This document shows positions 1-64,000 of a DNA stretch of 64,000 bases, one piece after another. Source of the stretch: Gemmatimonadota bacterium (lineage in GTDB: Bacteria; Gemmatimonadota; Gemmatimonadetes; Longimicrobiales; Gaopeijiaceae). The notes under the pieces were generated by a model, which saw only the letters and a program-made list of their open reading frames with translations, was not told where the DNA came from and did no database searches. The DNA is taken from NCBI GenBank assembly GCA_034521595.1, contig JAXHMG010000003.1, positions 832,001 through 896,000 on the forward strand, given 5' to 3'. Position 1 is the first letter of the stretch. Each line of letters opens with the position of its first letter. The position numbers were made by a program, and so were the translations under genes.

Positions 1-369
1 CTCGGGACGTTCGCACTCTCCGCGGGCTACTACGACCAGTACTACGGCCGGGCGCAGCGGGCTCGGGCCCGCATTCGTGGCGACTTCGAGACGGTGTTCG
101 CGGACGGGGTCGATGCCCTCTTCACGCCCACCACGCCCACGACCGCGTTCCCGATCGGGGAGCGGGTGGACGATCCCGTGGAGATGTACCTCTCCGACGT
201 CTACACCGTCACGGCGAATCTGGCCGGGATCCCGGGCCTCTCCGTACCCATCGGAGCGCTCGACGGACTGCCGGTCGGTGGGCAGATTCTCGCCCCCTGG
301 TGGAAGGAGGAGACGGCCGTTCGTGTGGGTGGTGCCCTCGAAGCTTCCGGACCCTGGAGTCGCTCGTGA
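1..369 (+). CDS. gatA: Asp/Glu-tRNA amidotransferase subunit A, 3' part (runs off window start)
   Basis: Frame 1 reads [15 protein letters not shown]...PTTPTTAF...[22 protein letters not shown], the GatA C-terminus; stop overlaps the gatB start (GTGA). Confidence 0.95.
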
Positions 370-1799
370 GCTGGGAAGCGGTCATCGGCATCGAGATCCA
401 CGTGCAGCTCCGGACCGAGCGGAAGCTGTTCTGTGGCAACCGGGTCGTCTTCGGAGACGCGCCGAACACGCACGTATGTCCCGTCTGCCTGGGACTTCCG
501 GGAGCTTTGCCCACGGTGAACCCGGAAGCGGTGCGTCTGGCGTTGCGGACAGCGTTGGCCCTCGACTGCACGGTGCACGAGCGGAGTGTCTGGGCGCGAA
601 AGAACTACTTCTACCCGGATCTCCCGAAGGGATATCAGATCAGCCAGTTCGAGGAGCCGCTGGCCACCGACGGAACGGTCGTGTTCAACGTAGACGGTGA
701 GGAGCGCTCGGTGCGGATCCGCCGGATCCACATGGAAGAGGACGCGGGAAAGCTGATTCACGACCGCTTCCCGGACGCCACCGCGGTGGACCTCAATCGA
801 GCCGGAACTCCGTTGGTCGAGATCGTTACCGAGCCGGACCTGCGCTCTCCCGCCGCGACCCGTGCCTTTCTGGCCGCTCTGAAGCAGATGCTGGAGTATG
901 TCGGCGTGAGCGACTGCAACATGGAGGAGGGAAGCCTCCGCGCCGACGCCAACGTGTCGCTTCGCCGCTCCGGCACCGAGCCGCTCGGCACCAAGACCGA
1001 GATCAAGAACGTGAACTCCTTTTCCGGCATCGAGAAGGCGCTGGAGCTCGAGATCGAGCGGCAGCGCGAAGTACTCGGCTCCGGGGAGAGGATCGAGCAA
1101 CAGACGCTGCTGTGGGACGATCACGTGGGGCGCCTCCGACCGATGCGCACGAAGGAGGAAAGCCATGACTACCGGTACTTTCCGGATCCTGACCTCCCCA
1201 CGTTGAGGGTCACGTGGGAGGAGGTCGAAGACGTGCGGCGCGCGCTCCCCGAGCTACCGCGGGCGCGGCGGGCGCGCTTCGTGCGGGAGCACGGTTTGTC
1301 CGAGTACGACGCGGGCGTGCTGACGCAGACGGTGACGACCGCGGACTACTTCGAGGAGGTCGCCCGAGGGCTGGGAGAGGCGAAGGTCGCCGCCAACTGG
1401 GTGATGGGCCCGGTGCAAGCGCTCGTGAAGGAGCGTACGGAGGAAGCGGCGGATGGATTCCCGGTGTCCGCGCCGCGCTTGGTGGAGCTTCTGACGCTGC
1501 TGCGGGACGGTGTCGTGTCCGACAGCGCCGCGAAGAAGGTCCTGGGCAAGTTGGCCGTTGAAGCGAGCTCGGCGAGAGAGATCGTGGAGCGCGAGGGCTT
1601 GGTGCAGGTGCGGGACACGGCGCAGCTCGAGGCGTGGGTGGCGGAAGTCGTGGAGGCGCATCCCGAGGAGGTCGAACGGTACCGCGGTGGTGAGGACCGG
1701 CTGTTGGGCTTCCTCGTCGGTCGCGTGATGGCACGTTCCGGGGGACAGGCCGATCCCCGTCAGGTGAACGAGTTGCTCCGCTCGACGTTAGCGTCGTAG
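366..1799 (+). CDS. gatB: Asp/Glu-tRNA amidotransferase subunit B
   Basis: [72 protein letters not shown] start at 366. Confidence 0.97.
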
Positions 1800-2860
1800 T
1801 CCGGAGTGGCGGACGCCTCTTCATCTGCGGAGGCCGGGTCCGTTCCGGGCTCGGACCGTTCGGGGAGGCGTCGCGTCTCGGTCCCGAGCGGTGGCTCGGG
1901 GCGGGGGAGGGTGCGATTGCCGGCGTGCCACGAGGTGATCCCGGCCGCGAACTCCGGGGCGCGAATCTGCGGCCAGTAGATCGACCGGTCGGGCGGAAGG
2001 GGAAAGAAGGCGTCGGCCATCTCTTCGAGAGCTTCCGGGTGGTCGGCGGTATGGTCCGCGAGCGCGCGCCGACGAACCTTTTTGGCCAGCTTGAGATTGA
2101 GGTCTCCCACGGGGTCCGCCTCGGCCGCCCGTGACTCCGCGCGCTCGTTGAGGTAGCCCACGACCCGCTCGAAGGCGAGCTCGAAGTAGTGATCGACCGT
2201 CGGGTCCGGCAGGTCGAACCTCGAGTTGGCTAGAACCTGTCCGAAGACCTTCTGCCACCGCTCGTGACCCTGGAACTGAATCATCCCGCGGAAGATCCGG
2301 CGGTTCGTGCGAAAGCTGAAGATTGTCCGGCTCAGCACGTCGTCGAACAGCGAGTCGGCCTCGCTGTGGTCGTGATCCATCACGATGTGCCGGGCGAGGG
2401 ACACGAAGTCTTCGCCCACGTGCATGTCCATGCGGTGTTCCCAATAGGCGTGGCCCAGAGCCTGGGTCGTGCTCGTGAGTAGGAGCTGACGGGGCACGAA
2501 CAGGTTGTGCGCCACGGTATCGGCGGCCAAGTGCGCCAGGTATCCGTATCCGACCGCGGCCAGGCGCTCGGAGTCCGCCGACGCCAGGATTTCCTCTCCG
2601 ATGGACCAATCGTGACAGTGCCGTCCGGCAGGCACGTACTTCTTCGCGAAGGAGATATCGGCCGCGACCGATCCGTAGAGGAAATGGAGCGGATAGCGCT
2701 CGAGGATCGCCCGTGTGGCGGGCGGTAGAAGGTACAGGGACGCCAGGAGCGCCTCTCCGAGAGCGACGTGGGTCGCGGGCCCCCAGGCGGATACCGGCTC
2801 GGGAGCCAGAAGGACCCACCCGAGGCACAACCATCCTGCTCTGCGGATGATGGAGCTCAT
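1760..2860 (-). CDS. Zinc-dependent phospholipase C family protein, secreted
   Basis: Signal peptide ending VSA, then WGPATH (N-terminal W..H zinc ligands), GYLAHLAADTVAHN and HAYWE. Confidence 0.75.
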   Translation of the reverse strand: MSSIIRRAGWLCLGWVLLAPEPVSAWGPATHVALGEALLASLYLLPPATRAILERYPLHFLYGSVAADISFAKKYVPAGRHCHDWSIGEEILASADSERLAAVGYGYLAHLAADTVAHNLFVPRQLLLTSTTQALGHAYWEHRMDMHVGEDFVSLARHIVMDHDHSEADSLFDDVLSRTIFSFRTNRRIFRGMIQFQGHERWQKVFGQVLANSRFDLPDPTVDHYFELAFERVVGYLNERAESRAAEADPVGDLNLKLAKKVRRRALADHTADHPEALEEMADAFFPLPPDRSIYWPQIRAPEFAAGITSWHAGNRTLPRPEPPLGTETRRLPERSEPGTDPASADEEASATPDYDANVERSNSFT

Positions 2861-2880
2861 GCGGCGTGTATGGGCGCCCC

Positions 2881-3447
2881 TCAGTCGGAGCGCCCTCCTT
2901 CGTCGTGGGCGTAGCCGGGAATGCGCGCTTCGAACTCGGGTGGAACCTCGGGGTCGCGTCGGGCGTTCGTTGGCTCCGTCCGGCGTGTTTGGTGCCCCTG
3001 GTTGGACATCGACTTCGCGCTCTCACGGATGCCGTGCACCGTGGCCGCCGTATCGAGAAAGATCTCCTCGGTCTCCGTCTGCACGGTTTCCATCAGGAGG
3101 TTGAACTCCTCGATCCGGTCCTCCATGTGGTCGGACGCCTGCTGGAGACGGTCGGTCAGCGAGCGAATGGAGCTGTGTAGCGTTGTGACGTCGGTCCGAA
3201 CCGCCTCGGTGATGAACTCGACGTTGTCGGAGATCGACTTTGCCCGGGTGGAGACCGGTTCGAGGTTCTTCTGGACGGAGGCTCGGACGTCCCGCAGCAC
3301 GTTCCGGAACTCCAGTAGCGTCATGGCGATAACGACCGCGAGAACGACGATGGCCAGCGCGGCGATCACGATGCCGACATCCGCAGCTATAGCCAGGGCA
3401 TCCCGGCGGGCCACGACTTCGGGGAGCGTTGCCTGGATTATGTTCAT
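2881..3447 (-). CDS. DUF948/YoxC-like membrane-anchored coiled-coil protein
   Basis: One N-terminal TM helix followed by heptad-like helical repeats; ATG at 3447 chosen. Confidence 0.55.
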   Translation of the reverse strand: MNIIQATLPEVVARRDALAIAADVGIVIAALAIVVLAVVIAMTLLEFRNVLRDVRASVQKNLEPVSTRAKSISDNVEFITEAVRTDVTTLHSSIRSLTDRLQQASDHMEDRIEEFNLLMETVQTETEEIFLDTAATVHGIRESAKSMSNQGHQTRRTEPTNARRDPEVPPEFEARIPGYAHDEGGRSD

Positions 3448-3622
3448 ATCGAAGTGTAACCGACACCATCCCCGGTGATCCAGTCGGGCGGGCACGGAGG
3501 CGCACGAGCACGGGTGGCGGCCGCAGTTGCTGGCGTTCGGCCGCGGCCGGTATCTTCGAGCGCCTCGGCGTCGGGCCGCCGACTGCGGTCACAGCCTCGA
3601 TCCTCCACTCCTCTCGGAGCCC

Positions 3623-4912
3623 ATGGGAAGCTTTCTCGTCGAAGGCGGCCACCAACTCGACGGTCGGATCCGCCCCGCCGGTAACAAGAATGCCGCGCTG
3701 CCGTGCCTGGCCGCGACAGTGCTCGCATCCTCCCCCGTGACACTGAAGAACGTGCCGCGCATCCGAGACGTCCTCACCTTTTTGGAGATCGTGGAGTCGT
3801 TGGGGGCGTCGGTGCGGTGGGACGGTCCGAACGAGGTCACGGTGGACCCGCGGGGCGTGGAAGGTGGCGAGATCGATCGGCGCCTGGCCGAGCGCATTCG
3901 GGCGTCCGTTTTGCTCGCGGGTCCACTGCTCGCGCGCTTCGGAGACGTCGAACTGCCTCCGCCGGGTGGAGACGTCATCGGTCGCCGCCGCATGGACACG
4001 CACTTTCTCGCGTTCGAGGCCCTCGGCGCCACGGTGACCCTGAATGGGGGATTCAGGATTCGGGCCCGTGAGTTGCAGGGGACGGACCTATTCCTGGACG
4101 AGCCCTCGGTGACGGGAACGGAAAACGCGATCATGGCGGCGGTGCTGGCCCAGGGCCGAACCCGGCTCCGCAACGCGGCGGCGGAGCCGCACGTCCAAGA
4201 CCTGTGCCGCCTCCTGAACGAGATGGGGGCCCGTATCCGCGGGGTAGGCACGCACATATTGGATATCGAAGGGGTGGAGGGTCTTCAGGGCGCGACGTTC
4301 CGCATCGGGTCCGACCACATCGAAGCGGGATCCTTCATCGGCCTCGCCGCCGTGACCGGGAGTGATCTCACGATCGAGGGCGCACCCATGGAGCATCTCG
4401 ACTCCACACTGCTCGGATTTCAGCGCCTCGGCATCGGGTGTGAGGTCAGGGGTGACGATCTGTTCGTGCGAGGTGCCGGACCCCATCGAGTCCAGAAGGA
4501 CGCGTACGGACACGTGCCCAAGCTCGATGATGGACCATGGCCGGCCTTCCCGGCCGACCTGACCTCGATCGCCATCGTGGCGGCCACCGGATGCGAGGGG
4601 ACCGTCCTAGTGCACGAGAAGATGTTCGAATCGCGAATGTACTTCACGGACAAGCTCGTGGGCCTCGGTGCGTCCATCATTCTGTGCGATCCCCACCGGG
4701 TGGTTGTGGTCGGCCCGTGCCGTTTGCGGGGGGGCGTGCTGGAAAGCCCGGACATCCGCGCGGGGATGGCGCTTCTCATCGCGGCGTTGGGGGCGGAGGG
4801 CAAGAGCCGTATCGGGAATATCCAACAGATCGAGCGGGGGTACGAGCGCATCGACGAGCGGCTGCGTGGTCTCGGTGCCCGGATCGAGCGAGTCGACGGA
4901 GGAGACGGTTGA
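3623..4912 (+). CDS. murA: UDP-N-acetylglucosamine 1-carboxyvinyltransferase (Asp variant at the Cys115 position)
   Basis: GNKNAALP, RASVLLAGPLL, PGGDVIGRR, SVTGTEN, NAAAEPHV, WPAFPADL, DIRAG, IERGYE. Confidence 0.96.
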   Translation: MGSFLVEGGHQLDGRIRPAGNKNAALPCLAATVLASSPVTLKNVPRIRDVLTFLEIVESLGASVRWDGPNEVTVDPRGVEGGEIDRRLAERIRASVLLAGPLLARFGDVELPPPGGDVIGRRRMDTHFLAFEALGATVTLNGGFRIRARELQGTDLFLDEPSVTGTENAIMAAVLAQGRTRLRNAAAEPHVQDLCRLLNEMGARIRGVGTHILDIEGVEGLQGATFRIGSDHIEAGSFIGLAAVTGSDLTIEGAPMEHLDSTLLGFQRLGIGCEVRGDDLFVRGAGPHRVQKDAYGHVPKLDDGPWPAFPADLTSIAIVAATGCEGTVLVHEKMFESRMYFTDKLVGLGASIILCDPHRVVVVGPCRLRGGVLESPDIRAGMALLIAALGAEGKSRIGNIQQIERGYERIDERLRGLGARIERVDGGDG

Positions 4913-5009
4913 GGAATCGTGAACTTTTGACGGTCGGAACGCGTACTGCTGACGGGGAGCGGGCGTCCGTTTCCCGAGCCGTTCCGTATCGAAACGGGAG
5001 GAATCAGAG

Positions 5010-5330
5010 ATGACCGACCAAGAAGAGAAGCGGCAGACGGGTACCCGGGACAAGGTCTCGGACGGCATCCGTCAGGGCATCGGGGTGCTGTCCGCATTCA
5101 AGGAAGCCCTCGAAGAAACGATTCAGGAAGCTCGTGATCGGGGAGACCTTTCGACGGATCGCGCGAAAGAGGTGATGCGCGACGCTTTGGATCGGGCGCA
5201 GGCCGCAGCCGGCGACGCGCGTGAGCGCTTCGATTTCGTGCACCAAACGGAGGTCGACGAGCTGCGGGCGGAGGTGGCGGCTCTGCGGGCGCGGGTGGAT
5301 GCGCTGGAAGCGCGGCACCGGTCTGAATGA
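5010..5330 (+). CDS. Phasin/PhaF-like small helical protein
   Basis: GIGVLSAFKEALEETIQEARDRGDLS...EVDELRAEVAALRARVDALE resembles the PhaF/PhaI-type pattern; GGGAGG upstream. Confidence 0.5.
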   Translation: MTDQEEKRQTGTRDKVSDGIRQGIGVLSAFKEALEETIQEARDRGDLSTDRAKEVMRDALDRAQAAAGDARERFDFVHQTEVDELRAEVAALRARVDALEARHRSE

Positions 5331-5390
5331 CCCCGACCTGACGAGGCTGCGCCGGACAGGGGGCGGTGTGGAAGGTCGCCATCACCGCGC

Positions 5391-5419
5391 TTGAGAGCGG
5401 TTCCCCTTTCTGGTATGTT
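5391..5419 (+). promoter_or_regulatory. Sigma70-type promoter of the rimP-nusA-infB operon
   Basis: TTGAGA-17 nt-TATGTT with TG extended -10. Confidence 0.6.
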
Positions 5420-5462
5420 CACAGGCCGGTGAAGGTGCGTTACCGGGAGGGTCGTTGCCGAC

Positions 5463-5491
5463 TGTGGGGAAGAGGCCGTCCCCGCATTTTT
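5463..5491 (+). terminator. Leader hairpin plus U-tract upstream of rimP (candidate attenuator)
   Basis: TGTGGGGA-agaggccg-TCCCCGCA-TTTTT between promoter and rimP start. Confidence 0.6.
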
Positions 5492-5558
5492 GTTCGATGT
5501 GGACTGGGGTTCGTCGCTTCGGCGGCGTGCCCCTGAATGTTAAGGGGGGATGTTTTCG

Positions 5559-6053
5559 ATGCGAGTGGTTCCGGAGATCGCCGAGGAGTTGGAGCGCCGT
5601 GTGAGCGCGCTCGGCTTCGAATTGGTGGATGTCCGGTGGGGAGGGAGCGGGCGTCGTCCGCTACTCCAACTTCGCATCGACCGGCCGGAGGCCGCTCCAG
5701 GCGCGGGGGTGACCGTGGACGACTGCGCGTCGGTCAGCCGGGCTCTGGAGCCGTGGCTGGACGAGCACGAGAGCCTGTCGGATCGGTACACGCTGGAGGT
5801 TTCGTCACCCGGTGTGGACCGCCCGCTGGTGCGGCCGAGCGACTTCGAGCGTTTCAGCGGAGAGCAGGTCGTGGTCCAGGGTCGGGAAGCGCTGGTCGGC
5901 GAGCAGAGTCGGCTCGAAGGAGAATTGCTGGGATGGGTGGAAGCATCCATGGGGGGGGAAGGTAACGTGCGTCTCCGGTTGTCCGGGGGTGACGAAGTCG
6001 ACGTTCCCGTGGATCGGATTCGTAAGGCGAATCTCGTCTTCACGTGGAAGTGA
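5559..6053 (+). CDS. rimP: Ribosome maturation factor RimP
   Basis: GVTVDDCASVSR, YTLEVSSPGVDRPL; first gene of the nusA-infB operon (alternative ATG at 5550). Confidence 0.95.
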   Translation: MRVVPEIAEELERRVSALGFELVDVRWGGSGRRPLLQLRIDRPEAAPGAGVTVDDCASVSRALEPWLDEHESLSDRYTLEVSSPGVDRPLVRPSDFERFSGEQVVVQGREALVGEQSRLEGELLGWVEASMGGEGNVRLRLSGGDEVDVPVDRIRKANLVFTWK

Positions 6054-6067
6054 GGAGATAATAGAAG

Positions 6068-7480
6068 ATGGCGAACGCGGCCCAGATCTTAGCGGCCTTC
6101 AGAGACGTGGCGTCGACCAAGAGCCTGTCCGAGGAGGAAATGACCGACCTCGTCAAGGACGGGATCCTGGCGGGCCTCGCGCGTATTTACGGTCCTACCG
6201 TACAGGCCGAGATCGATATCGCCGAAGAAACCGGCGAGTTCGATATCGTGGTCTTGCGACGCGTCGTCGAAGACGTCGAAGATTCGGCGTGCGAGATCTC
6301 TCTCGAGGAGGCTCGTTGGGACGATCCCACCTTCGAGGTCGGGGACGTCATGGAGATCCCGGTCGAGTTCGGTCAGTTCGGGCGGAACGCGGTCATGGCC
6401 GTCAAGCAGCGGATCGTGCAGCGTGTTCGCGAGAACGAGCGGAGTCGTATCCGCGACGAGTTCGCCGATCGGGTCGGGGAGCTCCTGTCCGGCGAGGTAC
6501 AGCAGGCCGAGCGCGGCAAGCTCGTCGTGCTGATGAACCAAGCTCGCGATGCCGAAGCGATCATCCCCTGGAAGGAGCAGAACCCGCGGGAGCGGTTCCG
6601 GCAGGGTGACCCGATCCGCGCTGTCCTCAAGAAGGTCGAGGAGACGCCGAAGGGACCGCGCCTCATCCTCTCCCGCGGAGATCCGGGCTTCGTTGCGGCA
6701 CTGTTCAGGCTCGAAGTCCCGGAGATCCACCAGGGCATCGTGGAAATCAAGGAGATCTCGCGCGAAGTTGGAGGCCGAACGAAGATCGCGGTCTATAGCC
6801 GTGATGAATCGATCGATCCGGTGGGCGCCTGTGTCGGCCTCAAGGGCTCCCGCGTTCAGGCCGTCGTCTCGGAGCTCGGAGGGGAGCGTATCGATATCGT
6901 TCCGTGGCATCCCGACACGGAGGTGTTCGCACGCCGCGCCCTCGCGCCCGCACGGGTTTCGAAGGTGTTCACGGATCTCGATCGCCAGGTCGTCACTGCC
7001 ATCGTGGACGAAGATCAGCTTTCGTTGGCGATCGGTAGGAACGGTCAGAATGTTCGCCTGGCGTCACAGTTGATCGGGTGGCAGATCGACCTCTACGGCT
7101 CGCGGGAGTGGATGGAGCGCGGCGAGGAGCTGAGCGCGCTCGAGACGCAGGGCGGCGACGAGCAGTTCGAGACTTCCGATTTCCCGCTCTCCGAGCTCGA
7201 CGTGCCTGCGGCGACACTGGCGGCGCTCTCGGAGGCCGGGTATCATACGTTTCTGCAGATCATCGACTTGGAGCGCAGAGACTTCCTGGAAATCGCGGGC
7301 ATCGGTGAGGTGGGAGCCGATCGGCTGCTCGAGTTGATCGACGAGTTGACGGTCGTGGAAGACGATCCCGACACGGACGAGGCTGCTGTCCGCAAGGTGG
7401 TGGAGAGCGAGACGTTCGGGGGAACCGACGAGCCGGTCGGCGAGGAGAGGACGGTCGGGAATGAACAGGAGCAGGAGTGA
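6068..7480 (+). CDS. nusA: Transcription termination/antitermination factor NusA
   Basis: FGRNAVMAVKQ, S1 and KH domains (DPVGACVGLKGSRVQ, LSLAIGRNGQNVRLA), acidic C-terminal extension. Confidence 0.97.
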   Translation: MANAAQILAAFRDVASTKSLSEEEMTDLVKDGILAGLARIYGPTVQAEIDIAEETGEFDIVVLRRVVEDVEDSACEISLEEARWDDPTFEVGDVMEIPVEFGQFGRNAVMAVKQRIVQRVRENERSRIRDEFADRVGELLSGEVQQAERGKLVVLMNQARDAEAIIPWKEQNPRERFRQGDPIRAVLKKVEETPKGPRLILSRGDPGFVAALFRLEVPEIHQGIVEIKEISREVGGRTKIAVYSRDESIDPVGACVGLKGSRVQAVVSELGGERIDIVPWHPDTEVFARRALAPARVSKVFTDLDRQVVTAIVDEDQLSLAIGRNGQNVRLASQLIGWQIDLYGSREWMERGEELSALETQGGDEQFETSDFPLSELDVPAATLAALSEAGYHTFLQIIDLERRDFLEIAGIGEVGADRLLELIDELTVVEDDPDTDEAAVRKVVESETFGGTDEPVGEERTVGNEQEQE

Positions 7481-7814
7481 CGTCCTGGCCATTCTCGGCC
7501 TCGCTCGCCGGGCGGGCGAGGCCTCGGGTGGAACGGAGGCCGTCAGGCAGGCGGTAAGGGACGGGCGTGCGAAGGTGGTCGTCATGGCCACGGACGCGTC
7601 CCCGACCCAGCTGAAAAAAATTCGCAGTACGATTCATAATCGGACGATCCCTCAGGTCTTCCTGGGGGATCGAAGCACGTTGGGGGCCGCGATCGGGGCG
7701 GCGCCGTTGGCCGCGATCGCGGTGACGGACGCATCGCTGGCGGGGCGCCTCTTGGAAGGGGTCGGATCGGAAGAGGCCACGGACGCTCCCGACGAACCGG
7801 AGAGACGAAGATAA
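7461..7814 (+). CDS. L7Ae/L30e/S12e/Gadd45 family protein (YlxQ-like)
   Basis: LGLARRAG...AKVVVMATDAS...LGAAIG...AIAVTD; canonical position between nusA and infB. Confidence 0.85.
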   Translation: MNRSRSDVLAILGLARRAGEASGGTEAVRQAVRDGRAKVVVMATDASPTQLKKIRSTIHNRTIPQVFLGDRSTLGAAIGAAPLAAIAVTDASLAGRLLEGVGSEEATDAPDEPERRR

Positions 7815-7816
7815 GT

Positions 7817-10678
7817 ATGCAGGTTATCGAGCTGGCAGAAGACCTGAGGGTCGAGGCCGACGCCTTGGTCGCGCTCCTCCGAAAGATGGGGATTCCCGTC
7901 GCGGACGAGCGGGCGACGATCACGGACGGCGAGAAGGCCAAGGTCCTGGCGAAGGTGGAACGGGAGCGTAGGGCGGGTCGCGAGGACCCGGCCGAGGCGA
8001 TTCGTGCTGCTCTGGAGGAAGCCGCTTCCAGCTCGGGGCGTCGTCGCCGCCGGCGACGGCGGAGCGAGCCCGAGCCCGAGGAGCCTGAACCGGTCGAGGC
8101 CGAAGCGGCCGAGGCCGAGATCGAAGCGCCCGAGCCCGAAGCGGCCCAACCGGAGCCCGAAGAGGCCGAAGTCGAGCCCGAGGCCGAAGCCGAGTCGGCC
8201 GAGCCCGTTTCCGAAGAGGCCGCCCCCGAAGCTCCGGAAGCCGACCTCGAGCCTGCCGAGGCCCCGGACGGAGAGCCGGATGAGGCCGTGAGCGACGCGG
8301 TCGAGGAAGAGGCGGAAGCGGTGGAGGAGGCCGAGCCCACCGACGAAGCGGTGGAGGCCGAGCCTTCCAGCGGTGGGGCCACGGTCGAGGAAGCGGCGGA
8401 AGAAGCTTCGGATCGCGACGAAGCCACGGTCGAGGAGGCCTCCGCAGCGGAGGATGCCGGCGCAGACGACGAGGGTGGCGCAACAGCAGAAGAAGCGACG
8501 GAACCCGAATCCGCTGCTGAATCGGAGGCGGCGGAAGGAGACGAAGGCGAGGAAGGCGCCAAGGCGCGACCGAAGCCGGCGTCAGCCCGGGCGGGTGCCC
8601 CGGAAGGGCCGACCCGCACGATTCGGAGGCCCACGCCGGCCCCCGCTGCGAGCGCTGGGCCGGGTGGCCAGGTTCGCATTCAGGCGGAAGGGTACACGCC
8701 CGACGGGCGCCGGAAGAGCAAGGACAAGAAGAAGGGCAAGAAGCGCCAGGGCGTCGACCAGGACGCGGTCCAGTCCAACATCCAGCGCGTGATGGCCGAG
8801 ATCAAGGGTGGCGGCGGTGGGAAGAAGCGTCGCCGAAAGGGCCAGCGTGTGTCGCAGGAGGAGCAGGAAGAGCAGGAAGAGCAAGAGCGCCAGGAGGAGG
8901 AAAAGGAGCGCACGACCGTGCGCGTGAACGAGTTCCTGACCGTGGCGGAGCTCTCCGAGCTCGTGGATGCGACCTCGACCGAGATCATCGGGTCGGCCTT
9001 CAAGAACCTCGGGCTGCTCGTGACCATCAACCAGCGGCTCGACTTCGATCAGATCGAGATGTTGCTCGACGAGTTCGGGTACACGGCGGTACGGGAAGAA
9101 GAGTACAGCAGCGAGCCGGTTACCGAGGAGATCGAGGATGCGCCGGAGGACCTGCGCCCCCGGCCACCGGTCGTGACCGTCATGGGGCACGTCGACCACG
9201 GAAAGACGCTCCTCCTCGACAAAATCCGGAAGGCGAACGTGGTGGCCGGCGAGGCCGGAGGCATCACGCAGCACATCGGCGCCTATCACGTGGAGCTTCC
9301 GGACGAGCGCAGCATCACGTTCCTCGATACGCCCGGACACGCGGCGTTTACCGCCATGCGGGCACGCGGGGCGGACGTGACCGACGTGGTGATCCTCCTC
9401 GTCGCGGCGGACGATTCCGTCATGCCTCAGACGGCCGAAGCGATCAGCCACGCGAAGAACGCCGGCGTGCCGATGGTCGTCGCGATCAACAAATGTGACC
9501 TGCCGGCGGCGGATCCGAACCGCGTCAAGCAGGAGCTCTTGCAGCACACGGTGAACGTCGAGGACTTCGGCGGTGACACGCTGGTTGCGGAGGTGTCGGC
9601 GAAGACCGGTGAGGGGATCGACGACCTGCTCGAGAAGGTGCTCCTCCAGGCCGAGATTCTCGAGCTGAAGGCGAATCCCAACCGTTTGGCGGAAGGGGCG
9701 GTCGTCGAAGCACAGCTGGACGTCGGGAAAGGACCGGTGGTGTCCGTTCTCGTACAGAAGGGGACGTTGCGCGTGGGGGAGTCCTTTATGTGCGGGCTCT
9801 ACGACGGGCGTGTGCGAGCCCTCCTGGACGAGCGTGGGAACTCGGTCGAGAAAGCCGTCCCGGGCACACCCGTCCAGGTGCTCGGCGCGAGCGGGGTGCC
9901 CCAAGCCGGAGATACCTTCCAGGTCATGGACGCCGATACCGCGGCGGAGACTGCGGCGACCCGCCAGCGGCTCGATCGCGAGAAGCAGCTCAGGATCCGG
10001 GAGCGCGGGGTCAAGCTCGGCGACTTCGGAGCCCTGGTCGCGGCCGGTGAGGTTTCGCGGCTGCCGCTGGTCATCAAGGGTGACGTGGACGGCTCCGTAC
10101 AGGCGCTTTCCGACGCGCTCGAGCAGCTGAGCGGGGACGAGGTCCAGGTGGACATCATCCATCGGGGCGTGGGAGCAATCAACGAGTCCGACGTGTTGCT
10201 GGCCGAGACGGCCGGAGCGGTCGTGATCGGCTTCCGCGTGCGGCCGCAGCCCGCGGCTCGACAGGAAGCCGAGCGCAACGACATCGACATTCACGTCTAC
10301 GATGTGATTTACGAGGCCGTGGACGAGGTGGCGGCGGCGTTGGAAGGCATGCTGTCGCCGGAGAAGCGCGAGGCGGTCGAGGGGACGGCCGAGGTCCGCG
10401 AGGTCTTCAGGGTGAGCAAAGTCGGCACTATCGCGGGCTGTTATGTGACGGAAGGGCGGATCGACCGAAAGGGCAGGGCGCGCGTGGTGCGTGAAGGCGT
10501 CGTGGTGTACGACGGCGAGATCGGCTCCCTCAAGCGATTCAAGGACGATGTCAAGGAAGTTCGCGAGGGCTTCGAATGTGGCATCGGCGTCGCCAACTTC
10601 AACGACGTCAAGGTCGGGGACCTGATCGAGTGTTACACCGTGACCGAGGTCGCCAGGAAGCTCGAGAGAACCAACTGA
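7817..10678 (+). CDS. infB: Translation initiation factor IF-2
   Basis: [61 protein letters not shown]. Confidence 0.98.
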
Positions 10679-10699
10679 GGCAGGCCTTGGGGGGATCCC

Positions 10700-10981
10700 A
10701 TGGTGGTCGTGTCCATGACCTGGGAGCTATCCCTTCCAGGCTGTTCGTCGCTGAAGCAAAAGCGGTCCGTGCTTCGGTCCCTGCGGGATCGGCTTCGGAG
10801 CCGGTTCAACGTCTCGGTTGCCGAGACCGGCCTCCAGGATGTGTGGGATCGCGGCCTGCTGACGATCGCGCTGGTCGCTACCGACGGCCGAATGGCGGAG
10901 TCCGTGTTGGATCGTGCCGACCGTCTCGTCGAAGAACACGGTGGCGCGCTGATTCTCGAGGTACGACGTGAACGCTATTAG
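10700..10981 (+). CDS. DUF503 (YlxP-like) protein
   Basis: LPGCSSLKQKRSVL...RFNVSVAE; conserved position between infB and rbfA. Confidence 0.88.
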   Translation: MVVVSMTWELSLPGCSSLKQKRSVLRSLRDRLRSRFNVSVAETGLQDVWDRGLLTIALVATDGRMAESVLDRADRLVEEHGGALILEVRRERY

Positions 10982-10996
10982 GGTCTACGATCTTGC

Positions 10997-11389
10997 ATGA
11001 CTAGCCGGCACCGTCTCGCTCGTCTGAACGAGCAACTGAAGCGCGAGCTCGCGGAGCTGATTCGTACGGACGTTAGAGATCCTCGCGTCGGGCTCGTCAC
11101 CGTCACGGACGTCGATGTGACGTCCGATCTGAGTGTCGCGCGCGTCTACGTGCGGGCGCTCGGGGAGACCGAAGAGGTCGACGAGGCGCTTGCGGGGCTC
11201 GAAGCAGCTGCGCCGTTCTTGCGCGGTAGCTTGGGGAAGGAGCTCAGCATACGTCGGATCCCCGAGCTCCGTTTTCAGCGGGACCGATCCCTGGAGCACG
11301 CCACGCGCATCGAGGAGATCCTTTCGGAGGTCCTCCCCGAGGACGAACCGGCGGACGACTCCGACGAAGGGGGAGGGCCGGACGGGTGA
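10997..11389 (+). CDS. rbfA: Ribosome-binding factor A
   Basis: DPRVGLVTVTDVDVTSDLSVARVY, RRIPELRFQRDRS. Confidence 0.95.
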   Translation: MTSRHRLARLNEQLKRELAELIRTDVRDPRVGLVTVTDVDVTSDLSVARVYVRALGETEEVDEALAGLEAAAPFLRGSLGKELSIRRIPELRFQRDRSLEHATRIEEILSEVLPEDEPADDSDEGGGPDG

Positions 11390-12264
11390 GCTTGGGCCCT
11401 GCGGGCGCCGTGCTCCCAGTGGACAAACCGGTCGGTCCGACCTCGCACGACATGGTGGCGGTCGTCCGGCGCGCGCTCGGAATCCGTAAGGTCGGGCATA
11501 CGGGCACGCTCGATCCCTTCGCATCCGGCCTCTTGCTGGTGTGCCTCGGACGCGCCACACGGATCGCCGAGTACCTTACGGGCTTGGACAAGGAGTACGT
11601 CGCGACGGCCGAGCTGGGCGTGGCCACGACCACGGACGACGCCGAGGGCGACGTGGTCGAGGAACACCGGGGTTGGGCAGCGCTCGATCCCTCACGGATC
11701 GCCCGGGAGCTCGCGACGTTCGTGGGGACGTTGGAACAGGTCCCTCCGCAATACTCCGCGAAGAAGGTGCGCGGAGAGGCGATGTACCGCCGCGCGCGCC
11801 GGGGCGAACAGGTGGAGCTCCAGCCCAACCGGGTGAACATCCGTGACGCGGAGCTTCTGTGGGTCGACCTGCCCCGGGTCCGGTTCCGCATCCGCTGCTC
11901 CAGCGGCACCTATGTTCGCGCGGTGGCTCGGGACCTGGGGAACGCCCTCGGGGTGGGCGGACACTTGACCGAGCTGCGAAGAACGTCGGTGGGAGGATTC
12001 GGCGTCGGGGAGGCTGTTCATCCGGACGCGCTCGCGGATCTCGACAGTGTGTCCTCGTCCCTGCTGGATCCGCTCGGGGCGCTCGCCCACATGCCTACCT
12101 GGGCCGTCGAGGACGAGATCGCGGGACGCTTGCGACACGGCCAACGCGTGCGGTACTCGGGTCCCCCTGCCGCGGGACCGCTGACCGTGGCGTCCGGCCG
12201 GGAGCTGGTCGCGGTGGGACACGTCTCCGAAGGCGTTTTCAAGCCCTCGAAGGTCTTCTCGTGA
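11386..12264 (+). CDS. truB: tRNA pseudouridine(55) synthase
   Basis: DKPVGPTSHD, KVGHTGTLDPFASGLL, QVPPQYSAKK, CSSGTYVR. Confidence 0.96.
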   Translation: MSLGPAGAVLPVDKPVGPTSHDMVAVVRRALGIRKVGHTGTLDPFASGLLLVCLGRATRIAEYLTGLDKEYVATAELGVATTTDDAEGDVVEEHRGWAALDPSRIARELATFVGTLEQVPPQYSAKKVRGEAMYRRARRGEQVELQPNRVNIRDAELLWVDLPRVRFRIRCSSGTYVRAVARDLGNALGVGGHLTELRRTSVGGFGVGEAVHPDALADLDSVSSSLLDPLGALAHMPTWAVEDEIAGRLRHGQRVRYSGPPAAGPLTVASGRELVAVGHVSEGVFKPSKVFS

Positions 12265-13208
12265 GTGCCGCGCCGGTGCAGTGGCGGTATCCCCCGGGGA
12301 TCCCGTCCGACAAGGGAACGGTGGCCACGGTGGGTACCTTCGACGGTGTGCACCTCGGGCACCGCAAGGTCCTCGACGAGATCGGGGCCAAGGCAGAGGC
12401 GTCCGACCGTCGCAGCGTGCTCGTGACGTTCGATCCGCACCCGCTTCGGGTCGTGCGCCCGGACGATGCGCCGCCCCTGTTGACCACGCCGGTCGAGAAG
12501 AAGGAGATCCTGGCTCAGACCGCCCTCGATCTAGCCGTGTTCGTGCGGTTCACGGAAACGCTGTCCCGCTATGAGCCTCGGAGGTTCGTAGAGGAGGTCC
12601 TCGTCGGTCGTCTCGGCGTGGAGGAGCTCGTTATCGGATACGATCACGGCTTCGGGCGGGACCGCAGCGGCGATGCCGATACGATCAAGCGAATGGGCGA
12701 CGAGCTCGGTTTCTCGGTGGACGTGGTCGCGCCCGTATCCGTCGGGGGGCGGACCATCTCTTCGTCGCGGATCCGCAATGCTCTGGCGGACCACGACGTG
12801 CGTGACGCCCGAGCGTGCCTGGGTCGGCCCTACGCCGTCAGGGGGGTGGTCGTGCGAGGCGAGGGACGGGGGCAGGAGCTGGGATTTCCCACGGCCAATC
12901 TCCACGTGAGCGATCGCGACAAGCTGGTGCCTCCACCCGGGGTGTACGCGGTGTGGGGGCTGTTGCGGAAAGGGAGTGGGTACCCCGGTGCCCTCCACAT
13001 CGGGCCGAGGCCGACCTTTCGAGGCTCCCCTCCGACGATCGAGCTGCACCTGATCGGCTTCGAGGGTGACCTGTACGGCGAGGAGATCCGGGTCGAGTTC
13101 GTGGACCATTTACGGGGTGTCCATCCTTTCTCGAGTGTGGACGCCCTCATCGATCAGCTACGCGAAGATGTGGATGCCGCTGCGAAAGCGGTGGACGCGG
13201 ACCGGTGA
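12261..13208 (+). CDS. ribF: Bifunctional riboflavin kinase/FAD synthetase
   Basis: GTFDGVHLGH, TFDPHP, GYDHGFG, ISSSRIR, GFPTAN; GTG overlaps the truB stop. Confidence 0.95.
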   Translation: MSAAPVQWRYPPGIPSDKGTVATVGTFDGVHLGHRKVLDEIGAKAEASDRRSVLVTFDPHPLRVVRPDDAPPLLTTPVEKKEILAQTALDLAVFVRFTETLSRYEPRRFVEEVLVGRLGVEELVIGYDHGFGRDRSGDADTIKRMGDELGFSVDVVAPVSVGGRTISSSRIRNALADHDVRDARACLGRPYAVRGVVVRGEGRGQELGFPTANLHVSDRDKLVPPPGVYAVWGLLRKGSGYPGALHIGPRPTFRGSPPTIELHLIGFEGDLYGEEIRVEFVDHLRGVHPFSSVDALIDQLREDVDAAAKAVDADR

Positions 13209-13313
13209 ATGACGTAGCTTCTCAGGCTCGAATCCCGGCGTCACCGACCTGCTTGTTCGGCGACGCCCCTCGCTTCCCTTGTAGCGTTGACTCTCGCGGA
13301 GGCTGATACGCCA

Positions 13314-13574
13314 ATGGTTATCGTGAAAGAAGACATCATCAAGAAGCACCAGCTCCACGAGAACGACCGTGGAAGCGCACCCGTACAGATCGCGCTCCTG
13401 ACGGCGAGAATCGACGACTTGCGGGGACATTTCGACAAGCACAAGCAGGACCATCACAGCCGTCGGGGGCTCCTCAAGATGGTCGGTCGACGCCGTCGGC
13501 TGCTGGAGTACCTGCGACGTACCGACGTGGAAAGATACCGGGAGCTCATCGCAGATCTCGGCCTTCGACACTAG
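13314..13574 (+). CDS. rpsO: 30S ribosomal protein S15
   Basis: [13 protein letters not shown]...[30 protein letters not shown] at 13298-13302. Confidence 0.97.
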
Positions 13575-13584
13575 ATGGATGTTC

Positions 13585-13622
13585 GGGCGACCGGAGCCGA
13601 GAAGCTCCGGTCGCCTGTTTTT
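13585..13622 (+). terminator. Intrinsic terminator after rpsO
   Basis: GGGCGACCGGAGC-cgagaa-GCTCCGGTCGCCT followed by GTTTTT. Confidence 0.85.
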
Positions 13623-13798
13623 GTACCGGACGCGAGCATGCGTCGGATGAGAGACGGCCTCTCGATTCGCTGCAGAACGGGCTTCACGCCGAGGCGTGCC
13701 CCGGCGGCGGTCGCTCTCTTCTCCGGACCCGCTAACGCTTCGGTACTCGACGAGAGGTCGGGGAAACGCCCCGGCCCAACCCGAAGTGAGTTGATCAA

Positions 13799-15934
13799 AT
13801 GATCCAGAGGTTAGAACGTCAGTTTGCCGGGCGCACCCTTTCGCTCGAGTTCGGTCGCATGGCCAAGCTCGCGCAAGGGTCTTGCTTGGTGCAGCATGGG
13901 GACACCGTCATCCTCTGCACCGCCACGGTGCAGGACCACCCCACCCACCTTCCCTTCTTCCCCCTCACGGTCGAATACCGCGAGAAAAGCTATGCTGCCG
14001 GGAAGATCCCGGGTGGCTTCTTCAAGCGCGAAGGTCGGCCGGGGGAGAAGGAGATCCTCTCCGCGCGGCAGATCGACCGCCCCATCCGGCCGCTGTTCCC
14101 GGAAGGGTTCATGAACGAGACGCAGGTCGCCTGCTTCATCCTGTCCGCCGATCAGGAAAACGACGCGGACGTGCTCGCGCTGGTGGGCGCCTCCGTCGCG
14201 CTCAAGATGTCGAAGATCCCGTTCAACACCGCGGTCGCTTCGGTGCGGGTCGGGCGCATCAAGGACAACTGGGTGATCAACCCGACGTTCCAGCAGCTCG
14301 AGTACTCGGACGTCGATATCGTGGTGGCGGGGACGGCCGAGGCCATCACGATGGTGGAAGGCGGCTCCGTCGAGATTGCCGAATCCGAGATCCTCGAGGG
14401 GCTCAAAGTCGCTCACGACGCCATCAAGGAGTTGTGCGCGTTGCAGGAGGAGCTCCTCTCCGGGCACAACGTTCCGGACATGGATTGGACGGCCTTGGAG
14501 CCGGATCCGGACCTACGGGCTCGTGTGGAGGACCTCGCCGAGTCGAAGGTGTCGGAGGCGATGGACCTCCAGGAAAAGTCCGAGCGTCAACAGGCGATGG
14601 CGGCGGTGCGTGAGGACATCTCCTCCGCTCTCAGCACGGAAGAGGACTGGTCCGACCACGAGAAGGACGTGGGCGAGATCCTGCGGTCCATCGAGAAGAA
14701 GACGATGCGCCGGAACATCCTCGAGAGCGGGGAGCGAGCCGACGGCCGCGGATTGGACGACATCCGACCCATCTCTTCGGAGGTCGGCGTGTTGCCGCGC
14801 ACCCATGGCTCCTCGCTCTTCACACGGGGTCAGACGCAGGCGCTCGGGGTCGTGACGTTGGGCACCGCCAGAGACGAGCAGCGCATCGACTCGATCGACG
14901 CGTTGGAGGAAGTCTCCAAGTCCTTCATGCTCCACTACAACTTCCCTCCTTTCTGTGTCGGAGAGGCGAAGCCGTACCGCGGCACCTCCCGCCGCGAAGT
15001 CGGCCACGGTAATCTCGCGGAGCGCGCGATCCAGCCGATGCTTCCGGCTTACGACGATTTCCCCTACACGATCCGCATCGTGTCGGATATTCTGGAATCC
15101 AACGGGTCCTCGTCGATGGCCACGGTGTGCGCATCGTCGCTCTCGCTCATGGACGCGGGGGTGCCGATCCGCAAGCCCTTGGCCGGGATCGCGATGGGGC
15201 TCATCAAGGAAGGCGACGACGTCGCGATCCTCACGGATATTCTCGGGCTCGAAGACGCGCTCGGCGACATGGACTTCAAGGTGGCCGGGACCGCCGACGG
15301 CATCACCTCGATTCAGATGGACATCAAGATCGAGGGACTGACGTTCGAGATCATTCAGGACGCCCTGGATCGCGCGAAGAAAGCGCGGCTGCACATCCTC
15401 GAGCTCATGAACCAGACGATCTCCGAGGCGCGGACGGAGCTTTCGCCCTACGCCCCGCAGATCATCTCCATTCAGATCAATCCCGAGAAGATCGGGGAGA
15501 TCATCGGGCCCAAGGGTAAGACGATTCGGGCCATTCAGGAGGAGTCCGGCGCTCAGATCGACATCGACGACGCCGGCGTCGTGAAGATCGCGGCCGTGTC
15601 CGGTGACACCGGACGACGTGCCCGCGAGATGATCGAAGCCATCGTTCAGGATCCGGAGGTCGGGCGCATCTACGAAGGTCCGGTCAAGAACACGACCACC
15701 TTCGGCGCCTTCATCGAGATCATGCCCGGCACCGAGGGGCTCTGTCACATCTCCGAGCTCCAGGAGAGCCGGACGGAAAAGACCGAAGATGTCTTGAAGA
15801 AGGGAGACATCACTCGTGTCAAGCTACTCTCCATCGACGAGAAGGGGCGCCTGCGCCTGTCCCGTAAGGCCGCGTTGGCCGAGGAAGGTGGGGCGTCGGA
15901 TGCCACGGCGGAGGCGGATGAAGCCCGAGTTTGA
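13799..15934 (+). CDS. pnp: Polyribonucleotide nucleotidyltransferase (PNPase)
   Basis: FFPLTVEYREK, GKIPGGFFKREG, RTHGSSLFTRGQTQ, ESNGSSSMA, GDMDFKVAG, KH and S1 domains. Confidence 0.98.
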   Translation: MIQRLERQFAGRTLSLEFGRMAKLAQGSCLVQHGDTVILCTATVQDHPTHLPFFPLTVEYREKSYAAGKIPGGFFKREGRPGEKEILSARQIDRPIRPLFPEGFMNETQVACFILSADQENDADVLALVGASVALKMSKIPFNTAVASVRVGRIKDNWVINPTFQQLEYSDVDIVVAGTAEAITMVEGGSVEIAESEILEGLKVAHDAIKELCALQEELLSGHNVPDMDWTALEPDPDLRARVEDLAESKVSEAMDLQEKSERQQAMAAVREDISSALSTEEDWSDHEKDVGEILRSIEKKTMRRNILESGERADGRGLDDIRPISSEVGVLPRTHGSSLFTRGQTQALGVVTLGTARDEQRIDSIDALEEVSKSFMLHYNFPPFCVGEAKPYRGTSRREVGHGNLAERAIQPMLPAYDDFPYTIRIVSDILESNGSSSMATVCASSLSLMDAGVPIRKPLAGIAMGLIKEGDDVAILTDILGLEDALGDMDFKVAGTADGITSIQMDIKIEGLTFEIIQDALDRAKKARLHILELMNQTISEARTELSPYAPQIISIQINPEKIGEIIGPKGKTIRAIQEESGAQIDIDDAGVVKIAAVSGDTGRRAREMIEAIVQDPEVGRIYEGPVKNTTTFGAFIEIMPGTEGLCHISELQESRTEKTEDVLKKGDITRVKLLSIDEKGRLRLSRKAALAEEGGASDATAEADEARV

Positions 15935-15960
15935 GCATGCCGGTTCGCGGACGGTAGGCC

Positions 15961-16004
15961 GGAGGAGCCACGGGCATCAGCCCGTGCGCTCCTCCGCGTC
16001 GTTT
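15961..16004 (+). terminator. Hairpin after pnp (terminator or processing stem)
   Basis: GGAGGAGC-CACGGGC-atca-GCCCGTG-C-GCTCCTCC with a weak T tail. Confidence 0.5.
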
Positions 16005-17294
16005 GTGGCACAAGCCACGGACCCGGGTTCGGCCACGAGCGACGCGATCGTGCGGACCACGCTCGACAACGGCGTGGTCGTGATCAGCGAGCGTATACCG
16101 GGCGTCCGCTCGGTCGCGACCGGGGTCTGGATCCGACACGGCGGAGCGCACGAGACGGAAGAGCAGGGGGGCGCCAGCCACCTGCTCGAGCACATGGTGT
16201 TCAAGGGCACGCGCCGCCGGACCGCGGGCGATCTCGCGTTGGCGCTCGAGCGGCTCGGAGGCTCCCTCGACGCGTATACGACCCGCGAGCACACCGCCTT
16301 TCAGGCGCGGGTGCTGGACGAACACTTCTCCGAGGCGCTGGACGTTTTGTCGGATCTGGTGCTGGAGCCACGGCTGGCCGCCGCCGACCTGGAGGTGGAG
16401 CGCGAGGTCGTCCTCGAGGAGATCGCACAGGTGGAGGATACGCCGGACGACCTCGTGTTCGAGCTCCACGCCGAGCGATTTTGGCGGGGCCATCCATACG
16501 GCCGGCCCATTCTGGGGACGACCGACTCGGTCTCGGCCATGACGGAAGCTCAGCTTCTCGAGCTCCACGGGGAGCGTTATACGGGGAGAAACTTGGTGCT
16601 CGCGGTTGCGGGCAACGTCGAGCACGACGAGGTGCTGGAACGTGCCACGGAGCTCTTCGGTGACGTGCCGGAGGGTGAGCGAGCTCCGCCGGTCGAGGCG
16701 CCCACCGATCCGATGCGCGGTGGCGAGGTCGTGAACCGGCCGTCTGCTCAGACCCACCTGGTGTTCGGCACGGACATCCCGGGTCGAGCGCACCCCGACC
16801 GGTACGCGCATATTTTGCTGTCGGCCGCCCTGGGTGGAGGCATGAGCTCGCGCTTGTTTCAGAGAGTCAGGGAATCCATGGGTCTCTGTTACACGGTGTT
16901 CAGCTTCCAGTCGTTCCTCCGTGCGCGAGGGGTTTCGGGCGTGTACGTGGGTACCCGACCGGGTACCGCCACGCGGGCAGAGGAAGCGGTGCGCCAGGAG
17001 CTCGATCTTCTTGCTCGCGACGGTCTCAGTGGTGTCGAGCTGGAGGACATACGGCGCCAGGTGAAGGGCCAGATCATGCTCGCACTCGAATCCCCGGTTG
17101 CGCGGCTCGATCGGCTGGCCTCACTGGAGCTGCACGACGAGCCGTTCACCGGACTCGACGAGCTCCTCGCCCGAATTGATGCTGTGACGCAGGACGATGT
17201 CCGCCGCATCGCGCGGGAGGATTACGGAGCCGATCGCCACTTCACGCTGGCGTTGGGCCCGGTCGAATCCGGTACTTCGGAAGCGGGGAGATAA
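16005..17294 (+). CDS. M16 (pitrilysin) family zinc peptidase
   Basis: Inverted zincin HLLEH, LDAYTTREHT, LGGGMSSRLFQRVRE; start uncertain (GTG 16005 or ATG 15918). Confidence 0.92.
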   Translation: MAQATDPGSATSDAIVRTTLDNGVVVISERIPGVRSVATGVWIRHGGAHETEEQGGASHLLEHMVFKGTRRRTAGDLALALERLGGSLDAYTTREHTAFQARVLDEHFSEALDVLSDLVLEPRLAAADLEVEREVVLEEIAQVEDTPDDLVFELHAERFWRGHPYGRPILGTTDSVSAMTEAQLLELHGERYTGRNLVLAVAGNVEHDEVLERATELFGDVPEGERAPPVEAPTDPMRGGEVVNRPSAQTHLVFGTDIPGRAHPDRYAHILLSAALGGGMSSRLFQRVRESMGLCYTVFSFQSFLRARGVSGVYVGTRPGTATRAEEAVRQELDLLARDGLSGVELEDIRRQVKGQIMLALESPVARLDRLASLELHDEPFTGLDELLARIDAVTQDDVRRIAREDYGADRHFTLALGPVESGTSEAGR

Positions 17295-17295
17295 C

Positions 17296-18426
17296 GTGCG
17301 CATCGGCGTGCCCCGTGAGATCAAGCCCGACGAATATCGTGTGGCTCTGACGCCGGCGGGTGCCGAAGACCTGACACGTGCCGGCCACGATGTCGTGGTG
17401 GAGGCCGGTGCCGGGATCGGGAGTGGGTTCACGGACGACTTCTACGAGGGAGCCGGCGCGCGTGTGCTGGCTTCGGCCTCGGACGTGTGGGCCGAGTGCG
17501 AGATGATCCTCAAGGTGAAGGAGCCCGGCGACTCCGAGTGGGCCCATATGCGCGCCGGTCAAGTGGTCTTCACGTACTTCCATTTCGCGGCGTCGGAAGA
17601 TCTGACCCGGGCGGTGGTGGATTCGGGCGCCGTGGCGATCGCATACGAGACCGTGGAGCTGGATAGCGGGGAGTTACCCCTGCTCACGCCGATGAGCGAG
17701 GTGGCCGGGCGGATGTCCGTGCAGCAGGGCGCGAAGTACCTGGAAAAGCCGCAAGGAGGGCTGGGCGTTCTGCTGGGTGGCGTGCCCGGTGTGTTCTCGG
17801 GGAAGGTCCTGATCCTGGGAGGCGGCGTGGTAGGTACGAACGCCGCGAAGATCGCGGCCGGGCTCGGAGCGAGAGTGTCGATCATGGACATCGACCTCCA
17901 ACGGCTCCGCTATCTGGACGACGTCATGCCCGCCAATGTTCAGGGGCTCTTCAGCACGCGCTATGGCATTCGGAAGCAGGTGGAAGACGCCGACCTCGTG
18001 ATCGGGGCCGTGCTCATCCCGGGGGCGAAGGCTCCCAAGCTCGTCGAGGCCGACGACCTGAAGCGGATGCGGCCCGGAACCGTGATCGTGGATGTTGCCG
18101 TGGATCAGGGCGGTTGCGTGGAAACCATCCGGCCCACGACCCACCACGACCCGGTGTACGTCGTGGACGACGTGATCCATTACGGGGTCGCGAACATGCC
18201 GGGCGGCGTTCCACGCACGAGCACGTTGGCCCTCACCAATGCGACGCTCCCGTACGTACACGCTCTTGCGCGAAAGGGATGGCGCCGGGCGTGTGGGGAC
18301 GACGGAGCCCTGCGCAAGGGCCTGAACATCGTCGAGGGACGCGTGACCTATGCTGGAGTGGCGGACGCTTTCTCGCTGGAATGCACCCCCGTGGATGAGG
18401 TCATCCTGGGGACGAGCCGCGCATGA
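17296..18426 (+). CDS. ald: Alanine dehydrogenase
   Basis: RIGVPREIK..EYRVALTP, LPLLTPMSEVAGR, GGGVVG, DVAVDQGGC, VANMPG. Confidence 0.95.
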   Translation: MRIGVPREIKPDEYRVALTPAGAEDLTRAGHDVVVEAGAGIGSGFTDDFYEGAGARVLASASDVWAECEMILKVKEPGDSEWAHMRAGQVVFTYFHFAASEDLTRAVVDSGAVAIAYETVELDSGELPLLTPMSEVAGRMSVQQGAKYLEKPQGGLGVLLGGVPGVFSGKVLILGGGVVGTNAAKIAAGLGARVSIMDIDLQRLRYLDDVMPANVQGLFSTRYGIRKQVEDADLVIGAVLIPGAKAPKLVEADDLKRMRPGTVIVDVAVDQGGCVETIRPTTHHDPVYVVDDVIHYGVANMPGGVPRTSTLALTNATLPYVHALARKGWRRACGDDGALRKGLNIVEGRVTYAGVADAFSLECTPVDEVILGTSRA

Positions 18427-18866
18427 GGGACCGGGTTCGCTTTACGCGTGTCGGGGACCAAGCGGATCTCCTGCCCCCGGCACGAGGCAGCGCCCGTGCC
18501 GCTGGATACGATGTTCGAGCGGCGGAGTCGGTGACGCTCGAACCCGGGGAGATTCGTCTCGTAGGTACGGGATTTGCACTCGAGTTGCCCGAGCACCTCG
18601 AGTGTCAGGTAAGGCCCAGATCCGGGCTTGCGCTCAAACACGGGATCACCGTTCCGAACAGTCCGGGAACGATCGATCCGGATTATAGGGGGGAGTTACG
18701 GATCATCCTGCAGAATTCGGGGTGTGAGACTGTCCGACTCGACCGCGGCGAACGGATCGCACAGCTCGTGTTCGCACGCTTCGAGACGCCGGAGCTCTCC
18801 GAAGTTTCTGTACTTTCCTCCACGGACCGGGGTGACGGTGGATTCGGCAGCACGGGCACCTCATGA
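18423..18866 (+). CDS. dut: dUTP diphosphatase
   Basis: AAGYD, RPRSGLA, GTIDPDYRGE, RIAQL, RGDGGFGSTG. Confidence 0.96.
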   Translation: MRDRVRFTRVGDQADLLPPARGSARAAGYDVRAAESVTLEPGEIRLVGTGFALELPEHLECQVRPRSGLALKHGITVPNSPGTIDPDYRGELRIILQNSGCETVRLDRGERIAQLVFARFETPELSEVSVLSSTDRGDGGFGSTGTS

Positions 18867-18982
18867 AGGACCATGCTGCGATGCGGCTTCCTGGCATCCC
18901 ACTCGACGTAAACGTATGTTTCGACTTCCTGGCCGGCTGATGGCCGCCCGGGTCCTCGTTCCCGCCTGAATCAGACTTCGCC

Positions 18983-20029
18983 GTGCTGTCCTTACTGAGC
19001 AACTGGTTGAACTCGGGGCGTCTCGTGCCTGTAAACGATATCGCCGTCGACCTCGGAACCGCGAACACACTCGTGTATGTGAAGGGCGAAGGGATCGTCC
19101 TGAACGAGCCGTCTGTGGTCGCGGTCGACAAGGAAAGTCGTCAGGTCAGGGGCATAGGCCTCGAGGCCAAGCGCATGCTGGGACGCACACCGGAAGGGAT
19201 CGAGGCGATCCGGCCGCTCAAGGACGGCGTCATCGCCGACGTCGATGTCACCGAGACGATGCTGCGCCACTTCTTGAAGCAGGTCACCGCGAAGCGGGTG
19301 TTCCGCATCAAGCCGAGGATCGTCGTGGGGGTGCCGTCCGGCATCACGGAGCTCGAGCGCCGAGCCGTTCGCTCCTCCGCCATGTCCGCGGGTGCGAAGG
19401 GCGTGTACATGGTCGACGAGCCGATGGCCGCCGCCGTCGGCGTGGGACTCCCCGTCGAAACGCCCACCGGAAACATGGTGATCGATATCGGAGGCGGCAC
19501 GACGGAGATCGCGGTGATCGCGCTGTCGGGCATCGTGTCCAACACCTCCATCCGGGTCGGTGGCGACGAGATGGACTCGGCGATCGTCACCTTCCTCCGC
19601 AAGAACTACAACCTCCTCATCGGAGAGCCGACGGCCGAGGCCATCAAGGTCCAGATCGGGTCGGCATTCGACTTTGGGGAGGAACGGGAGATGGAGGTCA
19701 AGGGACGGGACCTGGTCTCCGGCATCCCGAAGACCGTCACCGTCCACTCGCAGGAAATTCGGGAGTGCATCCAGGAGCCCGTCCAGGCGATCGTCGAGGC
19801 CGTCCGCCGTGCGCTCGAGATCACGCCGCCGGAGCTCTCCTCCGACATCGTCGATCGCGGTATCGTCATGACCGGCGGCGGAGCGCTGATCCGTGGCCTG
19901 GACCGTCTGCTGCAACACGAGACGAACCTTCCGATCCACGTGGACGAAGAACCATTGACTTGCGTGGTGCGTGGCGCGGGCCGGATTCTCGACGATTTCC
20001 ACAAGTATCGCTCCGTGCTCATTCAGTAG
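18983..20029 (+). CDS. mreB: Rod shape-determining protein MreB
   Basis: DLGTANT, EPSVVA, DIGGGTTE, TGGGAL. Confidence 0.97.
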   Translation: MLSLLSNWLNSGRLVPVNDIAVDLGTANTLVYVKGEGIVLNEPSVVAVDKESRQVRGIGLEAKRMLGRTPEGIEAIRPLKDGVIADVDVTETMLRHFLKQVTAKRVFRIKPRIVVGVPSGITELERRAVRSSAMSAGAKGVYMVDEPMAAAVGVGLPVETPTGNMVIDIGGGTTEIAVIALSGIVSNTSIRVGGDEMDSAIVTFLRKNYNLLIGEPTAEAIKVQIGSAFDFGEEREMEVKGRDLVSGIPKTVTVHSQEIRECIQEPVQAIVEAVRRALEITPPELSSDIVDRGIVMTGGGALIRGLDRLLQHETNLPIHVDEEPLTCVVRGAGRILDDFHKYRSVLIQ

Positions 20030-20063
20030 CGCGTGAAGCGAACGTCGGCGTCGGGAGGAACGT

Positions 20064-20987
20064 GTGGCCGTTCTGGGAGGTGAATCCGACATCGGCGGCG
20101 GAAGGAAGCAGATGCTCATCGCCGCCGCCTTTTTGGTGGCCGGCATCGTCGTCGGCACCCTCGGGGAGGCTGTGGAGCAGCGTATCGCCGGCTTCATTCG
20201 GAGCAACGTCCTCCGGCCGTTCATCGCCACTCAGGAGCTCATCGCCAGCGCGCGGACCCGAGCTACGGACGTCGATCAGCTCATGGTCCGCATCGATTCG
20301 CTGACGGCGATCCTCAGTGCCCAGGCGACTCTGGTCGATGAAAACGAAACGTTGAGGGAGCTCCTCGATCTTTCCGGGCGCCTGGAGCCTCGATTCAGGT
20401 CGGCGACGGTGCTGCGGCCGGGCACACCCGGATCGGAGAGCATGTTCCTCCTGGACGCGGGGCGGTCCGACGGAATCCGGATCAGGGCGCCGATCATCAG
20501 CTCGGACGGGTTGATCGGGGTCGTGCGGAGCGTGAGCGAGTCGAATGCCGCCGGGATGGATTGGACGCATCCGGACTTCCGGGCGAGCGCGATGGTGCCG
20601 GGGACGGACATGTACGGCATCGTGGAGAATCGGAGAGGGGCATTCCGTGAGGTGGATCGCCTCGTCCTCACGGGTACGGCCTACAACGAGGTGATCCAGG
20701 ACGGAGCCCGTGTGGTCACCAGTGGCCTCGGTGGCGTATACCCGAGAGGAATCCCCATCGGAACGATCGCGGGGGTAGCCGACTATGAAGGGTCCTGGCG
20801 GAAGAGCTACTGGCTCCGTCCGAGCGTGTTGCCCGGGGAAGTGACCCACGTGCTGATTCCCATCGAGGACCTGTCGGCGGAAGGGATCACGTGGCCGGAG
20901 GATGGGGGCTCCCCCTTGCGACCGGTGCCGGAGCCGGCGGCTGAGGGCGTCGACGAGCCTTCGGAGTCTACCGAGGACGGGGGCTGA
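20064..20987 (+). CDS. mreC: Rod shape-determining protein MreC
   Basis: N-terminal TM, coiled coil (ENETLRELL), VVTSGLGGVYPRGIPIG; synteny. Confidence 0.92.
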   Translation: MAVLGGESDIGGGRKQMLIAAAFLVAGIVVGTLGEAVEQRIAGFIRSNVLRPFIATQELIASARTRATDVDQLMVRIDSLTAILSAQATLVDENETLRELLDLSGRLEPRFRSATVLRPGTPGSESMFLLDAGRSDGIRIRAPIISSDGLIGVVRSVSESNAAGMDWTHPDFRASAMVPGTDMYGIVENRRGAFREVDRLVLTGTAYNEVIQDGARVVTSGLGGVYPRGIPIGTIAGVADYEGSWRKSYWLRPSVLPGEVTHVLIPIEDLSAEGITWPEDGGSPLRPVPEPAAEGVDEPSESTEDGG

Positions 20988-20988
20988 C

Positions 20989-21459
20989 GTGCGACTCTTC
21001 CCCATGGCCGTGGTCGCGGGCCTCGTCGTTCTGCATTTTTTGCTCCGTGTGGGGTTCGGGGTCGGAGGGGCCGCACCGGATCTGTTGACCGTCGGGCTCC
21101 TCATCGCGGCGCGGGAGACGCGGATGGGGTGGGCGGCCGGGCTCGGGTTCGTGTTGGGGCTCCTTCAGGACTCCCTCAGCGTCGTGGCGTTCGGGGCGAA
21201 CACGGTCACGATGACCGTGGTCGGGACCTTGGGCGCGGGGACCAGAGAGCTCTTCGTGGGCGATTCGCGAGCCTTCGTCATATTGTACTTCTTCATCGGT
21301 AAGTGGCTGCGGGACGGCGTGCACTGGCTCCTCGTGGGTGAGGATCTCCGGCGCCCCTTCGTGGAGCAGCTGCTCGTCCAGGGCGTACCGAGCGCCGCAT
21401 ACGTTGCGCTCGTGGGTCTCTTCGTCGTAGCGCTCATCGGAGTGTCGAGCGAAGCATGA
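20989..21459 (+). CDS. mreD: Rod shape-determining protein MreD
   Basis: Hydrophobic multi-TM protein with APDLL and GLLQDSLS, between mreC and mrdA. Confidence 0.88.
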   Translation: MRLFPMAVVAGLVVLHFLLRVGFGVGGAAPDLLTVGLLIAARETRMGWAAGLGFVLGLLQDSLSVVAFGANTVTMTVVGTLGAGTRELFVGDSRAFVILYFFIGKWLRDGVHWLLVGEDLRRPFVEQLLVQGVPSAAYVALVGLFVVALIGVSSEA

Positions 21460-23336
21460 AGGTTTTTCATCCGCACAAGCGGCAACAGCGGGCCAGAGGG
21501 GCCTACATCGCGCTGGCGGTGATGGTCGCTCTCCTCGTCGCCGGCTTCTTCCGTGTTCAGGTGCTCCGTTCGAGCACCTGGGAGCTGCGTGCGGAATCGA
21601 ACCGGGTGCGGCGTCTTCCGGTGCCTCCGCCTCGTGGTACGATTTACGATCGCGATGGCCGGATCTTGGCCGACAACGTTCCGGGCTACGCGATCACACT
21701 TCTTCCGATGCCCCAGGACTCGGCGCGTGCGGTGCTCGATCGGCTGGCCGACCACGTCGAGCTGTCGGAGGAGCGGATCGAGCGGGTGCTCGGTACCTTG
21801 GGCCGTTACGGTCGGGAGGTCGTCGTGGATCCGAACGCCGATTTCGAGTCGGTCTCGGTCATCGAAGAACGACGGGGAAGCTTTCCCGGCATCTACGTTG
21901 AAATGAGGCCGAGACGGCGGTACACCCTGGGCGAGCCGGCAGGCCACGTCATGGGATACGTGGGGGAGATCACGGCCGACGAGCTCGATTCCCCCGAGTT
22001 CGAAGCTGACCGGTACGATCGCGGGATGGTCGTGGGGAAGCTGGGAATCGAGAAGCAGTACGAGGACCGGCTCCAGGGTCGGCAGGGTTGGAAGTACGTC
22101 GAGTTCGACGCACGCGGCCGGATCGTGGGTGATTTCAGTGGGGTTCGCACCGACCCCGGGGAGGCGGGCGAGGACCTTCACCTCCACTTGGATTACGAGC
22201 TACAGGAGTACATCCACTCTATCTTCCCGGACACGTTGTCGGGCGCGGTCGTGGCGCTCGATCCGGCCAACGGCGGTGTCCTGGCGATGTATTCCGCGCC
22301 CACGTACGATCCCAACGATTTCGTCGGCGGCATCGATCCCGACCTGTGGCAGGCGCTTTCCCAGGATGAAAGCAAGCCGCTGTTCAACCGTCCTGTCCTG
22401 GGCTTGTACGCCCCGGCTTCGACATGGAAGCTCGCGACCGCCGGAATCGCACTCGATCTGGGTGTCGTGACCCCGGATGAGGAGATGGCCGACCCGTGCA
22501 CGGGTCGTTGGCGCTTCGGGAACCGTGTCTTTCGCTGCTGGGACCCCGAGGGGCACGGGTACAACAATCTCTCGGAAGCGATCGGTAACTCCTGTGACAT
22601 CTACTTCTACCAGCTCGGGCTCCGCGTCGGGCTCACCCGACTGATCGAGCGCGCGACCGACATCGGGTTCAGTCAGCGCTGTGGGATCGATCTCCCTCAG
22701 GAGAGCCAGGGCATCTTTCCGGAAAGCCGGGACTATTGGCGACGGAACTTCAGCTACGCGCCCACGGAAGGGGAGACCCTCTCGCTCGCGATCGGGCAGG
22801 GGCCCAACTCTCAGACTCCCCTCAAGATGGCTCAGTTTTACGTGGCGCTGGCGAGGAACGGTTCGGCTCCGGCGCCTCGGCTGGCCAAGGGTGAGGAAGT
22901 CGGAGAGGCATGGGAGCTGAACCTGACCGACGAGCACCTCGACGCGCTCCGGGAAGGATTGCGTGCCGTGACCCAGCCGGGAGGCACGGCACACTTCGGA
23001 ACCGCGCTCGAGCACTGGGAAGTGCTCGGTAAGACGGGAACCGGCCAGAACCCACTCAGCGTTCGAGGTCTCGCGGAGGACCACGCCTGGTTCACCGGCA
23101 TGGCCGGGCGCCCCGGCGGCCCTCCCGAGGTCGTGGTGGCCGTGCTCGTGGAGTATGGCCGGAGCGGTTCCGGCACCGCGGCGCCGTTGATGGCGAAGAC
23201 GGCAGATTTTTACCTTCGTCGCAAGCACGGCATCCCGGTCGATACCGTTCAGACGTACCTCGAACATCTCCGGCGCGGAGTCCCCGCGCCCTGGTATCCG
23301 GAACGCTTTCCGACGGCCGAAAGCACCGGACGATGA
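21456..23336 (+). CDS. mrdA: Penicillin-binding protein 2
   Basis: RGTIYDRDG, STWK (SxxK), SCD (SxN-like), KTGT. Confidence 0.95.
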   Translation: MKVFHPHKRQQRARGAYIALAVMVALLVAGFFRVQVLRSSTWELRAESNRVRRLPVPPPRGTIYDRDGRILADNVPGYAITLLPMPQDSARAVLDRLADHVELSEERIERVLGTLGRYGREVVVDPNADFESVSVIEERRGSFPGIYVEMRPRRRYTLGEPAGHVMGYVGEITADELDSPEFEADRYDRGMVVGKLGIEKQYEDRLQGRQGWKYVEFDARGRIVGDFSGVRTDPGEAGEDLHLHLDYELQEYIHSIFPDTLSGAVVALDPANGGVLAMYSAPTYDPNDFVGGIDPDLWQALSQDESKPLFNRPVLGLYAPASTWKLATAGIALDLGVVTPDEEMADPCTGRWRFGNRVFRCWDPEGHGYNNLSEAIGNSCDIYFYQLGLRVGLTRLIERATDIGFSQRCGIDLPQESQGIFPESRDYWRRNFSYAPTEGETLSLAIGQGPNSQTPLKMAQFYVALARNGSAPAPRLAKGEEVGEAWELNLTDEHLDALREGLRAVTQPGGTAHFGTALEHWEVLGKTGTGQNPLSVRGLAEDHAWFTGMAGRPGGPPEVVVAVLVEYGRSGSGTAAPLMAKTADFYLRRKHGIPVDTVQTYLEHLRRGVPAPWYPERFPTAESTGR

Positions 23337-24568
23337 GACGGCTGTTCCACATCTGGGCGGTCGATCGGTGGTTCGTGCCAGGCGTTGTAGCCCTCTCCCT
23401 CTTCGGCGTGGCCATGATCTACTCCGCCGGCGAGGTGCACGTCCCGAATCCGGTGACCGATGGTGCCTGGATCCGCCAACTGACCTGGTTGGCGCTGGCG
23501 AGCGTGGCATTCGTATTCCTGTCCCGGGTGCCCGTGCGATGGATCGAATGGGGGGCGATGCCCGCCTACGTGGTCAGTGTGGCTCTGCTCGCCGCGACAC
23601 TCGTCGTGGGGACGGGTGCGGGTACTGCCGCCGGCGTGCGGAGCTGGATCGACGTCGGGTTCGTTCGCTTTCAGCCGGCTGAGATCGCCAAGCTGGCCAC
23701 GATCCTGGCGTTGGCGAAGCTGCTCGCCCAGGGCGACGGTCCGCTCACCTCGCTGCGCGACCTCCTCCTTCCGGCTGCGCTCGTCGGACTGCCCGTGGCG
23801 TTGGTCTTGCTGCAGCCGGACCTCGGCACGGCCATGGCGTTCGGCGGCATCCTCTTCGCCATGCTCTTCTGGGCCGGCACGCCGGTGGCGTTGCTCGTGC
23901 TCGTGGTGAGCCCCGTGGCGGCCTTGATCCTCTCCTACGACATCGCCGTGTGGTCGTGGTACATCCTCGGCCTGATCGTCTTCCTCTACCTGTATCGGTA
24001 CCGCCTCTTTCTCGCCGAGTCGGTCGCGGTGGTGCTCGCCAACTTCGCTGCCGGGACCATCGCGCGCCCGTTGTGGAATTCCCTCGCGGAGTACCAGCGA
24101 AATCGGATCGTCGTGTTCCTGGATCCCGAGGTCGATCCACGCGGTGCCGGGTACCAGCTGATCCAATCGAAGGTGGCCGTGGGAAGTGGGGGGCTCACGG
24201 GTAAGGGCTTTACGGAAGGACCTCAGAAGCGGCTGGATTTCCTCCCGGAGCAGCACACGGACTTCATCTTCAGCGTGGTGGGTGAAGAGCTGGGATTCCG
24301 GGGGACATTGCTGGTCATCCTGGTGTTCGGGTTCGTGCTGAGCCGCCTGGTGAAGATGGCCGCGGATTCCCCCGATCCCTTTGCCGGCCTGGTGCTTCTG
24401 GGTATCTTCGGCGGTTGGCTCGTCCATATATTCGTGAACATCGGCATGACCATCGGTATCGTGCCGATCACGGGCATCCCACTACCGTTCGTGAGTTACG
24501 GTGGGACGTTCCTCTTCATGTCGTGGGTCGCCGTGGCGATAGCCGTGCGCGTGGCTCACGAGAGGTAG
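23333..24568 (+). CDS. rodA: Rod shape-determining protein RodA (SEDS family)
   Basis: [43 protein letters not shown]. Confidence 0.95.
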
Positions 24569-24581
24569 CTTTCGAAGCGCA

Positions 24582-25430
24582 ATGGCTTGGTTCCGCAAGG
24601 ACAAGAAGCCGCTCAACGCCGAGGACCGGCGTGACCTCCCGTCCGACGTATTCGACAAGTGTCCGGGCTGTGGCGAGATCCTCTACCGTGAGCGGTTGGC
24701 TCAGAACCTCAATGTTTGTCCGAACTGTGGGCATCACCTGCGGATCGCCGCCGATGCCTACCTGAGGCTGTTGCTGGACGACGACAGCTTCGACGAAGTC
24801 GCTGGTGAGCTGCGCGCCGCGGACCCACTCGAGTTTCGTGACCTCAAGCCGTACCACGAACGGGTTCGGGCAGCCGAGGCGAAGGGAAAGAACGAGGCCG
24901 TGGTGACGGGCACGGGCCGGTTGGATGGGATCGAGGTCGCGGTCGCGGTGATGGACTTCGGCTACATCGGGGGCTCCATGGGGTCCGTGGTCGGAGAGAA
25001 GATCGCGCGCGTGGCCCGCCTTGCCCTCGAGCGGCACCTTCCGTTGATCGTCGTCAGCGCCTCGGGTGGGGCGCGCATGCAGGAGGGGATCTATTCCCTC
25101 ATGCAGATGGCGAAGACCTCTGCGGTGCTTTCCCGGTTGCACGAAGCCGGCCTGCCGTTCATCTCGGTGCTCACCCACCCGACCACCGGAGGAGTGACGG
25201 CCTCCTTCTCGATGCTGGGTGACGTCAATTTGGCCGAGCCCGGCGCGTTGATCGGCTTCGCGGGACCGCGGGTGATCGAGGAAACGATCCGCCAGGAGCT
25301 GCCCGAGGGGTTCCAGCGAGCGGAATTTCTCAAGGAACACGGCATGGTCGACCGTGTGGTGGACCGCCGGGAGCTCCGCGGCGAGATCGCCACCCTCCTG
25401 CGACACATGTACGTCGGTTGGGGCTCGTAG
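24582..25430 (+). CDS. accD: Acetyl-CoA carboxylase carboxyltransferase beta subunit
   Basis: CPGC...CPNC zinc finger, [30 protein letters not shown]. Confidence 0.96.
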
Positions 25431-26767
25431 CCGGACGCGGTCCGGTCGCACCCGAGCGGCTGGATCGACCGTTCCAGGATCCTCTCGTTCGACGTCTCTT
25501 TCCCCCGCTGGTTACAGGGGTTCACTGGGGGCTCGAGCGAACCGAGCGCGCGCTCACGGCACTGGCCGAGCCACATCGTGCTTACCCTTCGATCCACGTC
25601 GGAGGGACGAACGGGAAGGGGTCGGTCGCTTCGACCCTGGCGTCGGTCATGAGGGTCGAAGGGCGGAGGACCGGCTGTTACACTTCGCCGCATCTGTGCT
25701 CTTTCCGCGAGCGGATCATGGTGGACGGTCGTCCGCTCACGGAGGAGGCGCTCCTCGCGTACGCGGCGGAGATCCGTGACGTAGTGATCGGATCCGGGCT
25801 GACGTTCTTCGAGGCCGTGACCGTGCTGGCCTTCCACGTGTTCGCGCGCGAGAGGGTGGAGATGGCGGTCATGGAGGTGGGGCTGGGCGGGCGGCTGGAC
25901 GCGACGAACGTGATCGTGCCGGATGTCTCCGCCGTCACGAACGTGGCGATGGACCACTCGGATTTTCTTGGCGGTACCCTCCGGGAGATCGCCCGCGAGA
26001 AAGCCGGCATCATGAAGCCGAACGTGCCGTTCGTGACCACCGAGACGGCATCCGAGCTCCGAGCCGTATTCGAGGACGTCGCGCTCGAACGGGGTACATC
26101 GGTATCGTATCTGGAGCCGGAAGAGATCCGCGACGTGTCGGTGAGTGGTGAGCATACGTCGTTCTCGATGACGACCGAGAGCTGGGGCGACCTCGAGGTC
26201 CGTACGCCGTTGGTGGGACGGCATCAGGCCACCAACGCCGGCCTGGCCGTCGCGACCCTCGACCGTCTCCCTCGTGACCGTCGGCCGGGCTCGGCCGCCA
26301 TCCTGCGTGGCGTCTCGGAAGTCGAATACCACGGGCGGGACGAGTTGTTGGTCATCGACGGGGTGACGTGGCTTTTCGACGTGGCGCACAATACCGCGGG
26401 AATCCTTTCGCTCGTGGATACGCTGGATCGGCTCGGCCTTCCGGGCCCGACGACCGCGCTCGTGGGCGTTCTCGGGGACAAGGATTGGGCCTCGATGCTA
26501 CCGCCGCTGTTCTCGCGGGTGGACCGGGCGGTTCTCACGCAACCTCCCACGGCGCCGCCCGAGCGTCGGTGGAATCCGGCGTCGGCCGCGGCCGTGGTGG
26601 CGGATATCACCGAGCTCTCCGTCGAAGAGGACTTCGTCCGCGCCTTCGAGAAGGCGCGGCTGGCGTCCGCGGATGGCGGCACCGTGGTCGTCACGGGATC
26701 GGTGCACACGGTGGGCGGTGCGATGCGGCTTCTGGAGCGCGAGCCACTCCGTCGGTTCGCGGAATAA
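25418..26767 (+). CDS. folC: Folylpolyglutamate synthase/dihydrofolate synthase
   Basis: [30 protein letters not shown]; start uncertain. Confidence 0.93.
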
Positions 26768-26849
26768 CACCAGCCGCCACTGTTTCGTGGGACAGCCGGT
26801 GGTGTGATGCGGTTGAATCGGGCGATGACCGCGCTAGATTGCCCTTCCT

Positions 26850-28130
26850 ATGGCCGCTTCCGACCTGCAGAGACTACCCGGCTTTCGCGACTTTCCGCCC
26901 GAAGACTTTGGGTTCCGTAACCGGATCTTCGAGTCGTGGCGGCGCGTGGCCTTGCGTTACGGCTTTTCCGAGTACGACGGCCCACCCCTCGAGCCGCTCG
27001 ACCTCTACGTGGAGAAGAGTGGCGACGAGATCGTCGAGCAGCTCTACGGGTTCACCGACAAGGGAGGCCGGGATGTCGCGTTGCGTCCCGAGATGACGCC
27101 TTCGTTGGCCCGGATCCTCGGTGCCCGGAGCCGGGGCATGAGCAAGCCGATTCGATGGTTTTCGATTCCGCAGCTCTTCCGCTACGAACGACAGCAGCGT
27201 GGACGTCTGAGGGAACACTTCCAGTGGAATGTCGACATCGTGGGAGAGGCCGGGGTCGCTGCCGACGCGGAGGTTCTCGCCGTAGGCATCGACGGCCTGC
27301 GCGACCTCGGTCTGACGCACGCGGATTTCGTGGCCCGCGTCTCTGATCGGCGTTTGCTCACATCGGTCTTGGAGGCGGTGGGAGTTCGGGAGGGAGCGCT
27401 CGGTGCCGCGTTTCAGATCGTGGACAAGGTGGAGCGCGATCCCCATGATCGGACCATCGCGCGTCTGCAGGAGGAAGCCGGTCTCGACGAGGCGGCCGCG
27501 GTCCACCTTCTGGAGACGCTCGAGTTCGGTCTGGAGGCGGTGGCCGATCGGTTCGGTGGCCGCGACGACGTAGGAGCGAAGCTGGAGCCCCTGAGGGAAT
27601 ACGTCGAGCTTCTCGGGTTCATGGGCCTCGGCGACTATGTTCAGGTAGACCTGAAGATCGTCCGGGGACTCGCGTACTATACGGGGATCGTCTTCGAGCT
27701 CTTCGACAGGAAGGGCCAGCTTCGCGCGATTTGCGGGGGTGGTCGCTATGATCGTCTCTTGGAGCTCGTGGGTGGAGAGTCTTTACCGGCCGTCGGCTTC
27801 GGCATGGGCGACGTCGTCCTGGGTGAGCTCCTCACGGATCGCGGCCTGCGGCCCGATACGTCGAAGCGGATCGACTACTTCGTCGTGTCCGTCACGGACG
27901 ACGAGCGGCGCGACGCGCTCGGGATCGCGCAGCGGCTTCGTGCTCGCGGTCACAGCGTGGCGTATGCGCTGCGGGGTCAGGGGGTCGGCAAGCAACTGAA
28001 GGCGGCCGGCCGGGAGGGTGCCATCGAGGCCCTGATCGTGGGACCCGACGAGCTGGCTCGCGGGGCCGTGACCGCCCGACGCCTCTCCGACGGAACGGAG
28101 CGCGAGATTCGTATCGAGGAGTTGGATTGA
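26850..28130 (+). CDS. hisS: Histidine--tRNA ligase
   Basis: LRPEMTPS, FRYERQQRGRLREHFQ, RGLAYYTG, GGGRYD. Confidence 0.96.
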   Translation: MAASDLQRLPGFRDFPPEDFGFRNRIFESWRRVALRYGFSEYDGPPLEPLDLYVEKSGDEIVEQLYGFTDKGGRDVALRPEMTPSLARILGARSRGMSKPIRWFSIPQLFRYERQQRGRLREHFQWNVDIVGEAGVAADAEVLAVGIDGLRDLGLTHADFVARVSDRRLLTSVLEAVGVREGALGAAFQIVDKVERDPHDRTIARLQEEAGLDEAAAVHLLETLEFGLEAVADRFGGRDDVGAKLEPLREYVELLGFMGLGDYVQVDLKIVRGLAYYTGIVFELFDRKGQLRAICGGGRYDRLLELVGGESLPAVGFGMGDVVLGELLTDRGLRPDTSKRIDYFVVSVTDDERRDALGIAQRLRARGHSVAYALRGQGVGKQLKAAGREGAIEALIVGPDELARGAVTARRLSDGTEREIRIEELD

Positions 28131-28435
28131 GTCGTTCAGAAGAGGAGACCGCGCGCGTCACCCGTGAGATCACCGCCCGTGCCATCCGCCGGCTCGATAT
28201 GCTCGAGTGGGCGATCTTCGGTGGGGCGGCCGTCCTTGCCACGATCGGGGGAGCGTTGATCGCCTTCCTGCTCGCCGGCCCGCTTGGCGTCGCCTTCCGA
28301 CCCGCCTGGCTCGTGGCTTCCGTGGTTCTCTTCGTAGTGCCGGGAGCCATCGCCGTCACCATCCTCCGCCGCGACGAGCGCCGCCGTGCTCGCCGCCTCG
28401 AACAACTCCGCGAAGAACGCGACCAGGACACATGA
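28127..28435 (+). CDS. Small two-TM membrane protein of unknown function
   Basis: Two hydrophobic helices; overlaps the hisS stop and the proS start by 4 nt each. Confidence 0.7.
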   Translation: MSRSEEETARVTREITARAIRRLDMLEWAIFGGAAVLATIGGALIAFLLAGPLGVAFRPAWLVASVVLFVVPGAIAVTILRRDERRRARRLEQLREERDQDT

Positions 28436-29892
28436 CCGATCACAAAAAGCTGACCCCGAGGGCCGAGGACTTCTCCTCGTGGTACAACGAGCTCGTACAG
28501 CGGGCCGAGCTCGCCGATCATTCTCCGGTCCGAGGCAGCATGGTCATCCGGCCGTGGGGCTACGGGATCTGGGAGCGGATGCAGCGTCAGCTCGACGACA
28601 TGTTCAAGGAGACCGGGCACGAGAACGCATACTTCCCGCTCCTCATCCCGATGAGCTTCATCGAGCGCGAGAAAGAGCACGTGGAGGGTTTCGCGCCGGA
28701 GCTCGCGGTCGTGACGCAGGCCGGTGGCAAGGAGCTGGAGGAGCCGTACGCCATCCGCCCGACCTCCGAAACCATCATCTATTCGATGTACGCCAAGTGG
28801 GTGCAGAGCTACCGCGATCTGCCGATCTTGCTGAACCAGTGGGCGAACGTCATGCGCTGGGAGCTCCGCACACGGCTCTTCCTGAGGACGTCGGAATTCC
28901 TCTGGCAGGAGGGCCATACCGCTCACGCGACACCGGAGGAGGCCGAGGAGGAGACGCTCACCATGTTGGGAGTGTACCGCACCTTCATGGAGGACTGGAT
29001 GGCCATGCCTCCCGTGACCGGACTAAAGTCTCCGACCGAGACGTTCGCGGGGGCCGTTCGGACCTACGCTTGCGAGGCCCTGATGCAGGATAACAAGGCC
29101 CTGCAGGCCGGAACCTCGCACTTTCTGGGTCAGAACTTCTCGAAGCAGTTCGACCTCCGGTTCCAGACGGAAGCGGGACACGAGGAATACGCGTGGAACA
29201 CCTCTTGGGGGGTCTCGACCCGATTGATCGGCGGTCTGGTGATGACCCACGGAGACGACGAGGGGTTGGTGCTTCCTCCCCGGCTGGCACCGGTACAGGC
29301 CGTCATCGTTCCCATTCTGCGCGGTGACGACGAGAGCCCCGTGCTCGAGAAGACCGAGGAGGTGCGGAAGCGGCTGAGTGATGCGGACGTGCGCGTGAAA
29401 GTGGACGCTCGGGAGCACCTGTCGCCCGGCGCGAAGTACTACGAATGGGAGCGCAAGGGCGTGCCCTATCGCATCGAGATCGGACCGAAGGATCTGGCGA
29501 AAGGCCAACTCGCTCTCGCCCCACGGGTGGTGCCCGAGGACGGGAAGCGAAAAGCGTTCGTACCGGAGAATGAGGCCGTGGCGGAGTTCCCGAACCTGCT
29601 CGAGACCTTCCAAGCCGAGCTCCTCGGACGTGCGGCCGCGCGCCGAGACGCGGCATCCGTGCGCGGCGTGACTTCCCTCGACGAGCTCGAGGAGGCATTC
29701 GAGCAGGGAGCCGGGTTCGTCTACACGGGGTGGTGCGGCGATCCGGAGGTCGAGGAGACGGTCAAGGAACGGACCGGAGCCACGATCCGGGTTCTGCCCG
29801 ATGAGGAGTTCCGGTCGGAGCGGGCGCCCGAGAAGTGTGTGTCGGGCGAGCGTGCCGCGACGTCCGAGGTCGTCTGGGCGAGGGCCTACTGA
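28432..29892 (+). CDS. proS: Proline--tRNA ligase, archaeal/eukaryote-like type
   Basis: [43 protein letters not shown]-terminal ARAY; no INS editing domain. Confidence 0.96.
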
Positions 29893-31442
29893 TGGGCCAC
29901 GAGCACGACAAGGTCCTCATCCTCGATTTCGGGTCACAGTTCACGCAGCTCATCGCCCGGCGGATCCGGGAGGAGCACGTGTATTGCGAGATTCATCCGC
30001 CGACGCGCTCCCTCGCATGGATCCGTGAATGGGGTCCGAAGGCGGTGATCCTGAGCGGCGGACCCTCTTCCGTTTACGACGACGACGTCCCGGGAATCGA
30101 CGCGGATCTGCTGCATTCTGGCTTCCCCGTGCTCGGGATCTGTTACGGGATGCAGTTGATCGCCCGGCTCGAAGGTGCTGAAGTGGAGCAGGGACGCCGT
30201 GAGTACGGCCGGGCCGAGCTCGCCGTGACCGCCGCCCGTGATCTGTTCCAGGGCTTCGATACAGGAGAGTCGACCACGGTGTGGTGCTCCCACGGTGACC
30301 ACGTGCTGGAGCCGCCTCCCGGGTACGAGTCCCTCGCCTCCACGAAGGGCCTGCCGGTCGCGGCGTTCGCCGACCGGTCACGGGGCATCTACGGGGTACA
30401 GTTCCATCCGGAGGTGGCGCACACGCATCGCGGCGACGAGATCCTGTCGAACTTCCTCTTCGAAGTCGCCGGCTGTAGGCCGACCTGGACGGCCGGCGCG
30501 TTCATCGAGGACACCGTCGAGCGGATCCGCGCGCATATCGGCGACCGCAAGGCGATTTGCGGTTTGTCGGGTGGCGTGGACTCTTCCGTCGCCGCCGTGC
30601 TCGTCCATCAGGCGATCGGAGATCGGCTCACGTGCATCTTCGTGGATCACGGCCTCCTGCGGAAACACGAGCGGGAGCAGGTGGAGCGGATGTTCCGGAA
30701 CCACTACGACATGCGCTTGATCGTCGAGGATGCCTCGGAAGCCTTTCTGGGTGACCTGGAGGGTACCTCCGATCCCGAGGAGAAGCGCCGGGTCATCGGA
30801 AACCGGTTCATCGAGGTGTTCAAGGCGACGGCCGAGCGGGAGGGGACCGACGCGAGCTTCCTGGTGCAGGGCACGCTGTATCCGGACGTGATCGAATCCG
30901 TTTCGGCGGGTGGCCCTTCGGTCACCATCAAGACCCATCACAACGTCGGAGGACTGCCGGACGAGTTGCCGTTCGAACTCGTCGAGCCCCTGCGCGAGCT
31001 CTTCAAGGATGAGGTCCGTCAGGTCGGTCGCGAGCTCGGGCTGCCGGAGGACTTCGTCGGCCGCCATCCGTTCCCCGGCCCGGGGCTCGCCATCCGGATC
31101 CTCGGGGACGTGACGCCCGAGCGGCTCGCGATGTTGCGTGAGGCGGACGCCATATATCTGGAGGAGATCCGCGAGGCTGGGCTCTACGACGAGATCTGGC
31201 AAGCATTCGCGGTGCTGCTTCCCGTCCACTCGGTGGGTGTCATGGGGGACGCCCGCACCTACGAGAGCGTGTTGGCCCTTCGGGCCGTCACCTCCCGTGA
31301 CGGGATGACCGCCGACTGGTATCCGTTCCCCCACGAGGTGCTCGCGAGGATCTCGACTCGGATCATCAATGAAGTTCCTGGCGTGAACCGGGTCACCTAT
31401 GACGTCAGCTCGAAACCCCCGGCTACGATCGAGTGGGAGTAG
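29892..31442 (+). CDS. guaA: GMP synthase (glutamine-hydrolysing)
   Basis: [44 protein letters not shown]. Confidence 0.97.
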
Positions 31443-31830
31443 AGGTTACCGCGTCGGCCTCGATCTCGATGAGCATGTCGGGATGGATCAGGCGGCTCAC
31501 CTCGACCATGGTGGTGGTGGGGCGGGAATCCCCGAAGAACTCCGAATGAGCGCGGCCGAACTCCTCCCAACGACTGATATCCGTCACGAACATCCGAGTG
31601 CGTACCACGTGCTCGGCGCCGGCGTCGAGCTCCGCCAGCGCATCCGCGATGATCCGGAGGCAGCGCGCCGCCTGGGCATAACCGTCTCCAGGCGCGTGCA
31701 CCGAGCCGTCGGGCTCGAGCGCGGCCGTTCCGGTCACGAAGACGAGGTTGCCGGCGCGGAGGGCGCGGCAGTATCCGACGTGGGCCTCCCACGGGGCCCC
31801 GGAGTACACGCGGTGGAACGTCATTTGCAT
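31423..31830 (-). CDS. RidA/YjgF family protein
   Basis: [48 protein letters not shown]. Confidence 0.9.
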
Positions 31831-31897
31831 CTTCCATGGTAGAAGTCCGGGGCCGGCACGATGCCCGCCGCTACCCACCGTCATCAAGGAGAGTTCC

Positions 31898-32497
31898 GTG
31901 GTCCGTTCACTGCTCGTCGCCCTCTTCGCGCTGGTTCTCGCGACGCCCGCCTCGGCCCAGATCGCGTGGGACAGCCCTTCGTTCATCAGCCCCGTCGCAC
32001 CCGCGGGCTTGAGCCTCTTCTTCCTGCGGGCCGACGCGGAACGCCTCGGTGCCCTCGGCACGTACCGGCACGACGCCGGTGCCCTAGGCCTCGGTTATCG
32101 ATTCGCGGTCACGGAAGAGCGCGGTCCGGAAGACGTCGCGGTCGCCGGTGGGGTGGACGTTTCGGGATTCCTGGCCCGGGGCATCGAGGACGCCGACGTG
32201 GACGTGGTGTGGTGGTCGGGTCTGGGCGCGGGTATCGGGAACGAGACGGTCGTGAGCGTGCCGCTGGGGCTGATCGTCGGCTGGAGCGGTGAGTCCGACA
32301 CCGGCGTCATCTTCAGCCCCTACGGGGGTGGGCACGTCGCGCTGGACTTCGTCTCCGGACCGGGGGACAACGTCGACTTCCAGGGAGCCGTCGATCTCGG
32401 AACCGACATCGTGCTCAACTCCGGGTGGATGATCCGGTTCGGGGCGACCCTGGGAGACCGGGAAGCGCTCGCGCTGGGATTCAAGATTCCGAACTGA
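31898..32497 (+). CDS. Exported protein, possible small outer-membrane beta-barrel
   Basis: AAGGAG RBS, signal peptide (ASA-Q), alternating hydrophobic Gly/aromatic strands, ends LGFKIPN. Confidence 0.6.
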   Translation: MVRSLLVALFALVLATPASAQIAWDSPSFISPVAPAGLSLFFLRADAERLGALGTYRHDAGALGLGYRFAVTEERGPEDVAVAGGVDVSGFLARGIEDADVDVVWWSGLGAGIGNETVVSVPLGLIVGWSGESDTGVIFSPYGGGHVALDFVSGPGDNVDFQGAVDLGTDIVLNSGWMIRFGATLGDREALALGFKIPN

Positions 32498-32601
32498 GCG
32501 GCGGCCGGAGTCGATCCGGCGTACACGGCCGCGTACCGGCGACACGAGCAGCGTGGTAACCACCGCCGAAACGGGCCGCGGAAGAGGCTCGCCCGGCTCG
32601 C

Positions 32602-32943
32602 TCAGGGGGACGGCTCGACCGGCTCCGGCGGGACCGAGTCGAGGCGGACCTCGATCTCGTTCCAGAGATCGCGCATGAAGTCGAGGTCTCGGCCGCGGGC
32701 GTCCACGTAGTCCAAGAGCGTCTCTTCCGTGACGTCGTGACGCTCGAGGATCGCGTTTCGGGTGCTGTCCGTCAGCACTCCGTCCTCGTCGCGAAGTGCC
32801 GCGGCTCGCAGGTCCACGTAGGCGTCGATGAAGCCTTCACGGGTGAGCTCGCCCGACGCCCGTTCCGAGCCGTTCCCACAGGCCCACCCGACCAGGACGA
32901 AGGCGCATGCGGCGCAGACGATGAGAAACAGGCGGATCGGCAT
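32602..32943 (-). CDS. Putative lipoprotein (DUF4296-like helical protein)
   Basis: Hydrophobic N-terminus ending GWAC; FIDAYVDL...ILERHDVT...LWNEIEVRL. Confidence 0.5.
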   Translation of the reverse strand: MPIRLFLIVCAACAFVLVGWACGNGSERASGELTREGFIDAYVDLRAAALRDEDGVLTDSTRNAILERHDVTEETLLDYVDARGRDLDFMRDLWNEIEVRLDSVPPEPVEPSP

Positions 32944-33039
32944 GGTCTGTGCTCAGCAGGGGTGCGTGCGACAAGGGCGACTTCCATGCAAATTAGAACA
33001 CGCGAACGCGCCACGTCCAAGCCGAGAAGTGAGACAACC

Positions 33040-34482
33040 ATGAAGCTGCAGAAGCCGATCTTGTTCGCCTCGCTGCTGGCCGTGACCGCGTGCGCGGTGA
33101 ATCCGGCCACTGGCCGTCGCGAGCTCTCCCTGGTGAGCGAAGCCGGCGAGATCGAGATGGGGCGGGAGGCCGACCCCCAGATCCGCGCCCAAATGGGGTT
33201 GGTCGAGAACGAGGCGCTCCAGAGCTACGTCTCGGATATGGGGCTCCGCCTCGCGTCCGTGTCCGAACGACCCGACCTGCCGTGGACGTTCCACGTCGTC
33301 GATGAGCCGGGCGTCAACGCGTTCGCGCTCCCCGGGGGCTTCATCTACGTGACCCGTGGCATCCTGGCGCACTTCGACTCCGAAGCCGAGCTGGCCGGCG
33401 TGCTCGGACACGAGATCGGTCACGTCACCGCCCGCCACTCGGTGTCGCAGATGAGCCGCCAGCAGCTCCAGCAGATCGGCCTCGGGGTCGGCATGGTGCT
33501 TTCGGAGGACGTGCGCCAGCTCGGCGGGCTCCTCAGCGCCGGCATGCAGCTCATCAATCTCAGGTACTCCAGGGGTGACGAGACGCAGTCCGACGAGCTG
33601 GGGCTTCGATACGTCTCCCTTGTGGGGTACGATCCCACGGCCATGATCGGGGTATTCGAGATGTTGGCTCAGGCCGGCGGGAGCGGACAGGAGGAAGGTC
33701 GGATTCCGGAGTGGCAGCTCACCCATCCGTATCCCGAGAACCGCGCCGACAACATTCGGGCACGCATCGCCGAGGAGGGGCTCGATAGGTCGGGCACGGT
33801 CGCGCGCGACGCGTACCTGGACCGGATCGACGGCATGGTGTTCGGTGAGGATCCGCGGCAGGGATATTTCAAAGGATCACGGTTCGTACATCCCGAGCTC
33901 GCCTTCGACCTCACCTTTCCGGAGGGGTGGCGCACCATCAACCAGCGGTCCGTCGTCGCCGCCATCGAGCCGTCCGAGCAGGCCGTGATCACGCTCCAGG
34001 TGGCGGAGGACACGAACGCGCCCGCCGAAGCTCTGCGCGAGTTCCTGTCGCAGGAGGGCATCACGAGCGGTCCGGTCCGGGAGGACGGGACCGGCGGGAT
34101 CGAGCGGGCACGGGCCGAGTTCGAGGCGACGACGGAGGAAGGAACCGTCCGTGGCGAGGTGGCGTTCATCAGGCATGAAGACGTTGCCTACCGTCTGCTG
34201 GGATATGCTCCGAACGCGTCGGCCTGGGGCGGGCAAGCACAGAATGTGGCGGCGACGATCTCGAGCTTCCAGCCGCTCACGGACGCGGCGATTCTCGGGG
34301 TGGAGCCCTGGACCATCGAGATTCGCACGTTGTCGGAGGCTACGTCGCTCATGCGCTACGCGGCGGAGCATGCCTCCCCGGTCGAGCTCGAGGACCTCGC
34401 GCGCCTCAACCGTGTGACACCCGAAGAGGTGCTCTCGAGCGGCGCGCGCATCAAATGGGTCGTCGGTGCACCGCTTCCGTAG
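33040..34482 (+). CDS. M48 family zinc metalloprotease lipoprotein (BepA/YfgC-like N-domain)
   Basis: Lipobox VTAC, NAFALPGG, HEIGH, YSRGDETQSD, THP; LysM-like tail (LARLN). Confidence 0.9.
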   Translation: MKLQKPILFASLLAVTACAVNPATGRRELSLVSEAGEIEMGREADPQIRAQMGLVENEALQSYVSDMGLRLASVSERPDLPWTFHVVDEPGVNAFALPGGFIYVTRGILAHFDSEAELAGVLGHEIGHVTARHSVSQMSRQQLQQIGLGVGMVLSEDVRQLGGLLSAGMQLINLRYSRGDETQSDELGLRYVSLVGYDPTAMIGVFEMLAQAGGSGQEEGRIPEWQLTHPYPENRADNIRARIAEEGLDRSGTVARDAYLDRIDGMVFGEDPRQGYFKGSRFVHPELAFDLTFPEGWRTINQRSVVAAIEPSEQAVITLQVAEDTNAPAEALREFLSQEGITSGPVREDGTGGIERARAEFEATTEEGTVRGEVAFIRHEDVAYRLLGYAPNASAWGGQAQNVAATISSFQPLTDAAILGVEPWTIEIRTLSEATSLMRYAAEHASPVELEDLARLNRVTPEEVLSSGARIKWVVGAPLP

Positions 34483-34601
34483 GGTGTTGGACGGCTAAAT
34501 CCATTCTGGCCCGGAACTTGAGTCTTTATAGGGTGCGAACGATGCGCGGCTGCCGAAATGGCAGCCAGCAGTGGTGAAACCCGAGGCCGAGAGACCGAGC
34601 G

Positions 34602-37241
34602 ATGCTGAATGCCGACAAACTGACCGTGAAATCCGCCGAAGCCCTCCAGGCAGCGAGCGCGGAGGCGCGACAGCGCGGAAATGCCGAAGTTCATGGAGTC
34701 CACCTCCTTCAGGCCCTGCTCGCGCAGGAAGACGGCATCGTCGTTCCGATTCTCCAGAAGCTCGAAGTGCCGGTGGGGTTGGTGCGGGAGCGTGCCGTCG
34801 AGGCCCTCGACCGCATGGCCCGGGTCGAAGGTGGGCCCGAGCCACAGATCTCCAGGGACCTCCGGGCCGCGCTCGAGGCGGCACAGGACGTCGCTCGGGA
34901 GCTCGGGGACGAGTACGTATCAACCGAGCACCTCCTGCTCGGGTTGACCGGAGAAAAGGACGATGCCGGGCGCATCCTTCGTGACGCCGGCGCGACGCTC
35001 TCGGAGGTCCGCGCCGCCACCGACGCCGTGCGGGGCTCCCACCGGGTCACCGACCAGACCCCCGAGGAGAGCTTCCAGGCGCTGGAGCGGTACTCGAGGG
35101 ATCTGACGGAACAGGCCCGGCGCGGAAAGCTGGATCCGGTGATCGGACGGGACGAGGAGATCCGCCGGGTGATCAAGGTCCTCGCCCGTCGGACGAAGAA
35201 CAACCCGGTTCTCATCGGAGAGCCCGGTGTCGGAAAGACGGCGATCGCCGAAGGGCTCGCGCAGCGCATGGTCGAAGGAGACATCCCGACGTCGCTGTCG
35301 AACAAAAAGCTCGTTCAGCTCGATATCTCGGCCATGTTGGCAGGGGCCAAGTACCGGGGAGAGTTCGAGGAGCGGATGAAGGCGGTGCTCAAGGAGATCA
35401 CCGAAGCCGAGGGACGTTACGTGGTCTTCATCGACGAGATGCACACGATCGTCGGGGCCGGTGCCGCCGAGGGCGCGGTCGATGCCGGGAACATGCTGAA
35501 GCCCGCGCTCGCGCGTGGGGAGCTCCACGTGGTCGGTGCGACCACGCTCGACGAGTACCGGAAGCATGTCGAGAAGGATCCGGCGCTGGAGCGCCGCTTC
35601 CAGCCGGTCTTCGTGGCGCCGCCTTCGGTCGAGGACGCGGTGGCGATCCTCCGGGGGCTGAAAGAACGCTACGAGGTGCACCACGGGGTTCGCATCACGG
35701 ACAACGCGGTGATCGCGGCGGCGAAGCTGTCGGACCGGTACATCGGGGGGCGTTTCCTCCCGGATAAGGCGATCGACCTCATCGACGAGGCGGGGAGCCG
35801 CCTGCGCATCGAGATCGACTCTCTGCCGCAGGAGATCGACGAGGTGGAGCGTCGTATCGTTCAGCTCGAGATCGAGCGCCAGGCGCTGCAGAAGGAGAGC
35901 GGAGCCGCGGCGACGGAGCGGCGTGACGCCATCGAGGAAGAGCTCGCGGAATTGCGCGAGAAGAGTCAGAGCATGAAGGCGCGGTGGCAGTCGGAGAAGG
36001 ACGTCATCGACGAGATCCAAACGCTCCGGAGCCGGGTCGACGAGCTGCGCTCGGAGGCCGACCGGGCGACGCGCACGGGAGACCTCAACCGGGCCGCCGA
36101 GATCAACTACGGAGAGATTCCGGAGGCCGAAGCCAAGGTCGAGGAGCTCTCCTCACGGCTGGCCGAGCTCCAAGAGGAGCAGAAGTTCCTCCGTGAAGAG
36201 GTGGAGGCCGACGACATCGCGGCGGTGGTCGCCGAGTGGACGGGCATTCCGGTTTCCAGGTTGCTCGAATCCGAGCGGCAGCGTCTGACCCACCTCGAGG
36301 ACCACCTCGGCCTCCGGGTCGTCGGGCAACAGGAAGCGGTCACAGCGGTCTCGAACGCGGTGCGCCGGTCCCGTGCCGGACTTCAGGATCCGAATCGGCC
36401 GGTGGGCTCGTTCGTCTTCCTCGGCCCGACCGGAGTGGGTAAGACGGAGACGGCGCGCGCGCTCGCGGAGTTCATCTTCGACGACGAGCGGGCCATGGTC
36501 CGGATCGACATGTCGGAGTACATGGAAAAGCACGCCGTCGCACGTCTGATCGGCGCCCCTCCGGGCTACGTGGGCTTCGAGGAGGGCGGTCAGTTGACCG
36601 AGGCCGTGCGCCGCCGGCCCCACGCGGTCATCCTCTTCGACGAGATCGAGAAGGCCCATTCGGATGTGTTCAACGTCCTGCTCCAGATCCTCGACGACGG
36701 GCGGCTGACGGACGCGCACGGGCGAACGGTCGACTTCCGCAACGTCGTCATCATCATGACGTCCAACATCGGGAGCCAGCACATCCTGGCCGCCGGACCG
36801 GAGGGCGACTGGGACGCCGTCGAACACGAAGTGAGGGAGCAACTCCACCATCACTTCCGGCCGGAGTTCCTGAACCGGATCGACGACATCGTCGTGTTCC
36901 GGCCGCTCAGCGCCGAGGACCTACGCAAGATCGTCGACCTTCAGCTCGAGTGGGTCGTGTCGCTCGCGCACGAAGCCGGAGCGGAGCTCGAGATCACGGA
37001 CCGTGCGAGAGACTACCTCGCGGAAGCAGGCTACGACCCGGTGTTCGGCGCACGACCGCTGAAGCGAGCCATTCAGCGCTCACTCCAGGACCCGCTCGCC
37101 CTGTTCCTCTTGGATGCGGAGATCGAGGAGGGAACACGGATCGTGGCCGACCTCGACGAGCAGGGGAGCGGCCTGACGCTGTCCGCGACCCGGGAGCGGT
37201 CCGAGGCCGAGGAACCCGATCCGGTCGGGGCGGCCGAATGA
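34602..37241 (+). CDS. clpB: ATP-dependent chaperone ClpB
   Basis: Two AAA+ modules ([16 protein letters not shown]), long coiled-coil M-domain, no IGF/LGF ClpP-docking loop seen. Confidence 0.96.
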
Positions 37242-37332
37242 CGGCTCTGGTCAAGGGGTTCTCCGGGCTTCCGACACGGAAGGTTTTTCCCGAGATTCGG
37301 ATGGGTGATTCACCGAGCACGGAGAGCGCGCG

Positions 37333-37839
37333 ATGACCGCAGGGCGCAACTGGTTCCTGCTGTGGGCGGTCGTGATGGTCACGGCCTGTTCCTCGACACA
37401 GGGTGGGGTGAATCCGGCCACGGCCGTCGAGCCGCAGCTCTCCGTCGAGCGCTTCCTGCAGGCGGTGAACACCCGGGACCTCGAAGCCATGGGGCGCCTG
37501 TTCGGTACGGCGGATGGCCCTTTGGGTGATACGGGGAGCACGATCGGATGTGCGTTCAAGAAGATCGGATCCTGGTTCGGCGGGGAAGCCTGCCGGAGCC
37601 GCCAGGAAATCGAGCTACGCCTGGACGCGATCGCTTCGATCCTCGAACACCAGGACTACACGGTCACCCGGCAGCAGCGGGTCGCGGGGCGGCGGCATCC
37701 GACCAGCCGCGTGCTCGTCGATCTGGTCATGGACGAGGAGCGTGTGGTGCGTGGCGTCCCGTTCGTCGTGGTGAACGGTGGTAATGGGCGGTGGTTCGTC
37801 GAAGAGGTCGATCTCGAGTTGGTCATGGAGGGCGCATGA
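37333..37839 (+). CDS. Putative lipoprotein of unknown function
   Basis: Lipobox VTAC; VERFLQAVNTRDLEAMGRLFG suggests an NTF2/SnoaL-like start; ends WFVEEVDL. Confidence 0.65.
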   Translation: MTAGRNWFLLWAVVMVTACSSTQGGVNPATAVEPQLSVERFLQAVNTRDLEAMGRLFGTADGPLGDTGSTIGCAFKKIGSWFGGEACRSRQEIELRLDAIASILEHQDYTVTRQQRVAGRRHPTSRVLVDLVMDEERVVRGVPFVVVNGGNGRWFVEEVDLELVMEGA

Positions 37840-37853
37840 CGCTCCTCCGGGCG

Positions 37854-38264
37854 TCAGGAGTCCCGCTGAACCAATTCGACGAGCACGCCACCGGTGCTCG
37901 AGGGGTGGAGGAACGCCACCAGGCCGTGCGCACCCGGGCGCGGCGACTCGTCGATGAGGCGCATGCCCTGGTCGCGCGCACGCTCCATCTCGCGCTCGAT
38001 GTCGGTCGTGCGGTAGGCGACGTGATGCAGGCCGGGACCGCGCTTCGCCAGGAAACGGCCTACAGTGGTATCGGGGCCCGTCGGTTCGAGGAGCTCCATC
38101 ATCCCGACGAAGGCCACGCGGACGCCCTGGCCCTCGATCGTCGTCGGGGTGGAACATGTCTCCCTCGACAAGGATTCATAGTAGGTACGGTGTTCCTCGA
38201 TGGAAGGAACCGCGACGGCCACGTGATCGAGTGGCAGCGTCGCTGGTAGATTTTGCATCACCAT
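37854..38264 (-). CDS. mce: Methylmalonyl-CoA epimerase-like VOC protein
   Basis: LDHVAVAV, QGVRVAF, ELLEP, FLAKRGPGLHHVAY, GAHG..AFLHP..TGGVLVELVQ. Confidence 0.85.
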   Translation of the reverse strand: MVMQNLPATLPLDHVAVAVPSIEEHRTYYESLSRETCSTPTTIEGQGVRVAFVGMMELLEPTGPDTTVGRFLAKRGPGLHHVAYRTTDIEREMERARDQGMRLIDESPRPGAHGLVAFLHPSSTGGVLVELVQRDS

Positions 38265-38343
38265 TAGTCCTGTGCGGTTGGAGTGCGGGGCCCTGGGCTC
38301 GATCGCGAGGCGACGAGCCCATCCAAGCTAAAGGAGAAATCAG

Positions 38344-38679
38344 ATGGCCACGAGTGACGCGATTCTCGAAGTCACCGACAACAACTTCGTTTCGGAGATC
38401 GAGCAGGGCGAGGGCCTCCATATGGTCGACTTCTGGGCCACGTGGTGTGGCCCGTGTCGTATGGTGGCGCCCATCGTCAGCGAGCTCGCCGGAGAGTATC
38501 AGGATAAAGGTTTGCGGGTCGGAAAGCTCGATGTCGACTCGAATCCCAGCACCACGGCGCGCTTCCGCGTGACCTCCATCCCGAGTGTTCTCTTCTTCAA
38601 GGGCGGGGAGCTCGTGGACCGCGTGGTCGGGGCCGTCCCGCGGCCGCAGCTCGAAGAGAAGATCAAGGAGCACTTGTAA
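38344..38679 (+). CDS. trxA: Thioredoxin
   Basis: DFWATWCGPC, SIP cis-Pro motif; AAGGAG RBS. Confidence 0.96.
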   Translation: MATSDAILEVTDNNFVSEIEQGEGLHMVDFWATWCGPCRMVAPIVSELAGEYQDKGLRVGKLDVDSNPSTTARFRVTSIPSVLFFKGGELVDRVVGAVPRPQLEEKIKEHL

Positions 38680-38709
38680 CGGCGCCAGGCCCTCGCCATG
38701 GCCGTGAAA

Positions 38710-38761
38710 GACGCGCGCCCGGGATGCCCGACATGGAGAGGCGTCCCGGGCGCGTCGTTTT
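38710..38761 (+). terminator. Intrinsic terminator after trxA
   Basis: GCGCCCGGGATGCC / GGCGTCCCGGGCGC stem followed by GTTTT. Confidence 0.7.
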
Positions 38762-38794
38762 CCGAGCGGGGCGGCGCCCGCTATCTTACCCGGT

Positions 38795-39661
38795 GTGTCC
38801 ACGCTCTACTTGGTCAGCACCCCGATCGGCAATCTCGGGGACTTCACGCCCCGGGCCGCCGAAACCCTCACGGCCGTTTCGCGCATTCTCGCCGAGGATA
38901 CCCGGCGCAGCCGCGTGCTGGCGGATCGTGCCGGATCGACGGCTCCTTTGGTTTCGCTCCACCAGCACAACGAGCGGGAGCGGATCGAGCGCATCCTCGA
39001 GTGGATGAGCCGTGGGGAAGATCTCGCCCTGGTTTCCGACGCCGGCACTCCCATCGTGTCCGATCCCGGAGGGCGGGTGGTCACGGCGGTGCTCGCCGCC
39101 GGCCACGACGTGGTGCCCATCCCCGGGCCGAGCGCCGTCTTGGCGGCGTTGGCGGCGTCCGGCTTGCCGGGGGAGCGCTTCACGTTCCTCGGGTTTCCGG
39201 ATCGGAAGGGGGCGGCGCGCCGCGACCTCGTTCGTAGGATCGCGCGCAGCACGGAAACGGTGGTGCTCTTCGAGTCCCCCGTCCGGGTACCCCGGCTTCT
39301 CGTCGACCTCCTCGAGGCGTGCGGCGCGGACCGGCGCGTTGCCGTGGCGCGCGAGCTGACCAAGGTCCACGAGACGATCTTGCGTGGAACCCTCCGGGAA
39401 GCGGTCGCCTACTATGAAGAGACACCGCCGAAGGGAGAGGTCACGTTGGTGGTCGAGGGTGTACCGGCCGAGCAGCCCGCGCCCCTGGATGAGGAGTGGG
39501 TGCGCGAGCAGGCACGTGAGCTCCTCGATGGCGGGATGCGGCCGTCGAGAGCGGCGCGCGAGTTGGCGCGCCGCTTCGAGGTGGGCCGTAACGACGCGTA
39601 CCGTATCGTGCACTCCGTGACGGATGCGCAAGCGCCGGGGGACGGTCCCGAACAGGAATGA
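38795..39661 (+). CDS. rsmI: 16S rRNA (cytidine1402-2'-O)-methyltransferase
   Basis: LYLVSTPIGNLGD, AEDTR, VSDAGTPIVSDPG, PGPSA, ARELTKVHE. Confidence 0.96.
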   Translation: MSTLYLVSTPIGNLGDFTPRAAETLTAVSRILAEDTRRSRVLADRAGSTAPLVSLHQHNERERIERILEWMSRGEDLALVSDAGTPIVSDPGGRVVTAVLAAGHDVVPIPGPSAVLAALAASGLPGERFTFLGFPDRKGAARRDLVRRIARSTETVVLFESPVRVPRLLVDLLEACGADRRVAVARELTKVHETILRGTLREAVAYYEETPPKGEVTLVVEGVPAEQPAPLDEEWVREQARELLDGGMRPSRAARELARRFEVGRNDAYRIVHSVTDAQAPGDGPEQE

Positions 39662-40692
39662 CGAGCTTAGCAGCCCGTGGCAGAAGTCTGGTGGCCCGGA
39701 CCCGTGCTGCGCCCGGGTGCCCCGGGAGCGGCACGGCCCGCGATCCTATGGCGGAGTCCCGAAGGCGTAGCCGTAGCTACGTCGAGGGGCTCCAACGACG
39801 GGGGGCACCCGCGCCCGGAGGGCGTGGGTCGGGCCGTGCCGCCCCGGGCACCGCCGCGCCAGCGGTGGTCCGAAGGGCACGAGGGGACCAACGCTATCGC
39901 GTCGGTGCCCGCGGCCGCATGCGGCGTTGGCTCCTTTCGCCGATGCTACGGCATCGCCTTCAAGAAGCCGCCTTGCCTGCGGCGCGCAAGACCCTCGTGC
40001 GCGGGCCACCAGACTTCTGCCACGGGCTGCTAGTGCTGGTGGCGGTGTTGGTCCTGGGAGCTCCGGGGCTGGGAGCCGCGCAGGTCGGTGACTCGCTGAC
40101 GATCGCTCGCCTCCAGTATGGAGGTGGAGGGGATTGGTACGCGAACCCGTCGTCGCTCCCCAATCTCCTGGCGGCCGTTCGTGAGCGGACCGGCATCGTC
40201 ACGGCCCGTCGTGAAGCCGACGTGGAGCCGCTCGATCCGTCGCTTTCGGATTTCCCCTACCTCTACATGACGGGCCACGGTGAGGTGCGGTTCACGCCCC
40301 AGGAACGCGCGGCCCTCCGCACGTACCTGACGTCCGGAGGGTTCTTGCACGCGGACGACAACTACGGGCTGGACGAGTCGTTCCGCCGCGAGGTCGCCGC
40401 GTTGTTCCCCGATGCCGAGCTCACCGAGATTCCGCCGGACCATCCGGTCTTCCGTGCCTATTACGAGTTCCCGGACGGCTTGCCCAAGATCCACGAGCAC
40501 GACGGAGCCCCGCCCCAGGCGCTCGGGATCTTTCACGGAGGCCGGCTGGTGGTCTTTTACTCGTTCGAGTCCGATCTGGGTGACGGGTGGGAGGACCCGG
40601 ACGTGCACGGCGATCCTGCTGAGGTGCGTGAGGAGGCCCTGCGCATGGGTGTGAACCTCTTCGTGTATGTTCTCGGCCAGGAGGCTTCGTGA
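39658..40692 (+). CDS. DUF4159 domain exported protein carrying an in-frame 121-codon insertion near its start
   Basis: RLQYGGGGDWYANPSSLPNL, PYLYMTGHG, GGFLHADDNYG, GLPKIHEHDG, DLGDGWED; ATG overlaps the rsmI stop (ATGA). Confidence 0.88.
   Translation: MTSLAARGRSLVARTRAAPGCPGSGTARDPMAESRRRSRSYVEGLQRRGAPAPGGRGSGRAAPGTAAPAVVRRARGDQRYRVGARGRMRRWLLSPMLRHRLQEAALPAARKTLVRGPPDFCHGLLVLVAVLVLGAPGLGAAQVGDSLTIARLQYGGGGDWYANPSSLPNLLAAVRERTGIVTARREADVEPLDPSLSDFPYLYMTGHGEVRFTPQERAALRTYLTSGGFLHADDNYGLDESFRREVAALFPDAELTEIPPDHPVFRAYYEFPDGLPKIHEHDGAPPQALGIFHGGRLVVFYSFESDLGDGWEDPDVHGDPAEVREEALRMGVNLFVYVLGQEAS
39750..39797 (+). repeat. 48-nt structured hairpin motif, copy 1
   Basis: GGCGGAGTCCCGAAGGCGTAGCCGTAGCTACGTCGAGGGGCTCCAACG; 35/48 identical to the reverse complement of 39925-39972. 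Confidence 0.85.
39925..39972 (-). repeat. 48-nt structured hairpin motif, copy 2 (inverted)
   Basis: Minus strand reads GGCGGCTTCTTGAAGGCGATGCCGTAGCATCGGCGAAAGGAGCCAACG; differences from copy 1 preserve pairing. Confidence 0.85.
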
Positions 40693-43600
40693 GCAGGCCG
40701 GCGGACGCGCTTAAGGCGCGGGTCGGAGCCGTGAGGCGGTACCTGTACCGCCGCTCGGTGCTCGCGGCGGGCATCTGGGTTGCTTCCGGCGTCCTGACGG
40801 TCTGGGCGGTCGCGTGGTTGTGGGCGGGTGATGGAGGATGGCGGCCGGGGAGCGTCGGCCCGTTGGTGTTGGATGTCGCGATCGTCCTGTGGCTCCTCGG
40901 TGGGGCGTACGCATTTCGACGTGTCGTCGACCGTTGGCTGCGAGAGGACCGCCTGGCCCACGCGATCGAGCGGGCGGCCTCGCTGCCCGCCGGAGAAGTG
41001 CGTGGCACTCTCGAGCTCGGCAGGGCGATGCCGGAAGGGGTTTCGCCGCGGTTGGCGGCGAGGGCCACCGAGCGGGCCGAGGAGGGACTCCGCAGCTTCG
41101 GGACCTCCGAGCTGTCCGGATCGTTGGGACGCGACGTGAACCTCTGGATCCGGCGCGGGTGGGGCGGGCTCTTTGGGGCCACCTTGGTGCTCGTCGCCCT
41201 CACGGCTCTCGCCCCCGCACGCTCGCTCCAGGCGTGGAGCGGGCTCGCGACGCCGTTGCGCGTCTTGTCGGGGCCGACGCTCCCGCCACTCCAGGTCGAG
41301 CCCGGCCACGCCGAAGTGATGCGCGGTGCAGACGTATCGATCCGGGTGCGAGCCGAAGGACGCCGGGAGGTCGAGCTCCGGTGGCAGGGCGTGGGCGACG
41401 TCGCGCATTCCGAGTCGGTCGAGGTCGATCGTGGGTGGGCCGACTACGAGTTGCGCGGCGTCGCCGTGCCGACGGAGTACCGCGTCCATGGCGATGCGGG
41501 GACGACTTCGGAGCGGTATGTCATCACGCCCGTGGATCCGCTCTTCGTGGGCGATTTGCGCATCGAGCTGGATTTTCCGTCGCATACCGGACGGGCCGCG
41601 GAGGAATACCGGGGCGCGGCACCGCCGCTCCAAATTCCCGAGGGCACACGCATCGCGTTCGACGGGCGGGCGAACCGTCCCCTCAGCACGGCGACATTGA
41701 CGGACTCCGTGGGTGTGGCGGAGGTGGAGCTCGCGATCGACTCAGCAGAGTTCGACGGAAGGTGGACGCCCGAGACGAGCGGCCGGTACACGTGGCTGTT
41801 CCGGGACAGTGGGGGCGAGGCGCCGGCGGACGTTCCGCCGCCGATCGAGCTGGTCGTCCAGGCCGACCAGGTCCCGTTCGTCGAGATCACATCTCCCGCC
41901 CGAGACACGGTGCTGTCGAGCGACCTGAGTCAACGCTTGGCCATCGAGGCCGGAGACGACCACGGGTTGGCCGAGCTGGAGTTGGTGGCGCACCGGGTGA
42001 CTGCGCTGGGAGAACACCGGGAGCCGGTCGTGCAACGTTTCGACCTGGGCGAGACCCGGTTCGCGACTGCGCGCCCCGTCCTCGACTTCTCGTCATGGGG
42101 CTTGATGCCGGGCGACGAGGTGCGTTACTCGGCGCGTGTGGCCGACAACGCCCCCGATGCCCAGTGGGCCGAGACCGGGGAACGGGTGCTCCGCATGCCT
42201 TCCGCGAGCGAGCTCCGCCGGGACGTGGAGCGGGCCTTCGGAGACGCGGCCGAGCGGCTTTCACAGCTCAGAGAAGCGGCGGAGGCCGAGGCGGAAGGGA
42301 ACCGTCAGGAAGCCCGGGAACGAACGCTGGGCTCAGGTGCTTCCCGAGCAACCGGCCAGCGACAGCGCAGTGGCGCCGATACGGATTTCGACGAGCGTGA
42401 AAGCCTGAGGCGGGCGGTGGAAGAGCAAGAGCGGATGACCGCGGCCGTCGATTCGCTCGGCGCCGACCTCGAGGCGATGGAGCGGCGGATGGAGGAGGTG
42501 GGGCAGGCCGATCCGGAGCTGCGTGGGCAGATGCGGGAGCTGCAGGACCTGTTGGACCAGGTCGCCGGCGAAGATCTGGAATCCCGCACGGAGCGTCTTT
42601 CCGAGGCCATCGAACAGGGAGACGTGCGAGGGGCGGAGCGCTCGCTTCAGGAGCTCTCGGAGGAGCAGGAGCGGTTCCGGGAGCGGTTGGAGGAGTCGCT
42701 CGAGCGGTTCCGGCGTGCCGCGGTCGAGCAGGATTTCAGCGCGAGTCGGAACGAAGCGGAGGACCTGGCCAGACAGGAGCGGGCTCTCGCGGACGCCATG
42801 AGGGAAGACGGCACTACCGAGCTCAGGGCCGAGCAACAGGAAGGGCTCGCGGAACGTGCCGAAGAGCTCGACGCGCGGCTGGACCGGCTGGAGGAGCGAC
42901 TGCGCGAGATCGGAGAAGAGGGCGCCGCCGAAGGGGTGCGGGAAGCGGGCGCTCGTGCCGAGCAGGCCAGAGCCGAGATGAGCGAGGTCGGCCGGAATGC
43001 GGACGAGGGGCGGGCTGAGGAGGCTTCCAGCCGGGCCGAGCGGGCCTCCGAGCGGTTGGACGAGGCGGGGCGCGAGCTGAGGCAGGCCCAACAGGACATG
43101 GCCATGGAGCAGTTGACACGGATGCGCAGGGCGCTCGAGCGAACCGCGGATGACGCGCTTTCGCTCGCTCGCCGTCAGACGGGGCTCCGCCTGGAGATGA
43201 GGGGGGCGACTCCGGACGAATTGCGCGGCATGCGCTCCGACGAGAGGACGCTCCTGCAGGGCATGGAGAACGTGGCCGACAACCTCCGGGTCGCCACCGA
43301 CGGTCAGGTGCCCGGGGGGCGCGAGATCTCGGAGCAGATGGGACGGATCATGGAGTCGTTCGAGCGCACGCTCGCGTCGATGGAGCGACCACGAAGCATG
43401 AACGGATCACCGGTGGCCGCGTCGGAACGGGTGGTCGGGGACCTCAACGAGCTCGCGCTCATGGCTCTACGGTTCGCGGAGCAGATGGGTCAGGCCGGTG
43501 AAGAGCAGGGTCGGCAGCAGGAGGGTGCGGAGCAGGAAAGGCAGCAAGCGATGCAGCAGGCGCTGGAAGAGCTCGCCCAACAGCAAGGCGACCTGGTGAA

Positions 43601-44096
43601 CCAGGCCGGCCAGATCATGCCCATGCAGCTGGGAGAGCAAGCGCTGTCCGAGCAGCTCCAAGAGATGTCCGACGGTCAGCAATCCGTTTCGGATCAGCTC
43701 GGTGAGCTCTCCGATCAGCCGGCTTCCGAGGGCGCGTTGGGTGACCTGGAGCAACTCGCCGGGGAGGCTCGGGAGGTGGCCGAATCACTGGCGGAAGGTC
43801 GGCTCGATCCGGAGACGGCGCAGAGGCAGGAACGCCTGTTCCACCGACTCCTCGATGCAGGTCGGTCACTGGAACGCGACGAGGTTTCGGAGCAGCGCGA
43901 GTCGGAAGCGCCGACCGGTTTCGAGCGCGGGACCGTGATGCCGCTCGAAGATGGGCAGCTCGGGGTCCTCGAGTTCGGGATGCCGAGCGCCGAGCAGCTC
44001 CGGGAGCTGCCTTCGGCGGTTCGCCGTATGATTCTCGATTATTTCGAGCGTCTGAATCGGGTGCCATCGGCTCCCGACGACGGGGGTGCGTCGTGA
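40689..44096 (+). CDS. DUF4175-like large membrane-anchored protein (TM helices, beta domains, long Q/E-rich coiled coil)
   Basis: About 3 N-terminal TMs, beta-rich region (AGDDHGL, PGDEVRY..RVADN), about 600 aa coiled coil, QERLFHRLLDAGRS...YFERL end. Confidence 0.75.
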   Translation: MSRPADALKARVGAVRRYLYRRSVLAAGIWVASGVLTVWAVAWLWAGDGGWRPGSVGPLVLDVAIVLWLLGGAYAFRRVVDRWLREDRLAHAIERAASLPAGEVRGTLELGRAMPEGVSPRLAARATERAEEGLRSFGTSELSGSLGRDVNLWIRRGWGGLFGATLVLVALTALAPARSLQAWSGLATPLRVLSGPTLPPLQVEPGHAEVMRGADVSIRVRAEGRREVELRWQGVGDVAHSESVEVDRGWADYELRGVAVPTEYRVHGDAGTTSERYVITPVDPLFVGDLRIELDFPSHTGRAAEEYRGAAPPLQIPEGTRIAFDGRANRPLSTATLTDSVGVAEVELAIDSAEFDGRWTPETSGRYTWLFRDSGGEAPADVPPPIELVVQADQVPFVEITSPARDTVLSSDLSQRLAIEAGDDHGLAELELVAHRVTALGEHREPVVQRFDLGETRFATARPVLDFSSWGLMPGDEVRYSARVADNAPDAQWAETGERVLRMPSASELRRDVERAFGDAAERLSQLREAAEAEAEGNRQEARERTLGSGASRATGQRQRSGADTDFDERESLRRAVEEQERMTAAVDSLGADLEAMERRMEEVGQADPELRGQMRELQDLLDQVAGEDLESRTERLSEAIEQGDVRGAERSLQELSEEQERFRERLEESLERFRRAAVEQDFSASRNEAEDLARQERALADAMREDGTTELRAEQQEGLAERAEELDARLDRLEERLREIGEEGAAEGVREAGARAEQARAEMSEVGRNADEGRAEEASSRAERASERLDEAGRELRQAQQDMAMEQLTRMRRALERTADDALSLARRQTGLRLEMRGATPDELRGMRSDERTLLQGMENVADNLRVATDGQVPGGREISEQMGRIMESFERTLASMERPRSMNGSPVAASERVVGDLNELALMALRFAEQMGQAGEEQGRQQEGAEQERQQAMQQALEELAQQQGDLVNQAGQIMPMQLGEQALSEQLQEMSDGQQSVSDQLGELSDQPASEGALGDLEQLAGEAREVAESLAEGRLDPETAQRQERLFHRLLDAGRSLERDEVSEQRESEAPTGFERGTVMPLEDGQLGVLEFGMPSAEQLRELPSAVRRMILDYFERLNRVPSAPDDGGAS

Positions 44097-45865
44097 GGGT
44101 GCGTCGGACCGTGGGATCGATCGCCGCCGGACTCGTGGTCGTGCTGTGCTTGGGTGCCGCGCCCTCCCCGGCGGGTGGACAGGCGAGCGGTGAAGGGGAG
44201 ACGAACCGCCTCGTGCGGGAGGCGGCGGTTCTGGAAGCGAACGGTGACCTCGTCGGAGCCGAATCTTTGCTCCGCCGCGCGCTCGATCGGGCGCCGGACG
44301 CCACCGGTGCCGTGTTCGCCCTCGAGCGGGTGCTCCGCGCTCAGGACGACTCGGAGGAGATAATCCCCGTTCTGGAGGAGTATCTCGGGCGCAACCCGTC
44401 ATCCGGCGAAGTTCGGGCGCTGAAGCTGCGCGTCCTGGTCGAGGTGGATTCCGTCGATGCGGTCAGGCGCGAGGCGGACGCATGGATCGACGAGGATCCT
44501 TCGTCCGCGACGTACCGTTCTTTGGCGGAACTGTACGAGAACGCCTTCGGGCCGGCCGAGGCGCTCGCTCTGCTCCGAAAGGGCCAGGACGAGGTCGAGG
44601 AGGGCGACGCCTTGGCGCTCGAGGTCGGTGACCTGGCGGCCCGCCTGGGTGACCGGGACGAGGCGATCCGGCAATGGACACGGGGGGTGGGCGACGACGG
44701 TGCTCGAGTGGCAGCGGTGGCGCGGCGCTTACGAGGCCTCCCCGACCCACGGGACGACGCCGTGCAGGCGGTGCTGAGCTCGCTGTCCGAATCGCCCATC
44801 TTTGCGCGCCGGCGTGCCGCTGCTTTGATGGCTCTCGAGCTCGGCATGGAAGCCGAGGCGCTGGCGCTCGGTCGCGAGGTGGCTGATGAGCTGGGGACAC
44901 GGGCGCGCAACCGCTTCCTCACCGAGGTGGCGGAACGGGCACGGGAACGGGCGCTCGGGGGCGTAGCGGTGTGGGCGTTCGGGGAGCTCGCTGCCGACGC
45001 GGATATACCGACGGAGCGTAGATCTTTCGACCAGCGCTTGGTGGAGGTGGCGTTGGCCACTGGGGACTCGACCGCGGCATTCGAGGCCCAGTCTCGCATC
45101 GCGCAGTCCCACCCGGAGGAGTCGCCCGAACGGCGGACGGCCGCGGCTCGGGCGCTTCGGTTGGGGATGTCGGTTCTGGACGCCGACGCACTACGCCGTG
45201 CATTCGAGGAGTTCGAGAAGGCCTACCCGACTGCGGCGGAGATGGACGGATTGGCCGCCGGAGTCGCCCGAAGCCTCCGGGCGCGAGGCGATGCGGAGGC
45301 GGCCCTGTCCGTGCTGGCGCCTGCCCGAGGCCCGGAGAGCAGGGTGGAGCGTGCCTACCTTCTCCTCGGAGAGGGTAGGACCGAGGAAGGGCGGACGGTC
45401 CTGTCGGAGGCCGTCGAAGGGCTTCCTCCCTCAGAAGCCACGGAGGTGATCCGCCTCATGGGGCTCCTCGGGCGGCTTCCGAGTCGGGCCGCCTCCGTGC
45501 TCGGGCAGGCGGCTGCCGAAGCACGCACGGGACGCATCGACGAAGCGGTCGGGCTCCTGGAGGAGGCGGCCGACGGTCTCGATGAGGACGGACGGGCCAC
45601 GCTCTTCGCCCATGGGGCCCGGATGGTCGAAGATGCGGGCTATCCGGACCGTGCTGCGACGGTGCGCGAACGGTTGATGGACGAACATCCTGATCATCCG
45701 GCGACGTCGGCCGCCGCGTTGGCGCTCGCCCGGTACTACGCGGGGCGGGAAGGCGGTGTGGACCGGGCGGTCACGCTCCTCGAGGAGCTCATCTCGTCCC
45801 GGCCCAACGGGGCCATCGTCCCGAACGCACGCGCCGAGCTCGACCGCATCCGGAGGGCGCCATGA
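44093..45865 (+). CDS. Exported tetratricopeptide-repeat protein
   Basis: Signal peptide, repeated Ala/Leu-rich helical pairs, C-terminal LEELISSRPNGAIVPNAR. Confidence 0.75.
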   Translation: MRVRRTVGSIAAGLVVVLCLGAAPSPAGGQASGEGETNRLVREAAVLEANGDLVGAESLLRRALDRAPDATGAVFALERVLRAQDDSEEIIPVLEEYLGRNPSSGEVRALKLRVLVEVDSVDAVRREADAWIDEDPSSATYRSLAELYENAFGPAEALALLRKGQDEVEEGDALALEVGDLAARLGDRDEAIRQWTRGVGDDGARVAAVARRLRGLPDPRDDAVQAVLSSLSESPIFARRRAAALMALELGMEAEALALGREVADELGTRARNRFLTEVAERARERALGGVAVWAFGELAADADIPTERRSFDQRLVEVALATGDSTAAFEAQSRIAQSHPEESPERRTAAARALRLGMSVLDADALRRAFEEFEKAYPTAAEMDGLAAGVARSLRARGDAEAALSVLAPARGPESRVERAYLLLGEGRTEEGRTVLSEAVEGLPPSEATEVIRLMGLLGRLPSRAASVLGQAAAEARTGRIDEAVGLLEEAADGLDEDGRATLFAHGARMVEDAGYPDRAATVRERLMDEHPDHPATSAAALALARYYAGREGGVDRAVTLLEELISSRPNGAIVPNARAELDRIRRAP

Positions 45866-47127
45866 CTACCCCGAACGTGCTCCGTGTAGTGCTCGTCCTG
45901 TTGTTCCTGGCCATGCCGGGAGCCGTGGCGGCCCAGTCGCTACTCGTGCCCATGGACCGAGAGCAACGTGATCACCTGAAAGCCTACGGCCTGACCCACT
46001 GGGCGCTCGAGCGGGAGCTGAGCGCGGAGTGGCTGCTAAACTACAGGAGCGGCTCGTTCCTGTTTCCGGACCACGAGGAGCTGCGCCGGGAAGCGGCGTT
46101 GCGGGGCGTGACCCTGGAGGAGGTCGACGTCGCGGCCGTGTCACGGATCCGGTCGACCATCGAATCGTCCAACATGGAGGCGATTCCCTTGGAGCGAGCG
46201 CCTCGAATCGCGGTGTACACCCCGCCGAACTCGTCTCCGTGGGACGACGCGGTGACGATGGCGCTCGAGTACGCGGACATCGAGTACGAGACGATCTGGG
46301 ATCCCGAGGTCCTCACCGAAGACCTTTCCCGCTACGAATGGATCCACCTCCATCACGAGGACTTCACCGGGCAGTACTCGAAGTTCTACCTGACGTATTC
46401 GGGCGCGCCCTGGCTACAGGACGAGGTGGCCCGCAACCAGGAGGTGGCCGGGGAGCACGGTTATCCGAACGTGCCGGCGCTCAAGAAGGCCGTCGCCGAG
46501 CGGATCCGAGCATACGTCGAGAACGGGGGGTTCCTGTTCGCGATGTGCTCCGCGACCGAGACCCTGGAGCTGGCGCTGGCCGCGGGGCCGGTGGACATCG
46601 CGGCCGCCTATGCCGACGGGACGCCGCCCGATCCGGATGCGTCGGCCAGAATGGACTGGGATCGGGCGATGGCCTTCACCGATGCGGAAGTGCACGTGGC
46701 TCCGACCGTCAACGCGTTCTCGGACATCGACGGCCACCAGGTGAACACGCCTTGGCGCGAAGCTCTCGGGGCATTCACGCTCTTCGACTTCTCCGCGAAG
46801 CTCGATCCGGTTCCGTCAATGCTGACGCAGAGCCACGAGTCGATCCTGCCGGATTTCTACGGCCTGACCACGTCGTTTCGCCAGGACCGGTTGAAACCGG
46901 GGGTGATCGTGCTCGCCGAAGAAGGACCGTGGGCCAAGTACGTGCACGGAAATCTCGGCGAGGGAACGTTCACGTACTTCGGTGGACACGACCCCGAGGA
47001 TCCCGAGCACCAGATCGGCGACGCGCACATCGATCTCTCGCTTCATCCGAACTCGCCGGGATATCGCTTGATCCTCAACAACGTGCTCTTCCCAGCGGCG
47101 AGGAAGCAGACTCTGAAGACACAGTGA
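45862..47127 (+). CDS. Conserved exported protein, possible class-I GATase-like fold (family often labelled 'asparagine synthetase B')
   Basis: Signal peptide AVAA-Q; LLVPMD..Q.DHLKAYG, WLLNYRSGSF, WIHLHHEDFTGQY, GGFLFAMCSATE, GGHDPED, GYRLILNNVLFPAA; no AsnB N-terminal Cys. Confidence 0.7.
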   Translation: MTTPNVLRVVLVLLFLAMPGAVAAQSLLVPMDREQRDHLKAYGLTHWALERELSAEWLLNYRSGSFLFPDHEELRREAALRGVTLEEVDVAAVSRIRSTIESSNMEAIPLERAPRIAVYTPPNSSPWDDAVTMALEYADIEYETIWDPEVLTEDLSRYEWIHLHHEDFTGQYSKFYLTYSGAPWLQDEVARNQEVAGEHGYPNVPALKKAVAERIRAYVENGGFLFAMCSATETLELALAAGPVDIAAAYADGTPPDPDASARMDWDRAMAFTDAEVHVAPTVNAFSDIDGHQVNTPWREALGAFTLFDFSAKLDPVPSMLTQSHESILPDFYGLTTSFRQDRLKPGVIVLAEEGPWAKYVHGNLGEGTFTYFGGHDPEDPEHQIGDAHIDLSLHPNSPGYRLILNNVLFPAARKQTLKTQ

Positions 47128-49751
47128 GCGAGCGCGCCGACACCTTCCTGGTGGGGCTCGACGGACTCGAAGACCCCGAGCCGGACGCCGCACAGGAGAA
47201 GGCATCGCCGCCCTCGAAGCGCCTCACGCTCTCGGCCGAGGCGATCGCGCGGATCAGGGACGAGATCGAGCGTGCGGGGGGGCGGGAGGTGTGCTTCCTC
47301 GCGACGGTCGACGAGCACCGGGCCGTCCACGATCCTCGTGCCGTCTCCCGCGGGAATCACGAGGCGGTGCTGGTGGCTGCCCGCGACGCGCCGGAGGGAG
47401 GTCTGATGGTGCACAACCATCCTTCGGGCGTGCTCGAGCCCTCCGAGGCGGACATGCGGGTCGCCGGACGCCTGTACGAGGAAGGATTGGGGACGGCCAT
47501 CGTCGATAACCGGGCGGAAGGCCTCTACGTGGTGGTCGAGCCGCCCACGCCCCGGGTCGTGCGGCCGCTGAGCGTCGAGAAAGTACAGGAGACGCTCGGT
47601 CCGCACGGGCCTCTCGCGGAGGGGATGGGGGGCTACGAAGACCGCCCCGGCCAGCGGAGCATGGCCGCTCTCGTGACGGAATCCTACAACGACGGGGGCG
47701 TCACCCTGGTGGAAGCCGGGACCGGCACGGGCAAGTCGCTGGCGTACCTGGTGCCCGCGGCCAAGTGGGCCCTGCAGAACGGAGAGCGGACGATCCTCTC
47801 CACGAACACCATCAACCTCCAGGAACAGCTCGTCGGGAAGGATCTTCCCCTGGTGGAGAAGCTCGTCGGAGACGTCTCCTGGGCGCTCGTGAAGGGTCGG
47901 GGCAACTACGTTTCGATCCGAAGGGCGCTGCTGGCCGCCGACGGACAGGAGAGCCTGTTCGAGGACGATCGCTCGAGCGAGATGAAGGCGCTGTTGGAGT
48001 GGATGGAGACGAGCGACGACGGATCCCTTTCCGATCTGGACTTCGTGCCGTCCGACGATGTGTGGGAGGAGGTGCGCAGTGATCCGGACATGTGCCTGCG
48101 GGCGCGCTGTCCCCACTTCCAGGAGTGCTTCTACCAGCGTTCCCGGAGACGGGCGGCTTCGGCTCAGCTCCTCGTCGTCAACCACCACCTCCTCTTCACC
48201 GACCTCGCGGTGCGGCGGGCGACGGGGAACTACACGCAGGCCGCCGTCCTCCCCTCGTACAAGCGGGTGGTGCTCGACGAGGCACACAACGTCGAGGACT
48301 CGGCGACGTCGCATCTCGGCGTCGAGCTGACCCGACGTGGCATGTACCGTACCCTGTCCCGCCTCGATCGGCGGGGGCGGGGGATCCTGACCGCGGTCCA
48401 CGAGGCCCTCACGGGCGGAACCGACGGCGGCGAGCTCCGGGAGCGGCTGGAGAACCGGGTGCGCCCCTCGGTGGCGACGGCGCGATCGGCCCTCGAAGGA
48501 CTCCTCGAGCGCCTGGAGGGCCTCGTCACCGATGATGCCGGCGTGGTTCGTCTCGGTCCTCGGGGCATCGGAGAGCCCGCGGAAGACGCGGAAGTCGACG
48601 AGCCACTCCGTGCGGCCCTTCGCGCGCTCACCACGCTTCAGCGGGAGGTGGCCGAGCTCCGTGCCCGCCTCGAGCTACGGGACGATCTCTCGGAACGGCT
48701 CGAGGGCCGGCTGCTCGATCTGCGGTCCGTGGAGCGCCGGATCGCGGCCGCCGTGCACGGGCTCCGGCTCATCCTCGTGCCGAACGACGATTCCGCGCGG
48801 TACGTGCGTTGGTTGGAGTCGCGCGGCCGCGGCCGAAGGCGGAATCTGGCCCTCGCTGCGGCGCCGGTCGAGCTCGGTGCCTTGCTCCGCGAGTCGCTCT
48901 TCACACGCGCCGAGACGACGGTTCTGACCAGCGCGAGCCTGACGACTCGGGGGACCTTCGACTTCATGAAGGCGAGGCTCGGGCTCGAGGTGCGCCCGAC
49001 GTCGGACGAGGCGAACGAGGTCGGGACCGTACGCGAGCGGATGATCGCTTCGCCGTTCGACTTCGAGCGGCACACGCTCCTGGTGGTGCCGACGGGCCAG
49101 GGGGCCCCGGATGAGCACGGAAACGCGTGGAACGAGCGCACTCCGGACGATCCGACGGCGCTGCGCGTGGGAGAGCTGGCCGCCATTACCGACGGCGGCC
49201 TCTTCGTGCTCTTCACCTCCCACGCCGCGTTGCGTCGGACGTCGGATGCGCTCCGGCGGGGAGGCATCGAGGCGCGCTGGCCCCTTTTCGTCCAGGGCGA
49301 AGGTCAGCGTCACGACCTCGTCGACCGGTTCGTGGCGGCCGGCCGCGGGATCCTCCTCGGCACGAACTCCTTCTGGGAAGGTGTGGACGTGCCCGGCGAG
49401 CCCTTGCGGGGGCTGGTCATCCACAAGCTGCCGTTCCGGGTGCCGACCGAGCCCATCACCGCCGCCCGTATGGAGGCCGTCGAGGCCGCTGGAGGGGACT
49501 CGTTTCGGGACTTCATGCTGCCGCATGCGGCGCTGCGGCTCAAGCAGGGCTTCGGCCGGCTCGTGCGCGGTCACGAGGACAAGGGGGTCGTCATCGTGTT
49601 GGACGACCGACTCGTCACCCGCCGCTACGGCGGGTATCTCCGCTCCTCCCTGCCGCCCGCCCCACTCGTGAAGGGTGCGTGGCACGACGTGGAACGCCGC
49701 ATCGGGGCGTTCTACGGCACTTCACTTGGTCGAGGAAGGGTCGCGCCCTAA
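47124..49751 (+). CDS. DinG/YoaA family SF2 helicase with N-terminal JAB/MPN (RadC-like) domain
   Basis: E..HNHPSG.LEPSEAD; Q motif EDRPGQ, AGTGTGKS, DEAH, LTSAS, FWEGVDVPG, KLPF, QGFGRLVR; GTG overlaps the upstream stop. Confidence 0.9.
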   Translation: MSERADTFLVGLDGLEDPEPDAAQEKASPPSKRLTLSAEAIARIRDEIERAGGREVCFLATVDEHRAVHDPRAVSRGNHEAVLVAARDAPEGGLMVHNHPSGVLEPSEADMRVAGRLYEEGLGTAIVDNRAEGLYVVVEPPTPRVVRPLSVEKVQETLGPHGPLAEGMGGYEDRPGQRSMAALVTESYNDGGVTLVEAGTGTGKSLAYLVPAAKWALQNGERTILSTNTINLQEQLVGKDLPLVEKLVGDVSWALVKGRGNYVSIRRALLAADGQESLFEDDRSSEMKALLEWMETSDDGSLSDLDFVPSDDVWEEVRSDPDMCLRARCPHFQECFYQRSRRRAASAQLLVVNHHLLFTDLAVRRATGNYTQAAVLPSYKRVVLDEAHNVEDSATSHLGVELTRRGMYRTLSRLDRRGRGILTAVHEALTGGTDGGELRERLENRVRPSVATARSALEGLLERLEGLVTDDAGVVRLGPRGIGEPAEDAEVDEPLRAALRALTTLQREVAELRARLELRDDLSERLEGRLLDLRSVERRIAAAVHGLRLILVPNDDSARYVRWLESRGRGRRRNLALAAAPVELGALLRESLFTRAETTVLTSASLTTRGTFDFMKARLGLEVRPTSDEANEVGTVRERMIASPFDFERHTLLVVPTGQGAPDEHGNAWNERTPDDPTALRVGELAAITDGGLFVLFTSHAALRRTSDALRRGGIEARWPLFVQGEGQRHDLVDRFVAAGRGILLGTNSFWEGVDVPGEPLRGLVIHKLPFRVPTEPITAARMEAVEAAGGDSFRDFMLPHAALRLKQGFGRLVRGHEDKGVVIVLDDRLVTRRYGGYLRSSLPPAPLVKGAWHDVERRIGAFYGTSLGRGRVAP

Positions 49752-49839
49752 ATTCAGCCGACCGGGTCCCGGGCGCCGTGGTGGATGCTCACCACGGGCT
49801 CGGCGGCCATCCACGGACCCCACAAACGACACGCTTCTC

Positions 49840-50040
49840 ATGACACGCATCTTCGGTATGGCCGTTGGCGTCGTGTACCTCGGCATCGCCTTCGGCGCCT
49901 ATCGGAATTCGAGCAACGGATGGGAGGCAGGACACGCGGACCTGGGCTTTTGGTGGGCCGTGATCGGAGTCCTGCTCACTATCGCCTCGCTGGGCGCCCT
50001 GATCGGGACCTGGCTGCACACGCGCACCCCCCGCCCGTAA
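49840..50040 (+). CDS. Small two-TM membrane protein
   Basis: MTRIFGMAVGVVYLGIAFGAY...GFWWAVIGVLLTIASLGALIG. Confidence 0.6.
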   Translation: MTRIFGMAVGVVYLGIAFGAYRNSSNGWEAGHADLGFWWAVIGVLLTIASLGALIGTWLHTRTPRP

Positions 50041-50098
50041 CGGTCCACGGCCCCGAGCCGCCCGGACGCCGGCTTTCTCCCCGTTTTCCCCGGTCGCC

Positions 50099-50734
50099 AT
50101 GTCTGCTAAAACCGAGCTCCGCCCTTCCAAGATCGTCTGCGTCGGAAAGAACTACGCCAAGCATGCCGCTGAGATGGGCGGCGAGGTGCCCGAGGAGCCG
50201 TTGCTCTTCCTCAAGGCGCCGTCCGCGCTCATCGGTGACGGCGAAGAGATCGTCATGCCGAAATGGGCCGGTCGGGTCGACTACGAGGGAGAGATCGCGG
50301 TCGTGATCGGTCGGCGCGCGACGCGGATCGATGCCGCGGACGGTTGGAGCTACGTACGCGGCATCCTCCCGCTCAACGACGTGACGGCCCGCGACCTCCA
50401 GGCTTCGGACAATCAGTGGAGCCGGGCCAAGGGCTTCGACACGTTCTGTCCCGTGGGCGACGTGGTGCCCGTCGACGAGGTCGACCTCGATGCGCTGTCG
50501 GTCACCACGCGGGTCAACGGGGAGGTTCGCCAGCAAGGCGAAGTCGGGGACATGGTCTTCAAGGTGCCCGACGTCCTCGCCCATATCACTCGTGCGATGA
50601 CGCTCGAGCCCGGCGACATCGTCGCGACCGGGACGCCCGACGGGATCGGCCCGCTCCAACCCGGCGACCGGGTCGAGGTCGAGGTGGGTGGCGTGGGCAC
50701 CGTATCCAACCCGGTGGTCGAGGCGGACCAATGA
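50099..50734 (+). CDS. Fumarylacetoacetate hydrolase family protein (FAHD1/YcgM-like)
   Basis: KIVCVGKNYAKH, FLKAPS, DYEGE, NDVTARD, AKGFDTFCP, TGTPDG. Confidence 0.93.
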   Translation: MSAKTELRPSKIVCVGKNYAKHAAEMGGEVPEEPLLFLKAPSALIGDGEEIVMPKWAGRVDYEGEIAVVIGRRATRIDAADGWSYVRGILPLNDVTARDLQASDNQWSRAKGFDTFCPVGDVVPVDEVDLDALSVTTRVNGEVRQQGEVGDMVFKVPDVLAHITRAMTLEPGDIVATGTPDGIGPLQPGDRVEVEVGGVGTVSNPVVEADQ

Positions 50735-51894
50735 TCCGCACGAGTGCCCGCTACGGAAGGCTCCCCGCCTTCCCGCTGGCACAGATGAAAGCGACCCGGG
50801 CGCAGCTCGAGAGCGAAGGGGTCGACGTGATCGACCTGGGCGCGGGAGATTCGGGGCTCCCACCGCCGCCGGCGGCGGTGTCACGCCTCCGCGAGGTGTC
50901 TGAAGACCCGACCTACTCCAGCTATCCGTTCCAGCGCGGATTGCCCGAGTTCAGGGAGGCCGTGTCCCGCTGGATGAAGCGTCGGTTCGGGCTGGACGTG
51001 GATCCGTGGACCGAAGTGCTTCCGCTCATCGGCTCCAAGGACGGGATCGCCCACATGCCCTTCGCGTTCATGGATCCGGGCGAGGTGGGCATCATCCCGG
51101 ATCCGGGCTATACGCCGTACGTGGGCGGCGTGACGCTGGCGGGGGGCGAGCCCCACCTGGTTCCCCTGCGACCGGAGCACGACTTCCTCATACCGCTGTC
51201 GGAGGTTCCGGACGACGTCGCGGCACGGACCCGGATCCTCTACCTGAACTATCCGAACAACCCGACGACCGCGGTGGCCCCGGACGCGTATTACCGGGAA
51301 GCGATCGACTTCTGCCGCGAACGGGGCGCGCTTCTCGCGCACGACCATGCGTACTCGGAGCTCGCTTTCGATGGCTACCGACCCTCCAGCGTGCTCGAAT
51401 TCGACGGGGCGGGGGAGGTCGCGCTCGAGTTCCACTCGCTGTCCAAGACGTACAACATGACCGGATGGCGACTGGGCTGGGCGGTGGGTCGGCCGGAGCT
51501 CATCGCGGCGCTCCAGACCGTGAAGACGTTCGTCGACACCGGACAGTTTCTGGCCGTCCAAGCCGCCGGCGCCGCCGCGCTCGATGCGTGGGACACGTGG
51601 GTCCCGGGGAACGTGGCGACGTTTCAGCGCCGCAGGGACGCGCTGGTGGAGGCGCTTCGGCGCGCCGGCTTCGACGTAGCGCTCCCGCGGGCCACGATGT
51701 ACGTCTGGGTTCCCTTGCCCGAAGGGATCGGCTCGTCCGAGGAGTTCGCGCGTCAAGCTCTTGAAGAGCAGGGCGTGATGGTGCTCCCGGGCGCCACGCT
51801 CGGCAAGGGTGGTGAAGGATTCTTCCGGGCGGCTCTCACCGCTTCCGAAGATCGCCTCGCGGAAGCGGGACGTCGGCTCGGAGCCCTGCTCTGA
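50731..51894 (+). CDS. PLP-dependent class I/II aminotransferase (LL-DAP aminotransferase/MtnE-like)
   Basis: LIGSKDG, PDPGY, NYPNNPT, DHAYSE, SLSKTYNMTGWRLG. Confidence 0.88.
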   Translation: MIRTSARYGRLPAFPLAQMKATRAQLESEGVDVIDLGAGDSGLPPPPAAVSRLREVSEDPTYSSYPFQRGLPEFREAVSRWMKRRFGLDVDPWTEVLPLIGSKDGIAHMPFAFMDPGEVGIIPDPGYTPYVGGVTLAGGEPHLVPLRPEHDFLIPLSEVPDDVAARTRILYLNYPNNPTTAVAPDAYYREAIDFCRERGALLAHDHAYSELAFDGYRPSSVLEFDGAGEVALEFHSLSKTYNMTGWRLGWAVGRPELIAALQTVKTFVDTGQFLAVQAAGAAALDAWDTWVPGNVATFQRRRDALVEALRRAGFDVALPRATMYVWVPLPEGIGSSEEFARQALEEQGVMVLPGATLGKGGEGFFRAALTASEDRLAEAGRRLGALL

Positions 51895-51955
51895 GGGGGC
51901 GGACCCCCGAAAACCGCCCGAGGAACTGCATTTCCGGCGCGGGTTAGCAGGCTAC

Positions 51956-52783
51956 ATGATCGATCGGGCCGGCGGCGACGATACTTCCTCGGACCGGAGC
52001 GCCGCCACCCGGCGTCCGGATCACGGGTCACGCCGACTCGTGTGGACCGCCATCGGCTTTTCGGCGGTGCTCCACCTCATCGCCATCGCCATCTATCCGG
52101 TTCTTTTCGACCGCCTCAGGCCCGAGGCCGTCTCGTTCCCCCTCGACCCGGAGACGAGCGAGCCGCAAGGCGTCGAGCTCATGCAGTTGGTCGAGCTCGA
52201 CGACAGCGAGGCGGGCGAGCCACCGGAGGAACCCGAGTACGCGGCCGATCCGGTGGTGCCGGGCATGCGCTTCGATCTCCCCCCGCTGAACGAAGGAGTG
52301 GAGGTGGAGCTCGCGCCGCCCCCTTCGAACGCGGCCGAGCGTCTGCGCCCGAATCTCACGAATACCCGGCTTTGGGCTCCGCTGAGCCGCGTGCTCGGTG
52401 AGCTCACACCCGCGCGGCGGGAGGAGCTGTTGGTCTCGGGCCGCCTCCAGGAGTGGTACGATTCGGTGCGCGTCGCCGAGGACGAGGAGCGCGCCCTCAC
52501 GGACTGGACCTTCACCGACGACGAGGGCGGGCGTTGGGGCGTGAGCGACGGGCGGATCCACCTCGGCGACTACTCGCTGCCGCTTCCGTTCGACTTCGGT
52601 GTGACGCCGTCGGAGCGGGCCGAGGTGAATCGACGCCTCGACCAGTGGGAAGCGATCGAGCGCCAGGGCCGGAGAATGGAGATACGGGACTCCTGGCGGG
52701 CGCGCTCCGAAGCGATCCGCGAGCGGCGGGATCGCGAGCGCGCGGCCGGAGACTCCACGGGGGGCGGCCCGGACTCGCGATGA
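51956..52783 (+). CDS. Membrane-anchored protein with TolA/TonB-type S-x3-H TM helix
   Basis: Single TM AIGFSAVLHLIAIAIY, acidic/Pro linker, C-terminal DWT..WGVS.GRIHLG domain. Confidence 0.65.
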   Translation: MIDRAGGDDTSSDRSAATRRPDHGSRRLVWTAIGFSAVLHLIAIAIYPVLFDRLRPEAVSFPLDPETSEPQGVELMQLVELDDSEAGEPPEEPEYAADPVVPGMRFDLPPLNEGVEVELAPPPSNAAERLRPNLTNTRLWAPLSRVLGELTPARREELLVSGRLQEWYDSVRVAEDEERALTDWTFTDDEGGRWGVSDGRIHLGDYSLPLPFDFGVTPSERAEVNRRLDQWEAIERQGRRMEIRDSWRARSEAIRERRDRERAAGDSTGGGPDSR

Positions 52784-52870
52784 GGTGATGCCCGTCGCCG
52801 GGTTCCGAAGCTTCGCCGGGCTCGCCATCTTCTGACGTTCCGTGACGTCTGTCTGCCTCGTCCCTTCCAC

Positions 52871-55654
52871 ATGCGAACGCCCGTGAGTCACGAGCTCGCC
52901 CCCCGCCTCGATCCCGGTGCCATCGAGCCCGCCCGTTACCGTGCCTGGCTCGAGGGAGGCTATTTCCACGTGCCGGCGTCCGCCGTCCTGGAGGAGGGAC
53001 GAGAGCCGTACGTCATCGTCATCCCGCCGCCCAACGTCACGGCGGTGCTCCACATGGGGCACGGGCTGAACAACACCGTCCAGGACGTGCTCATCCGGTG
53101 GCGCCGAATGCAGGGGCGCGCCGCGCTCTGGGTGCCCGGCACCGACCACGCGGGCATCGCCACGCAGAACGTGGTGGAGCGTCAGCTCGCAGCCGAGGGG
53201 CTTCACCGGGAGGACCTCGGCCGGGAGGCGTTCGTGGAGCGTGTCTGGAGCTTCGTCAACGAGACGGGCGGGGTGATCCTGGACCAGCTCAAGGCGATCG
53301 GGGCTTCGCTGGACTGGGAACGCACCCGCTTCACCCTCGATCCCGAGCTCAGCCGCGCGGTTCGCGAGGTCTTCGTGCACCTGTACGAGAAGGACCTCAT
53401 CTACCGGGGCGAGTACATCATCAACTGGTGCCCGCGCTGCCTCACCGCGCTCTCGAACGAGGAGGCTGAAGGTGCGGAGAGCGTCGGCTCGCTCTGGCAT
53501 TTCCGGTACCCTGTGGCGCCCGAGGCCCAGGAGGCCGCGGAAGCCGCGCACCGGGCGAGCGCCGAGAGTGACCGACCGGGCGCCATCGGTCGCTTCGAGG
53601 ATGGCCGCTGGTACGTGACGGTCTCGACGACCCGGCCCGAGACCATGCTCGGCGACACGGGCGTGGCCGTACATCCCGATGATGAGCGATATGGGGCCCT
53701 CGTCGGGGCCGAGGTCGAGCTCCCGTTGACGGGTCGCCGCATTCCCGTGGTCGCGGACGTCCATGTCGACCCGTCGTTCGGCTCGGGGATGGTCAAGGTC
53801 ACCCCCGCGCACGACATCAACGACTTCGAGATCGCGGGCCGTACCGGCCTGGAGATCCTCGACGTCATGAACCCGGACGCGACCTTGAACGAGGAGGTCC
53901 CCGAGCGGTTCCGGGGCTTGGATCGGTCCGAGGCCCGCGAGCGTGTCCTCGGCGCCCTCGACGAAGCGGGGCTCCTGGTCGACCGTGAGGAGCACACCTA
54001 TTCGGTCCCGCAGTGCTATCGGTGCGACACCGTGGTCGAGCCGAGGCTCTCGGATCAGTGGTTCGTGCGCATGGAACCGCTCGCCCAGCCGGCTCTGGCG
54101 GCGGCTAGGGACGGAAGCATCTCGTTTACCCCGGCCCACTGGAAGCGCGTCTACGAGCACTGGATGGAGAACATCCGGGACTGGTGCATCTCCCGTCAGC
54201 TCTGGTGGGGCCACCGCATTCCCGTCTGGTACTGCTCCTGTGGCGAGGTGATCGTCGCCCGCGAGGACCCGGACCGCTGTCCTCAGTGCGGCAGCACCGA
54301 GCTCGAACAGGACCCGGACGTTCTCGATACCTGGTTCAGCTCGCAGCTCTGGCCGTTCTCGGTCTTCGGGTGGCCCGAGGAAACCGACGACCTCGAGGCC
54401 TTCTATCCGGGCCACGCCATGGTCACGGCGCCGGAGATCCTGTTCTTCTGGGTCGCGCGCATGGTCATGATGGGCTACGAGTTCCACGGGGAGGCGCCGT
54501 TCAGCCAGATCTACCTGCACGGAACGGTCCGGGACGCGCACGGGCGCAAGATGTCGAAATCGCTCGGCAACGGAATCGACCCGCTCGACGTCGTGGAGCG
54601 GTTCGGCGCGGACGCGATGCGCTACACGATCGTCAGCCAATGCGCGGTCGGCACGGACATCAGCCTGGACCACGAGGACGTGGAAGGAGCGTTCGCGAAC
54701 GGGCGAAACTTCGCGAACAAGATCTGGAACGCCGGACGCTTCGCCCTGATGAGTCTCGGCGAGGAGCCCGTGCGGCCCCTCGAGGACGTGGAGGGTGACC
54801 TCCGGCTCGAAGATCGCTGGATCCTGACCCGCACGACCCGGGCCGGCCGCAGCGCGACCCGGGCGCTCGAGCGGTTCCGCCTTCACGACGCCGCGGAGAG
54901 TCTGTACCACTATTTCTGGGGCGACGTCTGCGACTGGTACCTGGAAGTCGTCAAAGGTCGGCTGGGACCCGATGCCGATCCGGCGAGCCGCGAAGCGGCC
55001 CGCTCCACGCTGGTGACCGTGCTCGACCGTGCGCTGCGGCTCCTGCATCCGGTCGTGCCGTTCGTCACGGCGGAGCTGTGGTCGAAGCTTCCCTGGCCGG
55101 ACGGGCTCGAGCGTCCGGACGACCTCATCATCGCGCCGTGGCCCGACGGTGCCGACGGCTTCGAGGATGCTGACGCGGAAGGCAGGATGGACGACGTGCG
55201 CGCGTTCGTCGTCGAGGTCCGACGGCTCCGAAAGGAGTACGGCATTCCCGAGGGTCAGCGCATCACGGTGCACGTGACCGGCGGGCCGGAGAGCTTCACG
55301 CCCGCGCTCGAGAACCAGGCCACTGCGCTCGAGCGGCTCGCCCGCGTGGAGCGGGTCGACTCCGTGGGAGCGTCGGGCGTGGGGGGGCATGCCGTGCTCG
55401 AAAACGGCGCCGAGCTGTTCGTGCCCCTCGAGGGCGTGATCGACATCGCCCGTGAGGTCGAGCGGCTCCAGGACGAGATCGCTCGCTTGGATAAGCAACT
55501 CGAGGGTACGCGCGCCCGACTGGCCAACGAAAAGTTCACGTCGAACGCGCCCCCCGAGGTCGTGCAGAAGGAGCGGGACAAGGCCGCCCAGCTCGAGGAG
55601 CAGGAGAGCAAGCTGCGCGAGAAGCTGGAGGGGCTGGAGGCGGGCGCGTCCTGA
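52871..55654 (+). CDS. valS: Valine--tRNA ligase
   Basis: PPPNVT..LHMGH, GTDHAGIATQ, TTRPET, DWCISRQLWWGHRIP, KMSKS, C-terminal coiled coil. Confidence 0.97.
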   Translation: MRTPVSHELAPRLDPGAIEPARYRAWLEGGYFHVPASAVLEEGREPYVIVIPPPNVTAVLHMGHGLNNTVQDVLIRWRRMQGRAALWVPGTDHAGIATQNVVERQLAAEGLHREDLGREAFVERVWSFVNETGGVILDQLKAIGASLDWERTRFTLDPELSRAVREVFVHLYEKDLIYRGEYIINWCPRCLTALSNEEAEGAESVGSLWHFRYPVAPEAQEAAEAAHRASAESDRPGAIGRFEDGRWYVTVSTTRPETMLGDTGVAVHPDDERYGALVGAEVELPLTGRRIPVVADVHVDPSFGSGMVKVTPAHDINDFEIAGRTGLEILDVMNPDATLNEEVPERFRGLDRSEARERVLGALDEAGLLVDREEHTYSVPQCYRCDTVVEPRLSDQWFVRMEPLAQPALAAARDGSISFTPAHWKRVYEHWMENIRDWCISRQLWWGHRIPVWYCSCGEVIVAREDPDRCPQCGSTELEQDPDVLDTWFSSQLWPFSVFGWPEETDDLEAFYPGHAMVTAPEILFFWVARMVMMGYEFHGEAPFSQIYLHGTVRDAHGRKMSKSLGNGIDPLDVVERFGADAMRYTIVSQCAVGTDISLDHEDVEGAFANGRNFANKIWNAGRFALMSLGEEPVRPLEDVEGDLRLEDRWILTRTTRAGRSATRALERFRLHDAAESLYHYFWGDVCDWYLEVVKGRLGPDADPASREAARSTLVTVLDRALRLLHPVVPFVTAELWSKLPWPDGLERPDDLIIAPWPDGADGFEDADAEGRMDDVRAFVVEVRRLRKEYGIPEGQRITVHVTGGPESFTPALENQATALERLARVERVDSVGASGVGGHAVLENGAELFVPLEGVIDIAREVERLQDEIARLDKQLEGTRARLANEKFTSNAPPEVVQKERDKAAQLEEQESKLREKLEGLEAGAS

Positions 55655-55656
55655 CG

Positions 55657-57084
55657 ATGGGGAGTGGAGCGCGCCGGGGATGGCCGGCCGTCGCCGGCCG
55701 CTGGTCCGTGCTCGCCGGCGCGGTCGCGTTGGCGGGAGCGAGCGGCTGTGCCCGGCAGAGCGCGCCCCCCGGAGGGCCGCCGGACAACCGCCCGCCCGTG
55801 GTGACCGCCACGGTGCCGGAGGCCTTCGACGACGTGCCCGACTTCGAAGGCCCGGTTCGCTTCGAGTTCAACGAGCGCATCAGCGAGCAGGCGGGGGCCG
55901 GCGCGTTGGACGAGGCCGTCACGGTCTCGCCCGCCACGGGCGAAGTCCGGGTCAGTCACGGGAGAAGCAGCCTCTCCGTCGACGTCGAAGGGGGCTTTCA
56001 CCCGAACGTCGTATACCGGATCACCTTGCACGCGGTCGTCCGTGACATGTTCGGGAACGCGCTCCGCGATCCCTTCGAGCTCGTTTTCACGACCGGTGCC
56101 GAAGCCGAGCCCACCACGGTGGCCGGCGAGGTCTGGGACCGGATCACTGGTCAAGGGATGTCCGGGTTGAGGCTGCACGCCGTCGGACCCGACACGCTCC
56201 CGCACGTGGCCGTCTCGGGCCAAGACGGGATCTATGCGTTCCGCTACCTGCCCGGAGGAAGCTACACGGTGCGGGCGTTCGACGACGTGGATCGCGACCG
56301 GGAGGCGGGGCCCAACGAGTTGCAGGGCCGGGTCGAGGTCACGGTCGAGCCGGCCGACACCGCGTTCGTCGACGTGCCCGTCCTCACGCCGGATACCACG
56401 GCGGCGGTGCTGCTCGGGGCGGAGGCACTCGATTCCGTGACTCTGGCGCTCCGCTTCGACGACTACCTGGATCCCGGCGCGTCGCTGGACGAAGCCGAGA
56501 TCGAGCTCGAGGCGCCCATGAACGGAACGGCCCCGACTCCGGCCCGGCGCTTTCACGAGGAAGCCTACCGCGACTACGTGGAGATGGTATCCGACTCCCT
56601 GGCCCGCGTGGACTCGATCGCTCGGGCCAACGCGGTCGAGCCCCTGCCCGTCGCCGAGCCCCTCGACCGGTTGGGACCGGACGACCCGGACGCGGCTCCC
56701 GAGCCCGACACGGTCACGGGTCCTGACGGCGTCCCTGCTCCGGACAGCCTCACCGACACGCTCACCGACACGCCCACCGACCCGGTCGCTCCGGCCGTCC
56801 CCGAGAGGCGGGGGCCTCCGGAGCTCGAGGGGCCTGACGCGCCGGGAGCCGCGGCTGCCCGGGCCCGGGGCAGGGCGCTGCCCGGGAGGCGCATCGTGAT
56901 CGTGCTGGACGAGCCGCTCGAGCAGGAGGTCGTCTACGAGGTCGTGGTGCGCGAGGTCGCGAACGTGAACGGATTGGGCGGCGGAGGAGGAGGGGTGGAG
57001 GTCACGTTCTCGGGGCCCGAAGAGGAGGAAGTCCCACCTGAAGGGGAGGGGCCCGGCACCGCCGAGTCGGGAGGAGGCCGATGA
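55657..57084 (+). CDS. Lipoprotein with Ig-like (Big_5-type) and further beta-sandwich domains
   Basis: Lipobox ASGC followed by ARQSAPPGGPPD..PP; FEFNE; DMFGN. Confidence 0.75.
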   Translation: MGSGARRGWPAVAGRWSVLAGAVALAGASGCARQSAPPGGPPDNRPPVVTATVPEAFDDVPDFEGPVRFEFNERISEQAGAGALDEAVTVSPATGEVRVSHGRSSLSVDVEGGFHPNVVYRITLHAVVRDMFGNALRDPFELVFTTGAEAEPTTVAGEVWDRITGQGMSGLRLHAVGPDTLPHVAVSGQDGIYAFRYLPGGSYTVRAFDDVDRDREAGPNELQGRVEVTVEPADTAFVDVPVLTPDTTAAVLLGAEALDSVTLALRFDDYLDPGASLDEAEIELEAPMNGTAPTPARRFHEEAYRDYVEMVSDSLARVDSIARANAVEPLPVAEPLDRLGPDDPDAAPEPDTVTGPDGVPAPDSLTDTLTDTPTDPVAPAVPERRGPPELEGPDAPGAAAARARGRALPGRRIVIVLDEPLEQEVVYEVVVREVANVNGLGGGGGGVEVTFSGPEEEEVPPEGEGPGTAESGGGR

Positions 57085-58478
57085 GCGACCCGCGAAGCTC
57101 GATCCCGTCGGTCGACAAGCTGCTGCTGGAGGCCACCTTCGTGGCGCTCGTGGAAGAGTACGGCCACGACCGTGTCGTGCGGGCGACGCGTGAGGTCATC
57201 GCCACGGTGCGGGCCTCCATCGCTCGGGGTGAGGTGCCGGAGGGGGTCGCCGACCCGGCACGCTACGCCGCTCGGGTGCGCGCGAGCCTCGAAGCCGCGG
57301 ACGTGCCTTCGTTGCGGCCGGTCGTGAACGCGACGGGGGTCGTGTTGCATACCAACCTGGGTCGCGCACCCCTCGCCGACGAGGCGGTTCGGGCGATGTC
57401 GAGGGCGGCGCACGGGTACACGAACCTGGAGTACGACCTGGAGTCCGGGACGAGGGGCTCTCGTTACGTTCACTGTGTTGCCCTGTTGACCGAGCTGACC
57501 GGCGCGGAGGACGCGTTGGTGGTCAACAACGCCGCCGCGGCGCTTCTGCTCGCGTTGAACACGCTGGGCCGGGGAGCGGGCGTGGCCGTGTCCCGCGGCG
57601 AGCTCGTGGAGATCGGAGGGGGCTTCCGGATTCCGGAGATCCTCGAGCGCTCGGGCGCGCGCCTCGTGGAGGTCGGGAGCACCAACCGCACACGCCTGGC
57701 CGACTACCGGGCGGTGCTGGCTCGTGAGGAGCTCCGTGCGGTCCTCAAGGTGCACCGCTCGAATTTCCGGATCACGGGCTTCACCGAAGAAGCGTCCCTC
57801 GAGGCGCTCGTCGAGGCCGCGGGGGAGCACGGAACGCCCCTGATCTATGATGTCGGGTCGGGCCTCATGGTGGATCCGGCGCGGTTGGGGCTCCCCCACG
57901 AGCCGCGTCCCGTGGATGCGGTGGAGGCCGGCGCCGATCTGGTCGTCTTCTCGGGCGACAAGCTCCTGGGCGGCCCTCAGGCCGGGCTCGTGCTCGGCCG
58001 CGCCGAGCTGGTGGAGCGGATGCGAAAGAACCCGCTGTGCCGTGCGGTCAGGGTCGACAAGACCACCCTCGCGGCCCTCGAGGCCACGCTCCGGCAGTAC
58101 CGGGACCCGGATCGTGCGCTGCGAACCCTTCCCACGCTCGTCATGCTGGCGGCCGATCCCGACGATCTGCGGGAGCGAGCGGGCGAGATCGCGCGCCGCC
58201 TCGAAGGCGAAGGGGTTGCATGCGACGTGCGGGAAGTGCGCGGTGCCGTGGGGGGAGGCACGTATCCCGGTGTCGAGCTTCCGTCATGGGCGGTCGTGCC
58301 CCGGGTGCGAGGCTCGGCCCAGGTCGTCTCCGAACGCCTGAGGGTGGGGGGAGAACCGGTCGTGGGACGGATCGTCGACGACCGCCTGGTGCTGGACCTC
58401 CGGACCGTGCTTCCGAGTCAGGACGAGACCCTGGTGCGCCGGATCCGGGCCGTTGCCGCGGAGCCCTCGAGCTCGTGA
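57081..58478 (+). CDS. selA: L-seryl-tRNA(Sec) selenium transferase
   Basis: NATGVVLHTNLGRAPL, NLEYDL..G.RGSR, VNNAAAA, SRGELVEIGGGFRIP, EVGSTNRT, FSGDKLLGGPQAG. Confidence 0.95.
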   Translation: MSDPRSSIPSVDKLLLEATFVALVEEYGHDRVVRATREVIATVRASIARGEVPEGVADPARYAARVRASLEAADVPSLRPVVNATGVVLHTNLGRAPLADEAVRAMSRAAHGYTNLEYDLESGTRGSRYVHCVALLTELTGAEDALVVNNAAAALLLALNTLGRGAGVAVSRGELVEIGGGFRIPEILERSGARLVEVGSTNRTRLADYRAVLAREELRAVLKVHRSNFRITGFTEEASLEALVEAAGEHGTPLIYDVGSGLMVDPARLGLPHEPRPVDAVEAGADLVVFSGDKLLGGPQAGLVLGRAELVERMRKNPLCRAVRVDKTTLAALEATLRQYRDPDRALRTLPTLVMLAADPDDLRERAGEIARRLEGEGVACDVREVRGAVGGGTYPGVELPSWAVVPRVRGSAQVVSERLRVGGEPVVGRIVDDRLVLDLRTVLPSQDETLVRRIRAVAAEPSSS

Positions 58479-59041
58479 AGCCTCTCGCGAGCGCTCGGCC
58501 GGCCGTGTTCCTCGACCGGGACGGCACGTTGATCCGGGAACGGTCGTATCTCGCCGACCCCGACGACGTCGAGCTCGTGCCGGGCGCCATCGAGGCCCTC
58601 CACGCCCTGCGGGAGGCGGGCTGGCCTTACGTGATCGTGACCAACCAGTCCGGGATCGCCCGTGGCTTGTACAGTGAAGCGGCCTACCGAGCCGTGGCGG
58701 ATCGCCTCCAGAGCGTGCTCGAAGACGCGGGCGTGCCTCCGGCGGCGACGCGCTATTGTCCGCACCACCCCGACCACACCGGTCCCTGCGACTGCCGCAA
58801 GCCGGCGACCGGCATGTACCGGCGCGCCGCGGCCGAAGCGAACCTCTCCCTCGCCGGCTCGTACTACGTGGGCGACAAGCTCACCGACGTGCTTCCGGCC
58901 CGATCGCTCGGGGGAAGGGGCGTGCTGGTCCGTACCGGATACGGTGCCGAGCAGGAGACCGAGGCTCCGCCTGGAGTCGTGGTCGTCCACGATCTTGCTT
59001 CGGCCGTGCGCTGGATCGTCAACGAGGGCTCACGGCGTTGA
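58475..59041 (+). CDS. gmhB: D,D-heptose 1,7-bisphosphate phosphatase (HAD-IIIA)
   Basis: FLDRDGT, VTNQSGIARG, CPHHP...CDCRKP, VGD. Confidence 0.88.
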   Translation: MKPLASARPAVFLDRDGTLIRERSYLADPDDVELVPGAIEALHALREAGWPYVIVTNQSGIARGLYSEAAYRAVADRLQSVLEDAGVPPAATRYCPHHPDHTGPCDCRKPATGMYRRAAAEANLSLAGSYYVGDKLTDVLPARSLGGRGVLVRTGYGAEQETEAPPGVVVVHDLASAVRWIVNEGSRR

Positions 59042-59066
59042 CCCTTTTCGGGGCCGCGGATAGCTT
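59038..59066 (+). promoter_or_regulatory. Sigma70-type promoter of the Fe-S carrier gene
   Basis: TTGACC-17 nt-TAGCTT. Confidence 0.6.
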
Positions 59067-59185
59067 TTGGCAGGATCACCTGAAACCCGTTTTCAACGAG
59101 CGGGTACCAGTGAAGCGAGAGGGCCGAAACGACGGCCCCAACACTTCGAGACCTTCGGTACGGGTCAAAAGAGAGCAGTTCACGC

Positions 59186-59512
59186 ATGCTCACACTTACG
59201 CAAACCGCTTCCGAGAAGGTGCACGAGTTCATCAAGGAGCACGGTGTCGAAGGGGATACCGGGCTGCGGGTGGCCGTGTTGCCGGGAGGCTGCTCGGGCT
59301 TTCAGTACGGCCTGAATATCGAGGAAGCCCCCGAGGACGACGACGAGGTCCTCGACGTGCAAGGCGTTCGGGTCTTCGTGGATCCCTTCAGCGCCCAATA
59401 CCTCGACGGCGTCGAGATCGACTACGTGACGAGCTTCATGGGCCAGGGCTTCTCTTTCCGTAACCCGAACGCCAGCGGTGGCTGCGGGTGCGGAAGCTCG
59501 TTCACGGTTTGA
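59186..59512 (+). CDS. A-type Fe-S cluster carrier (HesB/IscA/ErpA family)
   Basis: GGCSGFQY, NPNASGGCGCGSSF. Confidence 0.94.
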   Translation: MLTLTQTASEKVHEFIKEHGVEGDTGLRVAVLPGGCSGFQYGLNIEEAPEDDDEVLDVQGVRVFVDPFSAQYLDGVEIDYVTSFMGQGFSFRNPNASGGCGCGSSFTV

Positions 59513-59542
59513 CGCGCCGGCCCCGGGGCCGGTAGGCAAGAC

Positions 59543-60196
59543 GTGCGTATCCAGACCTATACCGGCGGAAACTTCGGCCAGAACGCCTACCTCGCCATTT
59601 GCGAGGCGTCCGATGTCGCGGTGGCGATCGATCCGGGCGGGGGCACGGACCGTATGGTGGCCGACCTCGAAGAGCGAGGGCATACCCTCGAGGCCATCGT
59701 GCTCACACACGCCCACCTCGACCACGTCGAAGGCGTGCACCTCGTGCGCCGCTTCGCTCCGGACGTTCCGATCTACCTGCATCCGGACGACTTCGACCTC
59801 TACCGGTCGTTGCCGCAGCAGGCCGCCATGTTCGGTCTAAGAGCGGACCCGCAGCCCGAGCCCACCGACGAGCTCGTTCCCGGCCGACGCTTCGAGTTCG
59901 GGCAGTGCGGCTTCGACATCCGGTTCACGCCCGGGCACGCGCCCGGTCACGTCATCCTCGTGGCGCCCGAGGACGGATTGGCCGTCACCGGAGACGTCGT
60001 CTTCCAGGGCTCGATCGGCCGCACCGACCTTCCGGGCGGCGACTTCAAGACGCTGATGGCCTCGATCCGTCAGGAAGTCCTCTCCCTGCCGGACGAAATC
60101 ACGATGTATCCGGGCCATGGTCCCCCGACGACCGTCGGCGCCGAGCGCGCGACGAACCCGTTCCTGATCCCGCACTACGGCGGCGAGCTGGCGTGA
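59543..60196 (+). CDS. Metallo-beta-lactamase fold hydrolase (glyoxalase II/YcbL-like)
   Basis: THAHLDH, TPGHAPG, GD..FQGSIGRTD, PGHG, NPF. Confidence 0.9.
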   Translation: MRIQTYTGGNFGQNAYLAICEASDVAVAIDPGGGTDRMVADLEERGHTLEAIVLTHAHLDHVEGVHLVRRFAPDVPIYLHPDDFDLYRSLPQQAAMFGLRADPQPEPTDELVPGRRFEFGQCGFDIRFTPGHAPGHVILVAPEDGLAVTGDVVFQGSIGRTDLPGGDFKTLMASIRQEVLSLPDEITMYPGHGPPTTVGAERATNPFLIPHYGGELA

Positions 60197-60846
60197 GCCC
60201 GCCGCTTCGCGCAGCGGTTTTCGCGTCGGGCGGCGGCACGAACCTCCAGTCACTCCTGGATCACGGGGCCGAGGCCTGGCGCGTGGCGTTGGTGGTCTCC
60301 GATCGCCCCGATGCCGGTGCCTTACGACGTGCCGGGCGCGCCGACGTGCCGACCGTGGTGGTTCCGCACGCCTCCGGCGCGACCGAAGACCCGGCCGGCC
60401 GCATGCTCACCGCGCTCGCGGAGCACGACATCGACTTCGTCCTCCTCGCGGGTTACATGAAGCTGGTTCCCGCCGAGGTCGTGGAGCGCTATACCGACCG
60501 CATCGTGAACGTGCACCCGGCCCTTCTCCCGTCGTTCGGGGGCAAGGGAATGTACGGCATCCACGTGCATCGCGCGGTGCTCCAGGCCGGCGTGCGCCTG
60601 ACCGGGCCCACCGTGCACCTCGTCGACGAAGTCTACGACCGGGGCCGGATCATCGCCCAGTGGCCGGTGCCGGTGAAAGCGGACGACACACCGGAGGACG
60701 TGGCCGCCCGCGTGCTCCGGGTGGAACACTCGCTCTATCCGAGGGTGGTGGACCACCTCGCGGCCGCGTGGCGCGCCGGACGCACGCCCGGGCCGCTCGA
60801 TGAATCCGGCGCGGCGTTCCGGCTGACCGACTCCCCGGACGTCTGA
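60193..60846 (+). CDS. purN: Phosphoribosylglycinamide formyltransferase
   Basis: ASGGGTNLQ, LAGYMK, NVHPALLPSFGG, TVHLVDEVYDRG. Confidence 0.95.
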   Translation: MSPPLRAAVFASGGGTNLQSLLDHGAEAWRVALVVSDRPDAGALRRAGRADVPTVVVPHASGATEDPAGRMLTALAEHDIDFVLLAGYMKLVPAEVVERYTDRIVNVHPALLPSFGGKGMYGIHVHRAVLQAGVRLTGPTVHLVDEVYDRGRIIAQWPVPVKADDTPEDVAARVLRVEHSLYPRVVDHLAAAWRAGRTPGPLDESGAAFRLTDSPDV

Positions 60847-60878
60847 CCCCTGAATCCCCTCCGACAGAGAGAAAAGTC

Positions 60879-62537
60879 ATGAAGCGGGCGCTCATCAGCG
60901 TATCCGACAAGAACGGCATCGTGGACTTCGCGAAGGCGCTCGCCGAGCGTGGATGGGAGCTCCTCTCCACCGGCGGGACCGCCAAGGCGCTCCGCGACGC
61001 CGGCCTCGACGTGACGAGCGTGACCGACGTGACCGGCCACCCGGAGATGATGGAGGGCCGGGTCAAGACGCTCCATCCGGCCATCCATGCGGGCCTCCTG
61101 GCGCGCCGCGACCGATCCGACGACCTCGAAGCGCTGGAGGCGCACGGCTACGGAACCATCGACCTCGTCGCCGTGAACCTCTACCCGTTCCGGGAGACCG
61201 TGGCCGAGGGCGGCGTGCCGGTACCGAGGGCCATGGAGAACGTCGACATCGGCGGCCCGACCATGATCCGCGCGGCGGCCAAGAGCCACCGTGACGTGTG
61301 GGTCGTGGTCGATCCGGAGGACTACGCCGACGTGCTCGAGGCCGTCGACGCTCCAGAGGAGGACGCGTCGGAGGCCGAGGACCTGCGCCGTCGTCTCGCA
61401 GCCAAGGTCTTCCGGCACATGAGCGGGTACGACGCCGCGGTCGCGGACTACCTCGAGGCCGAGGCCGAAGTCGAGTTCGATCCCACCCCCGAGACGCTGG
61501 ATTTCTCCTTCGAGCGCGTGCAGACGCTCCGCTACGGGGAAAACCCGGACCAGGAAGCCGCGTTCTACGCACCGGCCGGCCACCGTGTGGGCATTTCCGC
61601 GCTCGAGCAGCACCATGGCAAGGAGCTGAGCTACAACAACCTGCTCGACCTCGACGGTGCCCTCCTGAGCCTCGCTCCGTTCGCGCTCTCGACCCGGGCC
61701 GCGGTGTGCATCGTCAAGCACACGACCCCCTGTGGGCTCGGGGTGGCCGACGACCTCGCCGACGCCTACCGGAAAGCGCTGGCCACGGATCCCGTCAGCG
61801 CGTTCGGCTCGGTCATCGCCGTGAACCGTGAAGTCGACCAGGCCACGGCGGAGCTCCTGTCGGAGCTGTTCGTGGAGTGTGTCGTCGCTCCCGGATACGA
61901 CCAGTCCGCCATGGCGACGCTCACCGAGAAGAAGAACGTCCGACTCCTGACCTTTCCGGAGTTCGAAGGGTCCGTGCCATCGTGGGTGTCCGCCGCCTGG
62001 GAGGGCGATGAGGACGCGCTGGGGCAGGTCGCGTTCCTCGCCGTGCACGGCGCGCTCCCCGTGCCACGGGTCTTCCGCTCGGTGTCCGGCGGCCTCCTCG
62101 TGCAGACCCCTCCAGTGCCTCCGTTCTTCGGGCTGGCGGACCATGACTGGCAGGTCGTCACCGATCGCGTTCCCGATGACCGCGAGCACGACGACCTCGC
62201 ATTCGCCTGGGGCGCGATCTTCGGCGTCAAGTCGAACGCCATCATGCTGGCCCGGGACGGCGCGGTTCTCGGAATCGGGGCCGGTCAGATGAGCCGCGTC
62301 GATTCCTCCAAGATCGCCGTCCGCAAGGCTTCCGACGCCGGTCTCGACCTGACCGGCTCGGTGCTCGCCTCCGACGCCTTCTTCCCCTTCCGAGACGGCG
62401 TCGACGCGGCGGCCGAGGCGGGGGTGCGCGCCGTCATCCAACCCGGCGGCTCCAAGCGCGACCAGGAAGTCATCGACGCCGCCAACGAGCACGGCATCGC
62501 GATGGTGTTCACGGGACGGAGGTTGTTCCGGCACTAG
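60879..62537 (+). CDS. purH: Bifunctional AICAR transformylase/IMP cyclohydrolase
   Basis: [59 protein letters not shown]. Confidence 0.97.
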
Positions 62538-62539
62538 GC

Positions 62540-62571
62540 ATACGGGCGGCCGGCTTCAGCGGCGCCCGTAT
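62540..62571 (+). terminator. Hairpin after purH
   Basis: ATACGGGCG...CGCCCGTAT stem directly after the stop; weak T tail. Confidence 0.5.
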
Positions 62572-62629
62572 CCGCGTTTCAACCGCGAATCTCGGTCGCC
62601 CTGGGCGCGTCCGGTACGTTCATCGCGAT

Positions 62630-62658
62630 TTGCGTTTCGCCATCCAGCGTGGTATTAG
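62630..62658 (+). promoter_or_regulatory. Sigma70-type promoter of the TonB-dependent receptor
   Basis: TTGCGT-17 nt-TATTAG with TG extended -10. Confidence 0.45.
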
Positions 62659-62723
62659 GAAGAGACAGACTTTCGTCCCCTGGAGGGGGACGGAAGTGAG
62701 CTAATGCCACGATGGAGGCCTGT

Positions 62724-64000
62724 ATGGGTACGAACACGTCGTATGGGAGCATGAACGATCCCGGTGGAACAGGGCGTTCCACCCGCGGACGAGTGGGAGT
62801 GGTGGCCCTGGTGGCAGCCGGTCTTTCGCTCCTCGCGAGTCCGGTGAGCATCCAGGCCCAAACCGGTCAGGTCACCGGCACCGTGACGGCCGCGAGCACC
62901 GGCGCACCGCTCGGGGAAGTCCAGGTCTTCATCGTGGACGCCGAGTTGGGCACCCTGAGCCGATCCAACGGCCGATTCCTGATCCTGAACGTGCCCGCCG
63001 GAAGCTACGAAGTGCGAGCGGAGCGTATCGGCTACGGAGCGGCGACCCAGACGGTGGACGTCACCGCGGGTGGGACCGCGGTCGCGGACTTCAGCCTCGG
63101 GGAAGAGGCCTTGGGGCTCGACGAGATCGTCGTGACCGGGACCGCAGGCCAGTCGCGCCGACGCGAGATCGGAAACGCGATCAACCAGATCAATGTCGGG
63201 GAAATCCCGGATCGGCCCGTCAGCACGACGGACCTTCTCCAGGGTTCGGCTCCAGGCATCGAGATCACAGGAGGGAGCGGAGAGCTCGGGCAGGGCAAGC
63301 AGATCCGCCTCCGCGGCAACTCCTCGGTGTCGATGACGAACCAGCCGATCATCTACATCGACGGTGTCCGCATGATGGATGGGGCCTTCCCCACGGTGGA
63401 CGGCCAGGACTTTCCAGGCGGTCGTGGCGCGTTGGTAACCGCGAGCCCCTTGGACAACATCAACCCCAACGACATCGAGCGCATCGAGGTCATCAAGGGC
63501 TCCGCGGCCACGACGCTGTTCGGGACCGAGGCATCCGCGGGCGTCATCCAGGTGTTCACCAAGAGAGGCTCGAGCGGCGCGCCCGTATGGACGGCCGAGA
63601 TGCAGCAGGGTACGGGATGGGTCAAGGAGTTCGGAGCGAACGGCGTGCAGTATCTCCACATGGAGCACTACCTCCGCGACCCCTGGTGGGGTGGCGGGTA
63701 CGAGGGTGGTGAGCTCTCCGAGCCGTGCGTGACGGAGCCCGACTCCCGGTGGGGAGATCACAACAGCAGCGCGGAGGGGGCGTGTAGCTGGCCCGGCTCC
63801 GTCTGGCTGCAGAACTACAACCTGTCGGTACGCGGAGGCGGTCAGGACCTTCAGTACTTCATGTCCGGCCAGTACCAGGACGATACCGGGGTGATGCCGA
63901 ACGACTACCTGGAAAAGTACAACTTCCGGGGCAACTTCACGGTCACCCCGACCGAGGGGCTGCAGATCCAGTGGAACACGGGATATACCAACCAGTGGCA
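62724..64000 (+). CDS. SusC/RagA-like TonB-dependent outer membrane receptor, 5' part (runs off window end)
   Basis: Not in the ORF track because it has no stop. Signal peptide, CarboxypepD_reg-like domain (QTGQVTGTV..RIGY), LDEIVVTG, IRLRGNSS, PIIYIDGV, INPNDIERIEVIKGSAATTLFGTEASAGVIQVFTK. Confidence 0.92.
   Translation, partial: MGTNTSYGSMNDPGGTGRSTRGRVGVVALVAAGLSLLASPVSIQAQTGQVTGTVTAASTGAPLGEVQVFIVDAELGTLSRSNGRFLILNVPAGSYEVRAERIGYGAATQTVDVTAGGTAVADFSLGEEALGLDEIVVTGTAGQSRRREIGNAINQINVGEIPDRPVSTTDLLQGSAPGIEITGGSGELGQGKQIRLRGNSSVSMTNQPIIYIDGVRMMDGAFPTVDGQDFPGGRGALVTASPLDNINPNDIERIEVIKGSAATTLFGTEASAGVIQVFTKRGSSGAPVWTAEMQQGTGWVKEFGANGVQYLHMEHYLRDPWWGGGYEGGELSEPCVTEPDSRWGDHNSSAEGACSWPGSVWLQNYNLSVRGGGQDLQYFMSGQYQDDTGVMPNDYLEKYNFRGNFTVTPTEGLQIQWNTGYTNQW

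Follow-up and report, generated by a model that had tools for sequence, protein, structure and literature searches.

The stretch of DNA that we analysed, here called the window, is 64,000 nucleotides long and contains rsmI followed by a gene for a DUF4159 protein (ORF 39658-40692, 344 aa, open, with the DUF4159 domain at residues 148-339). The rsmI stop codon (TGA, 39659-39661) overlaps the ATG of the DUF4159 gene in an ATGA arrangement, and further start/stop overlaps chain this gene to four others, which encode in order a 1135-aa protein, a TPR protein, a 421-aa protein and a DinG/YoaA-like helicase. No sigma-70-like promoter was found in 38600-40800. DUF4159 is uncharacterised, with one solved relative (Hoch_4089, 4I66), and the genome encodes four distant paralogues of the protein at 31-35% identity. 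Within the start of the DUF4159 gene lies a MITE. The features of the locus are listed below by window position.

38795-39661, plus strand: rsmI, 16S rRNA C1402 2'-O-methyltransferase (TIGR00096, 224 bits, cut-off 168)
39658-39669, plus strand: native start of the DUF4159 gene, codons 1-4 (M-T-S-L), the Leu TTA codon containing the target TA
39668-39669, no strand: left target copy TA (TTAG, 39667-39670, if the target is read as 4 bp)
39670-40030, plus strand: MITE, 361 bp, one long branched hairpin
39670-39698, plus strand: left terminal inverted repeat (TIR), 29 bp
39699-39722, minus strand: nested hairpin cassette 1, GGGCACC...GGTC type, +21 bp relative to the 274-bp core form (by alignment)
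39803-39830, plus strand: nested hairpin cassette 2, +24 bp (by alignment)
39846-39870, plus strand: nested hairpin cassette 3, +21 bp (by alignment)
39886-39910, minus strand: nested hairpin cassette 4, +21 bp (by alignment)
39919-39945, plus strand: element-borne in-frame ATGs (39919 and 39943), base-paired and without a Shine-Dalgarno-like word
40002-40030, minus strand: right TIR, sharing its outer 18 bases with an autonomous IS1182-like element (L042) at that element's right end
40027-40080, plus strand: signal-peptide hydrophobic core and cleavage region, both intact as judged from hydropathy and orthologues
40031-40032, no strand: right target copy TA (CTAG, 40030-40033, if the target is read as 4 bp)
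40081-40692, plus strand: mature DUF4159 protein, its stop codon overlapping the GTG of the next gene (40689)
40689-49751, plus strand: downstream chain of four genes

The initial annotation described perfect 29-bp inverted repeats flanked by TA, and comparison of the arms (39668-39698 and 40002-40032) confirmed this, the repeats and the TA on each side together giving 31 nt of 100% complementarity. Its count of 363 bp for the element plus one TA, equal to 121 codons free of stops in the DUF4159 frame, was likewise correct on the ORF; these codons are added after codon 4. The boundary may lie one base further in, giving a 28-bp TIR and a YTAR target, because the autonomous relatives described below duplicate 4 bp; 363 bp are added either way. 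As RNA the element folds with a free energy of -267.6 kcal/mol (z = -13.5), and 0/100 shuffled sequences folded as well. An Rfam search of the element gave only two chance-level matches, neither credible, and a Pfam search with residues 1-141 of the DUF4159 ORF gave no match, that is, no transposase domain in the element. The internal module at 39724-39804 matches genomes of other genera (G007, G008, G009 and G012), all without the TIR pattern, behind which probably stand relatives of the element with other ends. On the minus strand, 39919-39940 holds a Shine-Dalgarno-like word followed by an ATG and a seven-codon frame pointing inward from the right end; this may be a remnant of the start of the parent transposase.

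The hydrophobic core of the signal peptide takes its first two Leu residues from the end of the element and the TA, and its remainder is native; the most hydrophobic 15-mer of the ORF (mean KD 2.72) begins at residue 124. Signal-peptide cleavage is predicted before the Gln at 40081, the site being placed from orthologues and the core from hydropathy. Excising the element in silico had been reported to leave a compact signal peptide with its ATG on the rsmI stop, which fits the short signal peptides of the orthologues. All 14 related loci (six from the same genus, seven from the same family and one from the same order) have an empty site, with the DUF4159 gene beginning close after rsmI and encoding a short signal peptide, and the start/stop overlap is kept in 6/6 same-genus orthologues. 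Four of these six place residue 4 of the mature query 62 nt after the rsmI stop, compared with 65 nt here once 363 are subtracted; in the other two the match begins one residue earlier, with gaps of 59 and 74 nt. These 14 loci are too diverged for the exact target bases to be read. With TA on both sides of the element and an empty site in every relative, the proposal that it entered at codon 4 and preserved both the frame and the ATGA overlap was borne out, the relatives presenting an uninterrupted locus rather than a 121-residue extension shared by all orthologues. The mature domain showed no decay: only 2 of 124 otherwise invariant columns were changed, pN/pS was 0.17-0.25, and four of five checked strain differences were silent. 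The insertion is young, however, so the lack of decay says little.

Short-read contigs bridged both junctions separately, the left by X2 (39590-39693, 0 differences) and the right by X1 (40004-41200); the runs behind them represent one sample, possibly the source of the window itself. No RNA run was listed among those carrying the sequence, and the runs with small shares (X3-X6) were excluded from any inference on habitat. No contig skipping the element was found in the four runs, a result that concerns contigs only and has no bearing on an empty allele. Misplacement of a repeat into the gene during assembly could account for the lack of any single contig across the whole element in these runs, but it would not produce the two bridged junctions, nor make the duplicated target and the signal peptide restored by excision fit as exactly as they do, and we consider an artefact of this kind scarcely credible.

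The host genome (G000; 3.49 Mb in three contigs, 93% complete) was searched for further copies by their TIRs. This gave 21 TIR pairs, three of which had four mismatches at both ends and were dropped as chance pairs. The remaining 18 paired copies, 258-383 bp long and at unrelated sites, support the earlier description of a non-autonomous, multi-copy element; their TIRs measure 25-31 bp in 16/18 cases. They share a 274-bp core, fall into two subfamilies and are lengthened by nested 18-24-nt cassettes, of which the window copy has four. Five of the six cassette slots, in the region corresponding to 39699-39910, alter length by a multiple of three and so preserve the frame. Ten single TIR-like ends (C3:495572, 645071, 914758, 1002830, 2070898, 2141047 and 2943020; C2:146692, 195270 and 238003) stand without a partner between genes or at stop codons, and are possible relics of excision or deletion. 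Within the genus, MITE ends occurred in 5/7 genomes (G000-G006); the TIR pattern was present in 28 of 201 family genomes and abundant in a few, and the public records sharing the TIR end were from Gemmatimonadota.

To place the copies relative to genes we used gene starts and signal peptides called by our own hexamer and hydropathy scripts (3055 genes), with empty sites reconstructed in silico. Ten of the 18 copies are intergenic, four lie on stop codons, two are out of frame near 3' ends, with 5 and 38 residues lost, and two are in frame. None lies deep in a gene, compared with 18.7% of 1819 YTAR sites (P = 0.024). The copy at G000:C3:187926-188183 turns a Tyr codon into a stop, shortening by 38 residues a gene product that, from the look of its sequence, is presumably a CAAX-type protease. 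Length in phase and an open frame are combined in 7/18 copies, always in the same orientation and frame; the window element is open only in the xTA frame of its present orientation. Both in-gene, in-frame copies precede the hydrophobic core of a signal peptide. The second (G000:C3:2566487-2567146, C3:2566517) adds 92 codons to a lipoprotein signal peptide, at codon 10, and its orthologues lack the insert in 5/5 genus genomes; in G004 the empty signal peptide is colinear, and in the other four it is short. The start of this gene overlaps an upstream paralogous lipoprotein gene, and the gene is the last of its run, with a convergent gene following. Sites before a core make up 5-8% of frame-compatible coding targets (21/421 and 28/356 in two counts). 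The preference of in-frame copies for signal peptides is suggestive, not strong: the enrichment was noticed post hoc with n = 2 and a crude classification, and only the second copy constitutes a test, at 5-8%. Among 63 ends in two other genomes, 12 were on stop codons, none was in frame in an N-terminus and the frames were closed; 21 further loci (11 from metagenomes, found with a shorter pattern, and 10 from genomes) also gave no in-frame N-terminal insertion and closed frames. The long right-end pattern had 0 matches in metagenomes. One apparent in-frame entry (L068, in G002) was rejected, as it had no match among the proteins of this genome and looks like an antisense frame.

An autonomous partner was found outside the genus. 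A 1.5-kb element in G072 has the same ends and encodes, in a single ORF, a DUF772 + DDE transposase (PF05598, 72 bits; PF01609 and PF13751 above cut-off). Autonomous relatives of 1.48-1.55 kb with CAGCC-type ends, some flanked by CTAG, were present in 19/201 family genomes, and one of them (L042) shares 18/18 terminal bases with the MITE. The partner scored 191, 198 and 200 bits on NF033551 (IS1182), the best of eight families. The score is under the cut-off of 270, and we therefore file the partner as IS1182-like only; it is a divergent IS1182-like group. Since the MITE and these elements share both ends and target, the IS1182-like transposase would be expected to mobilise the MITE in trans. 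The initial annotation had guessed at an IS5/IS1182-like or IS630-like partner, and it is the IS1182-like part of this guess that stands, on shared ends and the DUF772 + DDE domains. The IS630 DDE_3 profile had 0 matches in the 93% complete host genome. Two IS427-type IS5 elements, each with two overlapping ORFs, reside at G000:C3:12289 and C2:126961; they were rejected as partners for want of these ends, and the TIR of the one whose ends are clear is a different one. No DUF772 transposase was found in 7/7 genus genomes, the host's own included, and a search of the host genome for the partner protein also gave no match; the MITEs of the genus may be orphans, or the partner may be unassembled. 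Many autonomous copies (L041-L048, L059, L061-L064) encode a transposase without a stop codon of its own, the frame ending on the TAG at the target junction.

The flanks of the two kinds of element were compared. Autonomous elements had identical 4-bp flanks in 24/24 cases, a count from which one false pair in G000 was dropped and which includes two at CTAA/TTAG. Identical 4-bp flanks were present in 13/34 MITE copies, and 15 copies read TTAG...CTAG like the window copy. In 22 instances a TIR variant on one arm of a copy was mirrored on the other, and five changes affected one arm only. We infer a 4-bp duplication whose inner base was later made symmetric. The combination of identical autonomous flanks, mirrored TIR variants and a TTAG...CTAG reading that recurs among MITE copies inserted at mixed targets suggests hairpin-templated, GC-biased homogenisation reaching into the target duplication. 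Alternatively, the MITE may make a true TA duplication.

An open frame running through a mobile element invites comparison with Rickettsia palindromic elements (RPEs), and the possibility that this element carries a selected frame or peptide, making the fusion adaptive or regulatory, draws on the seven copies with the same frame open and in phase, which span two subfamilies, and on the cassette slots that vary by multiples of three. However, the peptide encoded by the 121-codon insert, which has 26 Arg and no hydrophobic segment, differs between the two subfamilies, and the hexamer score of the insert is -0.13 (non-coding-like) versus +0.44 for the mature domain. A protein search with insert residues 4-126 gave no match among 7535 candidates of 189-602 aa, and an open frame is unremarkable by itself, as 16.5% of 20,000 mononucleotide shuffles also had this frame free of stops. 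Among copies from seven related genomes the frame was closed or out of phase in 16/16, and this result largely refutes the idea of a selected frame, to which we give very little credence. The open frame is in all likelihood not selected. The full analogy to RPEs drawn by the initial annotation accordingly failed, as only 2/18 copies are in frame in genes.

The same annotation had offered, as one outcome, that translation restarts at an element-supplied ATG (MRRWLL...). Restart at 39919 or 39943 would yield a signal peptide of 46-54 residues with a new basic n-region. Besides the presence of the in-frame ATGs themselves, this reading is favoured by the origin of both in-gene copies in the subfamily with the ATG-bearing segment, although 7/18 copies have the same right half and two of two is hence unremarkable. 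The energy required to open each start was estimated. For the native start the cost is 6.1 kcal/mol as long as the 3' arm is untranscribed and 16.7 once the full hairpin has formed, the empty allele requiring 8.8; the element starts cost 15.8-33.2 kcal/mol. At 25.1 kcal/mol the ATG at 39919 exceeds all 40 control genes (maximum 22.6), but the ATG at 39943, at 15.8, falls among the values of real genes, which have a median of 10.9 and a 90th percentile of 18.1. GGAG, GAGG or AGGA at -16 to -5 precedes 646 of 1591 ATG genes (41%; background 12.7%), and 5/5 tested element starts lack such a word. With the native start intact and coupled, restart is also unneeded. We consider it unlikely, and would be surprised to find either ATG in use.

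We favour a reading, with a probability of roughly 0.58 judged from sequence, in which this is a young copy of an IS1182-like-derived MITE that is tolerated rather than selected, as the coupled start, the downstream coupling and the export signal would all survive. The MITE family would derive from, and be moved in trans by, an IS1182-like transposase targeting YTAR, most copies persisting in intergenic DNA or on stop codons. The window copy interrupts the DUF4159 signal peptide at its fourth codon, Leu TTA, and does so in the sole orientation and frame that this form of the element leaves open. Ribosomes would reach the DUF4159 start by termination-reinitiation from rsmI and then read through the insert; ribosome loading on the hairpin would be unneeded because the start codon overlaps the rsmI stop, and coupling to the four downstream genes would be kept because the frame runs to the native stop. 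Because it precedes the hydrophobic core, the insert would become a long, Arg-rich cytoplasmic n-region. Positive-inside topology and the recognition of internal hydrophobic signals are established, and the processing of internalized signal sequences was reportedly treated by Hayashi et al. in 1985. The protein would either be cleaved at the native site, the insert being lost with the signal peptide, or stay anchored in the membrane with DUF4159 outside. The hairpin probably lowers expression. In favour of this reading stands the low cost of opening the native start while the 3' arm is still missing, below that of the empty allele; the higher cost in the complete hairpin counts against it.

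The main competing explanation is that the cell is left with little or no DUF4159 protein, through stalling at the hairpin, cutting of the 29-bp stem by RNase III, or an n-region of 125 residues that prevents export. In this view the gene would be dispensable, and the insertion would be kept because its open frame spares the coupled downstream genes from polarity, or simply because it is recent. The stability of the hairpin fits this explanation, and part of the literature on symmetric-ended Neisseria CREE describes these as RNase III substrates in mRNA (PMC2649163). The four paralogues fit dispensability, the copy that removes 38 aa from the CAAX-protease-like gene is still carried, and the downstream genes, overlap-chained up to the helicase, would be exposed to polarity. 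Yet loss of the protein leaves unexplained why both in-frame copies precede a hydrophobic core, polarity is irrelevant for the second copy, whose gene is last of its run, and decay is absent from the mature domain, an argument of little weight for so young an insertion. We regard loss or strong reduction of the protein as a somewhat doubtful explanation that deserves to be taken seriously.

Tolerance of the insertion, our preferred reading, leads to a more general and tentative proposal, that signal-peptide n-regions are safe harbours for selfish DNA, in which a 92-121-residue peptide would be cut off by signal peptidase and the mature protein left unchanged. Signal peptidase I for the DUF4159 protein and signal peptidase II for the lipoprotein may remove the inserts. 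Where a gene encodes a hydrophobic N-terminus, Leu CTA/TTA codons number 3.5 per 1000 over codons 1-30, versus 1.7-1.8 per 1000 deeper in genes, and signal peptides would be exposed to a YTAR-targeting MITE, which enters such codons where they are about twofold denser. If true, the element would enjoy an intein-like invisibility borrowed from the secretion pathway. Our open-access literature searches did not find this idea stated. The two loci offer a clean natural experiment, with two exported proteins, one per signal peptidase, carrying 92- and 121-residue Arg-rich inserts, and empty alleles in relatives. If export works, they would reveal the length of additional N-terminal sequence that bacterial secretion can accommodate, and mobile DNA would have a route into genes without altering the mature protein. 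The work also connects an undescribed Gemmatimonadota MITE family with an IS1182-like partner, and annotators should be aware that predicted starts are shifted by copies of this kind.

In-frame MITE fusion as a phenomenon is already in print. Occasional in-frame fusions are described for prokaryotic MITEs and repeats in the parts of two papers that we draw on (PMC10969869, PMC3184786), and the relevant part of the latter reviews fusions at 5' ends, 3' ends and internally. Open-access searches found no paper on this MITE family in Gemmatimonadota or on signal peptides as tolerant sites, and the part of PMC3049150 drawn upon contributed nothing about signal peptides. Like Correia/CREE, ERIC/RU-1 and RUP, the element is short, non-coding, TIR-bounded, TA-flanked, hairpin-forming and mostly intergenic; unlike these, it has an IS1182-like partner with a 4-bp YTAR target, is very GC-rich and carries nested 18-24-nt cassettes. 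With RPEs it shares its palindromic nature and its presence in frame within protein genes. The section cited (PMC10969869) describes a conserved peptide for RPEs and places nearly half of them in ORFs, whereas here 2/18 copies are in ORFs, both in signal peptides, the peptide is not conserved, and TIR, target duplication and partner transposase are identifiable. Yersinia RU-2 (YPAL) in YPO1552 itself supplies signal-peptide residues 1-30, whereas the element here splits a pre-existing signal peptide, leaves the core intact and has an empty site in orthologues. Finally, the autonomous relatives resemble the IS1182 family in their length, single ORF, DUF772 + DDE domains and 4-bp direct repeat. 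A description of ISPse1 (IS1182) gives 1653 bp, a 16-bp IR and a 4-bp DR in the portion consulted (PMC3281130), and the family is called heterogeneous in an excerpt of another source (PMC5678879). The partner described here differs from that family in its sub-cut-off score on NF033551, and the MITE shares only the outer 16-18 bases.

What the first reader, a model, noticed from the sequence alone, without database searches (positions are those of the whole stretch)
39750..39972. Two inverted copies of a 48-nt hairpin motif with near-perfect covariation inside the element
Seen: copy 1 (+, 39750-39797) and copy 2 (-, 39925-39972) align without gaps at 35/48. Twelve of the 13 differences form six compensatory pairs. 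The outer stems are GGAGTCCC/GGGGCTCC versus GGCTTCTT/AAGGAGCC, and the inner stems CGTAGC/GCTACG versus CGATGC/GCATCG. The CGTA tetraloop, the GAA/GA internal loop and the GGC...AACG flanks are invariant. Both copies keep a T-G wobble at the same stem position, which pairs only on the strand written. Inference: structure is selected rather than sequence, and it is strand-specific. The element therefore presents the same fold on either strand or in either transcription direction. This looks like a protein-recognised ssDNA/RNA motif (REP/REPIN-like doublet logic inside a TIR element) and may be an undescribed structured element family.
Basis: partly seen in the sequence, partly recalled or inferred. 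Interest (0 to 1): 0.85.

Follow-up and report, generated by a model that had tools for sequence, protein, structure and literature searches.

The report
One-strand hairpin core shared by mini-transposons
The two hairpins are the folded core of a small gene-less jumping element; the same one-strand fold, rich in G-A mismatches, recurs inside mini-transposons with unrelated ends in many bacterial groups and resembles the base of the long-known ERIC repeat of E. coli, but what reads it is unknown.

Summary
Observation confirmed: 35/48 identity, six compensatory pairs. Both copies lie in a 365-bp MITE (39668-40032; about 22 copies in the genome) whose 31-nt ends match a 1.5-kb DUF772/DDE (IS1182/IS5-like) insertion sequence of relatives; that IS lacks the hairpin. 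This copy sits in frame in a signal peptide. The hairpin is a short form of a rod found in 119 loci from about ten bacterial groups, inside MITEs with unrelated ends. Elsewhere its 'outer stem' is largely tandem G.A pairs that swap as a unit with Watson-Crick pairs; G.A outnumbers T.C 761 to 7, so one strand folds. Base-to-tip distance takes two values 10 bp apart. In one genome the folding strand follows replication (20:4), not transcription. A model built only from E. coli ERIC-type repeats ranks window copy 2 first (E 0.007, rough); the reverse searches are not significant. The tip was noted once in Geobacter. No HUH/RAYT partner was found; the loop and T-G wobble are not conserved. Best reading: a protein-read single-stranded DNA rod (45%); RNA role 30%. 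The scan noted this MITE before in this genome, and conserved cores under swapped ends on other DNA.

The parts
39668..40032 (.). MITE, 365 bp counting both terminal TA; adds 363 nt to the empty site
   Evidence: 31-nt perfect inverted ends; 18 copies with both ends plus 4 with a worn or different end in G000; uninterrupted gene in 6 of 6 congeners
39668..39698 (+). left terminal inverted repeat (first TA = probable target duplication)
   Evidence: its first 20 nt match the ends of a 1.5-kb IS in G311, G128, G076
40002..40032 (-). right terminal inverted repeat
39731..39839 (+). arms closing rod A (39731-39739 with 39831-39839)
39921..39977 (-). rod B (copy 2 plus base box); its 10+11 flanking letters are identical to an E. 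coli ERIC-type copy
39699..39722 (-). nested small hairpin cassette
39803..39830 (+). nested small hairpin cassette
39846..39870 (+). nested small hairpin cassette
39886..39910 (-). nested small hairpin cassette
38795..39661 (+). upstream gene, TP_methylase family (RsmI-like; that name is my recall)
39658..40692 (+). DUF4159 gene; the element is inserted in frame after codon 4, inside the signal-peptide region
   Evidence: ORF open across the element; Pfam DUF4159; congeners start at the same stop-overlapping codon without insert

Best explanation
The element is a MITE moved in trans by an IS1182/IS5-like DDE transposase that recognises its ends (ends shown, movement inferred). Its cargo is one or two copies of a rod that folds on one strand only, because tandem G.A pairs stack like normal pairs while the complementary T.C do not (conservation shown). 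I infer that the rod forms in single-stranded DNA, at forks or in transposition intermediates, and is read by an unidentified, widely conserved protein at two G.A boxes held in helical phase. That binding would help short elements be copied or retained, which would explain why unrelated end families carry the same core. Two inverted rods let the element present the fold whichever strand is exposed.
For: Same core inside MITEs with many unrelated ends in about ten bacterial groups, absent from the cognate IS (no hit in L152, L159, L161, L163; best E 0.7 in L023, L198, L202, L203). Tandem GA/AG and WC/WC swap as a unit (36 and 47 of 121 rows; 4 mixed). In 55 distinct copies not selected by my pattern the apical tandem still has G in 51 and A in 53. 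Base-to-tip spacing: 43 short, 41 long by 10 bp, none between, 2 outliers, 14 unassigned of 100. Folding strand equals the leading-strand template in 20 of 24 assignable single rods of G842 (p 0.0015), where transcription shows no trend (4 sense, 2 antisense, 4 both, 12 none of 22); same direction in 10 of 14, 15 of 22 and 9 of 13 in three other sets. IS1182 and most IS5 groups show little orientation bias themselves (PMC3971601, passages); attC sites show this orientation in sedentary integrons (PMC5371416, passages). End variants are mirrored at both ends in 22 of 27 cases, as strand-level copying would give.
Against: No protein partner found: flanking genes are heterogeneous, no Y1 transposase or cognate IS in G000. 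The replication bias weakens to p 0.03-0.06 when ambiguous windows are forced or total skew is used, and none of the other three sets is significant (p 0.13-0.27); strand was inferred from GC skew in 20-kb windows that I centred on the best hits. In Gemmatimonadota single rods transcription also fits (8 antisense, 1 sense). Long forms come largely from one lineage, so two lengths may be two ancestors. Tandem G.A is equally an RNA motif. 21 of the 22 mirrored variants are shared between copies and may be inherited.
Confidence: 0.45

Rival explanations
1. The rod acts in RNA. Elements land at TA in stop codons and operon junctions, are co-transcribed, and the fold sets mRNA decay or makes the insertion tolerable, as reported for ERIC in Yersinia; two inverted rods work in either direction of transcription.
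For: ERIC is reported to alter mRNA stability in an orientation-dependent way through RNase E (review PMC2229807, passages). Many copies abut gene ends. Single rods of Gemmatimonadota lie antisense to the entering gene in 8 of 9 cases. Contigs of two metatranscriptome runs carry related elements (no strand or level, DNA not excluded).
Against: No orientation to neighbouring genes in the broad set (7 antisense, 6 sense, 4 both, 26 none of 43 single rods; crude gene calls) or in G842. One-sided G.U changes are rare next to two-sided ones, A.C is as common as G.U, loops are not GNRA/UUCG, and no promoter-like site was found in 39600-40100.
Confidence: 0.3
2. No reader exists. The core is an old palindromic passenger; template switching between arms makes the paired changes, and G.A mismatches persist because a fold on one strand only avoids cruciform damage.
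For: Template switching explains two-sided changes, mirrored ends and the conversion of G.A tandems to perfect stems in the window copies; avoidance of the lagging-strand template is what purifying selection would leave. Copies are mosaics and some rods are broken by cassettes (2 of 18).
Against: It does not explain fixed letters in the base box across phyla and E. coli, the two discrete lengths, or why elements with unrelated ends keep the same core.
Confidence: 0.18
3. REP/REPIN logic: the rods are substrates of an HUH (RAYT/Y1) transposase and the inverted pair is a REPIN captured between IS ends.
For: Inverted doublet layout; DNA-type GNA triloops in the nested cassettes (sequence; triloop stability is my own knowledge).
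Against: No Y1_Tnp in G000, none beside 80 loci; single-rod elements are as common as doublets; rods are nearly always inside TIR pairs.
Confidence: 0.07

Closest known systems
ERIC/IRU/RU-1 repeat of enterobacteria (127-bp MITE; review PMC2229807)
   Same: TA-ended palindromic MITE; base box identical over 21 of 21 letters in one K-12 copy and 18 of 21 in three more of 13; tandem G.A, G.T and short apical stem; arm length as in the long rods; in-frame fusions occur. The ERIC label for L286-L298 is my recall plus the layout; the record does not name them.
   Different: Different ends; 21 more nt between the boxes; 6-bp rather than 8-bp apex; one rod, not two; models from this family do not find ERIC significantly.
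[quoted passage not shown]
   Same: The printed central palindrome is the reverse complement of this motif's tip; also reported in other Geobacter and Desulfotalea.
   Different: Called RNA, not tied to MITEs, G.A tandems or IS ends; the alignment figure could not be read as text, so identity rests on 19 letters of a legend.
IS1182/IS5-like DDE insertion sequences and their MITEs
   Same: Ends and YTAR target shared with a 1.5-kb IS encoding DUF772 + DDE_Tnp_1 + DDE_Tnp_1_6.
   Different: Best NCBIfam score (IS1182, 172 bits) is under the 270 cut-off; a close plasmid relative is annotated IS5; the IS has no rod.
Rickettsia palindromic elements (RPE)
   Same: Palindromic insert kept in frame in a protein gene; one frame is open in 12 of 18 copies.
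   Different: RPE1 profile does not hit the element; DNA-level comparison could not be made.
Integron attC sites (works-like only)
   Same: One-strand fold; folding strand mostly on the leading-strand template (PMC5371416).
   Different: No integrase, no cassette array, no R/L boxes tested; bounded by transposon ends.
REP/REPIN with RAYT
   Same: Inverted doublet of hairpins.
   Different: No RAYT found; longer rods inside DDE-type ends.

Membership tests
MITE | short, no transposase, terminal inverted repeats | tested here: met
   365 bp, 31-nt perfect ends
MITE | dispersed copies with unrelated flanks and empty sites | tested here: met
   empty site in 6 of 6 congeners
MITE | target-site duplication | tested here: inconclusive
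   TA at both ends in 14 of 18; 4-mers identical in only 4 of 18; one IS copy suggests 4 bp; congeners too diverged to fix the length
MITE | autonomous partner with the same ends | tested here: met
   G311, G128, G076, G064; not found in G000, G002, G004, G143
IS1182 family (partner IS) | transposase over the family cut-off | tested here: not met
   171.9 bits vs 270
ERIC | about 127 bp with ERIC ends and consensus | tested here: not met
   different length and ends
ERIC | homologous central rod | tested here: inconclusive
   ERIC-only model: window copy 2 first, E 0.007, 8 of top 9 hits are rods; reverse models E 0.33-3 or none
ERIC | RNase E-linked mRNA decay | not testable with these tools
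   only contigs were served
REP/REPIN | linked RAYT/Y1 transposase | tested here: not met
RPE | RPE1 peptide profile | tested here: not met
   no positive control rang
RPE | DNA homology of the central hairpin | not testable with these tools
   no RPE-bearing DNA obtained
Rfam families | match at gathering score | tested here: not met

The most novel reading that the evidence does not exclude
The rod is a pan-bacterial, strand-specific single-stranded-DNA signal that ERIC, the Geobacter repeats and many undescribed MITE families all carry under interchangeable transposon ends; a conserved host or helper protein binds its phased G.A boxes and lets gene-less elements outcompete their parent IS. 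This would give ERIC a defined functional core and a mechanism of amplification.
Probability: 0.3. Interest if true: 0.85.

Novelty: new variant of a known kind. Interest (0 to 1): 0.62.

Why it matters
MITE interiors are usually treated as decayed filler. A core that is kept across phyla while the ends are exchanged implies a selected function apart from transposase recognition. The link to ERIC, known since 1990 without an internal DNA motif (PMC2229807 says none was found), would make the question testable in E. coli K-12: which strand folds, what binds, and whether orientation to the fork matters.

Tried and rejected
Rfam: none at gathering score in the window; only chance hits at 39600-40100; none on the motif in 20 other loci, V_AS5 weakly on two ERIC-type loci. 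Plasmid and phage BLAST: only short chance hits; no pattern match in viral contigs. Own-genome transposases: no DUF772, no Y1, two IS5-type DDE loci with other ends. K-turn rejected by inspection (no 3-nt bulge). RPE link: profile search negative without a positive control; two Rickettsia plasmids and 80 Rpn-bearing contigs gave no significant rod. Sequencing runs: contigs only, no clean empty-site joint, small shares uninformative. Papers: 9 searches; motif strings hit only PMC2700814 meaningfully; none described a core shared between MITE families, but subscription papers are not searched. Seen as passages only: PMC3733652, PMC2700814 (plus one irrelevant supplement; the figure of interest was not readable and 6 files were not searched), PMC3767692, PMC3184786, PMC2229807, PMC10969869, PMC5896051, PMC5371416, PMC3971601. 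Not held: the RPE, Chunjie and Yersinia ERIC primary papers, so Chunjie was not compared. The middle (about L079-L105) was cut and not seen.

Full report
Observation. Twelve differences form six compensatory pairs; the last changes G.T to G.G. Each folds better on the written strand. Rfam has no matching family.

The element. Both copies lie between 31-nt perfect inverted ends at 39668-39698 and 40002-40032. The genome has 18 copies with both ends and 4 with a worn or different end, 226-387 bp, built of rod A, an inverted rod B and up to five small nested cassettes. Related DNA occurs in 16 of 41 genomes, G000 included, and the end pattern in 30 of 301. In G311, G128 and G076 the same ends bound a 1.5-kb IS encoding DUF772, DDE_Tnp_1 and DDE_Tnp_1_6; its best NCBIfam model is IS1182, below cut-off. 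It was found in 1 of 5 MITE-rich genomes tested and not in G000, which is 93% complete. Junctions are mostly YTAR; a TA duplication is the simplest reading, since 4-mers agree in only 4 of 18. The window copy adds 121 codons in frame after codon 4 of a DUF4159 gene; all 6 congeners have the uninterrupted signal region. Titles of the nearest named records and earlier scan notes place the host in Gemmatimonadota.

The motif is older than the element. Most of those I could view lie in 150-390 bp elements with unrelated ends, holding one rod or two inverted rods (middle cut). Model R1 found 128 matches in 96 sources and none in four IS loci, and rods in 12 of 140 other genomes of the phylum, a lower bound. 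Flanking ORFs of 80 loci (139 scanned) are mixed housekeeping genes with one DUF772 transposase and no HUH or reverse transcriptase.

What is conserved. In 121 distinct copies 16 of 17 pairs change on both sides and no shuffle of 500 reaches the score (seed alone 9 of 17); the alignment leans to the model and copies are related. The common form is a rod of tandem G.A pairs separated by single C-G pairs; the window copies have turned the central tandems into normal pairs. At one site GA/AG (36 rows) and WC/WC (47) exchange as a unit, with 4 mixed. Opposed non-paired letters are G.A 761, T.C 7, G.T 134, A.C 130. Seven columns were chosen for being G.A and over half the rows came from a pattern that fixes them, but the 55 distinct unselected copies agree. 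So G.A, not the wobble, makes the fold one-sided. The distance from base box to tip is short in 43 and 10 bp longer in 41 of 100 loci, with none between, 2 outliers and 14 unassigned; long forms are dominated by one lineage.

DNA or RNA. Single rods show no orientation to neighbouring genes in the broad set (7 antisense, 6 sense, 4 both, 26 none) or in G842. In G842 the folding strand is the leading-strand template in 20 of 24 assignable cases, 6 ambiguous (p 0.0015; 0.03-0.06 under other treatments). Three other sets point the same way without significance: 10 of 14 Gemmatimonadota singles (where 8 of 9 are also antisense to the entering gene), 15 of 22 rods A in G000, and 9 of 13 K-12 repeats (origin and terminus recalled). 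IS1182 and most IS5 groups are reported with little bias (PMC3971601), while attC sites show this orientation (PMC5371416). RNA runs gave contigs only. The balance favours DNA modestly.

Link to ERIC. Weak R1 hits in low-GC contigs recalled ERIC. Thirteen K-12 repeats were collected from the aceF-lpd copy; naming them ERIC is my recall. One carries the 10+11 letters that flank window copy 2 exactly, at 56 instead of 35 nt spacing; three more match 18 of 21, against 14-16 for the best background places. A model from 11 of these repeats alone ranks window copy 2 first of 24 hits in 36 loci (E 0.007, rough calibration; loci chosen for holding rods), and 8 of the top 9 hits are rods. In the other direction R1 finds nothing and the long-form model R2 gives E 0.33-3 for 3 of 13, in register. 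Homology is likely for the base box and open for the rest.

Prior description. PMC2700814 prints the tip palindrome for 24 Geobacter elements called short RNAs. Nine paper searches found no account of a core shared between MITE families; subscription papers and several primary papers were not available.

Mechanism. Shown: MITE anatomy, partner IS, conserved one-strand geometry, absence of the rod from the IS. Inferred: movement by that transposase; folding in single-stranded DNA; a protein reading two phased G.A boxes (45%). Rivals: an ERIC-like RNA stability element (30%), an unread passenger shaped by template switching and purifying selection (18%), a REPIN-type HUH substrate (7%).

Verdict. 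Real, and a new variant of a known kind: a palindromic MITE of the ERIC/RPE sort, with a cross-phylum core not yet described as such. Interest 0.62; 0.85 if the shared protein-read signal (30%) holds.

Noticed in passing
L314:10307-12345 (G842): An IS1182-type element sits at CTAG with about 230 bp, including a whole single-rod MITE, repeated directly on both sides: possibly a very long target duplication spanning a folded target.
   Followed up: partly
G000 C2:153008 and C3:67312; L152, L154: Two separate insertions share the same non-TA right junction, and junction 4-mers often differ left and right; may mean the terminal letters are carried from the donor site.
   Followed up: partly
L178, L179 (G120): Direct tandem arrays of four 175-bp single-rod units, joined at worn ends.
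   Followed up: no
L285:380-450 (E. coli C, nuoL-nuoM): A different E. coli intergenic repeat has the same tip as low-GC contig repeats L268/L272; similar DNA in 723 of 5426 genomes at E about 0.4.
   Followed up: partly
window 39699-39910: Four nested 24-28 nt hairpin cassettes; in 2 of 18 genome copies one interrupts rod A itself.
   Followed up: partly
G000 C3:2566515: A second copy appears in frame in a lipoprotein-like signal region.
   Followed up: partly
G000 C3:2133483-2133537: A lone canonical single rod outside the family with these ends.
   Followed up: no
L022 (G000 C2, near 126600); L181, L187: Other IS or MITE elements sit directly on the recreated CTAG at an end of this family.
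   Followed up: no
window 39661-39678 (-): The left junction creates a weak terminator-like hairpin on the minus strand.
   Followed up: no
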